64,000 nucleotides of DNA from Candidatus Hadarchaeota archaeon (GCA_964621445.1 CAZUNO010000010.1:25456-89455), one strand, 5' to 3'. Counted from the stretch's first letter, positions 1 through 64,000 are shown. Program-made: numbers and translations. Notes: generated by a model from the letters alone, not told the origin.

Positions 1-2
1 TA

Positions 3-407
3 GACGATTGGAGGAAGCCTGGTGATCATAATCTAATGCAGCAGGAAGTAATCCTGTCAGGAGGATTCGCCGCCTCGGAGGTCCCTCTTTACTCCGACAT
101 TCTCACTGGACACTTGGACTGTCTATTGTGTCCGGAGGACAGTGATTTCCTGTATGCCATAGAGGTCAAATCCTATCCCTCGGACTACAAGGACAAATGG
201 GCGGGCACCGGAAAATGGCGCCTCAACAAGAACCTAGTACAGGTACTTGCATACGCGGAGCTACTTGCCAAGAATACGGGGTGTAAACGGATAGCTGCGG
301 GTATACTTCACACCCAAGGGATATTGCTTTTTGACGCCTCAAAATGGCTTACCCAGGACAGAACCTTGCTCTCGGGGATTAGGAAGCATCTTACCAATGA
401 GGCCTAG
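3..407 (+). CDS. PD-(D/E)XK (RecB-like) nuclease domain protein, 5' end outside window
   Basis: Frame is open from position 3 (DDWRKPGDHNLMQQE...). Motifs GHLDCL, AIEVKS and QVLAYA match RecB-family motifs II, III and QxxxY. Confidence 0.65.
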   Translation, partial: DDWRKPGDHNLMQQEVILSGGFAASEVPLYSDILTGHLDCLLCPEDSDFLYAIEVKSYPSDYKDKWAGTGKWRLNKNLVQVLAYAELLAKNTGCKRIAAGILHTQGILLFDASKWLTQDRTLLSGIRKHLTNEA

Positions 408-1633
408 GCACCGAATTTCTCGGATTTGTTCATGAGGTCCAGAAGGATATTCATCAAATCCATACCCCTTATCCTTCCCAGTCCGCCCCGGGAGCAGCTT
501 CTCTCGCCATATTCCTTGACCCAATCCACCCTAACTCCATTGCCGATTATGGTAACGGGAACCGGGTCGCCAGAGTGATCCATGATCGATACTGGGGTGC
601 TGTGATCGGCGGTAAATACCGTATAGGTCCCCTCGTCGATCTCGGATAGGATGTACTGCACAGCTTCATCTATCCTTTCTATCATGTCAATTTTCCCGGC
701 CGCGTCGCCATCATGACCCGTGAGATCACATCCCTTAATATTCATCATAATGAAATCGTGGTCCGATAGACCATCAAGGGCTGCATCGGCCATGGCGACC
801 GTGTCGGTATCCAGGCCCCCCGTGGATTTGGAAACATGTACCAAATCCAGTCCAGCTACGCTGGCGACCCCGTAGATCAATCCGACTTCGGCAATGACGC
901 CCCCCTTTATGCCGTATTTACCCTCAAAATTGGGAACTTCCTTGAGTTTCCCGGCTCCTCTTGCCAGTATGATGTTGGCGGGAAGAAGGCCCTTCTCCTC
1001 TCTGTCCTGGTTTATATCAACTTCGGGGAACTTTTCATGACTAATTTCAACTAATTTGTTCAGAATCCTTGCGGTTTTCTCGGATTCCGGGTCTCCCCCC
1101 TCCGCCCTGTGAATGTGCTCATCGGTCTGGTGAGGATCAATGTCCGTGACATCCGCTCCCAGACCTTCCCCTCGTAGAATCAAGGCACCTCGATGGGCGA
1201 CAGACTCCTTAAAGATGACCTCAACCCCTTCTATCTCGAGCCCATTGAGCTCCTTTGCCAGTTCCTCAGTTCCCTGCTCGATACGACCGGCTCTTCTGTC
1301 CTTCACCACCATGTCCTCCTCACCAACTGTGGCAAAATTGCACCTGAAGGCCACGTCCCCTGGCTGAACATCCAGACCTATTCCGGCCGCCTCTATAGGA
1401 CCACGACCAGGGTAGAATTCATAGGGGTCGAAACCCAGGTAGGCAAGGTGGGAGGTGTCGCTTCCAGGTCTAACCCCGGGAGCGATAGGGTCCATTATTC
1501 CATTTATCCCCATGGCCGATGCCCTGTCCAAATTGGGGCTTTCCGAAGCCTCCAAAGGGGTCTTTCCTTCCAGTTCGGGAACCGGTCTGTCACCCATCCC
1601 GTCAAATATCAATAACAGTGCCTTGTTGTCCAT
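404..1633 (-). CDS. apgM: 2,3-bisphosphoglycerate-independent phosphoglycerate mutase (archaeal type)
   Basis: IFDGMGDRP, GKTPLE, PGSDTSHL, GRGPIEAAG, GHDGD, TADHSTP, HSGDPVP; ends KFGA. Confidence 0.95.
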   Translation of the reverse strand: MDNKALLLIFDGMGDRPVPELEGKTPLEASESPNLDRASAMGINGIMDPIAPGVRPGSDTSHLAYLGFDPYEFYPGRGPIEAAGIGLDVQPGDVAFRCNFATVGEEDMVVKDRRAGRIEQGTEELAKELNGLEIEGVEVIFKESVAHRGALILRGEGLGADVTDIDPHQTDEHIHRAEGGDPESEKTARILNKLVEISHEKFPEVDINQDREEKGLLPANIILARGAGKLKEVPNFEGKYGIKGGVIAEVGLIYGVASVAGLDLVHVSKSTGGLDTDTVAMADAALDGLSDHDFIMMNIKGCDLTGHDGDAAGKIDMIERIDEAVQYILSEIDEGTYTVFTADHSTPVSIMDHSGDPVPVTIIGNGVRVDWVKEYGERSCSRGGLGRIRGMDLMNILLDLMNKSEKFGA

Positions 1634-1639
1634 AGATCT

Positions 1640-2347
1640 CTACCTCAATTCAATTTTGATTTCCTTTCCTTCCCCGCCTTTAAGACTGCTGGTCAGCCCC
1701 CTCACAGTGCTCTCCACAATATCCTGTACGAAAGGAGAAAGTGTTATCATCTTCCCGTCCACCTGTAGGGTTACCCTATCCGTAAGCTGAGCGCACTCTT
1801 CATCTTTTGAAGTTCCTTCAAATATCTCGCTTGCTAGCTCGCTGCAACTACGGCGGCCGCATCTCCTGCAATTTTCGTTTGGTAATTTACGAAAGGCCCG
1901 GGACTCGATGGCTGAATATAGTTCCTCGGAATCCTCAATGAAAATTGCCCCCTTCTCCTCGGCCAGTTCGCTTAGTTCCTCATTGCCGGTTACTATGAAG
2001 GTAAATTTATCTATCAATTCCAGGTCCTTCTCCTCCTGGGCCACAAGAACCTTGAGGAATCCTTTCATTTTTTTGAACCCTTCCAGTACGGCATAATCAC
2101 ATCCCTGCAACTCCCCCCAGAGTTCACCATCCTGCTCCAGTATGTGATAGACATTGGGGTCCACCCCCACTACCCTGCTGGCCCCCATGGCGAAATGTCG
2201 TTCGGTATCCTTATCTGGATTTATTTCATGAGAGGAGTGCTTGGCCGTATTGACTCTATAACCGGCCTCCCTGAGGTGCTTAATAAGGTCCTCGACCACC
2301 GATGTTTTTCCAGCGTTCTTATACCCGATGATGCCGACCACTTTCAT
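1640..2347 (-). CDS. mobB: Molybdopterin-guanine dinucleotide biosynthesis protein B with C-terminal Fe-S domain
   Basis: P-loop GYKNAGKT, AKH, VLEGFK, CRRCGRRSC...C Fe-S motif, terminal VDGK..LSPFVQ domain. Confidence 0.88.
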   Translation of the reverse strand: MKVVGIIGYKNAGKTSVVEDLIKHLREAGYRVNTAKHSSHEINPDKDTERHFAMGASRVVGVDPNVYHILEQDGELWGELQGCDYAVLEGFKKMKGFLKVLVAQEEKDLELIDKFTFIVTGNEELSELAEEKGAIFIEDSEELYSAIESRAFRKLPNENCRRCGRRSCSELASEIFEGTSKDEECAQLTDRVTLQVDGKMITLSPFVQDIVESTVRGLTSSLKGGEGKEIKIELR

Positions 2348-2844
2348 TTCAAAACCTCCGAGAATGCGGACCTTATTTTCCCAAGATATTTTTCGGGGTC
2401 CTCGATCATTATTCTACCCTTGCCAATAATGTCTATGAATCCTAACTCGCTTTCAAATCTTGGAACAATATGGGCGTGGAGATGTTTGATGCTGGCTCCG
2501 GAAACCTTCCCAATGTTAAAACCGATGTTGAAACCGCCCGGGCTATATGCACGTTTGAGCGCCTCGGTCGCAAGGTTCATGGCTGATAGTAGGTCCTTTT
2601 CCTCCTTTTCCTCTAGATCCGATAGCTCAGTGAGGTGCCTAAATGGGAAAACCATCAGGTGTCCGGGGTTGTAGGGATACAGGTTCAAAACGGCCATACA
2701 GCTATCGCCCCGCCAGACTTCAAGCTTTCTAACCTCAGGGTCCTCATCTGCGATTGAGCATAGAATGCAGTTGACCTTTGGTCTTTCTCCGCCCTTAACA
2801 TAACCTGCTTTACTCGGAACCCACAGATAGGAATCGAAGTTCAC
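2344..2844 (-). CDS. HIT family hydrolase
   Basis: CILC, NLYPYNPGHLMV, GFNIGFNIG, HLHAHIVPR histidine triad. Confidence 0.93.
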   Translation of the reverse strand: MNFDSYLWVPSKAGYVKGGERPKVNCILCSIADEDPEVRKLEVWRGDSCMAVLNLYPYNPGHLMVFPFRHLTELSDLEEKEEKDLLSAMNLATEALKRAYSPGGFNIGFNIGKVSGASIKHLHAHIVPRFESELGFIDIIGKGRIMIEDPEKYLGKIRSAFSEVLK

Positions 2845-2970
2845 CTACTCGCCTCTTTTCTCCGGTGATCTACTACTACCTGGCGGGTGAAACCTTGAAA
2901 AATGACACCACCAATCTTTGAATTGGTCAAAGAATTAAATCATCCCACCCAAACAAGGAGGGGTAAGATA

Positions 2971-3675
2971 TTGACTGAGCTCCTATACTTCCATGATTGC
3001 TATCTCTCAGAATTCAAGGCTAGTGTAGAAGGTAAGTCGTCCAGAGGAATAGTTTTGGATAGAACGGCCTTTTACCCTGCTGGTGGGGGACAGCCCTGTG
3101 ATACCGGGATAATGAATACCTCAGAGAGGAGCTACACCGTTGAGAAGGTGAAGAAACAGGGCTCTGACGTGGTCCACATCCTATCCGGTTCCGGACCCGA
3201 AGTGGGGGAATCAGTCCAGTGTAGGCTGGACTGGGAAAGAAGATATTCCCATATGAAATATCACACGGCGCAACATCTGCTATCGGCGTATTTTCTTTCG
3301 AAGCACGGGGCTGGGACAGTAGGTAATAGTAGACATGACCAGGGGGCAACTATAGATTTTGCAGTGACCAAGCTTCAGGATTCGGAGATCAAAGCTGTGG
3401 AGGACCGGATAAATATCTGGATAGAGGAGGCAAATCCAGTGGAGATATTCATGTTGCCTCGAGAAGATGCCCTGGATAGATTGGACCCCAGGAGAACGAG
3501 AATAGAATTGCTCCCGAAATCCGTACGCAGTTTAAGGATTGTCAGAATAGCCGATATTGACGAAGTTGCCTGTGCAGGTACCCATGTTAGAAACACACGG
3601 GAGCTGGGTTGTTTTAATATAGAGAAGTTTGGGCAGCGGAGAAATGGACTAAGAGTAGAGTTTACCCTGGCCTGA
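2971..3675 (+). CDS. alaXM: Alanyl-tRNA editing protein AlaX-M (copy 1); TTG start preferred over 2902
   Basis: TELLYFHD, LDRTAFYPAGGGQPCDTG, HTAQHLL, ACAGTHV zinc motif. Confidence 0.9.
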   Translation: MTELLYFHDCYLSEFKASVEGKSSRGIVLDRTAFYPAGGGQPCDTGIMNTSERSYTVEKVKKQGSDVVHILSGSGPEVGESVQCRLDWERRYSHMKYHTAQHLLSAYFLSKHGAGTVGNSRHDQGATIDFAVTKLQDSEIKAVEDRINIWIEEANPVEIFMLPREDALDRLDPRRTRIELLPKSVRSLRIVRIADIDEVACAGTHVRNTRELGCFNIEKFGQRRNGLRVEFTLA

Positions 3676-3687
3676 TTTGGTGTTGGA

Positions 3688-4650
3688 ATGAGTAGACCGC
3701 AGATCATGAGGAGGGTGCCAACCCTTACCGATTCGTTCTTTCTATCCTTTGTGTTCTTCCTGCTATCCGATATTCACCAGATTGTAAGAGACCCCAGCAT
3801 TGAAAACCTGTTGAGGATACTCACTTCCTTACAGTTCACGGCGAGATCGCCCTTCGACTACCCTGCTTTTCTATTCCTATCCCTGGTAATAATCAACCTC
3901 ATAGCGATCCTTATTGCTCGCCTAAGGTCCCCAGAGCCAAAGCTATTTGTTACGAACATACCTTTGGGCCAGGGACAGGTCTCATTGGCAATTGCGGAGG
4001 CGGAGGCTTTGCATTTGGGGAATACACTGGAGGACAAAGCTGATAAGCTCTCTATCGCGGTGCCAATTTCTCCCAAAATAATTGATTCCGAGGTCGGTGA
4101 ATATCCAGAAGGGAGAAACGAAATGTTACGAAAAATGGTATCCGATGCCATCCAAGGATCAGATCCTCCCCGTGCAAAAATACATGAGTCAATCATGACC
4201 GATCTGCTGCTAAGCTTGTCGAACCGGCTTGGAATAAAAATTGGGGGCATGTACCATCCTCTTCAGGATAAGATATCCATTAGCCCATTTCTTGGCCCGA
4301 TAACCAGGGGATACGTTTATGCGCACGAACTTTTTCATTCCGCGGGGTTGGGAGAGGTATGGGCGGAAATTGGAGCCATCCAGGTATGCCTTTCATTTTC
4401 GGACCAACATAGGGGATACTATGAAATATTTGGGTTATATCTCCTCGTCAGATCAATCGCGAGCTATCTCTCACAACAGGGGGGATTAGAGAAAATAAAG
4501 GATAATATCCCAATTGCAATCGGCAATTCAGAAGGTCTTGGAGAAAAGCTGATTTACGGCAGAAAGACCCGCCTTGAAAGTGATGTATACCTGACGGTCA
4601 AGAAAACCGATCGTCTAATCCGCGGAAGTCGAAACATTCAGGGAGGATAG
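3688..4650 (+). CDS. Membrane protein with HExxH zincin-like motif (putative metallopeptidase)
   Basis: Two N-terminal hydrophobic segments; GGMYHP...AHELFHSAGLGEVWAE. Confidence 0.55.
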   Translation: MSRPQIMRRVPTLTDSFFLSFVFFLLSDIHQIVRDPSIENLLRILTSLQFTARSPFDYPAFLFLSLVIINLIAILIARLRSPEPKLFVTNIPLGQGQVSLAIAEAEALHLGNTLEDKADKLSIAVPISPKIIDSEVGEYPEGRNEMLRKMVSDAIQGSDPPRAKIHESIMTDLLLSLSNRLGIKIGGMYHPLQDKISISPFLGPITRGYVYAHELFHSAGLGEVWAEIGAIQVCLSFSDQHRGYYEIFGLYLLVRSIASYLSQQGGLEKIKDNIPIAIGNSEGLGEKLIYGRKTRLESDVYLTVKKTDRLIRGSRNIQGG

Positions 4651-6977
4651 ATTTTAACCTGATAGACCCTGGCCGGCCAGCCTTCTTCTATGGTGGAGAG
4701 CACGGTCAATTTCAGCTTTGAGGTGGAGATCTTGTCGAATTTATGGATCCTGAACCTCTTGTAGTTATCTTCAACCGAAAATAGCTCACACCAGTCATCA
4801 TTACCAAGATACTCCATAAGGTAGGATGAAACGCACATACCTGGGGCCTCTCTTTCGGGATGGTTGAAGGGCATGTCTCTGAATGCTCTGTATAGGGTGT
4901 CAAATGTCAGATGTAACTCCGCAATGTTAACCTGTTTCGGGAATTCAAAGGTCAAATCCTGGGGTAATGGTTCACCTCTCTCTGAAATCCACATGTTGAC
5001 CGGATTGGTGCAAAAGCGCCTTGAAAAACCATTCACCACATTGCTCGCCTCCCCGTAAACCGGTTGGGGAGAGATCTTAAACAGGGGCACCTCCGGCCCC
5101 GTTAGGTAGGTTTCGGATTTCTCGTCGGTCCAACATCCAAAGGCTACATCCATACTTGCGTTTTCTTGACCCCAATAAAGACCATTGGCAGGGGGTATGC
5201 ATAACACCATCCTCTCCTCATCGGATAGGGGGTCTCTATCCGGAAGATCGATCCCATGGAAATCTATCTCGGTCCATCCCTGCCATTCTGGGGGAACGGT
5301 GGTCTCGGAAAAGGAAAGTTTCTGGAATTTCTTAATTCGGTTATCCCCGCCCCATGACATGCGGTTGGATTGTCCTTCTATATGCCCGGGTTGGATATTC
5401 TCATCCTTATTTTTCCACTTTTTATCGGCCTTGAAGAATTCCAATCGGGCCGGAATGGATATCTCCCTTGAGGTGTCATTTCTGAGATAGATCATGATTC
5501 GATTAAGATGTCGGGGCCAGTCCCAAAACATCAAGCCCCTAGTACGGTCGAGGGGGAGCCATTCATCCAATCTACTTGAATCGAATTTTTGCTCACTACT
5601 TGCACTGATCTTAGATCTCCTGGCGAGGTCGTTTTCATCCCGGTTAGGTGTTCCAAGCAGCGTTGCATCGTTTCTAAGAAGCAGCTGTTTTAGTTCTCGG
5701 ATATGTTTCTCGTATATTTCCCGGGGGCTGCAGCTGTACCTCTTGCATAGCCAGGCGGCGGCACCAACTGCCTGCCCACCGGTGGCCAGCGTCTTCTGGA
5801 GTCTCACCGTTCCCAAAGCGATGTGGCTTACGCTGATTAGCCTCCCCGCCAGGAATAGGTTATCCAGGTCTCTTGAGTATAGACATCTAAATGGTATGCT
5901 GTAGAGACGTGGAACTGAGTGAAAATTGACTTTTGCCTGGTGGCCGACCGGGTCGTGGACATCAACGGCATATCCGCCGTATCCAACCTCGTCCTCGAAA
6001 ATGCGCCCTGACTCCACATCTCTTTGATTTAGTGTATAGTCCCCGATGAATCTTCTGCTCTCCCTCTTCCCGGCCTTGGGGCTAACCCATACCAGTTCCC
6101 AGTTTCTGGACTCCTCCGGATGGGCCTCGTTCTTGATATGATTCCAAACGCTGTACAGCTGGCCGATCAGTCTATCATAGATCTGGTGATCGTCGGAAAT
6201 GGTGTTAAGTTCGCCTCCAGTTTCCGTGTGGTAAAGGAAACAGAGATCCGCATCTGGATTCCATGCTGCATGGGCGTTTACGCAGTCGGTGACAACCTCT
6301 TCTCGACCGTAACCGTACCCCACCTCGAATGGCGGGGTTCCTGGAGGAGGAACGAATTTGACGGGGTGATCGGTTTTCCGGACTAGAGCGGTGACGCTGG
6401 TCCCCATAGTTTTGTCGTCGGCCCTTTGGGGCGCGCTCCTCTCATCGAAATGAGCTGACTTCTCCCGACCCATTCTAAATTTGGCCCCCGCAGAAGCCGC
6501 GATATGGCCATCGCCGGAGGCGTCAATGACCGCCACACCTACTTTGATTGAGAGGGTGTTGAAGGTGGCCATGTCCTCTGCCAAGACCTCCGTTATCTCC
6601 TGCCCATTGGTTTTTGCCTCACGGGCATAGGTTCTGCGAAAAACTTTAACCCCCGCCTCCCGCAACATCACTTCAAGCAGGGTATCCCATTGCCTAGCGA
6701 TGTTGTAGTGATAACCATGGGTAAACAATTTGACATTAAGGCGTGCTGCCTCCTCCTCGATTTCATTGATAATACCCGTTTCCGAGGCAAAGGGATGAAA
6801 GCTATGGGCCCCCGAGATGTGAACCCCTAGATTGGGACTCGAGTTTCCGCCCAAGACATCGTCCTTCTCCAGTAGGGTTACCGAGCATCCAAGACGCCCG
6901 GCCTGTATAGCGGAACATATACCCGCCATGCCCGACCCTATAACGACGACATCTGCTTTATCTCGAATAGCATTCAT
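4638..6977 (-). CDS. FAD-dependent oxidoreductase (FAD_oxidored type) with C-terminal discoidin-like beta domains
   Basis: GSGMAG Rossmann motif, LGGNSS, DASGDG, RESRRFIGDY, YSIPFRCLYS, LFLAGR. Confidence 0.85.
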   Translation of the reverse strand: MNAIRDKADVVVIGSGMAGICSAIQAGRLGCSVTLLEKDDVLGGNSSPNLGVHISGAHSFHPFASETGIINEIEEEAARLNVKLFTHGYHYNIARQWDTLLEVMLREAGVKVFRRTYAREAKTNGQEITEVLAEDMATFNTLSIKVGVAVIDASGDGHIAASAGAKFRMGREKSAHFDERSAPQRADDKTMGTSVTALVRKTDHPVKFVPPPGTPPFEVGYGYGREEVVTDCVNAHAAWNPDADLCFLYHTETGGELNTISDDHQIYDRLIGQLYSVWNHIKNEAHPEESRNWELVWVSPKAGKRESRRFIGDYTLNQRDVESGRIFEDEVGYGGYAVDVHDPVGHQAKVNFHSVPRLYSIPFRCLYSRDLDNLFLAGRLISVSHIALGTVRLQKTLATGGQAVGAAAWLCKRYSCSPREIYEKHIRELKQLLLRNDATLLGTPNRDENDLARRSKISASSEQKFDSSRLDEWLPLDRTRGLMFWDWPRHLNRIMIYLRNDTSREISIPARLEFFKADKKWKNKDENIQPGHIEGQSNRMSWGGDNRIKKFQKLSFSETTVPPEWQGWTEIDFHGIDLPDRDPLSDEERMVLCIPPANGLYWGQENASMDVAFGCWTDEKSETYLTGPEVPLFKISPQPVYGEASNVVNGFSRRFCTNPVNMWISERGEPLPQDLTFEFPKQVNIAELHLTFDTLYRAFRDMPFNHPEREAPGMCVSSYLMEYLGNDDWCELFSVEDNYKRFRIHKFDKISTSKLKLTVLSTIEEGWPARVYQVKIYPP

Positions 6978-6979
6978 AC

Positions 6980-7330
6980 TTATCCCTTGGATACGGCGTC
7001 TTTGTTCCCTTTGGTTTCTTTGACCTGGCCGGGGGTCAGATTCTCGATCTTGCTTGTTCTCATGTCTATGGAGTATTCAAGGAAGACTCCGCAATCCCTG
7101 GTCTTCCAGTTATGTTTACCAAATCGGGTGAGGGCTAAGCCATCTTTCATATGGAAGGTCATTCCACAGGCATAACAGCAGAATCCATCGCTGTAGAATA
7201 GCATTGGTGCATCACACTTTGGGCAGGATAAGCTCTGTCTTGGACTATTTAGTGAATGGATAAGGAGTATATTCCCACTTTTGTCCCAATAAAGATACCA
7301 GTTATCCTCGGGTAAAACGCTTGGATCCAA
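6980..7330 (-). CDS. Hypothetical zinc-ribbon protein
   Basis: CPKC...CYAC; tightly packed between sfsA and the oxidoreductase on the same strand. Confidence 0.6.
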   Translation of the reverse strand: MDPSVLPEDNWYLYWDKSGNILLIHSLNSPRQSLSCPKCDAPMLFYSDGFCCYACGMTFHMKDGLALTRFGKHNWKTRDCGVFLEYSIDMRTSKIENLTPGQVKETKGNKDAVSKG

Positions 7331-7362
7331 ATGGTCTCTCCACCAAATCTATGTTTTTCCAC

Positions 7363-8082
7363 CTAGTCCTTTTTCCTCAGTCCGGGCTCCAACTTAACCG
7401 TTTCCTGCAAGGTCACAGACCTTCTGTTTACCTGGCAATTATAGGCCTGAACGATTACCCCGCTGGAAGCTGCGGAGTACAGCGCATCGGTGAAATCGGG
7501 ATCCATTTCCGAGTTGGGTTTAAAACTGGATGCATCTGATCTCTGGATAACGAATAGTAAGTAGCTTTTGTATCCATTACTTGCCGCCTGTTCAAGATGA
7601 CGAAGATGCCTGGTACCTCTCTTTGTGGGGGCGTCCGGGAATAACGCTTGACCATTTTCCACTAGAGTACAGGATTTAACCTCTAACAGGCAATCCCTTC
7701 CATTTCTAAGCAGGAAATCAAAGCGGCTATTCCCGAAGGGAATTTCACGCCTAAGGAATTCATAGCTGACGAATTCCGGTATATAGCTTTCTTCAAGGGC
7801 CTTTTGCACCAGAGCATTGGGCAATCTGCTATCAATGGAAACGGGCACATTCCCATCAAAGGCTAGAACCAGGTCATAATTGGTCTTTCTCAGCTTACCG
7901 TCAACATTCCTCAGCATCACCTGACAGCCCGGGTAAAGCAATTCCTCCATCCGGCCAGGATTGGGAACATGGCAATACACGAGTCCGAAACTAGTTTGAA
8001 CTTTAGCAAGAAATCTGTTGACCCTTTCTTTGAGAATGCCTGAGGATGATATATCTAGGGAAATTTTTGGGGGCATTTTCAA
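7363..8082 (-). CDS. sfsA: DNA/RNA nuclease SfsA
   Basis: RVNRF, HVPNPGRMEELL, SRFDFLL, EVKSCTL, FPDAPTKRG.RHL. Confidence 0.95.
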   Translation of the reverse strand: MKMPPKISLDISSSGILKERVNRFLAKVQTSFGLVYCHVPNPGRMEELLYPGCQVMLRNVDGKLRKTNYDLVLAFDGNVPVSIDSRLPNALVQKALEESYIPEFVSYEFLRREIPFGNSRFDFLLRNGRDCLLEVKSCTLVENGQALFPDAPTKRGTRHLRHLEQAASNGYKSYLLFVIQRSDASSFKPNSEMDPDFTDALYSAASSGVIVQAYNCQVNRRSVTLQETVKLEPGLRKKD

Positions 8083-8230
8083 CTCCGATAGCTTACAGTA
8101 TATCTTAGAGACATGCGCAGTAAAGAATTGTACTGGAGACGGCGTGATTTCCTTAAGGTGTAGGAGTTGCTTCGGTTATTTGACTTAGGTTGATAGATTA
8201 CCAGCTTCAAAAGGGCAGCGCCATGTTACC

Positions 8231-9487
8231 CTAGGATAGCCGCGTCACGTCGACCTCGCGATACACGCTTCTTCGTACCATCAGGTTCCAGATCACCACT
8301 CCGCATATGAGGAAGGTTCCGCTGACGGTCAACCATTCTATGAAGTAGACCCAAGCGAGAGCCGAATTCTTGAGATCCAACAGGTCGTCCTCTAGATCCC
8401 AAAGGCCATCTAGAATGACATCCATCCTTCCATATGAGTCATCGAAATCCCCGTTTAGATACTCATTATCGGCTTTACTCTTCTTTTCCTCGATTTCTCC
8501 GAGATGGGAATAGATTTCAACCGTGTTGGCTCCGAATTTTTCCGTGAATTCGGCCATGGAGTACATTGAGGACTTGTCTATTTGGTATTGACGAAATAGA
8601 GTTCGTAGGGCATGAACCCTAAGGGCATCCTCTGGAAGTTCCCGGTTGGTTGCGTGCCAGACCACATTGGCGATTATGTCCATTGAATAGGGGTTTCTAT
8701 CCATCCTCCAGAAAGGTTCGATTACCATGTCCATGGCGGTAAAGGTAGTTGCATTCTCATAGTTCCATTCGAATAGATGTGCTACATAGCCTGGGAATGG
8801 ATTACCAACGCTTTTCAACTTACTTTTAACCCAGGTGTGTATGGTTGACCCTGGACGGGGGATGGTCAGAACGCCCCTGTAGGTGGTAAATTCCTCCTCA
8901 ATGTATTCCTGAAAAGGCCTAACGACTGCGGGGAGGCTTTGTTCGTCATTAACTATCAGGGGACCGGTGGGGAAGGACATCCCTCCTGCTTGATAGATGG
9001 AACTACCGACCACGGCCGGAACATCATTGGGAAATACTTTGGAAACCATGCTGTTCAGCCAGGGCCCTGACCAGGCCGTACTCATGCTCTGGACGCTCCT
9101 GGTGTTCATGCCCCCCAATCCCTCCTTGGCAATCGCGTCGTGCATCCATTTTACCTGCTTGTTGGTAAAAAAAGTCATATCTATTGAGGCCAGGAGGACG
9201 AAGTCGTAATTCTTCATTTCATCATAGGTTCTGGGGAAGTAAATTCGTATCATCTGAGTGACTTCGGACCCGCTTACCCCTCCAAAATCTCTGGCAGGGA
9301 TGACCATGCCGCCGAATGAAGGCTCACTAAGCAGCCATCCTCTGATAACGCCCATCCGAGATTCTCCCGCTTTACAGGTAGCAATCAATTTAGCTGGTTC
9401 TGAGGAGTTCCCCCCCACAGCCGAAGGTAGAATGAGCGCGAAAATTATGGTAATCATGATAAAGATTAGGATAGGACGGAGATTCAA
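8231..9487 (-). CDS. Secreted, C-terminally membrane-anchored protein with GATase1/DUF1355-like ectodomain (paralog 1 of 4)
   Basis: Signal peptide; RIYFPRT..YDF; FGANT helical region; ALAWVYFIEW-TM-LMVRRSVYREVDVTRL tail. Confidence 0.75.
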   Translation of the reverse strand: MNLRPILIFIMITIIFALILPSAVGGNSSEPAKLIATCKAGESRMGVIRGWLLSEPSFGGMVIPARDFGGVSGSEVTQMIRIYFPRTYDEMKNYDFVLLASIDMTFFTNKQVKWMHDAIAKEGLGGMNTRSVQSMSTAWSGPWLNSMVSKVFPNDVPAVVGSSIYQAGGMSFPTGPLIVNDEQSLPAVVRPFQEYIEEEFTTYRGVLTIPRPGSTIHTWVKSKLKSVGNPFPGYVAHLFEWNYENATTFTAMDMVIEPFWRMDRNPYSMDIIANVVWHATNRELPEDALRVHALRTLFRQYQIDKSSMYSMAEFTEKFGANTVEIYSHLGEIEEKKSKADNEYLNGDFDDSYGRMDVILDGLWDLEDDLLDLKNSALAWVYFIEWLTVSGTFLICGVVIWNLMVRRSVYREVDVTRLS

Positions 9488-9581
9488 TTTCAGCCACCAG
9501 CCGGGGTTCTCTCAGCGGGCTTCGGAAAGTTGGCTTTATCCTTAATAATATTACATTAGTAAGGAGTAGGAGATATGAGGA

Positions 9582-11078
9582 GTGGTAAATGGGGTTCTTA
9601 TATCCTTGACCAACCTGCTGTTCATTTTTACCGACGAGCAAAAAGCGGCAACGATGTCAGCCTACGGTAATAATAGAATAGATATGCCGAACCTAAACCG
9701 GCTATCCACCCAGAGCTGCGTGTTCGATAGGGCCTATGTTACCCAACCCGTTTGTACGCCATCCAGATCATCCTTGCTTACCGGGCAATATCCACATACA
9801 AATGGCTGCACCGGAAACAATGTTCCACTTTCACCTGAGGCCAAGTGTTTTCCCGAGATGTTGCATAAGGGACGATATGCTACCGGTTATGTTGGTAAGT
9901 GGCATTTGGGGGACGAGATATTTCCTCAGCATGGTTTTGAGGAATGGATCAGCATAGAGGACCTCTACCGTAGATACTATCGACCCCATCGAGACCAGGA
10001 TGCTCGCTCCACATATCACCATTTCCTGGCGAGAAACGGATTTACCCCCGGGAATGATAACCTATTTGGCAGGGGTGAGTGTGCCAGACTCCCGGAGAAC
10101 TACACCAAGGCTGCCTATACGGCGGGGGAGGCTTGCAGTTTCCTTGATGGCCATCGGGAAGAGGATTTTGTTCTTTTCGTCAATTTTCTAGAGCCGCATA
10201 TGCCGTTTTTTGGGCCGCGTGATGGTCAATATGAATCGAACGAGGTCACATTGCCGCCAAACTTCGGTTCGCCACCGGCCCAAAACCAGCCATTTAAGAC
10301 CAGGATATTTTATGATGCCTACCGCAAGTACGGCCACGGGGGGTTTTCTCTTCGAACGGAGTCCGATTGGAGGAATATCATATCCAATTATTGGGGTCTA
10401 TGCAGTCTGGTGGATACACAGCTGGGGAAAATTCTGGACGCGCTTGATAGAAATGGAATTGCTGGCGATACCATAGTTGTCTTCACCTCCGATCACGGTG
10501 ACATGATGGGTAGCCACCGACTGCTCACCAAATGTGTGATGTTTGAGGAGGCCCTTCGGGTTCCCATGATGATAAGATTACCTGGACAGCAAGAATCATA
10601 CAGAATAACGGAACCCACATCCCAAATCGATCTATTACCTACCCTTCTAGACTTGATGAATGAGGGAATACCCTCCAATCTTGAGGGAAGAAGCCTGAAG
10701 CCCCTACTAATGGGTGAAGAGAAGGAGAGCAAGGGGGAGGTATTCGTCGAATGGAACGGGCGCCATGAGGGGGAAAGTTGGAAGCAACGGGTGGTTGGTC
10801 AGGAAAGCGTGAAATTGCCTCCGGGTTATGATGAACAGGAGGCGTTAAGGGCCATTTCTGATGATGTAAGGACGGTAATAACTAATGATGGGTGGAAGTT
10901 TAATTGTTCAAGTTTTGGGGAACATGAACTCTACGATTTGAAATCCGATCCCTACGAGACCCAAAACCTGGCAGGAAAGAAGAAGAACGAGTTTCTCATG
11001 AACCAACTACTGGAGAGGATCAATTGCTGGCAAAAGGATACAGATGACGCAATATCGCTTCCCCGTAAAATAGGTTAG
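9582..11078 (+). CDS. Sulfatase (Cys-type, formylglycine-dependent)
   Basis: FTDEQ, CTPSRSSLLTG, GKWHLG, TSDHG, ELYDL..DP.E; no signal peptide. Confidence 0.93.
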   Translation: MVNGVLISLTNLLFIFTDEQKAATMSAYGNNRIDMPNLNRLSTQSCVFDRAYVTQPVCTPSRSSLLTGQYPHTNGCTGNNVPLSPEAKCFPEMLHKGRYATGYVGKWHLGDEIFPQHGFEEWISIEDLYRRYYRPHRDQDARSTYHHFLARNGFTPGNDNLFGRGECARLPENYTKAAYTAGEACSFLDGHREEDFVLFVNFLEPHMPFFGPRDGQYESNEVTLPPNFGSPPAQNQPFKTRIFYDAYRKYGHGGFSLRTESDWRNIISNYWGLCSLVDTQLGKILDALDRNGIAGDTIVVFTSDHGDMMGSHRLLTKCVMFEEALRVPMMIRLPGQQESYRITEPTSQIDLLPTLLDLMNEGIPSNLEGRSLKPLLMGEEKESKGEVFVEWNGRHEGESWKQRVVGQESVKLPPGYDEQEALRAISDDVRTVITNDGWKFNCSSFGEHELYDLKSDPYETQNLAGKKKNEFLMNQLLERINCWQKDTDDAISLPRKIG

Positions 11079-11090
11079 TCTAAAGGTATC

Positions 11091-11100
11091 TCTCTTTTTT
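11091..11100 (+). terminator. Possible archaeal pyrimidine/oligo-T terminator after sulfatase
   Basis: TCTCTTTTTT a dozen nt after the TAG, between convergent genes. Confidence 0.35.
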
Positions 11101-11107
11101 CAGCCGA

Positions 11108-11326
11108 TCATCCCCGGGGCATCCTCATGGCCCATATAGTTCATAAAATCCCAGCCACGCCGACGGCGGCCAGCAGTGACACGATTCCGATTACCAGATT
11201 CTGGAAAAAGGAGAAGGAGTCAGACCAGAAAGCGGCGTGAAAAAGTATGAATCCCATCCAACCCATAACCGCAACTACCGAGATTATGAGGGGGATCAAA
11301 AGGTGGCTGAATTCGCCAGAGATCAA
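11108..11326 (-). CDS. Small two-TM membrane protein; TGA at 11141-11143 may be premature (full frame to 11108)
   Basis: Two hydrophobic helices around FSFFQNL. Beyond the TGA the frame continues TIWAMRMPRG*, which would complete the second helix with a basic tail. Confidence 0.55.
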
Positions 11327-11373
11327 TAGGGTTCGCCAATCTTTTTAACCAATTCTTCAGATATAGAAAAGTC

Positions 11374-12261
11374 TTGCCCGGAATGTTAGCAAAGAGCTTT
11401 GGGGATTATTATAGGGAGAATTTGAAGCTGGTTGAGGAGGGCTTGGATTCCTTTCTTGAGAGCGAGGAAGAAAGGAGAATGAGGGCCCTTACCGAGTATT
11501 CGCTAAGAAAAGGGAAAAGGCTGAGGCCGGTCATATGTCTATTAACATCGGACATCTACGGCCTGAAACCAGAATCGGCGTTGAGAAATGCAGTTCTCAT
11601 CGAGCTTATCCATGGCTCCACGCTGGTTCATGACGACGTAACGGATAACGACATTATCAGGCGAGATATGTCAAGTCTTTGGAAGCATTTGGAGGAACTT
11701 CCCTGCGGTAAGCCCAAATTGGAGCCACGTAATCTTGCGGTTTTGTTGGGGGATGGCATGCTGTCCAGAGCTCTGAGCCTTATACAGGACATAGACACCC
11801 TGGATCTGACGTCAAAGGTGATTCAGGATATTGCCCGGGGTGCGTTGCGGGAGGCCTATCAGCTCCAGGGAGGGAAAGGCAATTTAGGTGATTATATGGA
11901 AATAATTTTGCTCAAGACAGGGTCTCTATTTGGTCTGGCCACACAGCTGGGTTCTCGGGAGACGGCTCCCGCCAAGGAGGAAAGCATTGCCAGGGCTGTG
12001 GGGATACAGCTGGGAATGGTATACCAGATGGCCGATGACCTATCGGATGGTGACCTCAGGTTGGACAGGAACAGGATGGAGGACCTCCTACTTTTTAATT
12101 GCGGAAAATTCATAGCTAAATTGTCAGGGATGCCCAAAAACGAATACCGCGAAATCATGCGAGATGCACCCGGATATATAGTGAATGCAATGATGGAGGA
12201 GGGCGGGAAGTCCAAAAGGCTGGTGCTTAAGGGTGATAATTTTCATTGGGAGGATACCTAG
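11374..12261 (+). CDS. Polyprenyl diphosphate synthase, probably for a quinone side chain
   Basis: GKRLRP, FARM DDVTD..RR, LGD, KTG.LF, SARM QMADDLSD; abuts the menA start. Confidence 0.88.
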   Translation: MPGMLAKSFGDYYRENLKLVEEGLDSFLESEEERRMRALTEYSLRKGKRLRPVICLLTSDIYGLKPESALRNAVLIELIHGSTLVHDDVTDNDIIRRDMSSLWKHLEELPCGKPKLEPRNLAVLLGDGMLSRALSLIQDIDTLDLTSKVIQDIARGALREAYQLQGGKGNLGDYMEIILLKTGSLFGLATQLGSRETAPAKEESIARAVGIQLGMVYQMADDLSDGDLRLDRNRMEDLLLFNCGKFIAKLSGMPKNEYREIMRDAPGYIVNAMMEEGGKSKRLVLKGDNFHWEDT

Positions 12262-13176
12262 ATGGAGATAACCACCTGGATAAGGGAGCTAAGGGCTCCC
12301 TTCTTCACCTGTACCATCGTTCCCGTCATGCTCGGAACCGCCGTTGCCTGGTTCTCGACCGGGTCCTTTAACCCAATTCATTTTCTTTTGGTAATGGTAG
12401 GCACCATTTCAATTCATGCCGGGGCAAATATGGTTGATGATTACTTTGATTACCAGAGCGGATGTGATTTGCATCCGATATATGACGAACTGGATTCACA
12501 ATTTTTTGGAGGAAGCAGAATTTTAACCGAGGGGAAATTAAAGCCTAAGAGCGTATATTATGCGTCTGTCCTCTCATTCCTTTTCGGAGCTCTAATTGGT
12601 ATCTATTTCGTATTCAAATTTGGCTGGCCCATATTGGTTCTAGGTGTCACGGGAATTCTATTCGGATATTTTCACGTTAACTATGTATACAAATGGGGCC
12701 TCGCCGAGTTTTCATTATTCCTAAACTTCGGACCCCTGATAACCGTGGGAAGCTATTTTGTCCAGACCGGAAAGATGACAATCATGCCCTGGATCGCCTC
12801 AATCCCCATAGGGTTGCTTATGGCCTGCATACTTCTGATAAACCAGGTTCCGGATAGGCAGGCAGATGAGATATCGAAAAAGAATACGGTGGCGGTTCGG
12901 CACGGTGAGAAGAGAGCCGTCGATCTCTTTTCAGCACTGCTAATTCTCACCTACATCTTTATCGGAGGGACTGTATTGCTGGGAGATATGCCCCCATATG
13001 TGCTGATTACCTTCTTGACCCTGCCTTTGGCCATAAAGACCATATGGGTAGCGGAGAGGAGTTATGATGATCCTTCTGAAATCACGCCAGCCAATAGATA
13101 TACCTACCAGAATCACCTCCTAACTGGAATCCTATTGACTCTAGGATATCTAATCCCAGGTGCCGTGGCCGTTTAA
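12262..13176 (+). CDS. menA: 1,4-dihydroxy-2-naphthoate polyprenyltransferase (UbiA family)
   Basis: LRAPF, ANMVDDYFDYQSG.D, GGSR, N..PD...D...KNT.AVR; about 8-9 TM helices. Confidence 0.88.
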   Translation: MEITTWIRELRAPFFTCTIVPVMLGTAVAWFSTGSFNPIHFLLVMVGTISIHAGANMVDDYFDYQSGCDLHPIYDELDSQFFGGSRILTEGKLKPKSVYYASVLSFLFGALIGIYFVFKFGWPILVLGVTGILFGYFHVNYVYKWGLAEFSLFLNFGPLITVGSYFVQTGKMTIMPWIASIPIGLLMACILLINQVPDRQADEISKKNTVAVRHGEKRAVDLFSALLILTYIFIGGTVLLGDMPPYVLITFLTLPLAIKTIWVAERSYDDPSEITPANRYTYQNHLLTGILLTLGYLIPGAVAV

Positions 13177-13177
13177 A

Positions 13178-14224
13178 ATGAAGGTTTTGATAGCTGGCGG
13201 TGGTTTTTGTGGTGTGGAGGTAGCGAAGATACTTGAAAAGGAGGATCTTGAGCTTACTATCATAGACAAGAGCGGGTTCTTCGAGTACACTCCTAGCGCA
13301 CATAAACTCGCTTTTAATCAAACCCAACTCGGTAATTTCAGGGCTCCCATCGAAAGGATATTGAGGAGTACCCAAGTGGTAAGGGGAACTATCAGGGAGA
13401 TAACTCCGGAGTCCGTTATTACCGAAGAGGAAAGCTTCGATTTTGATATCCTTCTGATAGCTCTGGGAGCCAAATACCCGGTTTTCCTTGAAAATAAGAG
13501 GGATGTATATCCCCTTGGGACCCTCTCTGATGGGCTAAAAATCGGGGAGAGTCTCCCAAATGCAAAAAGAATATTGATAGTTGGAGGAGGTCTGGTGGGA
13601 ACTGAGTTTGCTGCCGAGATGGCGACTAGGAGGGATAAGGAGCTGACCCTTGTTCATGCCAAGGAAAGGCTCCTGGAAAGAAATCCGGTGGAGGCCTCCG
13701 ATTATGCAAAGAGATTCCTTGATAGACATGAAACACGATTGATTTTTGGGCAAAAAGTCATTTCCCATGAAATGGATTCCTACTTGACGGATAAGGGAGA
13801 GAAACTGAGTGCCGATCTCTGCATATGGTGTGCCGGTTTTGGTTGGGATTTCTCATTGATGCGAGGATTTGGTGTACAACCAAAAGGGGCTCTTCCCGTT
13901 AATAATTTCCTTCATCTGGATGGTTATTCAAACGTATTTGTTGGTGGAGATGCAAATGATTTCCGCGAGGAAAAGAGCGCCCAGAATGCCGAACGTCAAG
14001 CGTGGTTTATATCCCGAAATATCGTTAGCAGTATCAAAGACCTTCCCTTGAGGCCTTATACGTCACGTAAGGGACCTCTGGTAATAAGTTTAGGTAAATC
14101 AAATGGCCTGATAATCTACAAGGGAAGGACCTTTGCTGGACCTATTCCGGCTTTGGCGAAGAATATTGTCGAGAAATACACCTTGAGCAGACAAGACGGG
14201 ATCATGAGGCATTTGGGCTTCTAG
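13178..14224 (+). CDS. Type II NADH:quinone oxidoreductase / AIFM2(FSP1)-like FAD oxidoreductase
   Basis: ATG 1 nt after the menA stop; GGGFCG and VGGGLVGTEFAAE dinucleotide motifs; NVFVGGD; ISLG; K...EK C-terminal amphipathic region. Confidence 0.8.
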   Translation: MKVLIAGGGFCGVEVAKILEKEDLELTIIDKSGFFEYTPSAHKLAFNQTQLGNFRAPIERILRSTQVVRGTIREITPESVITEEESFDFDILLIALGAKYPVFLENKRDVYPLGTLSDGLKIGESLPNAKRILIVGGGLVGTEFAAEMATRRDKELTLVHAKERLLERNPVEASDYAKRFLDRHETRLIFGQKVISHEMDSYLTDKGEKLSADLCIWCAGFGWDFSLMRGFGVQPKGALPVNNFLHLDGYSNVFVGGDANDFREEKSAQNAERQAWFISRNIVSSIKDLPLRPYTSRKGPLVISLGKSNGLIIYKGRTFAGPIPALAKNIVEKYTLSRQDGIMRHLGF

Positions 14225-14252
14225 GGGAAACCACGGGGTGAAATGCAAAGAT

Positions 14253-14819
14253 TTAGTGCTTCTGGAAATAATCCTGATGATATTCCTCTGCCGGGTAGAA
14301 GGGCTCCAACGGTAGTATCTCTGTGGCCACGTCAGTTCCAGAGTCCTCCAACTGATTCTTGGTTTCCTCGGCCAGCTTCTTCTGTTCATCGTCATGGTAG
14401 AATATAGCCGTCTTGTACTGGGAACCTCTGTCCAGTCCTTGCCCTCCTGCATCCGAGGGATCTATGTGGTTCCAGAAAATGTCGAGAAGGTCCCCATATG
14501 ATATCTCGTCGGGATGATAATATACCCTTACTGATTCGTAATGGCCAGTAGTTCCCCGGCAGACCCTTTCATAAGAGGGATTCTCGATTTCTCCCCCAGT
14601 GTAGCCACTGATTGCCTCTTCAACACCTTGAGCTCCATCAAAAGTCGCCTCCAACCCCCAAAAACAACCCCCTGCGAAGGTTGCTTTTTCCAGATCAGAT
14701 TTCTCGAGTTCATTAAATCCTTTACCGGGCACGTAATCATTTCCTCCGCTCCAGAGCGAAAACAGAGCTATAACCACAAGCATTATGGCAGCAAGCAATA
14801 AACCCTGAAGTGTGTCCAT
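14253..14819 (-). CDS. msrA: Peptide methionine sulfoxide reductase A with N-terminal membrane anchor
   Basis: GGCFWG, SGYTGG, TGHYE, FYPAEEYHQDY; hydrophobic N-terminus. Confidence 0.92.
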   Translation of the reverse strand: MDTLQGLLLAAIMLVVIALFSLWSGGNDYVPGKGFNELEKSDLEKATFAGGCFWGLEATFDGAQGVEEAISGYTGGEIENPSYERVCRGTTGHYESVRVYYHPDEISYGDLLDIFWNHIDPSDAGGQGLDRGSQYKTAIFYHDDEQKKLAEETKNQLEDSGTDVATEILPLEPFYPAEEYHQDYFQKH

Positions 14820-14948
14820 GATTTAAGGTATTCTATGGACATATAAAGAGTCACAGACGGTAGATAAATTGACCCTTTTCAGCATTCACTAGCTCAAATT
14901 GCAAAAGCTTATGCATGATGAGGTATAATGATATCTTGAGGTGATTTT

Positions 14949-15209
14949 TTGACCAAGATACCAATATCTGAAATAGATTCCATTAGCGAGGCAATGGAGA
15001 GTGATAGATACTCCATCCAAATGAAAAGGGATCCGGATTCGATTGTGCTTGAGAAGGGGTCAAAGAGGCTAAAGATCAATGGAAATGGCAAGGTTAGCGG
15101 CTCAATGCCCCTCCACAATTTCGAGGTCCATAATGCCGAGAGCATCGAAATAGAAGAGAATGAGGTTACGGTATATTTCGACGGTGGTAAATACGACTTC
15201 AGGTTTTAG
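14949..15209 (+). CDS. Hypothetical protein
   Basis: GAGGTGA Shine-Dalgarno before TTG; protein-like composition. Confidence 0.65.
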   Translation: MTKIPISEIDSISEAMESDRYSIQMKRDPDSIVLEKGSKRLKINGNGKVSGSMPLHNFEVHNAESIEIEENEVTVYFDGGKYDFRF

Positions 15210-15266
15210 AATCATCAATTAGAATTCAGGTCCCCGGTCCATGGGCATGTAGGAATATTCGATTTC

Positions 15267-16922
15267 CTAATTAATAACTGGAAGAACTAACTGACTTGGA
15301 TAATTAACATTATGGTGAATAAAGTTACTTGAGGGAATTCTATTAGGATAAAAATTGGGAAAGTCGCTATTGCCAATATCCACCCTAATCCTTGAGCCGG
15401 CGTGGAAAACCTTCCAGATGGGCATCATTTCAATTTTAAAATTGTAGATCTTTCCGGATATTAGTTCATGGGGTTCTCTGTGGGACTGAAAGTGGGACCC
15501 TCTAAGCGCTCCACTTGTAAATACGGTGGATTTCCCTCCCGGCCTAACCTCCGTTAGTTTTGCTATCCAGTCCACGTCCCCTGAATCGGTCGATGCAAAT
15601 AGATTAAGAATTGGAGGACCTGCAATTTCCAGTCCCTTTTCGAGTTTCCCGGTTGTATAGCTTAACATCAGCTTCTCGGCCTCACTAATGTCTCCCTTCC
15701 TCTGAGAAATTGTGGGAATGGGATTATCGGGGTCATGGTTGATAGGATCGGGCTCTTGCCCTCTCGGGGCCTTACAGACCAGAATGCCCTCATTATCCTT
15801 GTGCACTCCCTGTTTCTTCACATGGGAAAGGAAGTACCTCTTTTCCCGGGTCTTTGGTGGCCATGTTGACTGGAAAATCCACTTATCTCTTCCCAATACG
15901 TAGGCCCTGATCGGCGGTTCATCCATTATGCCGTTTTCACGCCCCTTGAGCCAGTAATCGAACCATCTAAGCTGGGTTCCTGTCATATCAAATCCTTCCC
16001 TTCCGGCATGGAACCATGGACCTATTATCAGCTTTTTCGGGGCATTTATCTCCGTGTAACTCCTGATGGTGCCCCGGATGAAGAAGTCGAACCACCCGCC
16101 ATAGCAGTATATAGGGGTGCTGATCTTTTCAAAAATGGAGCCCGGCGATTGAGCCTCCCAGAACTGACCATAGGTTTCGTTTTCCATCCACTGGTGTAGA
16201 AAATCAATGTCATAGAGGCCGCGCCCTTTCGACACACTTTCCACAGCTATCCGGGCCCTGGCATGGTTTATTCTCCTCATCATACCAAGTATTTCTTCTT
16301 CCTTCTCCTCCTGGAATCGGAGCAAACCGGGCACGTTTGGCGGTGTTATATGGGCTAGGTGAATTATGGACCACCTAATCATGAGCATATTCAGAATACC
16401 ACCGGGATAGACGGCCTCGTGATAGATATCAGCCCCCGCGTATCCGACGAACATGGCCTTTAGCCCAGGTGGATGCTCTGCCGCCAGGAAAAGCTGGTCC
16501 ATCCCCAGGTAGGAATTGCCCACGGTGCCTATCTTCCCGTTGGACCACGGTTGGGCTCGAATCCAGCGTATTGTGTCATATCCATCGGGGCCATCATTGA
16601 CCAGAAATCTAAACTTCCCTTCGGATATACCTGTACCTCTTACCTCGGCCTCGACCACGGCATATCCTCGCCTGACGAATTCCTCGTGTGAGTGCTTATC
16701 CCGCGAATTAGGTGGTATGGAAACGTCATGGTATGGGTTACGTATAAGAATTGTAGGAAAAGGCCCTTCTGAATCCGGGCGAAACACTTCAACATAGAGC
16801 CTAATGCCGTCCCTCATGGGTATGTAGGTTCTATCAACCTCTCTGGGCTGGTGGAGAGCAATTCCCCACGATGGATCGATCTCCTTTAAGGCCATTCTCA
16901 GCATCTTCCTGATTCGAATCAT
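15267..16922 (-). CDS. CocE/NonD family serine hydrolase (peptidase S15-like)
   Basis: IPMRDG, RGTGISEG, GNSYLG nucleophile, GGWFD, IGPW.H, C-terminal PepX domain. Confidence 0.92.
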   Translation of the reverse strand: MIRIRKMLRMALKEIDPSWGIALHQPREVDRTYIPMRDGIRLYVEVFRPDSEGPFPTILIRNPYHDVSIPPNSRDKHSHEEFVRRGYAVVEAEVRGTGISEGKFRFLVNDGPDGYDTIRWIRAQPWSNGKIGTVGNSYLGMDQLFLAAEHPPGLKAMFVGYAGADIYHEAVYPGGILNMLMIRWSIIHLAHITPPNVPGLLRFQEEKEEEILGMMRRINHARARIAVESVSKGRGLYDIDFLHQWMENETYGQFWEAQSPGSIFEKISTPIYCYGGWFDFFIRGTIRSYTEINAPKKLIIGPWFHAGREGFDMTGTQLRWFDYWLKGRENGIMDEPPIRAYVLGRDKWIFQSTWPPKTREKRYFLSHVKKQGVHKDNEGILVCKAPRGQEPDPINHDPDNPIPTISQRKGDISEAEKLMLSYTTGKLEKGLEIAGPPILNLFASTDSGDVDWIAKLTEVRPGGKSTVFTSGALRGSHFQSHREPHELISGKIYNFKIEMMPIWKVFHAGSRIRVDIGNSDFPNFYPNRIPSSNFIHHNVNYPSQLVLPVIN

Positions 16923-16968
16923 TCATCCTGTTTCTCGATATTGCTTTCGATTTGGATTAAAATAATGG

Positions 16969-18207
16969 TCAGTTTTCGATCTCAGATAATCTTGTAGTAT
17001 TGATCTCTCTATAGTACCTCCTCTTGATCATCAGGGTCCAGATCACGAATCCGCTTAGCATCGCCGTTCCCGACACTATGAGATACTCCGTAATGTAGAT
17101 CCAGAACAGTGCCCTTTGTCTCAGTCGCATTGACTCCGAAGAAATACTAGCGAGTCCATCCAAAGCTTCCTGCATCTGGTCCAGGGCTTCCTGATAATTG
17201 CCCTTCATATACGATTGGCTTGCCTCCTTCCTCTGTGCCTCGAGCTCGTCGAGAAGCGTATTAAGGGAGGCGGTGTTGGCCCCGAACCTATCGATGAAGT
17301 CTATGAGGGATATCATCATGCCCTTTCGCTCATAGAATGCCTTGAAGTTCGCCCGGAGGGTGTGTCCAAGTTCCAGGTCCTCGGGCACTGGTACGCCTGC
17401 TGGAAAGTATATCCTGTTCAGTACCATGTCAACGTGGTATTTCCAATCCCTTATCGCTGGGTTTTGAAACATGAAGTCCATAATGGGCAGGCATAAGGTG
17501 ATCCCCTCTCCATAATTGGTGGACACGATAGCGTCCTCGCCACCAACCCTCCATTTGGCGTGAACCGTTGCCCCTGGTCGCGCATATATTAGGCCGGGGC
17601 CGGCGTTTCCCGTAAAACCTATTGGCTGCTTCTCGAAATCCGGCAGGTCAACTACGGGGGTCCTGGTTACTATTTCCAATCCGACTCCCGGCTTTGATGA
17701 CTCCCCAATGACAACGTTCATGGGCCAAGCATCATAGATTACGGAGTTCATCCAATCCTGGGGTCGATTGCAGTATAGCATAGGATCAGTTAAACACGGT
17801 TGCCAGCCCATATGAATTAGGACCAGGCCCACGCCATCCTCGTAAATTGAGTCATGGATCCACTGCTGTTGCTCACCTGTAAAGACCCATGGCGGGGAAA
17901 ACATCAGCTGTAGTACATCGACCTCAGAGGAGAAGCGGGCCTTGGTCCTGGGAAATTTTATCCGCAAACGTTTGCGGACCTCATCGGCAGGTAATCCATT
18001 GGCCGTCTCTATGCTGGAAAGGAGGAATATTCTTGGATCGGACCTTAGCAGCCCTAACGGGTATCTATTCACGTCCTGCCATTGATTTCCTACGGCTATG
18101 AGCCTGATCCTACCGGTTGAAGGATCCGTTTTTGCCGTGGAAACGCTCAGCATTAGGATCATCAAAGCCAATATTAGAAGGGTTAGCAGGCATTGATTTC
18201 TCTTCAT
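16969..18207 (-). CDS. Secreted membrane-anchored GATase1-like protein (paralog 2 of 4)
   Basis: Signal peptide, DPSTGRIR, KFPRT, FGANT, ALFWIYITEY-TM-LMIKRRYYREINTTRL. Confidence 0.75.
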   Translation of the reverse strand: MKRNQCLLTLLILALMILMLSVSTAKTDPSTGRIRLIAVGNQWQDVNRYPLGLLRSDPRIFLLSSIETANGLPADEVRKRLRIKFPRTKARFSSEVDVLQLMFSPPWVFTGEQQQWIHDSIYEDGVGLVLIHMGWQPCLTDPMLYCNRPQDWMNSVIYDAWPMNVVIGESSKPGVGLEIVTRTPVVDLPDFEKQPIGFTGNAGPGLIYARPGATVHAKWRVGGEDAIVSTNYGEGITLCLPIMDFMFQNPAIRDWKYHVDMVLNRIYFPAGVPVPEDLELGHTLRANFKAFYERKGMMISLIDFIDRFGANTASLNTLLDELEAQRKEASQSYMKGNYQEALDQMQEALDGLASISSESMRLRQRALFWIYITEYLIVSGTAMLSGFVIWTLMIKRRYYREINTTRLSEIEN

Positions 18208-18233
18208 CTCTTTCTCAGCTCTCGGTCCTTGGC

Positions 18234-19439
18234 TTAGTTTTCGATTTTTGTTTCAAGTCTTGTAGTAACTATCTCTGAGTAGAGTTTCCTTTTCACCATT
18301 AGTGACCAGATGATTACTCCACTGATAATTGAAATCGCGGTGACCGTCATCCATTCCGTTATATAGACCCAGCGCAAGGCCCTTTTCCTAAGCCTTGCGG
18401 AATCTTGAGAGAGTTCCGTTAACCCCTCTATAGCTTCCCTGATTGATTCAATTGACTTCTGATACTCGCCGGACAGATAATAATTACTAGCAGTCCCTCT
18501 TTTGGCGTCCAAATTATCTATCTTGGTGTGAAGAGGGCCCGTATTGGCACCAAATTTGTCTATGAAATCAATTAATGATAGCATAAGGGCTTTCTGTTCA
18601 CCATACTGGGTAAATGCAGATCTTAGAGCATTTGCAAGTTCAGGGTCCTCCGGGACAGGAACCTGGGATGTATAGTAGATGCTATTGATAACAAAATCAG
18701 CGAAATATTTCCAACCCCTCACCATTTTGGAGGAGACACAGTCCCATCCCGCAGGAAGTGCCAATGTTCTACCCTCACCATAATCAGTTGAAACGATGGC
18801 ATCCTGCTTTCCGTTCTTCCACCTGGCGTGCAGGACCGCCCCCGGCCGTGCCTCGACCACACCGAGGTTTCCCGGAGGACCACCGTAGGGCTGGCGTTCG
18901 AAACCTGGAAGACCAACCACCGGGGTTTCCTGGACTATTTCCACGTAGAGGGGGTTTTTAACCGTCTTCTCAAGTATAACGTCAATGGGCCAAGCATCAT
19001 ATATTGGCGATTTCATCCAGTCCCATGGACAATTACATGCCTCTATGATATTGCAGCTATGATACCCCATTTCAACTAGGACAAGCCCCAGTCCCGAATC
19101 ATATATTGCGTCATGTATCCACATCTGTTGGAAATCGGTGAAAATCCCAGGCCGGGCGTCGAGGTACTTTATGGAGTCTATCGACTCAATCATTCTTTTT
19201 TCCGTGCGTGGAAATATGGTGCGAACGTATCTCCTGGCTTCATCCGGGGGTGCACTCACACCAGATCTAATGGTGCCAAAGTGGTGGATCCTGGGATCGG
19301 ATTGAATCACACTCATCACATACTTGTTCTGCCCGTTCTGCTCTCCAACCACTAGAATGCGAATTCTGCCGGTATTGGGATCGACCTTCGGCCCAGCTAG
19401 AGCCGGATGAATAAGGATTAGGAGACAGAGGATTACCAT
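18234..19439 (-). CDS. Secreted membrane-anchored GATase1-like protein (paralog 3 of 4); start at MVILCLL preferred
   Basis: DPNTGRIR, IFPRT, FGANT, ALRWVYITEW-TM-LMVKRKLYSEIVTTRL; clearly similar to the adjacent paralog 2. Confidence 0.75.
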   Translation of the reverse strand: MVILCLLILIHPALAGPKVDPNTGRIRILVVGEQNGQNKYVMSVIQSDPRIHHFGTIRSGVSAPPDEARRYVRTIFPRTEKRMIESIDSIKYLDARPGIFTDFQQMWIHDAIYDSGLGLVLVEMGYHSCNIIEACNCPWDWMKSPIYDAWPIDVILEKTVKNPLYVEIVQETPVVGLPGFERQPYGGPPGNLGVVEARPGAVLHARWKNGKQDAIVSTDYGEGRTLALPAGWDCVSSKMVRGWKYFADFVINSIYYTSQVPVPEDPELANALRSAFTQYGEQKALMLSLIDFIDKFGANTGPLHTKIDNLDAKRGTASNYYLSGEYQKSIESIREAIEGLTELSQDSARLRKRALRWVYITEWMTVTAISIISGVIIWSLMVKRKLYSEIVTTRLETKIEN

Positions 19440-19464
19440 AGAAGATGATTTGACATGTGTAATC

Positions 19465-20316
19465 TTAGACTCCCTCCGATGACAGGAAACTGGGTAATGA
19501 AGTTTGATACTCTCCATTCGTAAAAATCAACACAAGGTGCAGCATGCTTTTCCTGGTGGGGACCATGGCCGGGTTGATAGCAAAGCTAATGAAGATCTGG
19601 TCCTCCTTTTCTAGACCGTCGAAAATCAGCTCTCCTACAGGAGGCGCCTTTTCCATCCTTATGCTGGTCCCCTGCTCAGATACCCTCTGTGAAAACCTAG
19701 TTAGATTTTCGTTTCTCTGAATCGTAATATCTATTATGGATCGATTTCGGTGGAGGAAAAAATCCCGGCTGCCGCGGAAATACTGGAAACCACCACCCTC
19801 TCCTTTGGGATTGAGGAATACATGCCCGGTGTGAAGCGTTCGAGTAACGGGATTGGGGGCAATCACCCTATGGGGATCGGTCAAATCGTGGACCATCCCC
19901 TGGTAATTAGTACCATGGCCAAAAATCTCGAATTCCGTTTCAATAGTTCTATTCCGAACATGAGGGTAGTTTTCCATGCTGGAAATCATGGAATTTAACT
20001 CGGGGATTTCCAGGAATAATTCTGACCAGGAGATATTCTGGGAACGGTTTGTTTGGGGTAGAAGAGATGTCTTATTCTCAAGGCATAGAAAGCTAATCTC
20101 AAGGCGCTCAATTGGTTTTCGTGCGACAAGACCAAGACTATAGGCGTAGCGTCCTTCCTCATTCGGAATCCTATAACCCGAATGGACTGTGGGTAGATTC
20201 CATCCATGCTTAAGGACCTCTATGGGTTCCTCGGGTTTCTCGCCCACGAAAAGGACGAATGCCGCCGTGGATACCACCAGGGCGATGATGATAATGCCGA
20301 GAAGTCGTCTATCCAT
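19465..20316 (-). CDS. N-terminally anchored extracellular hypothetical protein
   Basis: MDRRLLGIIIIALVV anchor after a GGTGA SD; several N-x-S/T sequons; overlaps the upstream stop. Confidence 0.65.
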   Translation of the reverse strand: MDRRLLGIIIIALVVSTAAFVLFVGEKPEEPIEVLKHGWNLPTVHSGYRIPNEEGRYAYSLGLVARKPIERLEISFLCLENKTSLLPQTNRSQNISWSELFLEIPELNSMISSMENYPHVRNRTIETEFEIFGHGTNYQGMVHDLTDPHRVIAPNPVTRTLHTGHVFLNPKGEGGGFQYFRGSRDFFLHRNRSIIDITIQRNENLTRFSQRVSEQGTSIRMEKAPPVGELIFDGLEKEDQIFISFAINPAMVPTRKSMLHLVLIFTNGEYQTSLPSFLSSEGV

Positions 20317-21310
20317 TGTCGAGATCACCCTGGCGTGAAGTTGATGTAAAGCAGTATCTATATACCATAGCCAGTGTTGCTCCCACGGCAAGGATCACCA
20401 GCGCATATCTCAGATAAAGAATTTGCTTTTGGTTTTCCGACGCCCTCCTTACTTGATCCTTGACCTGCATCATTTCCTCTTCATAATCGGTTGAGTCGGA
20501 TTCCCACTGGGTAGATTTGTCCTGATATCGATTCTCTCGATTCCATGCATAAAGGACCGAATTGGAGAACAATATTCTGAATTCTTCTTGGGAGGTGAAA
20601 TGACCGAAATATGTTGGAACATCCGGAATTGAATCTCCGGTAAAACCGGCAAATGTAATGCATGTACCTTGGGATTCGTGGACTAGCAGAGCGGGGGCCC
20701 CGCGGGTCGATTCCCGATAAAGGACCGTGACATCGTTCTCGTTTCCCGGGGGAACAAGCTCCCCGGTTTCCTTATCTATATGCATGATTATTCTTTGAGT
20801 CCGTATTGAGAAGGATCCAATATCCTGGTTTATTTTATTCCTCTCATCAATATTCAGTGTGTGGGAAAATGTACCGGAGTTCCTATCGTATTCACCGGTC
20901 AAGTAGTAACTTGCATTTAGGGCAAACACGTCATTACTGGCATTGCGCGTTGTTGACTGCCAGCCCGCAAAACCCATTCCGATGATTCCTCCACCTTCAT
21001 CAAAGAAGGTTTTGAGATGTTCCCCCATTCCCTCGTCCTTATCGTGATTAAAGACTCCAACCAAAACCTTGACATAGGGAAAATAGATCATGGCTCTAAA
21101 CAGTTCTGGGTCCGAAAGCACGATCACTTCGGCTTCAAGCCTTGAATCTGACCTGATGATATTGGCCAACTCTTCTCCATAACCTCTATTTCCTTGAGAA
21201 TAGATGAGGACCAAAGGCATAGGGTCCCCTGTTTTCTCCCCAAAAGCAGCGATCGGAAATAATGAAGAAAGGGCAAACAGGCAAAGGAATATGCTGACCA
21301 GGCTTTTCAC
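20309..21310 (-). CDS. Secreted GATase/ThuA-like fold protein with C-terminal TM
   Basis: Signal peptide; LKTFFDEGGGIIGMG, typical of class I GATase-like folds; coiled region then TM. Confidence 0.6.
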   Translation of the reverse strand: MKSLVSIFLCLFALSSLFPIAAFGEKTGDPMPLVLIYSQGNRGYGEELANIIRSDSRLEAEVIVLSDPELFRAMIYFPYVKVLVGVFNHDKDEGMGEHLKTFFDEGGGIIGMGFAGWQSTTRNASNDVFALNASYYLTGEYDRNSGTFSHTLNIDERNKINQDIGSFSIRTQRIIMHIDKETGELVPPGNENDVTVLYRESTRGAPALLVHESQGTCITFAGFTGDSIPDVPTYFGHFTSQEEFRILFSNSVLYAWNRENRYQDKSTQWESDSTDYEEEMMQVKDQVRRASENQKQILYLRYALVILAVGATLAMVYRYCFTSTSRQGDLDNG

Positions 21311-21420
21311 GTTCTCGAGGTGGCTTTCTCCTCATTTTTAAGTATTGCTGGGATCATCCCTCAAATAAGCTTCAGAAATAGCGGACTCTGCATTTTTTTT
21401 GTTACCCTATGCGAATTCAA

Positions 21421-22305
21421 TCAGGTCCCCACGATCAATTTCCTGGTGTAAGATAGTGATCTGCTGGCTAGCCTGTCTAGGTTGTCCTCCGAGGTTCCTC
21501 CTTCCACCGTGGAGCACATCTCGTATGAGAGGAATCCATCGAAACCGACCTCCTTAAGTGAGTTTATGAAGGTCCCATAATCGACGGCTCCAGTTCCCAT
21601 GGGCACGGCTAGGACCCGTCTAAATGTGAAGTAGTCGCCTTTACTCCGTCCATACACGAACCTATAGTCGCTGGTATGGCTGTGCATGATCAAGTCACCA
21701 CACTTCCGGACGGACTTGGAGAGGTTCTCCCCCCTCTCAGCCAGGAGAGGGGCATCTAAAATTACTCCAAGAGATTTTGACCCGATCTCTTTAACCAGAG
21801 CCAATATCTCATCGGTGTACGAAGCCAGTGAGGAGTGATTCTGGAGCCCGATTCTGACCCCCTTATCACCGGCCATGTCACAAGCTTCACCCAGGCTTTC
21901 CACCATCCAGCTCCACTGCTTTTCGAAGGGAACCCCAGGATGCCGGTACCCGGAGTAGACCCTGACAAGGGGGCAATTCAATTCTCTAGCCATGTCCAGA
22001 ACGGAATCCAGGTACACGAGTTCCTTCTCCAGTGGGGCCATATCCGGATGCTCCATTCCCCGCGAGAAATCATGATAGCTTGCGAGACATGATATTTCTA
22101 GCCCTGATGACTCTACCTCATCTCTAATCTCGGTTAGCTCGGACCGACTGAAGTCCAAGGGAGACAAATGAGGCCGCTTTGCCATTAATTCTATACCGTC
22201 AAAGCCCAATTTCTGAGCTTTTCGAATGAATTCCGAGACTGATAGTACAGTCTCCGCTCCCCATACGCCGGAATATCCTACAGAATGCAAAGCAACCTTC
22301 ATCAT
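21421..22305 (-). CDS. Sugar phosphate isomerase/epimerase (AP endonuclease 2 TIM barrel)
   Basis: GFDGIEL, LQNH, ILD, HTSD, PMGTG.VD, GFDG.LSYE. Confidence 0.88.
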   Translation of the reverse strand: MMKVALHSVGYSGVWGAETVLSVSEFIRKAQKLGFDGIELMAKRPHLSPLDFSRSELTEIRDEVESSGLEISCLASYHDFSRGMEHPDMAPLEKELVYLDSVLDMARELNCPLVRVYSGYRHPGVPFEKQWSWMVESLGEACDMAGDKGVRIGLQNHSSLASYTDEILALVKEIGSKSLGVILDAPLLAERGENLSKSVRKCGDLIMHSHTSDYRFVYGRSKGDYFTFRRVLAVPMGTGAVDYGTFINSLKEVGFDGFLSYEMCSTVEGGTSEDNLDRLASRSLSYTRKLIVGT

Positions 22306-22491
22306 ATCGCCATCTAATTATTACCCAACTAATTTGAAAAGCTTGCCCCTGGACCTCTTAGCATATACCATTTGAATCTAGTATAGGATCATATCATCAC
22401 TTACCCCGGTATACCTGCAATAATGATATTGAGGAGGGATACAGGCCTGGGAACAAAGTACTGCTAGATTAAAGTTCTGGGAGGATCAACT

Positions 22492-23253
22492 TCATTTCAA
22501 TCTGTAGTATATCCTCCGATTATTCTTTCCCTTGTTCTTTGCTTTTATGAAGACAACCTCCCCAACTTCCTTAAGGTTTCGGACATGGCAACCGCCATCA
22601 GCCTGTTTATCGATCCCTTCTATCTCGACAATTCTCAACTTCTCTATCTTGGGTGGAAGAGCCGAGGCCAGCTTAACCACTTCCGGTATTTTCATGGCTT
22701 CGGACCTGGGTAGCCAATAGGAGTTCACCGGTATATCCTGCTTGAAAAGTTCATTGGCTCGATCGATATACTCTTGGAACATATCCTTGTCAAAATCCTC
22801 AAGATCAAAATCAAACCTGCTCCTATCAACCTCGATATTATTTCCTGTAACCAGAGCTCCCGTTTCCTGGCAGATGAGAGATATGAGAGCATGTGCCGCG
22901 GTGTGACTACGCATCAGAGTATGACGTCTATCCCAGTCAAGGATGCATTTGACCTCATCTCCTGCCTCAAGGCCTTCCCTGTTTACCTCATGTGAAATTT
23001 TGCCGGAGAATTTGCCAACGTACTCCACTTCAAAAATTTCCTCCCCCCTGATTATTTTTCCTTTGTCATAGTCAACCCCTCCGCTCTTCGGGTAGAATAT
23101 TGTTCTGTCCAGAACAACGTACTTATCATCCTTTACCGACTTCACTGTCGACTTGCATTCTCGCTTGTAGCAATCCTGGAGGTACAAAGGGATATCCGCC
23201 GGCGGTTCACAGCCTTTCATAATTCTTCCTCGTAAGTAGAGCGATTTGAACAC
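22492..23253 (-). CDS. alaXM: Alanyl-tRNA editing protein AlaX-M (copy 2); true start uncertain (probably 23220 or later)
   Basis: LDRTIFYP.SGG, HTAAH, QADGGCHV, NKGKNNRRIY. Confidence 0.92.
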   Translation of the reverse strand: MFKSLYLRGRIMKGCEPPADIPLYLQDCYKRECKSTVKSVKDDKYVVLDRTIFYPKSGGVDYDKGKIIRGEEIFEVEYVGKFSGKISHEVNREGLEAGDEVKCILDWDRRHTLMRSHTAAHALISLICQETGALVTGNNIEVDRSRFDFDLEDFDKDMFQEYIDRANELFKQDIPVNSYWLPRSEAMKIPEVVKLASALPPKIEKLRIVEIEGIDKQADGGCHVRNLKEVGEVVFIKAKNKGKNNRRIYYRLK

Positions 23254-23363
23254 AAATAGATTTTACCGTCCTTATGGCATGTAACCTTAATTCCGGGGCG
23301 TTATTGGGAGCAACGCAACAGAGAAATAGGACCCTTTTCGGAGAAGTCATTGGAGAATCAGAG

Positions 23364-24185
23364 ATGGATCTCGAAGTAAGATATCATATGATGCGCCCCG
23401 AACAGGTGGTAGAACGACGAAGAGATTGTCCCGTTGCCTATATCCCGATTGGTAATCTCGAGTGGCATGGCGTCCATAACCCTATGGGTTCCGATACCTT
23501 ACAGGCCGAGGGTTTAGCCATAATGTGTGCCCAAAAAGGGGGAGGATTGGTCTTTCCCCCATTATATTATGGAGAGAGCAGACTGGAGTCCTTGATGGAA
23601 GCCACCTCCTCCGACAGAGGGGAAATCGCCAGGGGAATGGAACTTTCACCGGATAACTTTTCTCCGCAATGTCACCCCTTTGGCAAGACCGAGCAGGTTT
23701 TAAATTATCAGAAACTCCTAATCCACATCCTGGCAGAGGCCGAATCATTGGGTTTTGAATTGGGGGTCCTCGTAGCCGGGCACTATCCGTTAATAGACCA
23801 TGCGAGGTCAGCGGTGCTCATCTTCAATCAAAGACACTATAGTAAGCGCCAGGGAATGCTGGCCTGGGCCTTTGTGGACTATCTTTTGATAAACGAACAA
23901 TATCCTGAAGCCGGTGATCATGCCGGCGGTTGGGAAACCTCTCACCTGCTAGCTCTACACCCTGACTCGGTGGAATTGGATGCACTTCCACCGAATGGGG
24001 AGAAAATCGTTGGTACTGGGTGGTCGATGGATCCCAGAGATTCAAACGCCAGCTTTGGAAGGGAAACCCTGGAAGCAGCAGCCGAAATCGCGGTCCGGAA
24101 GGTTAAGCATAGGCTTGAAAATAAACATATTTACCGCCAACATGGCTGTTCACTACAGGAGGGGTTGTGGAAGGAGAAAGATTGA
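23364..24185 (+). CDS. Creatininase family amidohydrolase
   Basis: PIGNLEWHG.HNP.GSD, AGH, DHAG.WETS. Confidence 0.88.
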   Translation: MDLEVRYHMMRPEQVVERRRDCPVAYIPIGNLEWHGVHNPMGSDTLQAEGLAIMCAQKGGGLVFPPLYYGESRLESLMEATSSDRGEIARGMELSPDNFSPQCHPFGKTEQVLNYQKLLIHILAEAESLGFELGVLVAGHYPLIDHARSAVLIFNQRHYSKRQGMLAWAFVDYLLINEQYPEAGDHAGGWETSHLLALHPDSVELDALPPNGEKIVGTGWSMDPRDSNASFGRETLEAAAEIAVRKVKHRLENKHIYRQHGCSLQEGLWKEKD

Positions 24186-24232
24186 TCCTTTTATCTCCAT
24201 TAAATCCAGTTTAGAGATGAGGGGATGAAGCA

Positions 24233-24778
24233 TTGAACTTGACGCTGCTACCGCTAGGAGATCCGGCTTCAAATGTCCTGGACATGCTCTGTATTGGTGT
24301 GCCCAGATGCTTCTACTCGATTTTCACGACCTGCAAGATCCAAGAAGAACAGGACCTCCCAGGGGATGCATACAACCCGGATCGGAATCAATATGATTCC
24401 TCAATTGTATTGAACAACATTGGGCATACCCCCGAATTGCCAAAATCAGGTAAGCTATTAGGTGTCACCCAACGTGATATGTATGCTGGAGATCTCAATT
24501 TCGTGTTCGGCCAGGCCCAATGCCCGGGCTCTATAGCCGTGATCTCCACCCATCGTTTAATTGATACTGATAGGGAAGGGCTATTTCTGGAACGAAATTT
24601 GAAGGAGGCCACACACGAGATAGGGCACACTTTTGGTTTAAGACACTGCTCCAATCAAAGATGCGCCATGAGTTTTTCCAACTCCATCCTGGATGTTGAC
24701 AGAAAGCTGCCCCTTTTTTGCGCGAATTGCAGGAATATGTTGGGTCTAGAATCAAAAAGTAACGCGACATGTTCATAA
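24233..24778 (+). CDS. amzA: Archaemetzincin (Zn metalloprotease M54)
   Basis: AYNP.R.QY, LNFVFGQA, KEATHEIGHTFGLRHC...C.MSFSNS...FC..C. Confidence 0.92.
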   Translation: MNLTLLPLGDPASNVLDMLCIGVPRCFYSIFTTCKIQEEQDLPGDAYNPDRNQYDSSIVLNNIGHTPELPKSGKLLGVTQRDMYAGDLNFVFGQAQCPGSIAVISTHRLIDTDREGLFLERNLKEATHEIGHTFGLRHCSNQRCAMSFSNSILDVDRKLPLFCANCRNMLGLESKSNATCS

Positions 24779-24829
24779 CAATAATACTTTAGAAACATAC
24801 TAAAATATTCAATATAATGCAATAATACG

Positions 24830-24861
24830 GATAAATACGCCAAATTCTTGGCGTATTTATC
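24830..24861. promoter_or_regulatory. Perfect 14-bp inverted repeat (candidate operator or hairpin)
   Basis: GATAAATACGCCAA-ATTC-TTGGCGTATTTATC. Confidence 0.7.
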
Positions 24862-24879
24862 ATTTTTCACACTAAAATT

Positions 24880-24894
24880 CCGAAATATTTATAA
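24880..24894 (+). promoter_or_regulatory. Archaeal BRE + TATA box
   Basis: CCGAAA-TA-TTTATAA in an AT-rich tract; predicted start near 24917-24920. Confidence 0.65.
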
Positions 24895-24917
24895 GATAGT
24901 AGGCAACTCTCAATACG

Positions 24918-25153
24918 AGGATCCGACAGGGTGGATCTGGAGCAATCGGCCATGCAGACCAGCCTCAGTATGTGCCCAAATGAAGTGCCTAACGGAACCT
25001 TCGGAGAAGACACTCAAAGGCTGGTCAACCACGCCCCCCTCCTCGTCTGCCTAGTTCTCGGCTTCTTGTTTCCCTCCCTGCGATAATAGAACTCCCTTCC
25101 CTGAAACCAAATGCAGGGCCGCCCTGCCGTGATCCCCACTTCGATCCAGACCC
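24918..25153. ncRNA. Candidate structured RNA of unknown class (alternatively the mRNA of a 44-aa peptide, 24952-25086 +)
   Basis: Nested complementarity: GGGT-GGATC with GATCC-AG-ACCC; GGCCATGCA with TGCAGGGCC; GACCAGCCT with AGGCTGGTC; inner AAGTGCCT with AGACACTC. Confidence 0.4.
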
Positions 25154-25158
25154 AATTT

Positions 25159-26205
25159 CTATAGGGAGATTATCTCATCCTTAGCGAGGATATATCCTCT
25201 TATCTGGGCCTTTGGAGCATCGTCAACGATGTAATTAACGATGAGGATGGAGTCATCTTCCCTAATACACCACCCAGTGTACCCGGTGTCCGGAGAGGTG
25301 CTTCTATCATAATCTATGGGAAATATGCGACCTCCCGCACCATCTTCTAATCCGTCAAATAGCATCCCGGGGTCCATGATAGCTCCAAGAACTAGGGTGT
25401 TCTTCATCCCTTGTCCTATGTAGCATCTGTAGGTCACAAGAACCTTTTCTTTCCACCACTCGGCAACCGGTCTGTGGCATCCAGGTAGAGGAAGGGTTTC
25501 CGGCTTTTCCCATTCCCCCAGTTCCGGTTTCAATATGGCTTTGTATCCGGGTCGACCTAGGCCGGAGTTCTCCCTCATGATAAATAAAAGGCTCCCTTCA
25601 TGATTCAAAAGCGATCCCTCACATAGGTTCAGATCCGGATCAGCGGCCACGATTGTCGGCTGACACCAGTTCTTCCCATCAGATGATGTCCAGAGCAACT
25701 GTCGAAGATTTCCCGTATATGGTGAGAGATCATGAGTTCCCAGAGCTAAGGTGCCATCGGGAAGATCTCTCACCTTGTCCGGAACGATGCCCTGAACGCC
25801 GGTAGGTTCTGGTCCTTGCCAATTCTGACCGTCATTGCTCCACCACAGGTATACCTCAAATTCCCGGGTGGTTCTTTCGGATTCCGGCCATTTTGTTAAA
25901 TCGCAAGCCAAAACAAAACGATCCCCCATAACCTGCGAAATTCGAGGGCAGTTCCATCCTGCAGTCTTATTCACCGAGCCTCTGGTCTCGGATATTATCT
26001 TTCTCCGGGTCCAGGTGGAACCGCCATCGGTACTGGATCTGGTGACGATGCGAGTAAAATTACCTGGTACATGTCCCTGGCTCTCGCGATAAACGCAGAC
26101 CAGAGTTCCGTCATTCAAACTAACAACATCAGGAAAGCACTCGTAAACCGAGTCATTCCTGGATATCGTAAAGTACTCCAAGAGTACACCGTTACTCAGA
26201 AGCAT
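25159..26205 (-). CDS. BNR/Asp-box beta-propeller, exo-alpha-sialidase-like
   Basis: FPDV, YRES, SSTDGGSTW, SNDGQNW, SSDGKNW Asp boxes, DTGY. Confidence 0.82.
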   Translation of the reverse strand: MLLSNGVLLEYFTISRNDSVYECFPDVVSLNDGTLVCVYRESQGHVPGNFTRIVTRSSTDGGSTWTRRKIISETRGSVNKTAGWNCPRISQVMGDRFVLACDLTKWPESERTTREFEVYLWWSNDGQNWQGPEPTGVQGIVPDKVRDLPDGTLALGTHDLSPYTGNLRQLLWTSSDGKNWCQPTIVAADPDLNLCEGSLLNHEGSLLFIMRENSGLGRPGYKAILKPELGEWEKPETLPLPGCHRPVAEWWKEKVLVTYRCYIGQGMKNTLVLGAIMDPGMLFDGLEDGAGGRIFPIDYDRSTSPDTGYTGWCIREDDSILIVNYIVDDAPKAQIRGYILAKDEIISL

Positions 26206-26249
26206 CCAGACTAATCACCTTTTTGTGTGATCGCCCTGAGAGTCAGGCC

Positions 26250-28409
26250 ATGCCGTTGAAATCAGGAAGTGAGGACTTCGAGAGGAACTGGAGTTTTCAT
26301 ATCGGTGAACTAGGGGAAACGGAGTTCTCGACAATCGATCCATCGAGCTATGAGAAGGTTAGGCTTCCTCACACCTTCAATTCTGGTGACACCTTTGATC
26401 AAAGTAGGGGCTATTACCGGGGTCCCGCATGGTATTTGAAGGAGTTCGACACATGTCATGAACCCGGAAATAGGTATTACCTGAGATTTCACAGAACCTG
26501 GGGATCAAGCAGGATATGGCTAAATGATGTGTATCAGGGCGAATATTACCAGGGGCTTTCCGGTTTTGAGATTGAGGTAACGGATGACATAAAGAGAGGA
26601 CGTAATGTCCTAGCGGTGAGAATTGACAATTCTCACCAGGCCGGTTTACTTCCCGGAAAAACGATACCGGACTATAATGTGTACGGAGGGTTATGTGGAA
26701 ATGTTCAACTGGTAAGTAAACCTGGAGAACACCTAGCTTGGAGGTCCGTATTCTTCAGATCTCTGGACCCCAATCATCCGGAAAAGCTCTCAATAGATTT
26801 GGAAATAGCTAGGGACGGGGACCACGAGGGGGATTCGGCTATCCAGGTATCGATTTGCGATCAAGATGGGGAGGCTGTAGTTGAAAACACCCATCCCATA
26901 CAATCAGGAAAAAACCATGTCCACTTAGTTGAAGAGATTCCCAGTCCGAGTCTATGGTCACCTGATTCACCATACTTGTATGAAGCCAGAATCAGGCTCA
27001 TGAAGGAGGGACAAACCATTGACCAGGAGACCGTAAGTTTTGGAATTAGACACTTTCATTTCGACAGCCAGAATGGATTCAAACTAAATGGAAAACGGGT
27101 CCAACTGCGGGGTGTTAATCGACATGAGGATTTCCCGGGTCTTGGAAACGTTTTGCCGGCTAGATTCAACAATGCGGATGCGGAAATAATAAAGGACCTT
27201 GGTGGTAATTTCGTGCGAACATCTCATTATCCTCAGAGCCCCTCTTTCCTGGAGGCGTGTGATCGGCTTGGAATAATGGTTTACGAGGAGATAACTACCT
27301 GGCAGTTCATAGGAGGAAAGGATTTTCTGAAAAGTGCAGATCGGATTATGGACTCGATGGTCAGGAGGGACAGAAATCATCCCTCGGTCATATTATGGGG
27401 GATGATGAATGAGGGAAGATCTCCCAAGCTCTTAAGGCAATTGAGGACAACCGGGAAAAAATTGGATCCTACCAGGCCCACGATATATGCCGATAATAAG
27501 CTGGACGAGGGCGGTTATCTAGGGACCATATCGATGCCAGATGTGCTGGGCATAAATTACAGTCTGGACGAGATCGAGGATTTCCATGAGGATCATCCAG
27601 AAATAAGGCTCCTGGTAAGCGAACATACCAATGCCGATGGGACCAAACGTGGATGTTCGGAGGCCGAGAAGGAACAGGCACGCCGAATATCCGAAGATCT
27701 AGACATCATCGAATCCAGACCCTTCATTGCCGGCAGCACTCTCTGGTCGATGCACGATTATGGAACTGACTACGAACCGGTGTGGCCCATACAGAAATCC
27801 GGTATACTGGACATCTATAGAAATCCAAAGGAGGCCTACCACATGCTTCGTGCCAGGTGGAGTGAGACTCCCGTTCTTCATCTGGCCTCGGATTGGAATA
27901 ACGCCCACCAGGAGGGTGAAATGGTGGAGGTTAGAGTATACACTAACTGCGAAACAATACAATTATTCCTTGGTGGAGGGCCCGTTGGAGAGAAAAAAGG
28001 AGCCAATCCCCAAATCTGGCAGGTCCCCTTCCGGGATGCCGAACTTAAGGTTATTGGAATTAATGATGGGGTTGAGCCGGTTAGCAGATCCATAATTTTG
28101 CCGGGTGAGCCCGAAAAAATCGAGCTAACCAGTCCAAGAAAAATACGTTCCGATGGAGAGGACTGCATATTGCTGGAAGCCAGGGTTACAGATGGGGAAG
28201 GCATTATGGTGCCGGACCATAGATTTAATATCTACTTTGAATGTGATGGTCCGGGAAGAATTATTGGGATTGGAAATGCCCGGATGGTTCCGACAGTTGA
28301 TGGAATCGCCAATATTGTTCTTTCTTCGGATATCAAGAGGGGTGAGATCGTGGTGACCGCTTCTTCTCATGGGTTAAAAAAGGCGATGAGGAAAGTCGAG
28401 GCTTATTGA
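26250..28409 (+). CDS. Glycoside hydrolase family 2 (beta-galactosidase/glucuronidase-like)
   Basis: LPHT, YYRG.AWY, FGIR, GVNRHED, RTSHYP, RNHPSVILWG..NE acid/base, VSE nucleophile. Confidence 0.93.
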   Translation: MPLKSGSEDFERNWSFHIGELGETEFSTIDPSSYEKVRLPHTFNSGDTFDQSRGYYRGPAWYLKEFDTCHEPGNRYYLRFHRTWGSSRIWLNDVYQGEYYQGLSGFEIEVTDDIKRGRNVLAVRIDNSHQAGLLPGKTIPDYNVYGGLCGNVQLVSKPGEHLAWRSVFFRSLDPNHPEKLSIDLEIARDGDHEGDSAIQVSICDQDGEAVVENTHPIQSGKNHVHLVEEIPSPSLWSPDSPYLYEARIRLMKEGQTIDQETVSFGIRHFHFDSQNGFKLNGKRVQLRGVNRHEDFPGLGNVLPARFNNADAEIIKDLGGNFVRTSHYPQSPSFLEACDRLGIMVYEEITTWQFIGGKDFLKSADRIMDSMVRRDRNHPSVILWGMMNEGRSPKLLRQLRTTGKKLDPTRPTIYADNKLDEGGYLGTISMPDVLGINYSLDEIEDFHEDHPEIRLLVSEHTNADGTKRGCSEAEKEQARRISEDLDIIESRPFIAGSTLWSMHDYGTDYEPVWPIQKSGILDIYRNPKEAYHMLRARWSETPVLHLASDWNNAHQEGEMVEVRVYTNCETIQLFLGGGPVGEKKGANPQIWQVPFRDAELKVIGINDGVEPVSRSIILPGEPEKIELTSPRKIRSDGEDCILLEARVTDGEGIMVPDHRFNIYFECDGPGRIIGIGNARMVPTVDGIANIVLSSDIKRGEIVVTASSHGLKKAMRKVEAY

Positions 28410-28475
28410 GGGAAAAAGGAGATTAGCGGCGATTCGAGGTTCATTTAATTTTAATGACGGACCATCGTTGATGGG

Positions 28476-28501
28476 ACAGGGAAATAAAACCATTTCCCTG
28501 T
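28476..28501. promoter_or_regulatory. Perfect 10-bp inverted repeat upstream of a TATA-like box
   Basis: ACAGGGAAAT-AAAACC-ATTTCCCTGT; CTTATAAG about 45 nt downstream. Confidence 0.55.
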
Positions 28502-28573
28502 ATTTGTAATACCAAATTAAGAAATGATATGTGACGGAGGATAGGCTTATAAGCAATCAAGTGAACGCTTGGA

Positions 28574-29122
28574 GTGAAAATCATGTTTGGACATAAAAAA
28601 GCAAGCCTATTTGTCATAATTTGCCTTGCAGTTCTCTCCGTAGGTGTGTTAGCAGCTTCGGTGGACCCGGTTCTTTTCGATGATTGGCAGGCAGGAGACG
28701 CCGATTCGGAATGCGAACAGGCCGACTGTGATGCTGAATATGCGTATAAGATAGATGAGTGGAATGAGCCCGAATCAATGGATGGGTCCTACCTAACAGG
28801 ACAGGGAAACACCATCACCATATCTAACGATGATGGATATACCTTCGATTGGGATTCCCAATGGTCGGTGACCTGCGTGATTGTCAAGGCTGCAGGCAAG
28901 GCGAATGTATTCTACTATCCTAATGGCGCTTATGGCGATACTGAACTCTTTGCGCCAATGCGTGTTGTGGGTGGTGCAGACGGTACTTACCAGATAAGTC
29001 ACGTTACTTTCTGCTATAATAGTCCCCAAGAACCTCCCACCGTCCCCGTGCTTCCCCTGATGGCGATTCCAGCGGGCTTGACAGTTGCCGGTTTATTGCT
29101 CCGAAGGAAGAGAGATAAATAG
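28574..29122 (+). CDS. Secreted small beta-domain protein with CTERM-type sorting signal
   Basis: Signal peptide; FDW..VIVK..ISHVTFCY domain; Pro linker, VPVLP, TM, RRKR. Confidence 0.75.
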   Translation: MKIMFGHKKASLFVIICLAVLSVGVLAASVDPVLFDDWQAGDADSECEQADCDAEYAYKIDEWNEPESMDGSYLTGQGNTITISNDDGYTFDWDSQWSVTCVIVKAAGKANVFYYPNGAYGDTELFAPMRVVGGADGTYQISHVTFCYNSPQEPPTVPVLPLMAIPAGLTVAGLLLRRKRDK

Positions 29123-29251
29123 GCTGAATCTCCCTTTAGCGTCCTGAGTCAGTTCAAAGAAAGGACCTCTTAGACTGATCTTTTCGGAAAATTTATGCCC
29201 TTATCCAAGCGTAAACGGACACCAAATAGCTGAATTCCATTCTATTATAGC

Positions 29252-29428
29252 TCAATCGAAATCGAAAATAGTTCTTCCCTTCGAGAAATGCATCACAAAC
29301 CGGCAGTTGCTGCAAATCATGAGAATCACTTTGTGAGCGGTGACTCCCTACTTGCTATCGATCTTTCCCTCTTCCTTTTCGAAATTAGTACCCCCGCAGA
29401 GAGGGCATTTGAGATTAGCGGTATTCAT
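29252..29428 (-). pseudogene. Small zinc-ribbon protein gene interrupted by in-frame TAG (29348-29350); not in the ORF track; frame can start at 29464
   Basis: MNTANLKCPLCGGTNFEKEEGKIDSK*GVTAHKVILMICSNCRFVMHFSKGRTIFDFD; the two CxxC knuckles lie on either side of the TAG; GTGAT SD-like element before the ATG. Confidence 0.75.
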
Positions 29429-29588
29429 ACTATCACATTGATCCATTTTATTCTTTTTAGTCATCTCTCTGAAACTTTATTGATCTTCGGTGAAGATCAC
29501 AGCTCATTGATAGGAGGCAGTGCCGAAGATTTTCTGCTTACTCGATTTCAAGCAAGATTATTTAGATCTGACGTTAATAGGCTTTCCT

Positions 29589-32144
29589 ATGAATGGGCGT
29601 CATTTCTTAGCCACCCTGGCATTGTTATCCATACTGGCAACGCCTGTTTTTTCCACATCAACCAGGCCGAAACATATCCACCTAGGTTGGCTGAATGATA
29701 CCAGAACCACGGTTACCATAAGTTGGCGGACCGAATACGAATCTCCTGGAATCGTTGAATATGGCTTGGACTCCAGTTATGGCCAATCAGTTTCCGGACC
29801 CAATGGCAGGATTCACCATGTGGAGCTCTCGAACCTTGAACCCGAAACCACCTATCATTTTAGATGCGGTTGTGATGGAGCCTGGTCAAGGGATCTAAGC
29901 TTCACCACCGCTCCATCAAGCCCTGAAACGCCATTCAAGTTTGTGGCCCTTGGTGATTCGAGAACCAATATGTATGTGTGGAATGACATCTGCGAGGCCG
30001 TATCAAAGAGCAACGCACCTTTCTGCATCCACACCGGGGACCTGGTTTCAGAAGGGGATCGACAGGAGCAATGGAATCAATGGTTTGAATCCGGTCAAAG
30101 CCTGCTTTCAGGGACTGTTTTCATGCCTACAATCGGAGGACACGAGAAGAATTCACACAAATATTTTGAGCAGTTCGCGCTTCCTGAGCCACAGCAATGG
30201 TATTCCTTTGACTATGGAAATGTACACTTCGTCGCTTTATCTACGGAGAACTGGATGGAGGGGCCCCAAAAGGAATGGTTGGAAAAAGATCTCTCGTCCA
30301 CCGATGCCCTTTGGAAAATCGTATTCTATCACATCCCGATGTATAGCTCGGGAAGTCATGGACCATCTCCCCGTGTGCAACAGGCCTGGAGGGATATATT
30401 TGACCGCTATCACGTAGATCTGGTATTCAACGGGCACGATCACCTCTACTCCAGGTCCCTACCCATATACAATGGAAAGATGACCAATTTCACGGATAGA
30501 GGGACCATACATATGGTTACCGGTGGGGCAGGAGCCCCCTTGCATGGGGTTGAGCCAAATGATTTTGACTGGCTGGGCAAGGCTTTGACCATATACCATT
30601 ACGTTATAGTGGAGGTCAATGGAAGTAGGCTTCATCTCGAGGCCCGTACCATCGATAATGAAACTTTTGATGTCCTTGATATAGACAAGAAGCTCTCACC
30701 GGACCTGGTGGTGGAGGACCCGGTCATGAATCCGGAGATACCTTCTCCGAACTCGGAGGGGGTCATATCTGCTACGGTGATTAATAGAGGGCACTTAACA
30801 TCGAATGAAACCGATTTGATTTTATTATCCAATAGCACCGAGTGCCTGGAAATATCCGTCCCCTCCCTGGAGCCAGGCGAAAGTTGGAGAATGGAGGCTG
30901 ATTGGAGTGGGGTGAAAGGCAAACATAACCTCACCATGATAATTGATCCACAAAACGAGATCGATGAAGGTGTAATGGAGTGGAATAACGGGGCCTCGTT
31001 GCTCGTTGACGTTTCACCCCCAAAACCGGACCTGATACCCCTCTCTTTGGATGTTGAAAGTGGAGATTTGATGGCTGGAGAGATCTCCACCCTTAGCACG
31101 ACCGTCAAGAACATTGGGAACAGTGCCTCCGAGTCATGTATCTGTGTATTCTCGGCTGGTCAAATTCAAAGAGTAGCCACTGTTCCTGGACTATTGGAGA
31201 ATTCAACAACGGAAGTAGTTTTCGAGAATATAGCCCTAGATGTCGGGGATTGGGAGGGAAAGATCATCGTGGATGGGAATCAAAGTGTCGAGGAGATCCG
31301 TGAGGGTAATAACTTGCTCGAGGTGCCGATTTCCGTAAGGGAGTTCATAAGCAAAAATGGCGCACATTATCCGAAGGGGGCTGTTGAAGGAGAACCCTTG
31401 ATAATTAGATATGACGACCGCAATGGATCTCTTCCGCAGAATTCGGATTCCTGTGCCATAATTTGGGGAATCAACGACTGGAATCCTCCCGAATCCCGGC
31501 CAGTCAATACCGCCTCTAGTGACCAGGGTGCTGAAACGGTAATGCACAGGGGGTTGGGAGGTTATTGGACGGTCTACCTCCCGGTGACCAAAAAGGTCAA
31601 TATGGTGAATTTCAAATTCAGAAATGGACAATTAACCGGAGACACTATTGATGATAACCAGGGGAACGAATGGATGGTTCCCACAAAGGGATGGGCCTTG
31701 GAATTAGTCGAGGAATTAAGGACCTCATTAATTCAAGCTAATGAGCAGGGACTTCACTTACCCAATTACCAGGAGCAGCTCGGACAGGCCAATGAATCCC
31801 TTGAAGATGAGGACTATCTGCGGGCGGTATCAATTGTGGGTAATGCGACCAGAGAGGTAAAGACCAGGACTCTGAATTCCTACTATGAGACGGTCAATGC
31901 CTCCTACTTTGAAGCGGTCAATCTAGGTGCTTCAATACCAAGAGGCCCGGTTCTGCTCAATGCAGCACAAGAGGCGATAGAGGAATGCAATTTCCGGGCC
32001 GCCAGGAGCTGCTTGGACAGGGTTAAAGGGATGGTCTTGGAGGCGAAGGAACAGATACCGGAATTAAGTCCCTCATTAACTTTATTCGTCCTGGTAATTA
32101 TGGTGATCGGTATAGGGAAAAAGGGAAGCCAGGAAGGGCATTGA
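29589..32144 (+). CDS. Secreted purple-acid-phosphatase-like metallophosphoesterase with FN3, two CARDB-like domains and a PEF-like CTERM anchor
   Basis: Signal peptide; GDSR, HTGD, GGHE, GHDH; PDL.V..N.G CARDB repeats; IPE-TM-KK end. Confidence 0.85.
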   Translation: MNGRHFLATLALLSILATPVFSTSTRPKHIHLGWLNDTRTTVTISWRTEYESPGIVEYGLDSSYGQSVSGPNGRIHHVELSNLEPETTYHFRCGCDGAWSRDLSFTTAPSSPETPFKFVALGDSRTNMYVWNDICEAVSKSNAPFCIHTGDLVSEGDRQEQWNQWFESGQSLLSGTVFMPTIGGHEKNSHKYFEQFALPEPQQWYSFDYGNVHFVALSTENWMEGPQKEWLEKDLSSTDALWKIVFYHIPMYSSGSHGPSPRVQQAWRDIFDRYHVDLVFNGHDHLYSRSLPIYNGKMTNFTDRGTIHMVTGGAGAPLHGVEPNDFDWLGKALTIYHYVIVEVNGSRLHLEARTIDNETFDVLDIDKKLSPDLVVEDPVMNPEIPSPNSEGVISATVINRGHLTSNETDLILLSNSTECLEISVPSLEPGESWRMEADWSGVKGKHNLTMIIDPQNEIDEGVMEWNNGASLLVDVSPPKPDLIPLSLDVESGDLMAGEISTLSTTVKNIGNSASESCICVFSAGQIQRVATVPGLLENSTTEVVFENIALDVGDWEGKIIVDGNQSVEEIREGNNLLEVPISVREFISKNGAHYPKGAVEGEPLIIRYDDRNGSLPQNSDSCAIIWGINDWNPPESRPVNTASSDQGAETVMHRGLGGYWTVYLPVTKKVNMVNFKFRNGQLTGDTIDDNQGNEWMVPTKGWALELVEELRTSLIQANEQGLHLPNYQEQLGQANESLEDEDYLRAVSIVGNATREVKTRTLNSYYETVNASYFEAVNLGASIPRGPVLLNAAQEAIEECNFRAARSCLDRVKGMVLEAKEQIPELSPSLTLFVLVIMVIGIGKKGSQEGH

Positions 32145-32237
32145 TGGATAGGTACCAAGAGGGTTTCGGTAAAGGAATTCTGGTCAGTTACAAATCTCCA
32201 GTAACAATTTTAACCTAGAAATATTCCATCTCGCCTC

Positions 32238-33542
32238 ATGAGTGTAGATAGCTCGGAAGCGGAAAGGCCAAATATCATCTTTATTCTGACGGATGACCTT
32301 GGTTACAAGGATCTTGGCTGTTATGGACAGGACAAGATTCTCACTCCTAACATCGACAGCATGCCCGCTGATGGGACTAGGTTTACAAACTGCTACTCGG
32401 GGAGTGCTGTTTGTGCCCCCTCGAGGAGCGTTTTGATGACCGGTCAGCACACGGGGCATACGAGGGTAAGAGGAAACTTCGCGAAGAAAGGAGGGGTTAT
32501 GGTTCTTGATAACGGATCTCCTCAAAGAAGGGCAGGGATCAAAAGCGAGGATATCACCGTGGCCCAAAGGTTAAAGGAGGCCGGTTATTCTACTGGAATC
32601 ACCGGAAAATGGGGTATAGCCGAGCCCAACACGCCGGGAATACCAACAAAGAAGGGGTTTGATGATTGGTTCGGGTACCTGAATCAGCGACGAGCTCATA
32701 CCTACTATCCTCCATATCTCTGGAGGAACGGGGAGAAGGCTATCCTGGAGGAAAATATCGGCGACCGCGAAGGTTGTTACTCCCACGATCTGTTTACGGA
32801 CTTCGCTTTGGAATTCATCGAGAAAAACGCTGATGGACCATTCTTTCTTTACCTACCGTATACCACACCCCATGGAAAATTCGAGGTCCCTGATCTTGAT
32901 CAATATTCGGACAAACCTTGGCCGGAAAAGGCCAAGGCGTTTGCGGCTATGGTAACCCGTCTTGATAATGACCTTGGTCGTATATTTTCCCTCCTGGAAG
33001 ATAAGGGAATAGATGAAAATACCCTAACCTTCTTTTGCTCGGATAATGGGGCCTCCAGCAATTGGGATGGATTATTCGAGAGCTTGAATGGATTCAGAGG
33101 AAGGAAAGGCGATCTCTATGAGGGCGGCATACGTGTCCCAATGGTAGTACATTGGCCGGGACATGTCCCTCATTCAGTGAGCGACTCTCCATGGTACTTC
33201 GCGGATTTCCTACCCACGGCTTGCTCTCTGGCCGGTATCGAGAAGCCTGGGAACATTGATGGTGTTGACGTAACCCCGACCCTCGTGGGTGAACCTCAGG
33301 AATTAGAACAAAGGCATATGTATTGGGAATTCTACTCCAAGGGTTTCCACCAGGCGGTTAGATTCGATAAATGGAAGGCAGTTCGGCACTCTTCGAAGGG
33401 TACGACCGAGCTTTACGATCTGTCGGATGACGTCTCGGAGAGCAAGGACCTATCTGAGGATAATCCTAAATTGGTACGGGAAATAGAAGCAAAGATGGAT
33501 GAATCCCATGAACCATCTCCAAACTGGCCGGTCGGGGAATAG
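32238..33542 (+). CDS. Arylsulfatase (Cys-type)
   Basis: PNIIFILTDDLG, CAPSRS.LMTG, GKWG, SDNG, YEGGIRVP. Confidence 0.94.
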   Translation: MSVDSSEAERPNIIFILTDDLGYKDLGCYGQDKILTPNIDSMPADGTRFTNCYSGSAVCAPSRSVLMTGQHTGHTRVRGNFAKKGGVMVLDNGSPQRRAGIKSEDITVAQRLKEAGYSTGITGKWGIAEPNTPGIPTKKGFDDWFGYLNQRRAHTYYPPYLWRNGEKAILEENIGDREGCYSHDLFTDFALEFIEKNADGPFFLYLPYTTPHGKFEVPDLDQYSDKPWPEKAKAFAAMVTRLDNDLGRIFSLLEDKGIDENTLTFFCSDNGASSNWDGLFESLNGFRGRKGDLYEGGIRVPMVVHWPGHVPHSVSDSPWYFADFLPTACSLAGIEKPGNIDGVDVTPTLVGEPQELEQRHMYWEFYSKGFHQAVRFDKWKAVRHSSKGTTELYDLSDDVSESKDLSEDNPKLVREIEAKMDESHEPSPNWPVGE

Positions 33543-33594
33543 TTACCAGGGAAATTAGGGAAAATTAGGTTAAGCCCAAAGGGAAAGATGTAAG

Positions 33595-34092
33595 ATGAAG
33601 TCCATCGTGGAGGAGGCTCTCAACCTAGGAGCGACTGAGGCGAAGGTCATTGGCCCCGGTGACATAGTCACCGCCAATTGGGTGAGGCTAAAATGCAGGT
33701 TTGGCTGCCCGGGTTGGGGAAATTCAATTACCTGTCCTCCAAACACTCCAAAGCCTGATGAGATTCGGAAGGTAGTGGATGAATACCAGGCTGCAATCCT
33801 CATTAGAAAACGGGGATCCTGGCCTGACTGCATGGAACGGATGGTTGAGCTGGAAAGGTTCGCGTTTCTCAAGGGTTACTATAAGGCCTTTGCCTTTTCC
33901 TGTGGCCCATGCCGATTATGCGATGATTGTAATCCGGAAAAGGTTTGTCCTTCTCCTGAGAAAGTTAGACCCTCGATGGAGGCTTGCGGTATCGATGTGT
34001 TCGCCACCGCCAGGAATGCGGGGATGCCAATAGACGTTGCAGGATCCCGGGATGAAAACCCCAACTATTATACAATGATACTCGTGGAGTAG
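33595..34092 (+). CDS. DUF2284 predicted metal-binding protein
   Basis: KCRFGC..G...TCPP, GPCRLC..C, RPSMEACGIDV. Confidence 0.85.
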   Translation: MKSIVEEALNLGATEAKVIGPGDIVTANWVRLKCRFGCPGWGNSITCPPNTPKPDEIRKVVDEYQAAILIRKRGSWPDCMERMVELERFAFLKGYYKAFAFSCGPCRLCDDCNPEKVCPSPEKVRPSMEACGIDVFATARNAGMPIDVAGSRDENPNYYTMILVE

Positions 34093-34096
34093 GATT

Positions 34097-35443
34097 TCAC
34101 TCCGTGTACGGCACCGTTCCCCATTCATCGGTGACCAGGCCATATTTCTCAATATAATATTCGGAGGATCTGAACTGGTCATTCCTCTCGTTTAGCATCT
34201 GGCCTAGCAGACCATCGAGCTCGGCCTTGAGATCACGGTACCTTGGGTCATGGCATAGATTATTCATCTGAAATGGATCATTTTCGTTGTCATATAGAAG
34301 CCAGGGACCCTCGAGGGTTCGAGCATAGGTGTATCTCCTGGTCCTCACCCCGCGGTACTCCTTCCCACCATTTTTCTTAACCCATTCTCCGAATGGCGAG
34401 TAACAGGCTATCAGCGAGGCATTCCGGGGGGATGGTTCGTGGTTTATCAGGTGACCCGAGTGATCCAACCCCTCGACCGTTTCAGGGGTCTCAAGCCCCG
34501 AAAGCCCAAGCAGGGTGGGCATGATATCAGGAGTGCTGATCGGGCTTTCTATAATTCTAGATCTATAACCGAACTGCCGGGGGTAGCGCAGTAGAAAGGG
34601 AACGAGAATTGACTCATCCCAGGGCCTTTGCTTTCTCTGTTCGCCCTGGGACCCGAGCATATCTCCATGATCCGAGGTAAATACTAGTATGGTATCCCTT
34701 TCCTGTCCCTGTTCCTTCAGGTTGTTAGTTATCTCCCCCATACAGTCATCCATGGCGGATACATGGGCGTAATACCCTGCCAGTTCCCTGGCCGCCTTCT
34801 CCCTCATCTCCTCGGTTACATTGGGACGTAACTCAACTTCCTCCGGTAGGTACATGCTTCTGTACTTCTCGGGGGCCGTGTGGTAGGGGTTGTGTGGCGG
34901 TCCCCATGAAAGAAATAGCAGGAAGGGTTGCTCTCCAGAGTTCTGTGCTATGAACCTTTTTGCTTCCCGGGTCTGGGCAATGGCATCGTACCCGTCCCAT
35001 TTACTTTCCCGTCCGTCTCCAGTGTAGTAGTACGAGTCATTATACCTATGAGTGCATTCCTGGACCTTCCAGAAATCAAATCCCTGCCTCCTTTCCGGAG
35101 TTATGAAGTTTGAACGCCCATGTCCATCAAGGTGCCATTTTCCGATATATCCCGTTCGATATCCCGCCTCCCTGAAGCAATGGGCTATGGATTTGAATTT
35201 TGGTTCCAGGTAAACGTCGTTCTGGAAGATGCCGTGACTTAGTGGATACATCCCCGAGATCATGCTGGCCCTGGCTGGGCTACACACTGGGCATTGGGAG
35301 ACCGCGTTGGTGAAATTAATGGATTGGCGAGCCAATGAATCCAAATTGGGAGTGTATAGGTTCCGATCACCGGAATAACCGGTTGCCTGGGCTCTCCACT
35401 GATCCCCAAAGACGAATATCACGTTTGGTTTCTCGGGACTCAT
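34097..35443 (-). CDS. Sulfatase (Cys-type)
   Basis: DQWR, CSPARAS..SG, GKWHLDG, PPHNPY, SDHGD. Confidence 0.93.
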   Translation of the reverse strand: MSPEKPNVIFVFGDQWRAQATGYSGDRNLYTPNLDSLARQSINFTNAVSQCPVCSPARASMISGMYPLSHGIFQNDVYLEPKFKSIAHCFREAGYRTGYIGKWHLDGHGRSNFITPERRQGFDFWKVQECTHRYNDSYYYTGDGRESKWDGYDAIAQTREAKRFIAQNSGEQPFLLFLSWGPPHNPYHTAPEKYRSMYLPEEVELRPNVTEEMREKAARELAGYYAHVSAMDDCMGEITNNLKEQGQERDTILVFTSDHGDMLGSQGEQRKQRPWDESILVPFLLRYPRQFGYRSRIIESPISTPDIMPTLLGLSGLETPETVEGLDHSGHLINHEPSPRNASLIACYSPFGEWVKKNGGKEYRGVRTRRYTYARTLEGPWLLYDNENDPFQMNNLCHDPRYRDLKAELDGLLGQMLNERNDQFRSSEYYIEKYGLVTDEWGTVPYTE

Positions 35444-35444
35444 C

Positions 35445-38400
35445 TCACGGTTCCTCTTCCGTCCTGATCGATAGTACCGGCGGGCCCATCAAGCCGCAAG
35501 GTATCCGGACGTAACCATCGGTCCATTCGTCTCCTTCGGTCTCAAACTTTGAAGGTCCCGTCCATTTCGGATATTTCTCCGTGAGATGTAAAGGCCCCAG
35601 CAGGTTACGACGGCTGCTTATTATTTCAATTTCCAGAGGGTTCTCCCCCGGTTCAAGGGCCGGGGTCACCTCCAATTCATATGGAGGCCAGCCAACCCTT
35701 CCCACCTCATTTCCATTGACTCGTACCTTGAATAGCACTCCCTCCCACTCGGGAACCTCTAAGAAGACCCTTTCCTCTTCATCTACATCAGGAGCTTCTA
35801 TTGAGGTAGAATAGGTTATGGACCCACTGTAGCTTGGAAAACCTGAATCTGTCCAGTCTCCCAGGCCGAGTTCTTTCGGGACCTCGTATATGACGGGCTC
35901 CACCTCCTCCAACCGGGCACCAAACTCTCCCGTCAGGTATACGGTCTCCAATCCGTGGTCCTGACTATACTCCGTGGTCATGAGTATGGTGTTTCCTCCT
36001 TTTTTCAGTTGACCAGGTGGAACCCTGATCCTCTTTAGGCTGGGATCTATCCACCAACCCTCACCTTCATCGCGCTCCAGGCGCTTTCCGTTGAGCTCTA
36101 TTTGGAATCTCTCGGGCTGCTCCAGTACTAGATGGCAGGGACCGGATGGAATTTTCTCGGCATTAAACCGGAAACGTATCGAGACCTCAACCTTTTCAAG
36201 ATCGTCCTTTTCCTTCCGGGCCCACGGTTGAACCATCCTACCTCCCCTTCTTTGTAGGCCAATGGAATTTCGAATGGCGGCATCCATCTTCAGGATCTCA
36301 AGAGGGCCCTTCCAGGAACCTCCATCGATGCAATAGCGTCCCATATCCAGGGTGATCGCATTGGGCTCGTCGCGTAGTATTTTCCAAGTTAGAGGATCGA
36401 TATCTATACGTCTGGATTCGGTTAGGTTCTTCCTTTCCCGTAGATCAGGTTTTCCATCAGGATCCACAACAAAAGCCCTACTTCCATAGGCATCTAGGTC
36501 GGTATTGAAGACCACACGGCCATCAGCGGAGTCCGAATCTAGCTTGAAGACATCTCCAGTCGAGGGTTCCCACTCCTGGACCTGGCCGGTGACGGGAATC
36601 TTTACCTCAAGGGGACCGCTTTTCGTGGATTGTTTGGTGTGGCAGATGAATAGATAATTCCGGCCCTCCTCATCTTCTCTCCACATATATAGGCAGTGCG
36701 GATACTCATTCCCATCGGAATCAATTATGGATATGCCGCGGCTGCCGGATGCGTCCAGTATATCCAGTAGTCTTTTTTCCTCAAGGGGTATGGGCATATT
36801 TTCTTCATAGATCCCATCCAATTCATCGCTTTCAATGCCGTCCACCCGGGAATCATGGTTAGAGATGAAAACGACATCGCATCCAGACCCCAATGCTGAG
36901 TTTAGCAGGGCGATGGTTGACGAACGAAGAGTCCAGGTTGGTGGAACAATTATGATCCGGTATCGAGCCTGACCAATAACCAGCTTTCCATCATCGATCC
37001 TGCCATGCCGGGAAAGTATTTCCTCGTCCACGAAATCAAAATCGTAGTGATTGCGGAGGAGCAGGTTCTCCAGGTTTTCCAAATCCCGATTCAGTTCTAA
37101 TAGCTCGTCGGATTCTCGGTCAGCTGCAGAGTAGAGTCCCCATGCGCTCTCTATGGGGTGGAGGACCGCGATATCCCGGATCGCTCTTCCCTGGGTGGTG
37201 AGAACGTTTATTCTGGAGAAATAGTCCTCTACCAGGTTATATTCCCTCCACCAGGGCGACTGGAAGGATATTGATGCTGGATAATCCCTTTTTGCCTGTC
37301 CCTTCATGGTATACCAGGAGAGATGTTGGCACCTGAGGTTCACTCCCAGAGCTGCTTGCCAGTCGCCTACTGCCTTATGCTCTGCGAAATTGAAGTGCCA
37401 GCCGGTGCAGCCATAAAGCTCGCTCAGCATCCATTTTCTGCCGAACTGGTTCTTCACCGAGCTGCACTGTTTTGCGGTGGTTATCTCAGGTTCCATTCCG
37501 CCCTCTCTCTCCAGACCCTGTCCTCTGAGTATGTCTATCCCCGGGGCCTGCATGTGTTCGTAGAATCTCATTGCACTGCCAACCACGGCAGTCTGACTGA
37601 GAAGGTTCTCCTCCGATAACACATGGCCAGTGAATAGCAGATCGTGGTTTTCACACCAATCACCGACTTGTTTGGCGAAAGAACTGGTGAAGAGATGGGT
37701 AATTGTCTCGAAGTAGTCCAAACGAACTTTGGAGAACTCCTTTCCATCCACCCTGAAGAATAGGCTTGGTAGGTGTTCCACTAGATCATAGCCATGTCTA
37801 TCCTGAAATACCTCCAGTAAGGAATCAGTCCAGGGGACGCTTCCCGAGGAGCCGTCGAACCTCAATCTTCCATAGTTTGGTTCATCGGTGAAGATGCCGG
37901 GCACGCCACTTCCCAATTCATTCCCCTCCCTATTCGCGTACCTCTCATGGGTCTTATGGATGAACTCCTGGACCGCACAGGGGGAGAGCGTATCCAGGTA
38001 GGTCTGGCCATTGTACCATGGAGAGGGATCCTCCCTGACCACCTTGAAAAGCAATGCACTCTCCTCCCCATCATTCTGGTCAAAACCGGGCTCTGCTCTT
38101 CTTAGGTCCCTAGCCAATCCATCCTCGATCTTGGCGAAGAAGACTGCGATTTCAGTTCCGTCCAAATCCAAGGAATCCGGGGCTATGACCGAGAGGCGAA
38201 GCTCTCTTCGTTGGTATTCGGGATTCTGGGTCACCAGTCCACCGGCAGCTCCCGAGGGCCATCTATCCTCGTCATACAGCCAGGCCTCCATATCGTTTTT
38301 CTTTGCCTCGTCGATACAGGCGCCAACAAGCTGGAACCATTCATCCGACAGGTATTCAGTTGCCAGCCCGACTCTGGAATGCATAAACGCGCCTCCCAGA

Positions 38401-38525
38401 CCCATTTTATCAAAGACACGGATCTGACGGCGTAACTCGCTTTCCTCGAGAGGACCGTTCCAGGCCCAAAAGGGCTTGCCTCGAAAAGCTGAGGGGGGAT
38501 CGTAAAAGTAGTCACTCAATGCCAA
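35445..38525 (-). CDS. GH106-like glycoside hydrolase (alpha-L-rhamnosidase-like)
   Basis: PFWAWNG, FMHSRVGL, WLYDEDRWPSG.AGG, IFTDEP, PGID, SE.YG, KRDYP. Confidence 0.85.
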   Translation of the reverse strand: MALSDYFYDPPSAFRGKPFWAWNGPLEESELRRQIRVFDKMGLGGAFMHSRVGLATEYLSDEWFQLVGACIDEAKKNDMEAWLYDEDRWPSGAAGGLVTQNPEYQRRELRLSVIAPDSLDLDGTEIAVFFAKIEDGLARDLRRAEPGFDQNDGEESALLFKVVREDPSPWYNGQTYLDTLSPCAVQEFIHKTHERYANREGNELGSGVPGIFTDEPNYGRLRFDGSSGSVPWTDSLLEVFQDRHGYDLVEHLPSLFFRVDGKEFSKVRLDYFETITHLFTSSFAKQVGDWCENHDLLFTGHVLSEENLLSQTAVVGSAMRFYEHMQAPGIDILRGQGLEREGGMEPEITTAKQCSSVKNQFGRKWMLSELYGCTGWHFNFAEHKAVGDWQAALGVNLRCQHLSWYTMKGQAKRDYPASISFQSPWWREYNLVEDYFSRINVLTTQGRAIRDIAVLHPIESAWGLYSAADRESDELLELNRDLENLENLLLRNHYDFDFVDEEILSRHGRIDDGKLVIGQARYRIIIVPPTWTLRSSTIALLNSALGSGCDVVFISNHDSRVDGIESDELDGIYEENMPIPLEEKRLLDILDASGSRGISIIDSDGNEYPHCLYMWREDEEGRNYLFICHTKQSTKSGPLEVKIPVTGQVQEWEPSTGDVFKLDSDSADGRVVFNTDLDAYGSRAFVVDPDGKPDLRERKNLTESRRIDIDPLTWKILRDEPNAITLDMGRYCIDGGSWKGPLEILKMDAAIRNSIGLQRRGGRMVQPWARKEKDDLEKVEVSIRFRFNAEKIPSGPCHLVLEQPERFQIELNGKRLERDEGEGWWIDPSLKRIRVPPGQLKKGGNTILMTTEYSQDHGLETVYLTGEFGARLEEVEPVIYEVPKELGLGDWTDSGFPSYSGSITYSTSIEAPDVDEEERVFLEVPEWEGVLFKVRVNGNEVGRVGWPPYELEVTPALEPGENPLEIEIISSRRNLLGPLHLTEKYPKWTGPSKFETEGDEWTDGYVRIPCGLMGPPVLSIRTEEEP

Positions 38526-38600
38526 GATATCACTTCGAACAATTAGGCGAAGATGGAATCCCTGTTTAAATGTCTCGCCTAGATAGGTACGGGTAAGTAT

Positions 38601-39035
38601 CTATCTCGAATACTTGCCGACCAGGACTGCCTTTTCGATAATCAAATCGTCCATAGCCTGTTCCAGGTCCTTCTTGCTTGAGCCTTCCCTCAAATCCAAG
38701 GTATCCTCAAGTGCATAGAGTTTGAAGAAGTACCGGTGAACTCCACTGGGAGGACAGGGGCCGCCATACCCTTTTTTGCCAAATCCCGTCTTCCCTTGAA
38801 CCCCGGAGGGCTCTTCCCCTTCCTCAATTTTCTCGGTGTCGGAAGGGATATTCCAAACAACCCAATGATCAAATGTACCCATGGGTGCGTCGGGATCATC
38901 CATTACCAGGGCTAGGCTCTCAGTTCCATCGGGAATGTCAGAGAAAACCAATTCGGGAGAAACATCATCACCATCACACGTGTACTTTTTAGGTATCATT
39001 TCCTTATTTTCAAAAGCTGGGCAAGAAATCTCCAA
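38601..39035 (-). CDS. YbhB/YbcL family (PEBP) protein
   Basis: YTCDG.D.SP, DDPDAP..TF.HW, Y.GPCPP.G.HRY.F. Confidence 0.93.
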   Translation of the reverse strand: MEISCPAFENKEMIPKKYTCDGDDVSPELVFSDIPDGTESLALVMDDPDAPMGTFDHWVVWNIPSDTEKIEEGEEPSGVQGKTGFGKKGYGGPCPPSGVHRYFFKLYALEDTLDLREGSSKKDLEQAMDDLIIEKAVLVGKYSR

Positions 39036-39099
39036 TCATAAACCTCCAACTACCTCTACTTATGATCCAACTTAAGCTTTTCGATATGAAAGAAAATTT

Positions 39100-39249
39100 T
39101 CAATTTTTCCCATGCCTTTCCATGGAGGGTTTGGACTCAGGAGGGTTCTTCAGGAAAACGAGGCGAAAGACTACATATACAACTATAATGAAGATCACTA
39201 TGGGTGCAAATAGGGAGATCAGAGGCCCCAGATCGCCGCTGGAAGTCAT
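39100..39249 (-). CDS. 49-aa single-pass membrane protein (below ORF-track cutoff)
   Basis: MTSSGDLGPLISLFAPIVIFIIVVYVVFRLVFLKNPPESKPSMERHGKN; same strand as both neighbours and fills the gap. Confidence 0.6.
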   Translation of the reverse strand: MTSSGDLGPLISLFAPIVIFIIVVYVVFRLVFLKNPPESKPSMERHGKN

Positions 39250-39318
39250 CGTAAATAACCTTGCCAAGCTATCATTTAGCTAGAGGAGAAAAATCTATCA
39301 TATTTTCCGGTTTAAGGC

Positions 39319-40764
39319 TCAAATGGGGACAATACTGCCGGTTAATGGAGAACTCACCGATTCTCTTCCCTTGACATAGTTGGCCAGTGCATTTACTGCA
39401 CCAGCATCCAGGTTCTCTCTTTCATCCCCGTATTTTGCTGGTATTCCCTGGGTGGTTAGAAAACATGCATCATACTCCTTGGCTGGATCCAGTCTTTTCC
39501 CTCCCACATAGAACTCGTGTATTCGTTTTCCGCCGGGGTTTTCAATTTTAAAGTAGATATTAACTCCTAGGCATCTCTTGACATATCCCCCCATTTGCTG
39601 GTAGGGGTCGGGAGAGAACGTTCTCTCCAGGTTTTCCTCCATCATCTCCCATAGTTCCCTGCCACTGATTCTACATTTTGAGATTGGTGGGTTGGTGGGG
39701 ACTATGTTCCAGACATCCTCCATTCTCATCTCTCCGGGTGGAACCGGAGCACCATATCTCCAACCATTTGAAAAGGCCAAATCCGCTTCTGCCTCTTCTG
39801 CGATGGATTTCAGAAGCAGGTTATCCATGGTGGACTCCATTACCGTATTGCGATTCAGGCCGGTCTCGGTCCTGCCAACGGTCTCTTCAAGCTCGTCTCT
39901 ATAGGGGTCCATGACCCGATCAACGATCTTTTGGACATCCGGGTCCTGGGAAATTGAGGGGTCTACCGATATCAATTGGTGATTAAAGTCCTTAATACCG
40001 GAATTCCCGAGCTTGATATCGAGCCTGCCAATGAATGAACCATGACAGCCAGATTGAAATGCAACTGCCCCGTTAACCAACACGGCATCGTAAATTCTGT
40101 TGTGGGTATGTCCACTTACTAGGACATCTATACCATCAACTCGTTTTGCGAGTTTTAATTCCTGGGGATAGCCCAAATGGGAAAGTACGATAACTAGATC
40201 AACTCTTTCCTCCTGGCGCAAATGCTGGATGTGATTACGAAGCTCATCCTCTCCCATGGTGATGTGGATACCCTCGCTAAAGCTACTGGGCATGGTCTTG
40301 TCCACGATATTGGATATGATTCCCAGCACAGCTACCCGTAGCCCCCCTCTTTCCACGATCAGGAAGGGTTTGAATTCCAGCTCCCCGTTGTCCTTTCTGT
40401 AGGAGTTTATTCCCAGGACGGGATAGTGAAGCCTGTTTGATATCTCCTCGAACCTTTTAGGCCCATAAGCGAACTCCCAGTGCCCGGTCATGGCATCGAA
40501 CTTGATTTCATTAAGGATGGGTATGAGCGCTTCTCCACGGCTCTTAACTGCCGGGTAGGTACCATGTATAGTATCTCCATTGTCCAGGGCCAGAACTGAG
40601 CCAGGGTTTCGTTCACGTGTATCCTTGATTATGGTAGCGATCCGGGCATAGCCTCCAGCTTCTCGGTAGGAACCTTGACCGCCGTCCCAGAAGAACTCCG
40701 AATGCGGTTCCATATAGGCATGACTATCATTCATCTGCAGAATGGTTAGATCCCAATTCTCCAA
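39319..40764 (-). CDS. Bifunctional metallophosphatase/5'-nucleotidase, SoxB-related subfamily
   Basis: NDSH, DNGD, GHWEF, SHLG, GHTH, SNGWRYG; no signal peptide. Confidence 0.85.
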   Translation of the reverse strand: MENWDLTILQMNDSHAYMEPHSEFFWDGGQGSYREAGGYARIATIIKDTRERNPGSVLALDNGDTIHGTYPAVKSRGEALIPILNEIKFDAMTGHWEFAYGPKRFEEISNRLHYPVLGINSYRKDNGELEFKPFLIVERGGLRVAVLGIISNIVDKTMPSSFSEGIHITMGEDELRNHIQHLRQEERVDLVIVLSHLGYPQELKLAKRVDGIDVLVSGHTHNRIYDAVLVNGAVAFQSGCHGSFIGRLDIKLGNSGIKDFNHQLISVDPSISQDPDVQKIVDRVMDPYRDELEETVGRTETGLNRNTVMESTMDNLLLKSIAEEAEADLAFSNGWRYGAPVPPGEMRMEDVWNIVPTNPPISKCRISGRELWEMMEENLERTFSPDPYQQMGGYVKRCLGVNIYFKIENPGGKRIHEFYVGGKRLDPAKEYDACFLTTQGIPAKYGDERENLDAGAVNALANYVKGRESVSSPLTGSIVPI

Positions 40765-40872
40765 TACATCTCCCCTTCGGGTGATTCAAGGAGCAATTGA
40801 ATGGCTAATGAATATTGCCCCGCCATCGAATGGTGATACTAAAAGAGCCCAACTGATCATCAAGGAGACCTG

Positions 40873-41376
40873 TCAATGCTCATTTTTGATCTGGGTCATT
40901 GTGTCAATTTTCCATTTACCGTTTTCCTTGACGAAGGTGAATCTCTTCTTCTGAACACCACCCCAGCCCGGAGTTGATGAGGTCTTATTTAGGTAGAATT
41001 CGATAATTGCTTTCCTTCCATTGAATTCGATTTTCGTGATATTAATTATGCTTTTTCGAATTCCATTGTTAATCGCCATGTCTATGACGTGTTTGGTATT
41101 TGATTCGGTGAAGGCCGCCCTACGAAACTTTTCCGAACAACAAATTCGCAGTCCGCTGAGATTTCTATTTTGGTAAGCCCGGTAAAAATTTCGTAGAGTT
41201 TTCTCTGGTGTAGAGAATCCGCCTCCGTTTTCCCGGGAATCCCCAGATAGAAGTAGGTAAGCTCCAAAGAGCATTGATGATATTAAAACCAGGAGGACGA
41301 GCCAAGAGATGCGCTTTTTTCTATTCTTTTCCGGATTATTATCGTTCATAAATATTGATCCAAACCTCATTGGCAT
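40873..41376 (-). CDS. Membrane-anchored NTF2-like (DUF4878-like) protein; start may be 41349
   Basis: N-terminal TM; STPEKT...FY.A; C-terminal FVKENGKWKI. Confidence 0.65.
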   Translation of the reverse strand: MPMRFGSIFMNDNNPEKNRKKRISWLVLLVLISSMLFGAYLLLSGDSRENGGGFSTPEKTLRNFYRAYQNRNLSGLRICCSEKFRRAAFTESNTKHVIDMAINNGIRKSIINITKIEFNGRKAIIEFYLNKTSSTPGWGGVQKKRFTFVKENGKWKIDTMTQIKNEH

Positions 41377-41496
41377 TCCTATTCTGGTTAGGATCCTCTA
41401 ATTTTCGGACCCCAACGGAATTAGATACCTTTAGCCGGTATCAATATCAAAGGCCGCTGCCGATAGTGGGAAATCACAGACTACGGGACCTTGGGG

Positions 41497-41591
41497 TGGT
41501 GCGGCCGCCGGGATTTGAACCCGGGCTGTTGGCTCTCTTCGAGCATTACTCGTGGAAGGCCAAGGTCCTAACCAGACTAGACTACGGCCGC
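41497..41591 (-). tRNA. tRNA-Gly(TCC) with 18-nt intron (41535-41552) at position 37/38 and encoded CCA
   Basis: Acceptor stem GCGGCCG/CGGCCGC-A-CCA; anticodon stem TTGGC/GCCAA; T-loop GTTCAAATC; BHB: CTTC/GAAG helix with CA^C and AG^A bulges. Confidence 0.96.
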
Positions 41592-41842
41592 ACATGGGGC
41601 CAGAATCTTGTTCACGGATTGAAAAATGGTATTCCGTGACATGATTCCCAAGTAGCAAGTTTGACCCGAATGGGCTAAGAAAAATGTGTTGGGAATTTGC
41701 TGGAAGGCATCATTGCTTTTTTTTAAAGGGATGTATCATTATTGATCTGATCTTCATTCTAGACCTTACCGCCAAAATCGATATAGATGAAGGACAGATC
41801 GTATTTTATTTATGGAATGGAAGTGAAATTAACCTAGGTACA

Positions 41843-42670
41843 ATGGCTGAGATAAGAGTTGGATGTAGCGGTTGGTCTTACAAGGATTGGATTGGACCTT
41901 TCTATCCTGAAGGCACGGATTCCAGCGATATGCTCTCTCATTATCTCCGGAAATTTGACACCGTGGAAATCAATAGTACCTTTTACGGGATCCCCAATAA
42001 ATGGGTGGTGAAGAACTGGCTCGAGAAATCCCCGGATGAGTTCCGGTTCTCGGCTAAAATGGTTCGGGATGTAACCCACGAAAACGAGTTGGATTCGGTA
42101 AAATCGGCCTATAGCAAATATATGGTAAACATGCTGCCATTGAAGTCAAAGATGGGGTCAATTCTAGTACAAATGCCCCAAAGATTCAAGGCCAGCGATG
42201 CCAACTACGATCTTCTCGAGGATTTCCTGGCGATGCTCCATGAGGATGCTAAATTCACCATGGAATTTAGGCATCGTTCATGGTTCGATTCCCAGACCTT
42301 CAAACTTCTGGGAAGATACAATGTCGCCTTTTGTGTCGTAAGCCAACCTCAATTCAAGGGCCTGATACCTCCCGAGGCAGTGGTCACAGCTAATCACGCT
42401 TACATAAGGTTCCACGGGCTGAACTACAAGAAGTGGTACGCAGGAAATGGGAACGCCCGTTACGACTACCTATATTCGAAAAAGGAATTAAGGGACTGGA
42501 AGCCCAAGATAGAGGAGGTTCAGGACGAGGCCTCCGATACGGTTTACGTCTATTTCAATAATCATCCTGCCGGACAGGCGCCCAAGAATGCAAAGATGAT
42601 GATGGACCTGTTAGGGGTTAGCCCCAGGACACCGGATCTTTCAGGAGAAAGTGAACAGAAGAGGCTCTAG
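41843..42670 (+). CDS. DUF72 domain protein
   Basis: VGCSGWSY..W.G.FYP, VEINSTFY, EFRH.SW, YIRFHG, RYDYLYS, YFNNH. Confidence 0.93.
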   Translation: MAEIRVGCSGWSYKDWIGPFYPEGTDSSDMLSHYLRKFDTVEINSTFYGIPNKWVVKNWLEKSPDEFRFSAKMVRDVTHENELDSVKSAYSKYMVNMLPLKSKMGSILVQMPQRFKASDANYDLLEDFLAMLHEDAKFTMEFRHRSWFDSQTFKLLGRYNVAFCVVSQPQFKGLIPPEAVVTANHAYIRFHGLNYKKWYAGNGNARYDYLYSKKELRDWKPKIEEVQDEASDTVYVYFNNHPAGQAPKNAKMMMDLLGVSPRTPDLSGESEQKRL

Positions 42671-42676
42671 GATCTA

Positions 42677-43024
42677 TTATCGTTTCCTTATTTCCAGCCA
42701 TCTCTCCTCTTCGGATAGACCACTGAAGCCTTCCCAACTGCCGGATCTCTCCAGGCTGTCCAGCAATTCAGACATTCTGGATTTAAAGCCCTGAAGGATC
42801 TGCTTTAGTTGTGCCTTATCAACATCTGTTGAGGCCAACCACTCATTTACCGAGTCTGGAATCTCTCCTGAGTTGGCTTTTTGCTTGAAATCCTCTATAT
42901 CCAGTTTCTCAGCAAGAATGGAGGCGATAAACCTTCCTGCTTCCCGAGGACCTCCTTCCTTTTTGTCCTTGAGTATCTGGTCAAATTCCTTCTGGCTCGG
43001 ATTAAAATCGACCATATAGATCAT
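42677..43024 (-). CDS. Hypothetical protein
   Basis: Charged, helical composition; GGAAGG upstream; fills the gap. Confidence 0.55.
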   Translation of the reverse strand: MIYMVDFNPSQKEFDQILKDKKEGGPREAGRFIASILAEKLDIEDFKQKANSGEIPDSVNEWLASTDVDKAQLKQILQGFKSRMSELLDSLERSGSWEGFSGLSEEERWLEIRKR

Positions 43025-43139
43025 TCCTTCCTATTGAGGGAGAAGATAAGTCTTTCATTGATTTCATGATTCTATTTTGAAATGTGGGGAAGGAATGATC
43101 GGTTCATTAACCCTTAAATAGCCGCAATTTAACTAGTCT

Positions 43140-44033
43140 TTGATGGAGTATCGCTGGCCATTCCTTGTGCTCCTCGCGGTATGTGTTGCCCCCTCAGTTC
43201 ATGCCATTGAAGGCTGGGCAGTTATTGTGGAAATGAATGAATTTCCAGAACCATACGGTGATATACCCGTGAACTATCTGAACTCCGGAAGGCTCACGGA
43301 GCTGCTCCTATCCCAAGGATGGAAAGAAGGGCAAATCAATAGGAGTAAGGGCGCAATATTCTCGGAGGATATCGAATCTCTTCTCGGGTGGTTAGAAGAA
43401 AAAAGCGGCAAAGATGATATCCTAATCTTCTACATATTCACCCACGGTGGTTGGATGTCCAAAGTACTGGAATGGAATGAATGGTTCCCTGAGGCGTGGA
43501 TGGATTTGAATGCCTCCAGGAAGCTGCTAATCGTGGATACCTGTAACTCCGGGAGTTATATTCAAAATCTGTCACGAGTTCCAGAGGGCCATATCTCAAT
43601 CTCCGGATGCTCCCGGGGAGAGGTGGAGTGGGCGGGACTTGAGGAGGAAGGGTTGCCCATAATAGGCTCGGTCTGGAACTTCTATCTCACGTCAGCTTTC
43701 CTGAATCAGAGCGCGGATAACAACTCGGATGGATATGTGTCGGTGGAAGAAGCCCAAAGGTGGGCCTCCGAGGAAACACGGGCCTACATGGCAGACATGG
43801 TGTTCTCAGACCCAGATTTTTTGGACCTTTATCACCAGGAAGGCATCTACCCCGAAAGAATGGAGGGCTACCCCAATCCCCTCATTTTCGATAACTACGG
43901 GGGCGAGCTGGTTCTTGCGCTTGATTATTACGTTTCCCAATCGGTGGACTGGGTAGTCTTGGTTATTTTATTACTGATGGCAATTCTTGGTACATGGCCA
44001 TCTATTTTATCCCCAGAATCTTTTCGAGGTTAA
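43140..44033 (+). CDS. Secreted, membrane-anchored clan CD cysteine peptidase (caspase/C14- or C13-like)
   Basis: Signal peptide; DDILIFYIFTHGG (His), IVDTCNSG (Cys), ADNNSDGYVSVEEA; C-terminal TM. Confidence 0.75.
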   Translation: MMEYRWPFLVLLAVCVAPSVHAIEGWAVIVEMNEFPEPYGDIPVNYLNSGRLTELLLSQGWKEGQINRSKGAIFSEDIESLLGWLEEKSGKDDILIFYIFTHGGWMSKVLEWNEWFPEAWMDLNASRKLLIVDTCNSGSYIQNLSRVPEGHISISGCSRGEVEWAGLEEEGLPIIGSVWNFYLTSAFLNQSADNNSDGYVSVEEAQRWASEETRAYMADMVFSDPDFLDLYHQEGIYPERMEGYPNPLIFDNYGGELVLALDYYVSQSVDWVVLVILLLMAILGTWPSILSPESFRG

Positions 44034-44862
44034 GATGTGCGATCTTTCGCTTAGCTTTCATTGGAATATCTGCCTTTACCAGGAAATCTATAATGGGAAG
44101 TTTCTGATCAGGATAAATGCAGTCGGTTCCGAATAGAAGCTTGTCCGAGACGTCCGTGAGAAATTCCATTGCGTATTGGGGGTCCCTTTGAAGAGCATTG
44201 TACCCGGACCCGGCGGATATATCGGCGTATAAATTTTGGTGTTCGGTCAGAAGCTCCGGGACCCTACCACCTCTCTTGATCGGGCCTTTGGGGTAGTTTA
44301 CGTCCGGGTCCACCTCGGCAGAGATCTCTCTCCACCATCCCGGGCCATGAGCGATAAATGTGGTTTCCTTTAGAGTTGATACCACCCTCTCCAGTCCAGG
44401 TAGTCCTACGCGGTCGTAATTTCGCAGGTTATCCATGTGGAAAACCACCGGTAATCCAAGATACCCACATGCCTCATAGATCTTCATGGACCGAGGATCG
44501 TTTATGGCTAAACCGGCCAGATGCTCGCCAAAACCCTTGGCCCCGTCTCCGATATATCTCTCGATTATCGACAGGAAATCCGTGGATGTATCCGACCTCC
44601 CCCTTCTAGGGTCGACTCCACAGAAGGGAATTAATTTATCGGGAAATTTCTTGCAGGTCTCAATAACCTCCCGACTCAACACATAATAGTATGTCTCCTC
44701 AGGATTTTCGATTGATAACACTACGGATCTTTCTATGCTCTCCTCTTTCATTCTCTGAATGAGCTGTTTGGCGGTTTGACCCTTCCCGGGTGCGATTTCG
44801 CCGATATGGGTATGAGCGTCAAATAGATGAAGGCTTTCTCTTTCCGTGCTCATAGGTAACAA
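44002..44862 (-). CDS. Amidohydrolase family protein (Amidohydro_2)
   Basis: DAHTH, GFGE, FH.D, IAHG, LYADISA, LLFGTD. Confidence 0.88.
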   Translation of the reverse strand: MLPMSTERESLHLFDAHTHIGEIAPGKGQTAKQLIQRMKEESIERSVVLSIENPEETYYYVLSREVIETCKKFPDKLIPFCGVDPRRGRSDTSTDFLSIIERYIGDGAKGFGEHLAGLAINDPRSMKIYEACGYLGLPVVFHMDNLRNYDRVGLPGLERVVSTLKETTFIAHGPGWWREISAEVDPDVNYPKGPIKRGGRVPELLTEHQNLYADISAGSGYNALQRDPQYAMEFLTDVSDKLLFGTDCIYPDQKLPIIDFLVKADIPMKAKRKIAHLNLEKILGIK

Positions 44863-44965
44863 CTACAGCAAGGCGGCGATCATTCCCTTCTAATATCTAT
44901 CCGTTTCATTTCCAAAAGAGGGCAAGCCAGGGAAACTTCCGCAATAATTAATACCTTAATCGCAG

Positions 44966-45835
44966 ATGTTGACAAACATGAATGAATCAGTTCCCAAACG
45001 GACTCTCGGTAGTACCGGAGAGAAGGTGTCTATAATTGGGGTCGGGGGTCACCATATCGGTAGGACCAAAGATGAGAATACCGGAATAAAGATCGTCAGA
45101 GGGGCAATCGAGAAGGGCGTGAACTTCCTGGATAATGCCTGGTGTTACCATGATGGAAGAAGCGAGAGGATAATGGGAAAGGCTCTGGAGGGAGGATATA
45201 GGGAGAGAGTCTTCCTGATGACCAAGAATCATGGTCGGAATTATGAAGCCTATATGAGCCAGCTTGAGCAAAGCCTGGAGAGACTAAATACTGATTGCAT
45301 TGATCTTGTACAGTTCCACGAGATAATCCAGGAAGGAGATCCTCAGAAAATATTTGAAAATGGAGCGATTGATGCCGCCGTTGATGCTCGGGATCAGGGA
45401 AAGATACGCTATATCGGTTTCACCGGGCATAAATGGCCATACCTATTCGAGCAGATGTTGGAAACGGATTTTCAATGGGACACGGTTCAAATGCCAGTTA
45501 ACCTCCTCGATTATCATTACAGAAGCTTCCAGGACCAGATAATGCCCAGGCTAGAGGATAGGGGAATAGGAATAATTGGAATGAAGAGCATGTCGGGAGG
45601 CCGTTTAGTAAAGGCGGGGATTACAAAACCGGAGGATAACCTTCGGTATGCGCTTTCCATGCCCATATCCACCCTGGTAAGTGGAATGGATTCGGTAAAG
45701 ATGATGAACCAGAATATTGATGTGGCTAGAAGTTTCGAGCCGCTTAGTGTAATGGAAATGGCAGATCTTCGTGGAAAAACCCAGGGTGCGGCGAAGGAAG
45801 GAAAATATGAGTATTACAAGACCCGCAAGGACTAG
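44966..45835 (+). CDS. Aldo/keto reductase
   Basis: LG.TG..VS, FLDNAW.Y, SE..MG, MTK, GKIRYIGFTGH, GMK. Confidence 0.92.
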   Translation: MLTNMNESVPKRTLGSTGEKVSIIGVGGHHIGRTKDENTGIKIVRGAIEKGVNFLDNAWCYHDGRSERIMGKALEGGYRERVFLMTKNHGRNYEAYMSQLEQSLERLNTDCIDLVQFHEIIQEGDPQKIFENGAIDAAVDARDQGKIRYIGFTGHKWPYLFEQMLETDFQWDTVQMPVNLLDYHYRSFQDQIMPRLEDRGIGIIGMKSMSGGRLVKAGITKPEDNLRYALSMPISTLVSGMDSVKMMNQNIDVARSFEPLSVMEMADLRGKTQGAAKEGKYEYYKTRKD

Positions 45836-45848
45836 TAAAACCTTGCCC

Positions 45849-46088
45849 CTACTGATTCTCCTCTTCCAAGTTTTCATAGCGTCTTTTGACCTCTTCAAAG
45901 GCGTCGCTTGAGAGCTTGGCGACCTCTCTGGTTTTCCCAACTATATTGTCCTTGACTGGACCATCCTCCAGCTCATCGGCCATTATATTGACATTTTTGG
46001 CTAGCTGGACAAGAGGTTCCATCATACTGAGAAGTGATTCTAGGTTCGCCATATCCGCCTTTGTGGAATCAGTATCCTCGGTGCTCAT
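45849..46088 (-). CDS. Hypothetical small helical protein
   Basis: GGAGGT SD upstream; amphipathic helices. Confidence 0.6.
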   Translation of the reverse strand: MSTEDTDSTKADMANLESLLSMMEPLVQLAKNVNIMADELEDGPVKDNIVGKTREVAKLSSDAFEEVKRRYENLEEENQ

Positions 46089-46175
46089 TTTACATCTACC
46101 TCCGTTTGGCAGTATAGAATGAAGAGTTTGAATAAATCCATTTATTTCTTCTCCAAGACATAACGGAAATATAGG

Positions 46176-47170
46176 TCATTTGTACAATACCCGAAGAGGA
46201 TCATCAAAAATATTCTCGAACCTACCTGGGCCGACCTTTCGGGTTGAATGACCAACATCCATCTTGAACCCGACGTTGCTGGTTCCTTTCAAGCGATCCT
46301 GGTCCAGCTCGGCAGAGAAACAGGTGTTTAACCTTACGGTGTCTCCCGGACCATATTCCCAGATCTCCACCTCGCCCGGGGTGAGATTTCCCGTGTCGCC
46401 AGAAATCGATATTTCTCCATTCCTTATTCTCTCGATGCGAGCCTCCCTGCCTTCACCATCAACCAGAACAGCTCCATCGTAATGCCCTTGGGATGCTATA
46501 AGGGCCATTTCTCCTTCTAGGTTCCCTACATCTCGGATGGGCAATGACACGGTTAGTTCACCAGATGTATAATCAACCTCCATAATAGTTCCTTTAATCT
46601 CCTTGTTCATCTCGACCTTCATCCGTTTCCAGACAAGCTGGCGACCGTTTATGAATATCCCTTTCAATTCCCGGTTTTGGTTTAGCTTAATGGCGGCAAA
46701 TCTTCGCGCGAATTTCCAGTGTTCCCCCTTCATTACTGACGGATCACGGACTCCGCTAAGTATTATGTAGGTCGAGTCCCTCTTCTTCGCCTCAAGCCCC
46801 ATCCGTCGTCGGGGTAGGGACCACCAAGCAGAGACCGATCGGATAATTTTGAGTCTAGGAAGGCCTGGAAGTCATTTGAAGGATACTCCTCGCCACCTAT
46901 TGGGCATTTGAGTTTCCAGGGGCGTTTGAATGGCTCAATGATCCAGGCATAGTTCCCGTATTTGTAGAGGTCCATTCCATGTTCTGGGCAACCAAGGAAC
47001 GAACTGTTAAAGGCCTGTGGAACCTCAGGAGGTGGTACCATCTTCCTGAGGTCAGTCTTTGAAATCCTCATCCAGGGGGAACTTCTTTTCTTGATCCGAG
47101 TTAGGATCTTTCTGGCCTTCTCGCTCTCCTGAATATTCCTTCTTGCGGGGTCCCGTGATCCAAATATCAT
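46176..47170 (-). pseudogene. Probable heparinase II/III-like (polysaccharide lyase) gene remnant with large internal deletion
   Basis: ORF 46763-47170 carries GCP.HG...PWKLKCP.GGE.YPSNDF...DDGWG (recalled as the N-terminus of large heparinase II/III-like proteins). It overlaps out of frame with a beta-rich C-terminal ORF (46176-46802). No catalytic core is present. Confidence 0.55.
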
Positions 47171-47232
47171 ATTTACTGGAGGAGATCAAGAATGGTGGAC
47201 TCAAAAAAAGTTATCCGTTATGGTTCCTGGGT

Positions 47233-47679
47233 CTATTCTTCCCCTGGTTCAAATGTCCTAACCACCACCAGAAGAAAATAGGAACCGGCGGCAATAACTA
47301 TAAGGAGTAGGCCGAAAACGGGGCTAGATAGCATAAACAGGAATCCTATGACCACCAAGATTAGCAGGATCTTTTTGTATATTCCGTAGTCGATTCGTGA
47401 TGTTCCAATATCTCCAATAATCGATTTTTTCCGACTGCCGCTTGCGATGAAATTACCCAGATTTCCCGGTTGATCACCCGGTTTCCATCCGCTCTTTCTT
47501 TTCCCCCCGAGATAAAGGGAGATGGCAATCAAGAACCCAAATGAGGAGTAGGTCACCGCCAGGATGGCGAGTACATCAAAGGAACCTATATCTCCTCCAA
47601 AATAAGCAACCATTGTGTAGAGGGAGATTATGACTATGACTCCCAGGCTAATATACCATAGGATCTCCTCGATTCGCAC
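47233..47679 (-). CDS. Hypothetical membrane protein (4 TM)
   Basis: Two hydrophobic hairpins separated by a basic loop; GTG start preferred. Confidence 0.6.
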   Translation of the reverse strand: MRIEEILWYISLGVIVIISLYTMVAYFGGDIGSFDVLAILAVTYSSFGFLIAISLYLGGKRKSGWKPGDQPGNLGNFIASGSRKKSIIGDIGTSRIDYGIYKKILLILVVIGFLFMLSSPVFGLLLIVIAAGSYFLLVVVRTFEPGEE

Positions 47680-47757
47680 GGTTGAATCTTTGAAGATGAT
47701 AAGATAACTCTGATGTTTCTGATGATATTTTTCACAAGCCAAAATTACGGTCGATCA

Positions 47758-48270
47758 ATGAAGAAGGTTCCTTGGCGCCGGGTTTCATCCTGGGAATGTA
47801 TGAGTTGCGGATTTTGTTGCCAGACCCTAAAACCCATACTTGATGATCACGAAAAGGAGATACTGATTGATCATTTTGGAGAGAATGTTATAGTTGGTGA
47901 GCACCGGCTGTCTAAGATAACCAAGTTGGGGGAAAGGTGCTTTTTTCAGAGATATGTTGATGGACAGTCTATTTGCCTGCTCCAGAATACGGGACTGAAG
48001 CCCGCTTCCTGTCGTACCTATCCCTTTGTTGTATCCGTTGAGCCACTAGGCCTGGGTAGGGATGAGGAAGCTAGTTTGGATTTCAATGGCCAGGAGTTCT
48101 ACGTTTACGTCGATTCGGATTGTGCAGGAGTCAACCTAGGTAATCCGAGTGGGAGGCTGGTCGATAAAATACTCCCCGAGGTTTTAAAGATCGCCATTTC
48201 TGACATCGAGGACCAGGAACATACCACTTCCTCACGGCCATATTCCCTTATTCCCCTTCCCAGGACCTGA
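47758..48270 (+). CDS. YkgJ family CxxCxxCC cysteine-cluster protein
   Basis: W.CMSCGFCC, C.F, C.L...KP..C..YPF. Confidence 0.85.
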   Translation: MKKVPWRRVSSWECMSCGFCCQTLKPILDDHEKEILIDHFGENVIVGEHRLSKITKLGERCFFQRYVDGQSICLLQNTGLKPASCRTYPFVVSVEPLGLGRDEEASLDFNGQEFYVYVDSDCAGVNLGNPSGRLVDKILPEVLKIAISDIEDQEHTTSSRPYSLIPLPRT

Positions 48271-48322
48271 TTTTGATGCTTCACCTTTTGATTGAATGGA
48301 GATAGGCTCTGGGTTGGGCATT

Positions 48323-48988
48323 TCATCCATAACGAGATGCTATAATGAGGTCGAGCGTGTTGGCCGTTTCCTGTGCCGCATCGGCTGCGTCCTCCAAATT
48401 CATTACCACTTCCTTGAGTCTCCAGAATGTGGAAACCCCTATATCATCGGCTATTGAGGATAATCTTCCCATGGTTTTCCTTCGGATGTCGTCCACTTTT
48501 GTCTCGCATTCCCTCACGATTTCGGTTTGCTCCAGAGCGGACCTCCAATCATAGGTTACCTTTTCCAGTGCACCATCAACGGCTTCCGCGGTCTCAATCA
48601 CCGCATCAACGAGTCCTATGAGCAGTTCCTTGATATCGTCAGGAACGATAAGACCCTCCGCCATCTCCATCCTGTGAGCAGAGGCCTCGATACCATTGCC
48701 ATAGCTCTCAAGCTGGAAAAGGAGATTCAGAAGATCATGACGACTATTTGATTCCATGCTTGAGGATGCAATGGTCTTTCTCATCTCCTGGGCTATCTCG
48801 TCACCCTCCTTTGAATGGGCAATCACCTCCTCTGCAATTCTATCCAGGTCATCATACTTCCCCTGAACCAAGTCCATTACGGCATTTCTAAGCAGCTCCG
48901 CGGATTCTCGCGTTTTCTGGGAATGTTCCAGGCAGCGATCAAAGAGTTCTCTTTCCTTCTTCACACCTAACCATCGTATAGCAGACAT
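48323..48988 (-). CDS. DUF47 family (PhoU-like) phosphate transport regulator
   Basis: Duplicated helical repeats with E/K..(G/V)D motifs; LEDAAD. Confidence 0.8.
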   Translation of the reverse strand: MSAIRWLGVKKERELFDRCLEHSQKTRESAELLRNAVMDLVQGKYDDLDRIAEEVIAHSKEGDEIAQEMRKTIASSSMESNSRHDLLNLLFQLESYGNGIEASAHRMEMAEGLIVPDDIKELLIGLVDAVIETAEAVDGALEKVTYDWRSALEQTEIVRECETKVDDIRRKTMGRLSSIADDIGVSTFWRLKEVVMNLEDAADAAQETANTLDLIIASRYG

Positions 48989-49186
48989 CTATTTCACCTC
49001 GTCCAATGCCTCTTCATTACCTCGAACCAGGTACTTCAACAGTATGGGCGTCAGAATTATGGTAATTATGCTCATCCCGGCAATTGCCGAGAAGAGCTCG
49101 TTACCCAGAATGGGGTTACCGGCTGATTTCTCAAAGGTCCTGGCAAAGCCGGCGATGATAAGGGCGATCTGGAGGAGTTCCTGCAT
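48989..49186 (-). pseudogene. Remnant of a CPA2/KefB-like cation:proton antiporter (only the last two TM helices after a short N-terminus)
   Basis: IALIIAG...ELFSAI..MSIIT..LTPILLK resembles the (RGE)xALIIA...ELFS...TP.LL C-terminus of CPA2 antiporters; only 65 aa. Confidence 0.55.
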
Positions 49187-49249
49187 TGCCAGGAATTACC
49201 GATGGACCCAATATTAATCCTATTAAGAGCCATAAAATGGCGGACGGAT

Positions 49250-50884
49250 TCATCTTTTCATGGATAATGAATCAATTCTCTTTCCTTTCAGGTCCTCTGC
49301 TTTTAGGTTTATTTCGTCTTCATCGACATCAACCGTTACGTGGTGGAAGACGTTGGCGTAGGTCTGAAACCCCTTAACATCATAGCATTTGTGATCGAGA
49401 GCTCCTCCGCCTCCCCCGGTTATAACCAGGTTTACCCCATCCAATTTGGCCCTCTCATAGTCATGGCAATGTCCAGTGAAGATAATATCCACGTCGTGTT
49501 CACGGAGAAAAGGAAATAGGATGGTTCGTGCTTCGGGATTTCCATCGTAACTTTGGATTCCCCATCCAATGCAGTAGGGTGGTTCATGGAAGAAGGCAAA
49601 ACGGAAGTCTGCCTCATTCCAATTCTTCCCCCTTAGCTCCTGGAGCAGCCATTGATGCTGATGACTCCCCTTTCCCAGAAGCGCGTAATTATTGATTACC
49701 AAGAACCTGCAATTGCAATGGGTAAAGGCATAATGATCCCTATATCCGGGGTGCTTTAGATAGCGAAAGAACCAGGCTGCTAAAGCTGCGTCCCCTGCTG
49801 TTCCCTCGTGGTTACCCACCACGTGATAGGAGGGAACCGAGTGAAAAAGGGGGGCCATTTGTCGGAAGTACTGATCCCACTGTTCGAAGTATCTACCATC
49901 GCTGGTTGCATCTCCGACGCATATAACGAAGGACGGGGAATCCTTCAGCATATTCCTGGCTATCGTCGATGATTGGGAAGCGCAGTGGGTATCCCCGTAA
50001 ACGCAGAATCTAAAGGGCCCCGAACGGGGAATGGTCCTGAAGCGGTATACGGGCGAGGTCGTGTTCCCACTTCTGACCCGGTAACCGTATTCCTTTCCAG
50101 GGCGGAGGCCGCTGAGGCGTATACTATGAATTCCCTGCTCAGATCCCTTGACTTCTCTATCCAGCCGTCCTGCGGGACCATATTCAACCGCCCCATCATC
50201 AGTCCGCCAGGTCTCCCACATCACGGTCATCGATTCGGTAGTTGGGTTCTGTAGGTAGGGCCCCTTTCTTGTCCCGGTTAAGCTAATTGGGAGTGGTCTC
50301 CTGAGCGAGAAATGTTGGCAGGCCATGATGCCGGGGCCACTGCTATACAGCCCAACCGCCCCCCTGGGCGGTTCATCCAATTCAAGATCCCAAAGCAAAA
50401 GGTTATCATGCCATAAAAGCAGTCGGTGGGCCAGGGACTGGATTCTTATCTTCTCGGTGATGCGGTAATAGATATGTGTAGGAATATAGTCACTATCATA
50501 GGTATCACTTCCCAGAATCCGTTCATTCCCCTTCCTTACCTCTATTAGCCTACGAAATCCGTTCTCCTTGTTTCTATAATCCTTTCGCTCCTCGTACCTA
50601 ATATAATTCCGGGGATCCTGATAGCCTAAAACCAAGCCAATGCAAGAGCAAGCGGCATCGCCAAGGGCCCTTATATGTGCCTCGATTTCCAGATCTCCTC
50701 CTGGATGGAGGTCTTCAATAAGTAAAACGGTCCAACCCCCACCATTTTGGGGATCACGACCATCTTGAATGAGAAGACCTGCCCTTGACTTATACCAATT
50801 TGATTTATAGAGATGGTCCTTTTTGCTCCACCCCGAAAGGGGGGTACCTCTCTCAAAATTATCGGTGAATAGATCATCGCTCAT
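49250..50884 (-). CDS. Metallophosphoesterase with N-terminal beta-sandwich and FN3 domains
   Basis: KGPYLQN, YGDTH, VGD, GNHE, FHEPP, GHCHDYER; GGTGA SD before MSDD. Confidence 0.85.
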   Translation of the reverse strand: MSDDLFTDNFERGTPLSGWSKKDHLYKSNWYKSRAGLLIQDGRDPQNGGGWTVLLIEDLHPGGDLEIEAHIRALGDAACSCIGLVLGYQDPRNYIRYEERKDYRNKENGFRRLIEVRKGNERILGSDTYDSDYIPTHIYYRITEKIRIQSLAHRLLLWHDNLLLWDLELDEPPRGAVGLYSSGPGIMACQHFSLRRPLPISLTGTRKGPYLQNPTTESMTVMWETWRTDDGAVEYGPAGRLDREVKGSEQGIHSIRLSGLRPGKEYGYRVRSGNTTSPVYRFRTIPRSGPFRFCVYGDTHCASQSSTIARNMLKDSPSFVICVGDATSDGRYFEQWDQYFRQMAPLFHSVPSYHVVGNHEGTAGDAALAAWFFRYLKHPGYRDHYAFTHCNCRFLVINNYALLGKGSHQHQWLLQELRGKNWNEADFRFAFFHEPPYCIGWGIQSYDGNPEARTILFPFLREHDVDIIFTGHCHDYERAKLDGVNLVITGGGGGALDHKCYDVKGFQTYANVFHHVTVDVDEDEINLKAEDLKGKRIDSLSMKR

Positions 50885-50950
50885 GTTTTCACCCTGGTAG
50901 GGCACCAATCAGATCTTTAAGTATGAATTCCAAATAGACCCGGTGTTAGC

Positions 50951-51874
50951 TTGGCTGGATGGAGCTTCGTATTTATTTCCGATATTCATGTGGGTTCTGC
51001 TAGATCATTCAGGTTCGAGCCTGCCTGGAACCAGAACTGGGAGACGGCCAAGGAGCAGATACTGGAATTGGATCCAGATCTACTTTTACTGGGGGGTGAT
51101 CTCACAAGAGATGGCAATATTCATGGATATGAACTCGATAATATCCGGAGCCAACTGGACGAACTTCCCTTTCCCTACCGGGTGGTGGCGGGGAACATGG
51201 ATACTGGGAACAAGCATACCCAATTCTCGGGATCCATCAAGGGCCGTGACGACCAAGAATTGAATGTTACGTCGGAACAGCTTGCTCATTTCTCATCATA
51301 TTTTGGCGACCTTAACTGGTCATTTTATATGGAAAATGCCAGAATATTCGGTTTTTGTGACATGGTTGCTGGCTCGGGGCTGCCGGAGGGGGAGAGGTTA
51401 TGGAGATGGATGGAAGGGATCGAGAATATGCCTGAGGCGGAAAACACCATATGGGTGACCCATTATCCCTTATTTATAGAGGATCCATATGAACCGAGCT
51501 TCGATATAACCGATCCAGATCATTATCGGGACTGGTATTTTGGCCTCGACAGGGGGCCCAGAAGTAGAATACTGGATTTGATGAAAAGGGTGGGGACGGA
51601 CCTGGTTCTAACGGGACATGTACATTGCCGGAAGACCCACGATGCGTTGGGAATCCGTTTTGATATCGGTCCTTCAACGGCCTTCCCTCAATGGGCGGAT
51701 AGATGGGAAGACGGTGACCCTAGGCTTGGCTTTGTCCTATATCAAATAGAGGGTGATGAAATCTGCTCCAGATTTATTCCTCTTGCCGAGACTTCCAAGG
51801 TTAAGGGCTATGGACCTGGAGGGCACCCCAGGCCAAATGAAAGGAATTATTCTAAGGCTTGGGATAAGGAATAG
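50951..51874 (+). CDS. Calcineurin-like metallophosphoesterase (Icc/CpdA-like)
   Basis: SDIH, GGD, GNMD, THYP, GHVH. Confidence 0.85.
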   Translation: MAGWSFVFISDIHVGSARSFRFEPAWNQNWETAKEQILELDPDLLLLGGDLTRDGNIHGYELDNIRSQLDELPFPYRVVAGNMDTGNKHTQFSGSIKGRDDQELNVTSEQLAHFSSYFGDLNWSFYMENARIFGFCDMVAGSGLPEGERLWRWMEGIENMPEAENTIWVTHYPLFIEDPYEPSFDITDPDHYRDWYFGLDRGPRSRILDLMKRVGTDLVLTGHVHCRKTHDALGIRFDIGPSTAFPQWADRWEDGDPRLGFVLYQIEGDEICSRFIPLAETSKVKGYGPGGHPRPNERNYSKAWDKE

Positions 51875-51890
51875 AGGCCTATCTTTACGG

Positions 51891-53129
51891 TCAATTCTCC
51901 TTCCAGGATGTGGTTTTTGTTGAGCTATAAAGCCTTCTCCGGATCATCAATTGATGGAGGACCAGACCAGATATTATGAGAGTTGCTGATGTCACCGTCC
52001 ATTCCGAGATATAGACCCACGTTAGAGCCTCGTTCTTGGCCTCAACGGCCTCGGCCTCGAGGTTTTCCAATTCCTCCAAGGCCTCCCCTAGCTGATCCTC
52101 GCTCCTTTGATATCTCTGCTCGAGATAGGAGATCCTTGCCTGGTCTCTAATAAGATCCGTTTCCTCTATCCTTCGTTGAATATCGCTTGTTCTGGCGCCG
52201 AAACTATCAACGAACTCTAGGACCCCTAACAGGTGTCGCTTACTCTCCAGATATTCATCGAACATTTCTCTCTGTCTGTGAACCTGTAATATGTCATCGG
52301 GTAGCTCCAGACCCAGGCTGTGGTATATTATGTTCATGAGTACATCCGTCCTATACGGATTTCTGCATTCACCGTAGCGGGATCCCCAGAAACTGCTCAC
52401 GAAATTATCTCCAAGATTCCAGGTCAAACCGCTATCGTATTGCATCGAAAAAAGCCACGGAAAATCTCTCTGATAGGCTGGAAACATCCCCTCCATATAT
52501 GCCCAAATTAGGGCACCCTGTTTGGGCACAACATACCAGCCATGGCTCACCAATATTTCCTCCAATCCCAGGTCCACGAATGGTCTCAGTACCCTAGGTA
52601 ATGTGGGGTCCACCCTCACCTCTATCCTGAAACTGCTGGTTCCCAGCGAGTGTTCAACTCCGTGCGAGATAACCGAAGAGGCATCATTAGGAAAAAGTTC
52701 ATGAAGGCCCGAGGCCACCCATGCCTGCCTAAAGACCTCGTCGCTGCTTATGCCTCCCTGGTCGGCGAGAGCAGGTGTTCCCCCCGAGGTGGACCTCTTC
52801 AGGAAATCAATCTGCCTGTTGGTAAGGGGCCGTACGTCGGGAGCCGCTACATAGATTATGAACTCATATTCTCCGAGATGGGCGTAGGACTTTGGAAAGT
52901 AAAGCCTAACGTATCTCTTGGCGGTTTCCGGGTCCATGGCCGAGGCATGTCTGGTGGGAACTAGGGTTTGACGAATTCCAGGATCAGGCTCCAGGATGCT
53001 GACTATTGGGGAATCAGCCGGGAGAACGGCCCCAATGGCCAGGATATCAATTATTTCCGCACCGGAACTAGCTCCAGTTAATATGAGGAGTAATGCCAGG
53101 ATTAGTATACAAGGCAGAGCCCTGCTCAT
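51891..53129 (-). CDS. Secreted membrane-anchored GATase1-like protein (paralog 4 of 4)
   Basis: Signal peptide; RLYFPKS...YEF; FGART; ALTWVYISEW-TM-LMIRRRLY..TKTT. Confidence 0.75.
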   Translation of the reverse strand: MSRALPCILILALLLILTGASSGAEIIDILAIGAVLPADSPIVSILEPDPGIRQTLVPTRHASAMDPETAKRYVRLYFPKSYAHLGEYEFIIYVAAPDVRPLTNRQIDFLKRSTSGGTPALADQGGISSDEVFRQAWVASGLHELFPNDASSVISHGVEHSLGTSSFRIEVRVDPTLPRVLRPFVDLGLEEILVSHGWYVVPKQGALIWAYMEGMFPAYQRDFPWLFSMQYDSGLTWNLGDNFVSSFWGSRYGECRNPYRTDVLMNIIYHSLGLELPDDILQVHRQREMFDEYLESKRHLLGVLEFVDSFGARTSDIQRRIEETDLIRDQARISYLEQRYQRSEDQLGEALEELENLEAEAVEAKNEALTWVYISEWTVTSATLIISGLVLHQLMIRRRLYSSTKTTSWKEN

Positions 53130-53287
53130 GGTTATCCCATAGGCAGGAGTACGTTAAGTTACTTATGCTAAATCCCTGGCTCGCCTTTCCTGATCTAGCC
53201 TTGCATATATACCCCTAGGTCTAACCAAAGGGATGCTATCTATTACCTGAGTCTGATTCAGGTGGAAAGCCGGATCCCGCGGTCCTT

Positions 53288-53947
53288 CTATAACTTCTTA
53301 TGGCACAGCCACCAGTCGAAGCACTCAAACTCCCCGGCTTTTGCCTTCTCGAGTCTTTCCTTTGCAGTCTCCGTATCCTTGGCGGGGGAAATGATCACGT
53401 GGTCTTCAACTATCTCATTCTTGGGCCAGTTAGCCGGCATGGCCACGCCATTCTCGTCTGAGATCTGCATTGCCTTTACTATGCGGATTATCTCGTCCAT
53501 ATCTCTGCCAAGTTCCTGGGGATAATACAGGATTGTTCTGATTACTCCCTGATCGTCCACAACAAATACCGCCCTCACCGTGTTTGTCCCTTTTCCAGGA
53601 TGTATGAGTCCTAGCGTCTCGGCAACCTTACCGGTATCGGCGATTATGGGGAATTCTATTTCCACGTCCATGTTTTCCTTTATCCATTCCTCCCACTTTA
53701 TGTGGGCGAAAACCTGGTCCACGCTCAGTCCAATTAGCTCGCAATTGAGACCTTTGAACTGGTCATACCTCTTCTGGAAGGCAACGAACTCGGTGGTGCA
53801 TACAGGCGTGAAATCTGCTGGATGGCTAAAGAGTACGAACCATTTCCCTGCGAAGTCGTCCGGAAGGTCAATAGTCCCATGTGTCGTTACTACGGTAATG
53901 TCGGGGAATTTATCCCCGAGCAATGGCATTCCTTTTTCTTTTTCCAT
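53288..53947 (-). CDS. Peroxiredoxin (archaeal Prx6-type)
   Basis: [34 protein letters not shown]. Confidence 0.95.
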
Positions 53948-53995
53948 ATCAAGATATCTCCTTATAACCTATTGGCTGTTTATAGACTGCGATTA

Positions 53996-54054
53996 CCTAT
54001 TAAAAGCATCGTTATAGCAATTCCCGTGCTATGATAACGAAAATGATGAATAGG
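53996..54054. promoter_or_regulatory. Imperfect inverted repeat over and next to the peroxiredoxin TATA
   Basis: TCGTTATAGCA-N7-TGCTAT(GAT)AACGA flanked by CCTATT/AATAGG; TTTTAATA on the minus strand. Confidence 0.4.
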
Positions 54055-54118
54055 AAAAAGAGGGAGGGGGCCCTTGATTCCGATTTAATAGCTTTCAGAA
54101 CACCGTGTAATACTGGAG

Positions 54119-55255
54119 GTGCCGACCATGGGATTTCGTCAAATCATTTCGGAGATATTTCTGGAGCCCTGGTTTGAATCACTTCGTTCCCCTGAGAAGG
54201 CGCAGAGAGAGGTGCTGTCCGCCCTATTGCAGGGATATGAAAGGACGGAATATGGAAGATCCCATGGGGCCGAGGATATCTCCAATATGAATGAATTTCG
54301 GGACTCCTTCCCGAGACTTACCTACGAGGGTCTTCGTCCCATACTCCAGAGAGTCAAGCAAGGGGATTACTCCGCTATTCTTCCGGAGCCACCTGAGGAA
54401 TGGGTGATGACCAGGGGAACCACGGGGTCGTCAAAGGTTATACCCGTAACAAGGACCCATATCGATCAAATCCGTAACTGTGGGGCGAGGGGGATACTGA
54501 ATTTTGATAATCGATATCCCGAGGCTGGGGTGTTGGCCGGTAGGATCCTTAATCTGAATTTTCCTTCCTCGGTTCATCACATGAAGTATGAAGGGGAGAA
54601 TATCTCCTACGGATATAGCTCCGGGACATATGCAAGGCTAATTCCCAGCCTAAACGAAACGGCCCTGGTTCCAAGACAGGAGGCCATGGACAAACTTGGG
54701 CCGGGAATTTCCAAGGATGATTGGCATGGAAGGTTTGATCTGGCCTTTAAGGAGGCCAGGAAGGAAAAGGTGACGGCAGCAATGGGCGTGGCTCCGGTAA
54801 TATCGTCCTTTGCCAGGTACCTAAGCAGCGAGCATGACGTGAAACCAAAGGAAGTATGGAAAATGGTTGCCCTGTTCTGCACCAGCGTTCCCAAAATACA
54901 CACCAAGTATGCGCCTCGGCTGCGGAACTACTACGGCAATATACCGATCGTGGAGCTATACACGGCAACCGAGGGGGCGTTTGGCCAGCAGTTGGATGAC
55001 CTTCCCTACTTTTCCCCAAATTATGATACCTATCTATTTGAGGTGGATATGGGTGGCAAGATCAGGCCGCTTTGGGAGATGGAACGCGGCGATTGGGGAA
55101 GGTTGATAATCTCCTCATGTCTTTTTCCCAGATACGATATAGGGGATATGGTGGAATGCCTGGGAAAGCATTACTTCCGAATCTTTGGAAGAAATAGCTT
55201 CAGGACGGTACTTGAACATAGAATCTACAGATTGGTAACCAGGTGGTTCATCTAG
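54119..55255 (+). CDS. GH3 (auxin-responsive/acyl-adenylate-forming) family protein
   Basis: Q...L..LL..Y..TEYG, TRGTTG.SK.IP, YTATEG, RYDIGD, GR. Confidence 0.85.
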   Translation: MPTMGFRQIISEIFLEPWFESLRSPEKAQREVLSALLQGYERTEYGRSHGAEDISNMNEFRDSFPRLTYEGLRPILQRVKQGDYSAILPEPPEEWVMTRGTTGSSKVIPVTRTHIDQIRNCGARGILNFDNRYPEAGVLAGRILNLNFPSSVHHMKYEGENISYGYSSGTYARLIPSLNETALVPRQEAMDKLGPGISKDDWHGRFDLAFKEARKEKVTAAMGVAPVISSFARYLSSEHDVKPKEVWKMVALFCTSVPKIHTKYAPRLRNYYGNIPIVELYTATEGAFGQQLDDLPYFSPNYDTYLFEVDMGGKIRPLWEMERGDWGRLIISSCLFPRYDIGDMVECLGKHYFRIFGRNSFRTVLEHRIYRLVTRWFI

Positions 55256-55763
55256 GCTTTGGGCTCTTCTTTGCACTGGAATAGCCCCAGATAATTATTC
55301 CGGCACCTATGATTATTAGGACCACTGCCCACCAGTGTTCCAGATCGAGGACATTCCCCACGCCGATGCCACAGAGAATGACTCCACCAATGAGGTACCC
55401 CATTGATCCCCCTCTCATACCCTGGGCATACTTGTAGGCTCCTTGAAATAGGAGGATACCTCCGATACCCGCAAGGAATAAGGACCATGAATCATTGCCG
55501 CTTATTATCCCTGCATCAGTGAGAAGAAGAATTGAACCCAGGAGTATGATTATCATCCCGCCTACGATAGGGCCGGACCTATCATGTTCGCCCTTTTCGT
55601 GTTTCTCCTCTTCCTTTTCCCTCTTCTCCATCTTTTCATCCTTTTCATCCTTTTCCCCTTGGTCATGTCTCTCGGTAACCTTTTTACCAAGAGCTGCACC
55701 ACAAGAGGGGCAATAAACGTCGTCCTTGGAGACCTCCGCCCCGCACTCCCTGCAATAAGGCAA
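55248..55763 (-). CDS. Zinc-ribbon + EK-repeat + 4-TM membrane protein (LiaF/DUF5668-like)
   Basis: YCRECG...YCPSCG; EKDEKDEKMEKREK; four hydrophobic helices. Confidence 0.8.
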   Translation of the reverse strand: MPYCRECGAEVSKDDVYCPSCGAALGKKVTERHDQGEKDEKDEKMEKREKEEEKHEKGEHDRSGPIVGGMIIILLGSILLLTDAGIISGNDSWSLFLAGIGGILLFQGAYKYAQGMRGGSMGYLIGGVILCGIGVGNVLDLEHWWAVVLIIIGAGIIIWGYSSAKKSPKPR

Positions 55764-55935
55764 TTCTTAAACCCGGTATGGGAATACACCCCTGGTAAAA
55801 AAAGATTTTGAAAGAGGTTTTTCTTGGGTGGGCTTATTTGGGTCACGAGGCGCTAGAGGGATTAAAACTTGAAAGGATTTCATCAGGAATTGGAATTGGA
55901 ATCAAATTTTTATCCCTTTTGAACGGCAGGGAAGC

Positions 55936-57024
55936 TTGAATATGAACAGAAGAGAGAGACTTGAGAGATGCTATGCGGGAATGGAAACCGATCGCCCTGC
56001 CGTGTACAGCCGGATCGGTTATCCTAGGGGCGATCCCACATATGACAGACTCAAGAAATATATGGAATCTAACAGCGAACTCAAGGCTTCCTGGTCCGAT
56101 ATAGAGGAAACCTCCTATCCCACTGATATCCATACAGAGCCACACTCTGATGATTTTGAGCGTCAGGTGACGGTTCTTCATACGCCGAAGGGAGATCTGC
56201 AAAAATCCAAATTAATTAGCTTAAAAGGTAAGCCCGGACTGGCCGAGGCCTTTTTTATCAAGACCGTTGAAGATGCCGAGAAGTACCTATCACTGCCCCT
56301 TCCAGAGATCGAGCATATCAATGTCAAAACTTTTAATGATAGAAAGGAGGAAATTGGGAATGCCGGCATAGTGAGCGTTTCGATTGGGGCCTCCCCAGGC
56401 GGCTTTGTTGCCACCCTTTTTGGAACCACGAATTTTGCGAAGATGTCGATAACCAATAGGGACCTGGTCCATGAGCTATGCGAGCGACAGATGAGGATAG
56501 TGGACAATCGGGTGGAAGAGCTGCTAAAAGAGGGTATTGGTCCCTTCTTTGCTACATCGGGAGAGGAGTATATCGTGCCACCCATTCACGGTCCCCGGGA
56601 CTTCAGGGATTTCATCGTGAGATATGAAAAGCCCATATTTGACCGCATTCACGAGTCAGACGGGTATATTCACGTCCATTGCCACGGCTCAATTAAGAAG
56701 GTCTTCCAGGGTTTTGTTGATATGGGGGTGGATGTCCTGCATCCATTTGAAGCACCTCCAATGGGTGATATAACTCCCTCTGAAGCCAAGGAGCTATCCA
56801 GGGACAGGATATGTCTAGAGGGCAATATTCAAATCAATCGCATGTACGAGTGCTGTCCTCAAGATATCAAGGAAGAGACCGAAAAGCTAATCGAAACCGT
56901 ATTTGACGATATGAAGGGCTTGATCGTTAGCCCCACAGCTTCACCATATGTATGGGGAAAGGGGGAGGAGGCCTTCCCAAGATATAAGGCGATGGTGGAT
57001 GCGGTTATCCAATGGGACAATTAG
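55936..57024 (+). CDS. Uroporphyrinogen decarboxylase/MtaA-CmuA family protein
   Basis: RERL...DRP, TPKG.L, HVHCHG, HPFE.PP.GD, CLEGN. Confidence 0.85.
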   Translation: MNMNRRERLERCYAGMETDRPAVYSRIGYPRGDPTYDRLKKYMESNSELKASWSDIEETSYPTDIHTEPHSDDFERQVTVLHTPKGDLQKSKLISLKGKPGLAEAFFIKTVEDAEKYLSLPLPEIEHINVKTFNDRKEEIGNAGIVSVSIGASPGGFVATLFGTTNFAKMSITNRDLVHELCERQMRIVDNRVEELLKEGIGPFFATSGEEYIVPPIHGPRDFRDFIVRYEKPIFDRIHESDGYIHVHCHGSIKKVFQGFVDMGVDVLHPFEAPPMGDITPSEAKELSRDRICLEGNIQINRMYECCPQDIKEETEKLIETVFDDMKGLIVSPTASPYVWGKGEEAFPRYKAMVDAVIQWDN

Positions 57025-57057
57025 ATGGAAAGGATGATGAGTTCTACGCAGCCCTGA

Positions 57058-58107
57058 TCACAGGTACCAGTTCAAGCTCTGGTCCATGTAGCTCATTAGT
57101 CCGGAAAAGAGATTCTTTGTTTCCTGGTCCATGTTTGTTTTATCAAGGGTCCTGAGGGCCTTTTCTTTGTATTTTTCGGCCATTCTTTTTGCCCTCGCCA
57201 CCCCATTGGTGTCCTTTAATGCCGACCTAAAGGACTTCAAATCCGATTTGGGGGAGCGCAATATTTTCTTCTGATCATCATCCGCTTGCTCCAATGCCAG
57301 CACAACGTGCAAGGGCCTCTTCCGGGTTGATATATCCGATCCGGGTTTACGCCCGTACTGCTCTCTGGTTGCGAAGGTGTCGATTATGTCGTCCTGGATA
57401 TCGAATACGAAACCCATCAGTTCTCCCGCTTGTGCCAGCATCACAAGTTCATTTTCAATATTTGCCACGATGCCGCCCATTTTCATAGTGGCCCTGAAGA
57501 GCGAGGCCGCCCTTTTGGATGCCATGGCTTTCCATTCCTGTAGGCTTGAATCCCGTCCCTCCATGTATACATCGAGAATCTGGCTTTCGTTAACCGCCGT
57601 GTTGGCTCCAATAAGCTCTTTCAATAGGGATTGAATCACTGTTGGTTCAAGATCGGACCCGTTAATCATTTCCATTGATAGACAGAATAGTATATTGCCC
57701 TGGAAAACGGCGCAACCCATTCCCAACCTTGGGTCCCGGAGGCTGGTAAACCGGGCGTGTATGGTGGGTTTACCCCTCCTTTGATCATCGGCGTCTACAA
57801 GATCGTCGTGAATCAGTATGGAGTGCCTGTAAAGCTCGATGGCCCCGCAGACCCTCTCTAGAACCTTCCTATTTTCAACTCCGTAACCCTCGCACACGAG
57901 GGAAGTGGTAAAGGAGGCAATTCTTTTCCCGGTTCGCATCAAATATTCGGAAATTGCGTCGTATTGTTCGCTGATGAAGGGGTGGTAGCCCTCTTTTCCG
58001 TCCTTGATAGTCCCCATGAAGGCGGTAAGATATTCCTCTAGCCATTCCGAATGCTTATCGAGTTTACCTATAACCATCTCAATCTGATCTTCGCTCAAGC
58101 TATTCAC
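57058..58107 (-). CDS. Polyprenyl diphosphate synthase (second copy)
   Basis: GKRI, FARM HDDLVD.D..RRG.PT.H, SQ.LD, SARM QDDIID, GSD. Confidence 0.88.
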   Translation of the reverse strand: MNSLSEDQIEMVIGKLDKHSEWLEEYLTAFMGTIKDGKEGYHPFISEQYDAISEYLMRTGKRIASFTTSLVCEGYGVENRKVLERVCGAIELYRHSILIHDDLVDADDQRRGKPTIHARFTSLRDPRLGMGCAVFQGNILFCLSMEMINGSDLEPTVIQSLLKELIGANTAVNESQILDVYMEGRDSSLQEWKAMASKRAASLFRATMKMGGIVANIENELVMLAQAGELMGFVFDIQDDIIDTFATREQYGRKPGSDISTRKRPLHVVLALEQADDDQKKILRSPKSDLKSFRSALKDTNGVARAKRMAEKYKEKALRTLDKTNMDQETKNLFSGLMSYMDQSLNWYL

Positions 58108-58124
58108 CCTTGATTGGATGTGGA

Positions 58125-59204
58125 TTATGGATAGGTCGGTTCATCCTCTCTAGGTAATCTTTCATCAACCCCGGGCAAGCCATCTCCACCGCGTTTTGGA
58201 TTGGCGAGATAGTAGTAGGCGGTGCTCGAATAGTCATTGCTCAACCTGTTGGCGTGCCCGTGTTCGATTGTTGCCAATATGCTCTTTCTGAACCTAATTG
58301 GGTCCTCGATATGGTATCGATAGACGGTCTGCTTTCCCTTCCAGGGCCATTTCCGGGAGCCATTATACATAATAATTCCGTGGTAGGGGGCATGGTACTC
58401 CTGGGTGGGGGAGTAAGCACAGTTGAACCAGTCCTCGGTTCCGGTGCCGTGGAGCGATGGTGGCCATTCTTCGCCATCTATGAAAATCATGTCGTCACCC
58501 TCCCCATACCAGTCGTTTGGATTCCGCTGGAAGCAGTCGATGTCTAGGTGGGCCCCGCAATAGATGCCGTTCCCTTCTGCTTCTAGTAAAACGTAGTTAT
58601 CCTTCCCGTCCTTGTTCAGCATCCTGGGGCCGTCCTTTGCTACGCCCCTGGTAATTCCCTTGTCCGCGTACCATCCATGGGTGTTCCTTTCCCGGTTCCA
58701 TTGAACGTGGAAGTAAGCGGCGTCTTCCAGTTGGGATTCTCGTCTAAAGCTCTGGTAATCCACATAGAAATAGTGGTGATAGGGCTTTTCTCCCTGATTC
58801 TCCACCTCAATTACCGCCTTTTTTCTGAATGGCATAGGCCACCAGGAGTTGAATCCTTTTCCGTCCTGTGGACTCATCTGGAGAGGGAGGCTTATGAAAT
58901 TAGTTCTCATTCCATGACCCATGCCAAAGAAATCCCCTATGGGACATTCAACGCTTGGGTGTTCCTGACCCTCCCAATAGATTCGCAGAATGATCCGGCG
59001 ACAATAATCCTCGGCAGGAATTCCCATGGTCATCCAGATATGTTTGATACAGGCCGGTCCCTTTACCTCAGCGATAATCTTTCTTTCGTTTTCACCTATG
59101 GCCACCCAATCCTCATTTCCCCCGCTTTGGTCATAGCTTGATATCCTATTGCTTTGGTAATCCCTGAGAAAAGGGAGACTGGACATAGAGGTTCCACCGA
59201 TCAT
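58125..59204 (-). CDS. DUF2961 / glycoside hydrolase family 172 protein
   Basis: SSYD..GGN.D, HIWMT, P.GDFFG, WYGEGD, GTGTEDWF, EHGH.N. Confidence 0.9.
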   Translation of the reverse strand: MIGGTSMSSLPFLRDYQSNRISSYDQSGGNEDWVAIGENERKIIAEVKGPACIKHIWMTMGIPAEDYCRRIILRIYWEGQEHPSVECPIGDFFGMGHGMRTNFISLPLQMSPQDGKGFNSWWPMPFRKKAVIEVENQGEKPYHHYFYVDYQSFRRESQLEDAAYFHVQWNRERNTHGWYADKGITRGVAKDGPRMLNKDGKDNYVLLEAEGNGIYCGAHLDIDCFQRNPNDWYGEGDDMIFIDGEEWPPSLHGTGTEDWFNCAYSPTQEYHAPYHGIIMYNGSRKWPWKGKQTVYRYHIEDPIRFRKSILATIEHGHANRLSNDYSSTAYYYLANPKRGGDGLPGVDERLPREDEPTYP

Positions 59205-59337
59205 ATTTTTTCCTCATATCAGTGGGTCTTCGTCCACACTAAAGTTTCTCCCTGGGTGTAATCCATAACTTGGACCAGGAGAGTTGGTACCGGACGTGAT
59301 TCCTAAAGTCCTTTCTGGGGTCTGAAAAAACCATGGT

Positions 59338-59529
59338 TTAGGAGGAGTTTTCCTTCTGCAACAGGACGGATTTCCCGCTTCTCAGCTCGACCTCTATCTT
59401 GTCGCCTTTTTCCCAGCCCATCTCCCTTACCATATCTCTTGGTATCGTTGTCGTGTATTGGGCAACGCGCCCTCCTCGGGGCAATCGGTGCGTTTTCATT
59501 TGAAGTCTGATAGTCACCATGCTTCCCAA
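59338..59529 (-). CDS. AbrB/MazE/SpoVT-family DNA-binding protein
   Basis: QY.TTIPR..V..MGWEKGD..EV. Confidence 0.8.
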   Translation of the reverse strand: MGSMVTIRLQMKTHRLPRGGRVAQYTTTIPRDMVREMGWEKGDKIEVELRSGKSVLLQKENSS

Positions 59530-59679
59530 TCCTCATAGTTGGATATCTCTGGGAATAAAAAAACGACCACCACATCCACTACAATATCATGGGATATTCA
59601 CGGGTGTTTCTGAGAAATCTACATACAGCGCTATTTTCCATCGAGGAAGGGGTTGGGAATAAATATGCAGCTCTCTATT

Positions 59680-61139
59680 CTAAGGGAAGGTCTAACTTAT
59701 TCTCCTTCAACCGGGTGTTAGATTCAGATTCGATCTCGTAAGTCCTGCCTGTTATGGGTTAAGTATATGCTCAATTGGAGAATAATGTCAGTCAATATTT
59801 GGATTTCCTCCTGTTTTTTGGAGGCAACTTAAATTATGTTCTGGACTCAACCCGGTCCAGAATCACTGGTTCTAGAGACATATGTTGATGGGAATACCTG
59901 AGATACGGTTTCGTGTTCTGCCCAGAAAAGTCAGGGATATCACCAACTAGAGAACTAATCAAATGCAAACCATCACACCATCCGGAGATAGCTTTTTGAA
60001 AGGGTTCAAAGAATTCCACGGTCATGAGATGGAAGGGAACGTAGGTCTTGGTATAGGTATCGAGGATGATTAAGTAATAGGTCTTCTTGGTTTTCGCTAG
60101 GTAGGTTCTGCCGTCCTGGTTGTATATGTTAATTTTTGAATAGCTTTCCACCTCGAAATATCTCTTGGCGACATCGATTACGTCAGGGTCTACCTCTACT
60201 ACATCCACCCTTTCAACTGGAAGATCCCTTAGAAACTTCTTTGGTCGCGAAAACCCTCCCCCACCAATGAAGAGGACCCTCGATATGTTGGTCTTGAATG
60301 CCCATCCCAAAGCAAAATAGCGCGTGTATGGAAATACCAGTTTGGCAGAATCGTTGAGATACATGGCACTATCGGCCATACCGTTGAGAAAAAGCGTCCG
60401 TACTCCGTCCGCCTCCTTTACCAGTAGATGGATATATGGAGTGACCTTTTCCAGAATTAGCTCTCCCTGAAACAGGGGAGTTTCCTGCAATTGGTTGGAG
60501 ACGGGAGAGAGTACTATGACCGCTACAATAAGGGCAAAGACTCTCGGGCCTCTTGACAGGCCCGGAAGAGAAACGGCCATTAGGGATATTCCAATCAAGG
60601 TGATAATGCATCGCACCCCCATTCGGGTATGAGGATGAATACCGTTCCAAATGTGCCAACTATGCCCCCAAGGGTTGAGATGGAATATAATGTACCAGAG
60701 ACATTGCCCAGGTGAGAGATGTTCTTAGTTGCTAGCTTAATCGAGTAATGGGCGACCATACCCAGTAGAAAGGTTGGTGGACCGAGAAGAAGGCCAGTAA
60801 CAATTAATGGTCCATATAGCATCCCCAGGCCCTGGGTCAGCCAAAGGTCCACTATTAGTGGTGATGAATAAGGGATTACAGTACCAATGCACCGGCCAGG
60901 AGAATGGTTGCGCAGAATATAACAAAACGGAGTTTACGATCGGCAAGGCGACCCCCGGATAGGTAGCCTATACTGAGTCCTGTAAGCACTACTCCGATAA
61001 GTCCACCCCATGCAAAGATGGAATCCCCGAAATCCGGTGCTAATAATCGACTTGTGGTGAGCTCAAGGGCCATTATGGATAAACCAAATACGAATACCTG
61101 CAGCCGTAGTAGCCAAAACCGCTTCCCACTCGTTTTCAA
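59680..61139 (-). pseudogene. Fused membrane/spermidine synthase-like methyltransferase, multiply frameshifted
   Basis: MALEL..SRLLAP.FG, G.LY..ST.G.I.GT, LFIGGGG, VEVDP.V, DGR, PFHL.T.EF and a frameshifted LTD.YSP.E..LNP tail, spread over at least four frame segments. Confidence 0.85.
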
Positions 61140-61198
61140 TGAGACATCGTCTGCTGTGTATCTAGTTACATTCTTTGATTTGAATTGTACAAGGATTT

Positions 61199-62036
61199 TT
61201 AGCCACTAACCGGCTTAGGATTATATGCCATATTCATGAGATCGATAAAGCTGGTATCATGGCTTTCCCGGGATATCATTTGGGGTTTATCTTCAGTCGC
61301 TCTGAATAGTGCCACACGTTCGAAGGGGGGATTCAGGCCCACGATATCATGTTTGTTACTCCTAAAGTCCTTAACCGCATTATAGGCTCCCTCTCGTATG
61401 GATTCGCGTGCCTTCTCAGGACTAAGATGTATGGCTGCAGTGTTTAGCTTTGCGTATTCTTCGCTGGAGAGAGAGTCGCCTTTGTTCTCGCCAAGTCCAC
61501 GCTTCACGGAAACCGTCCGGATATCAGGGACCAGTTCCTTGGCTTCCTTTGTGAAGGCTTGACCTCCTGAACCGAATATTGGGTAAACATCGATTTCCAG
61601 AGCGCAAAAGGCGAGTTGTCCAAACTCACCAATGGAAAGCTCGTTAACAGAGAGATCAAGGTAATTGAAACTCTGGGTATGGGCTAAGTGGGCTTGGTTC
61701 GTACCCGATTTCGCATGCTGACCTATCCAGGCACAGGCGTCGAACGAGGAGTTTAGACCTAGAGGATAGGGGCCCGGGGGCCATCCCCTCTGAAGCTGGG
61801 CCCTTCTATCGATCGTGCTGGGATCCAAACCCCCGTGACCATGGCCATCGGCCACCACGATATCATCGACCCCTCCCCGGAAGAAACCCTCGATAGCGGC
61901 ATTTACCTCCTTTGTAAGCAGGATCTTGGCCATATCATAATACCTGGAACTTGGGGTACAGTAATTCTCGTGGTCCAAAACGCCCGCAACCCCCTCCAGA
62001 TCAGTCAATTATATAGAGCTTGTGGACCCCTGCCAT
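61199..62036 (-). CDS. M55 family D-aminopeptidase (DppA-like); apparent +1 frameshift near codon 10
   Basis: TDLEG, EVNAA, DGHG, GQHA, HT, GE.G; upstream MAGVHKLYI lies one base out of frame. Confidence 0.8.
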
Positions 62037-62049
62037 TATATCAAAGGTG

Positions 62050-62081
62050 ATATGACACATTTCTTCTTAACTCTGTCATAT
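62050..62081. promoter_or_regulatory. Perfect 8-bp inverted repeat bracketing the putative TATA of the M55 peptidase gene
   Basis: ATATGACA-N16-TGTCATAT. Confidence 0.45.
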
Positions 62082-62110
62082 GAGGTAATGCCATGATCGG
62101 AAATTGGAAT

Positions 62111-62668
62111 CTAGGTCATTGGTTTCAGGATTGAAAGTATCCCGGATGGTTTATCCAGAACTGAAATTCCCTCCATCCGGCGGATCTTATCCACATTATC
62201 GAGATCTACCTTTCGGGTCCTGATATTCACTACCTTTCCCCCCGGGGTGGTAGTTTGCAATGATCCCTGGCGCTGGTCAACCGGATAGAGATAGACGGGC
62301 GTCTGGCCTTTGCAGGACTGAGCAACGCAATTTGTGATTAGACTATCGGCTATACCATGTGCTATTTTGGCCACGGTATTGGCGCTTGTAGGGGTGACGA
62401 AAAGAGTATCATAATATCCTGCCTGTAATTTTCCTGCCATAAAGGGTTGGTTGGGCCCCTTTTCGACCATAACCCTCTTGAATTCGGTCTTAAGCTCCTT
62501 CCAGAGCTCATACCATTTGAGAACTATGACCCCATTTCTGGAAACCAGGGCAGTAATCTCGATATCACTTGGAAGGGAACGGATGGCCTCAAAGGATTCG
62601 CGCATATAGTCTCCAGCACCGGTAATACCCCAAACTAATCTGAGTCCGGGCTTTTCATTATTCGACAC
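62111..62668 (-). CDS. Archaeoflavoprotein AfpA-like flavoprotein
   Basis: WGITGAG, P.SANTVAKIA.GIAD.L.TN, R..D..NV. Confidence 0.85.
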   Translation of the reverse strand: MSNNEKPGLRLVWGITGAGDYMRESFEAIRSLPSDIEITALVSRNGVIVLKWYELWKELKTEFKRVMVEKGPNQPFMAGKLQAGYYDTLFVTPTSANTVAKIAHGIADSLITNCVAQSCKGQTPVYLYPVDQRQGSLQTTTPGGKVVNIRTRKVDLDNVDKIRRMEGISVLDKPSGILSILKPMT

Positions 62669-63264
62669 GTATTCACCAACCTTTCCACGGTTTTTTCAGT
62701 GGATTCGAGGCCCGGGTCATCTTCCTGGGCTCCCTTTGCTCCCTGGTCCCTGGACCAGACGCTCCCACCTAAATTGGCTCCAAAAGGACCGCCTCCGACG
62801 GGGACCATCTTATTTGCCATGTAGAATGAATGGATAGCCAGAAGGGCAGGTTCTTGTCCTCCGGTCCTATCACCACCGACGGCAATAGCTGCACCGACCT
62901 TATTCTCAAGTATCCTGGGATCAGCGGCCACCATTGCCCTGCATCTATCAAGTACCGCCTTGAGTTGCCCTGAAAGAGAGCCTTGGTATACCGGTGTGGC
63001 TAAAAGCCACCCGTCAGCTTTCCGCATCAAGGGGTACATATCAACGACATCGTCTTTCTGTATACAACCGTTTCCGGTGCGTATACAGTAATCGCAGTGT
63101 AGACAGAAGTTGATTTCCTTCCCCTTCAACAGGATAGCTTCGGTACTTACTTCACCCAAGGACTCTGCGTGTTTGAGGGCATTTCTTAGCACGAAGGCCG
63201 TTGATGCGTCTCTTGGGCTGCCGGATATTCCCAGGATACTCACGTGTACTCCCATGTTTACCAA
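62635..63264 (-). CDS. Iron-sulfur flavoprotein (Isf)/NADPH-dependent FMN reductase family
   Basis: GISGSPR, CLHCDYC....GC, ATPVY, GG.R.GGQE. Confidence 0.9.
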   Translation of the reverse strand: MVNMGVHVSILGISGSPRDASTAFVLRNALKHAESLGEVSTEAILLKGKEINFCLHCDYCIRTGNGCIQKDDVVDMYPLMRKADGWLLATPVYQGSLSGQLKAVLDRCRAMVAADPRILENKVGAAIAVGGDRTGGQEPALLAIHSFYMANKMVPVGGGPFGANLGGSVWSRDQGAKGAQEDDPGLESTEKTVERLVNTCRIMKSPDSD

Positions 63265-63359
63265 TGGACTATGGTAAATCCATTACTAATAACTAGAATG
63301 CGATCCAAGGTTACCTTACAGAATCGGGAAATCAAGATTCATTTATTGACACGGACTGC

Positions 63360-63491
63360 TTATCGTCCTGATTTTCTTTTCCTATTGACGGAACTAACTA
63401 CCCTTATCCACACCTTCTCGGTAGTCAGCGGTATGCCAAACATGAACCCAAGATAGACGAGAATCATGAGCGTTTCAAGCAAGAATCCCAA
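63360..63491 (-). CDS. Possible 43-aa membrane peptide
   Basis: TTG start after GGGGA/GGAG; LGFLLETLMILVYLGFMFGIPL...RKRKSGR (hydrophobic stretch then basic tail). Confidence 0.35.
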   Translation of the reverse strand: MGFLLETLMILVYLGFMFGIPLTTEKVWIRVVSSVNRKRKSGR

Positions 63492-63714
63492 CTCCGTAAC
63501 ATTCCCCTATTGACCATTCCACTAAAAAGCTCATTTATCTCTAATCCATCAATTAAAAGATCCAACTTTATTAATGCCTTTGATGCTTCCTTCGATAATA
63601 ACAAATAAAGTTTCGATAATGATCCGGGGGATTGTTCTCATCTAGAGAATCAAGGTTTCAATATCTTTTTTGTGGCAAAATTTGAATCTTCTCGGTGTTC
63701 CATGGGTGACTGTT

Positions 63715-64000
63715 TTGAGGCAAAAGATACTTCTCCCTTTGCTCCCCGGTTTCCCGACAATGCTTGATCAGAAGCTCAGTTTCGGCGACTATGAGGGAAA
63801 ACCGGAAAGAAGGCAAAGGGAAATAAGGAGGAAGTTCCTCGAACTAATCCACTACAAAAAAGCTCGCGAGGGGGAGATCTCTTTCACCATCTCCGAGCAG
63901 GGGAAAGTTTCAGATATTTACAGGCGCAGATATATGGTGTCGAGGGGCCAATGGGACTCTCAGCCCATATATGAGATTTTTGATCCCAGGAATTACAATG
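63715..64000 (+). CDS. 5' part of a gene running off the window (possibly an alpha/beta hydrolase)
   Basis: GGTGA SD then TTG; open to the end (LRQKILLPLLPG...QREIRRKFLELI...). Confidence 0.55.
   Translation, partial: MRQKILLPLLPGFPTMLDQKLSFGDYEGKPERRQREIRRKFLELIHYKKAREGEISFTISEQGKVSDIYRRRYMVSRGQWDSQPIYEIFDPRNYN

Follow-up and report, generated by a model that had tools for sequence, protein, structure and literature searches.

Between an M54 archaemetzincin gene and a convergent BNR-repeat gene of a Candidatus Hadarchaeota archaeon lies a gap of DNA, at positions 24779-25158, which raises the question of whether it contains a gene of its own and, if so, whether that gene acts through an RNA, a peptide or both. 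The gap belongs to a stretch of 64 kb (64,000 nucleotides; GCA_964621445.1, CAZUNO010000010.1:25456-89455), referred to here as the window, from whose first letter all positions are counted. The original prediction, made from this single sequence, had described a palindrome, a promoter, a set of nested helices and a short open reading frame in the gap, and had proposed that they form either a structured RNA of an unknown class or a unit resembling a type I toxin-antitoxin pair. The sequence features listed in it are present in the window, but the folding energy of the single copy is no better than chance. Judged by sequence comparison with its homologues, the gap holds a genuine small gene, conserved and not described before, that belongs to an uncultured archaeal lineage.

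Layout of the locus and its promoter

The features of the locus are collected in Table 1. The perfect palindrome of 14 bp predicted at 24830-24861 is indeed present, with all 14 bp paired; its arms (24830-24843 and 24848-24861) are separated by a loop of 4 nt, and ATTTTTC follows. This hairpin is best read as a terminator-like end of the M54 gene, and probably not as a regulatory site of the RNA unit.

Table 1. Features of the locus in the window
Feature	Position	Strand	Remarks
M54 archaemetzincin gene	24233-24778	+	PF07998, E 5.6e-29
Perfect 14-bp hairpin and ATTTTTC	24830-24868	+	Boundary marker, outside the RNA
BRE, CCGAAA	24880-24885	+	Read in the sequence
TATA box, TTTATAAG	24888-24895	+	Read in the sequence
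Predicted transcript	24918-25140	+	About 223 nt (215-243 nt in relatives); ends deduced
Closing helix, 5' arm, GGATCCGACAGGGTGG	24919-24934	+	Pairs with 25119-25135
GGAG, Shine-Dalgarno-like	24939-24942	+	13 nt before ATG; in 11/11 homologues
ORF, MQTSLSMC...APLLVCLVLGFLFPSLR	24952-25086	+	44 codons including stop; hydrophobic tail
P2 inner helix, 5' strand, GACCAGCCT	24957-24965	+	Perfect pair with 25018-25026
P2 inner helix, 3' strand, AGGCTGGTC	25018-25026	+	Perfect pair with 24957-24965
Pyrimidine-rich core	25031-25064	+	Nearly invariant; from the alignment
Closing helix, 3' arm, CCGCCCTGCCGTGATCC	25119-25135	+	Pairs with 24919-24934
BNR-repeat, sialidase-like gene	25159-26205	-	PF13088, E 2.6e-10; convergent to the element

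The BRE-TATA element that had been placed at 24880-24894 is also present in the window, and it is kept in the homologues. The putative promoter is near-consensus, essentially invariant and directed along the plus strand: 12 of 13 homologous copies carry CGAAAnATTTATAAG, the exception being a locus (L030) with CGTAA instead, and the distance from the TATA box to the ATG is 64-66 nt in every one of the 13. The CGAAAnATTTATAA motif has only two occurrences across the 3.2-Mb genome.

Counting from the TATA box, the RNA would begin about 30 nt past its first T, i.e., where the 5' arm of the closing helix described below begins, and the pairing of that helix would set the 3' end of the RNA. The predicted 5' leader is thus about 34 nt long and contains the GGAG. 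Runs of T follow the 3' arm of the closing helix in L021, L027 and L030. In the window, a weak T-rich stretch is seen at 25154-25159, past the predicted end of the transcript.

Distribution and synteny

BLAST searches of 41 genomes, of the kind that had been proposed as a check, find conserved homologues in related genomes: the element is present in all four genomes of the family and in none of the 37 other archaea. A covariance model of the central part of the element detects it in four of the five genomes examined from the whole phylum, and gives no match in the sole genome of the second family, which is 98% complete. The element is single-copy in its own genome, where the sole second match is the hairpin matching itself; a repeat or a MITE is ruled out by this single copy.

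A scan with the core pattern returned 15 metagenome loci, of which 10 are true homologues and 5 are spurious, as well as 4 genome loci. Among the loci retrieved, L019/L024, L025, L029 and L032 from the metagenomes, and L034, which came from the genome scan and lies on a Pararhizobium contig, are without the promoter, the GGAG-ATG arrangement and the arms, and were removed before any count was made. The homologue set consists of 11 distinct sequences, or 13 copies when two near-duplicates are included. L023, which is close to L003, and L026, which is close to L004, are the two in question; they were left out of the alignments of 11 sequences and retained in the counts over 13 copies. The copy in the window is referred to as G000 where a label is needed.

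The neighborhood of the element is conserved, in that it is found beside BNR and GH2 glycosidase genes. The GH2 gene lies directly downstream, in the same direction, in L002, L004/L026, L020, L022 and L028, and a convergent BNR gene lies downstream, as in the window, in L021, L027 and L030; the M54 gene upstream is common to the window copy and L021. In all copies read, the GH2 gene is preceded by a conserved promoter-like motif of its own, CACCTTTTT, 25-31 nt before its start, and therefore the element is not simply a GH2 leader.

Comparison with known RNA and protein families

No known family accounts for the locus. At gathering thresholds, the Rfam scan of the window reports only a tRNA, at 41500-41591. 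In a permissive scan of 24700-25300 the highest score is 24.5 bits, where the cut-off is 60; the weak matches all fall on the hairpin or the promoter, and the best of them, to frnS, reaches that score with an E-value of 0.065. The 10 homologous loci give 0 matches at E <= 1. That is, the Rfam scan suggested by the original prediction matches no family, whether in the window copy or in these loci. The statement that the gap encodes neither SRP RNA nor RNase P RNA holds as well, as both RNAs were located on other contigs of the genome (Archaea_SRP, RF01857, 196.5 bits; RNaseP_arch, RF00373, 203.2 bits).

No Pfam family matches the encoded peptide, even at E <= 1. A divergent Sec61beta or archaeal SecG (PF03911) was considered and rejected, as the peptide has no Pfam match and the canonical copy is found on contig 17, with 53.8 bits. 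A word-based search with the peptide of the window copy has no matches, and the same search with the L022 peptide retrieves only 4 entries of the same family, of 46 aa. A profile search of 1.84 billion proteins returned 3 clusters of the same family (45-46 aa) and one repeat protein of 484 aa, which was judged spurious. In the ESM Atlas there is no usable match to the peptide, and no paralogue of it was found in the genome.

Closing helix and inner helix of the predicted RNA

Considered by itself, the window copy does not fold better than shuffled sequence. The minimum free energy (MFE) of its plus strand is -70.7 kcal/mol (z -1.13), and 26 of 200 dinucleotide shuffles fold equally well; for the minus strand the z-score is -1.53, and 10 of 200 shuffles do so. 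Expressed per nucleotide, the value of -0.313 is inside the genome background of -0.296 +/- 0.043. The comparison with shuffles that had been proposed as a check thus shows no excess stability for this copy on either strand.

The homologues were used to identify the pairing that is conserved. Across them, the first 16-20 nt of the predicted RNA are complementary to the last 17-20 nt, giving a closing helix of 15-20 bp; the window version has 15 pairs, one of them G-U. Cognate arms form duplexes of -27 to -35 kcal/mol in every one of the 11 homologues, compared with a mean of -20.7 for non-cognate arms. When the arms of eight divergent representatives are exchanged with each other, the cognate arm ranks first by row in 7/8 and by column in 7/8 (permutation p ~1e-4). 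The arms diverge between lineages, with mean column identities of 0.61 and 0.71, yet the cognate fit is kept. Comparative analysis thus shows that the 5' and 3' ends of the predicted RNA pair in a covarying closing helix.

Within this enclosure lies the helix P2, which corresponds to the perfect helix of two 9-mers in the original prediction; it is present in the window and extends to 12 bp in relatives. In the alignment, P2 comprises 12 pairs, 4 of which have changes on both sides, and 90.9% of its cells are paired. For the structure as a whole, 93.7% of cells pair, as opposed to 28-52% with the partner slid. P2 joins codons 3-6 of the reading frame to codons 22-25.

Other helices proposed from the single sequence fare less uniformly. 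The outer pairing of TGGATCTGGA with TCCAGACCCA (24932-24941 and 25145-25154) is 90% complementary in the window copy, but this register is unsupported by the homologues, in which the closing helix is formed elsewhere, by the arms given in Table 1. The nested pair GGCCATGCA and TGCAGGGCC is nearly as described, with 8 of its 9 positions paired in the window copy. The inner 8-bp helix said to form fully only on the minus strand exists in G000, but a reading of the alignment, as distinct from a formal count, finds no counterpart to it in the homologues. Single-sequence folds predict two more elements, namely helix B, in which the C/U tract that follows the core would pair with the GGAG region, and a hairpin in the 3'-UTR. 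In sum, the proposal of a structured RNA of an unknown class with its own promoter is supported by the promoter, the covarying 5'/3' helix and the inner helix, which are kept in 11 homologues, and by the lack of an Rfam match.

Reading frame and peptide

The predicted 44-codon ORF with a hydrophobic end is found in the window, and in the homologues its length ranges from 44 to 55 codons. Hydropathy peaks at residues 29-43, where the Kyte-Doolittle mean over 15 residues reaches 2.33; most peptides end in a hydrophobic stretch of the form APLLV(LF)CLVLG(F/L).... The distance from the ATG to the C run of the core is 82, 76 or 73 nt, i.e., it is the same modulo 3 throughout. Insertions and deletions in the ORF measure 3, 6 or 9 nt except at the C run, with further 6-nt and 3-nt ones falling within the core region; by manual count, 6 of 8 have a length divisible by 3 (binomial p 0.02). 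None of the 11 sequences has a stop in frame 0, and the other five frames have 3-13 stops in total. The open frame is only mildly unusual, however, because other frames of this G-poor sequence show just 3-4 stops over the 11. The stop codon sits at one position in 6 close copies, where it switches between TAG and TAA. We consider that the frame is probably read by ribosomes.

Variable sites in the close group are distributed 9/9/9 over the three codon positions, and the variable codons comprise 15 non-synonymous and 6 synonymous ones. Over the first 26 codons pN/pS is 0.89 for all pairs and 0.85 for the close group, to be compared with 0.62-0.94 in two wrong frames. No selection at the amino-acid level is apparent on these 26 codons. 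As regards covariation versus codon conservation, which had been put forward as a check, the closing helix and P2 covary, and pN/pS is about 0.9.

The C run has 6 residues in 9 copies and 7 in the other 4 (n=13). In the latter (L003, L023, L027 and L030), the seventh C shifts the frame to ...APPPR..., and the hydrophobic tail is lost; the core DNA, the promoter and the helices of these copies are intact. The hydrophobic segment is accordingly kept in 9 of 13 copies, and, since it is lost in 4, the peptide tail cannot be essential everywhere. If translation is instead read from the last C, the complete tail is restored in L027 only; this frame stops after 10 residues in L030, and in L003 and L023 it is still open after 56 residues. 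Our conclusion from the sequences is that the dominant selective constraint probably acts on the sequence and fold of the RNA, and not on the sequence of the peptide.

The pyrimidine core and the start region

The ORF contains the nearly invariant pyrimidine-rich core, which holds the C run (25034-25039) and the motif CCTCC (25038-25042). Invariant columns make up 25 of the 39 in its alignment, with a mean identity of 0.91. Within the close group, variation affects 1 of 39 core sites and 26 of the 99 other sites of the ORF (Fisher p 0.0006); at third codon positions it affects 0 of 13 in the core and 9 of 33 elsewhere (p 0.035). In predicted folds, most of the core is unpaired in the L004 group, and in L002, L003 and L030 it occupies a hairpin loop. 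The 16S rRNA of this genome has the 3' end ...GGATCACCTCCT, ending CCTCCT, so the letters of the CCTCC motif match those of the rRNA 3' end. A search of the genome for a complementary target in trans gave none that is convincing; the best match is of 13 nt with an E-value of 0.92, i.e., at chance level.

At the start of the frame, the ATG is invariant among homologues. GGAG, GAGG and GGTG are enriched genome-wide at -14 to -9 before start codons, and the GGAG of the element, at -13, falls within this range. For this GGAG, 9 of 11 homologues have a predicted pairing probability of at least 0.99 (0.99 in the window), and the remaining 2 have 0.75-0.76. As background, 150 genes of the genome that are led by GGAG have a median pairing of 0.74, and 18% of them are at or above 0.95. 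The AUG is moderately paired in the predictions, at 0.2-0.65. In these single-sequence folds, the partner of GGAG varies: it is either the CUCC of the C-run core or a C/U tract just past the core. L018 is an example of the latter arrangement (GGAAAGGAGCA with UGCUCCUUUCC), and in L030 the pairing of the GGAG region has changed on both sides (GGAGUUUCGGCC with GGCCGGAACUCC). The GGAG:CUCC pairs themselves never vary, and are therefore beyond testing by covariation. We regard the masking of the ribosome-binding site by the RNA's own C/U-rich tract as a reasonable inference, and state it at this strength because the partners of GGAG differ, the GGAG:CUCC pairs are invariant and the AUG is moderately paired.

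Proposed mechanism and alternatives

The explanation that we prefer, which could as easily prove wrong as right, is that the element is an independent, family-restricted gene for a structured RNA with a small ORF, of the spRNA or dual-function type, whose own ribosome-binding site is masked. According to this model, an RNA of about 215-245 nt would be transcribed on the plus strand from the BRE/TATA promoter, and its first bases would pair with its last in the closing helix, enclosing the GGAG and AUG, P2 and the CCUCC core. The ribosome-binding site would be masked by the C/U-rich tract of the RNA itself, and therefore the frame of 44-55 codons would be translated only once the fold has been opened. 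In most lineages, this would yield a short peptide whose C-terminal segment is hydrophobic and membrane-seeking. More speculatively, the CCUCC core could also mask the GGAG of other mRNAs in trans. The RNA itself may be the main functional product.

The main competitor, which we think possible and yet distinctly less probable, dispenses with translation: the RNA would be a purely non-coding regulatory or protein-binding RNA, the GGAG, the AUG and the open frame would be by-products in G-poor DNA, and the C/U core would do the work, e.g., through base pairing with other mRNAs at their purine-rich ribosome-binding sites, or through protein binding. The pN/pS of about 0.9, no better than that of wrong frames, and the even variation of codon positions (9/9/9) are what such an RNA would give; so are the covariation of the closing helix and P2, the prediction that the core is largely unpaired or looped, and the conservation of core DNA whatever the frame, which is shifted in 4 of 13 copies. 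Against it stand the signs of a frame that is kept, namely indels of 3, 6 and 9 nt everywhere but at the C run, a frame 0 free of stops in all 11 sequences, the switch between TAG and TAA at one fixed position, and a GGAG at the genome's usual distance from an invariant ATG. The proposed action on other mRNAs is also disfavored by the lack of a convincing complementary target in the genome. At the opposite extreme, the locus might be an ordinary gene for a small, tail-anchored membrane protein whose RNA features are incidental. A promoter, a GGAG, an ATG and a hydrophobic C-terminal segment are all in place, and the ORF has been called as a protein of 45-46 aa in public sets (4 entries; 3 clusters). 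We nonetheless consider this very unlikely, in view of the pN/pS of about 0.9, the absence of synonymous variation in the core, the loss of the tail in 4 of 13 copies, a covarying closing helix that lies outside the ORF, and the presence of the canonical Sec61beta elsewhere in the genome.

The two remaining alternatives concern the role of the locus among its neighbors and partners. In the toxin-antitoxin reading, a form of which the original prediction had raised, the fold would keep a membrane-damaging peptide untranslated, and a separate RNA antitoxin is assumed. Its mRNA-like architecture fits by analogy: the ends are paired with covariation, the GGAG is predicted to be paired (at least 0.99 in 9 of 11), as in an mRNA kept inert by its fold, the ORF has fewer than 60 codons, 9 of 13 copies encode a hydrophobic segment, and those with a shifted frame could be toxins in decay. 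However, neither strand shows a conserved TATA-like stretch that might serve an antisense RNA, whether within the RNA or in the 150 nt downstream of it, and in 6 of 11 homologues the same regions have no A/T run of at least 6 in this sequence-based test. The locus is, moreover, single-copy, vertically inherited and syntenic, its peptide has no paralogues, and the 4 of 13 copies without a tail retain promoter, helices and core. We hold a type I unit to be improbable. A bolder version, rated barely above it, is an archaeal fold-gated mRNA for a small toxin or small peptide, which would be locked by the closing helix and CCUCC and would itself be a regulator, with the C6/C7 difference acting as a switch or as a +1 slip site (CCC-C) that decides whether the tail is made. 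The slip idea is weakened because the last-C frame restores the full tail only in L027. Finally, a cis-acting leader of the downstream GH2 gene would explain why the element lies directly upstream of that gene, in the same direction, in L002, L004/L026, L020, L022 and L028, and why four GH2-adjacent loci have no T run straight after the 3' arm. To this reading we give the least credence of all, as a convergent BNR gene intervenes between the element and GH2 in the window copy, L021, L027 and L030, the GH2 gene carries its own CACCTTTTT motif, and T runs follow the element in L021, L027 and L030.

Relation to known systems and significance

To our knowledge, very few structured or small-ORF RNAs are known beyond a handful of model archaea. 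In searches of the literature on archaeal type I systems and on archaeal dual-function sRNAs, we found no structured or small-ORF RNA from this phylum. The nearest described category is that of the archaeal sRNAs bearing small ORFs (spRNAs, or dual-function sRNAs) of Methanosarcina mazei, which is a functional category and not a homology family. In this organism, 21% of newly found translated small ORFs are reported to lie in sRNAs that were already known, and sRNA154 is proposed to be dual-function (PMC11456600). A further study describes five pairs of an spRNA and an asRNA, some with conserved stems and one with a predicted transmembrane peptide, sP24; spRNA23, spRNA24 and spRNA33 are probably leaderless and paired with antisense RNAs (bioRxiv 10.1101/2025.10.28.685009).

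The element resembles the M. mazei spRNAs (e.g., spRNA24/sP24 and sRNA154) in being an intergenic, independently transcribed, short archaeal RNA with a small ORF, its transcription being predicted here. Further likenesses are that some of the M. mazei RNAs have a conserved stem and a predicted membrane peptide, and that conservation is confined to a narrow lineage. There is no sequence relation, given that the profile search found only peptides of the same family. The element also differs in its leader of about 34 nt with a GGAG, its covarying closing helix, its invariant core that is independent of frame, and its lack of any sign of an antisense promoter.

Two bacterial systems offer further comparisons. 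In the mRNAs of hok (plasmid R1) and aapA1 (Helicobacter pylori), the 5' end pairs with the 3' end, the ribosome-binding site is masked and the small ORF encodes a hydrophobic peptide. By analogy, the element would share all three of these traits, the masking being predicted here. In contrast to hok and aapA1, it sits at a single-copy, syntenic locus for which sequence-based searches found no antitoxin RNA; its hydrophobic segment is at the C terminus, 4 of 13 copies have a shifted frame and show no decay elsewhere, and both host and promoter are archaeal. The RNAIII and Rsa RNAs of Staphylococcus use C-rich seeds (UCCC loops) to mask Shine-Dalgarno sites. The element's conserved C/U stretch with CCUCC, for which the folds of several homologues predict a loop or a single strand, is reminiscent of these seeds; unlike them, it lies inside an ORF and in a different domain of life, and no target for it was found in the genome.

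Taken together, the element combines a strong putative promoter, a fold supported by covariation, and a frame that has stayed open even as the sequence of the peptide drifts. Should the fold gate translation, the 'closed mRNA' logic of bacterial type I systems would exist in archaea too. If instead the RNA is the effector, the element would represent a new RNA family with a core resembling an anti-Shine-Dalgarno sequence. In both cases the element is a candidate entry for Rfam and for the annotation of small proteins.

Genomic neighborhood and distribution of the small RNA gene

The small RNA was found only in the family to which the window's genome belongs; in the genome set examined, the phylum of that genome is represented by only 5 species genomes from 2 families. 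In the window's own genome and in the related loci L021, L027 and L030, a BNR/sialidase-like gene separates the small RNA gene from the GH2 glycosidase gene. No such gene lies between them in L002, L004 and its near-duplicate L026, L020, L022 or L028. The presence or absence of the BNR/sialidase-like gene is an insertion/deletion polymorphism of the locus.

The motif CACCTTTTT(C/G)T, located about 25-31 nt ahead of the GH2 start, is conserved in the window and in L002, L004, L020, L022 and L028. It is likely that this motif is the gene's own promoter, and that the leader is very short or absent.

Features in the window
Feature	Position	Strand	Remark
Perfect 14-bp hairpin + T run	24830-24868	+	Directly 3' of M54 archaemetzincin gene
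BNR/sialidase-like gene	25159-26205	-	
CACCTTTTT(C/G)T motif	26217-26229		Ahead of GH2 glycosidase gene; conserved
tRNA match	41500-41591	-	92 nt vs 71-position model

The hairpin and T run are terminator-like, an unusual appearance for an archaeon, in which T runs without a hairpin are considered sufficient for termination. Elsewhere in the window, the length of the tRNA match relative to its model suggests that this tRNA contains an intron.
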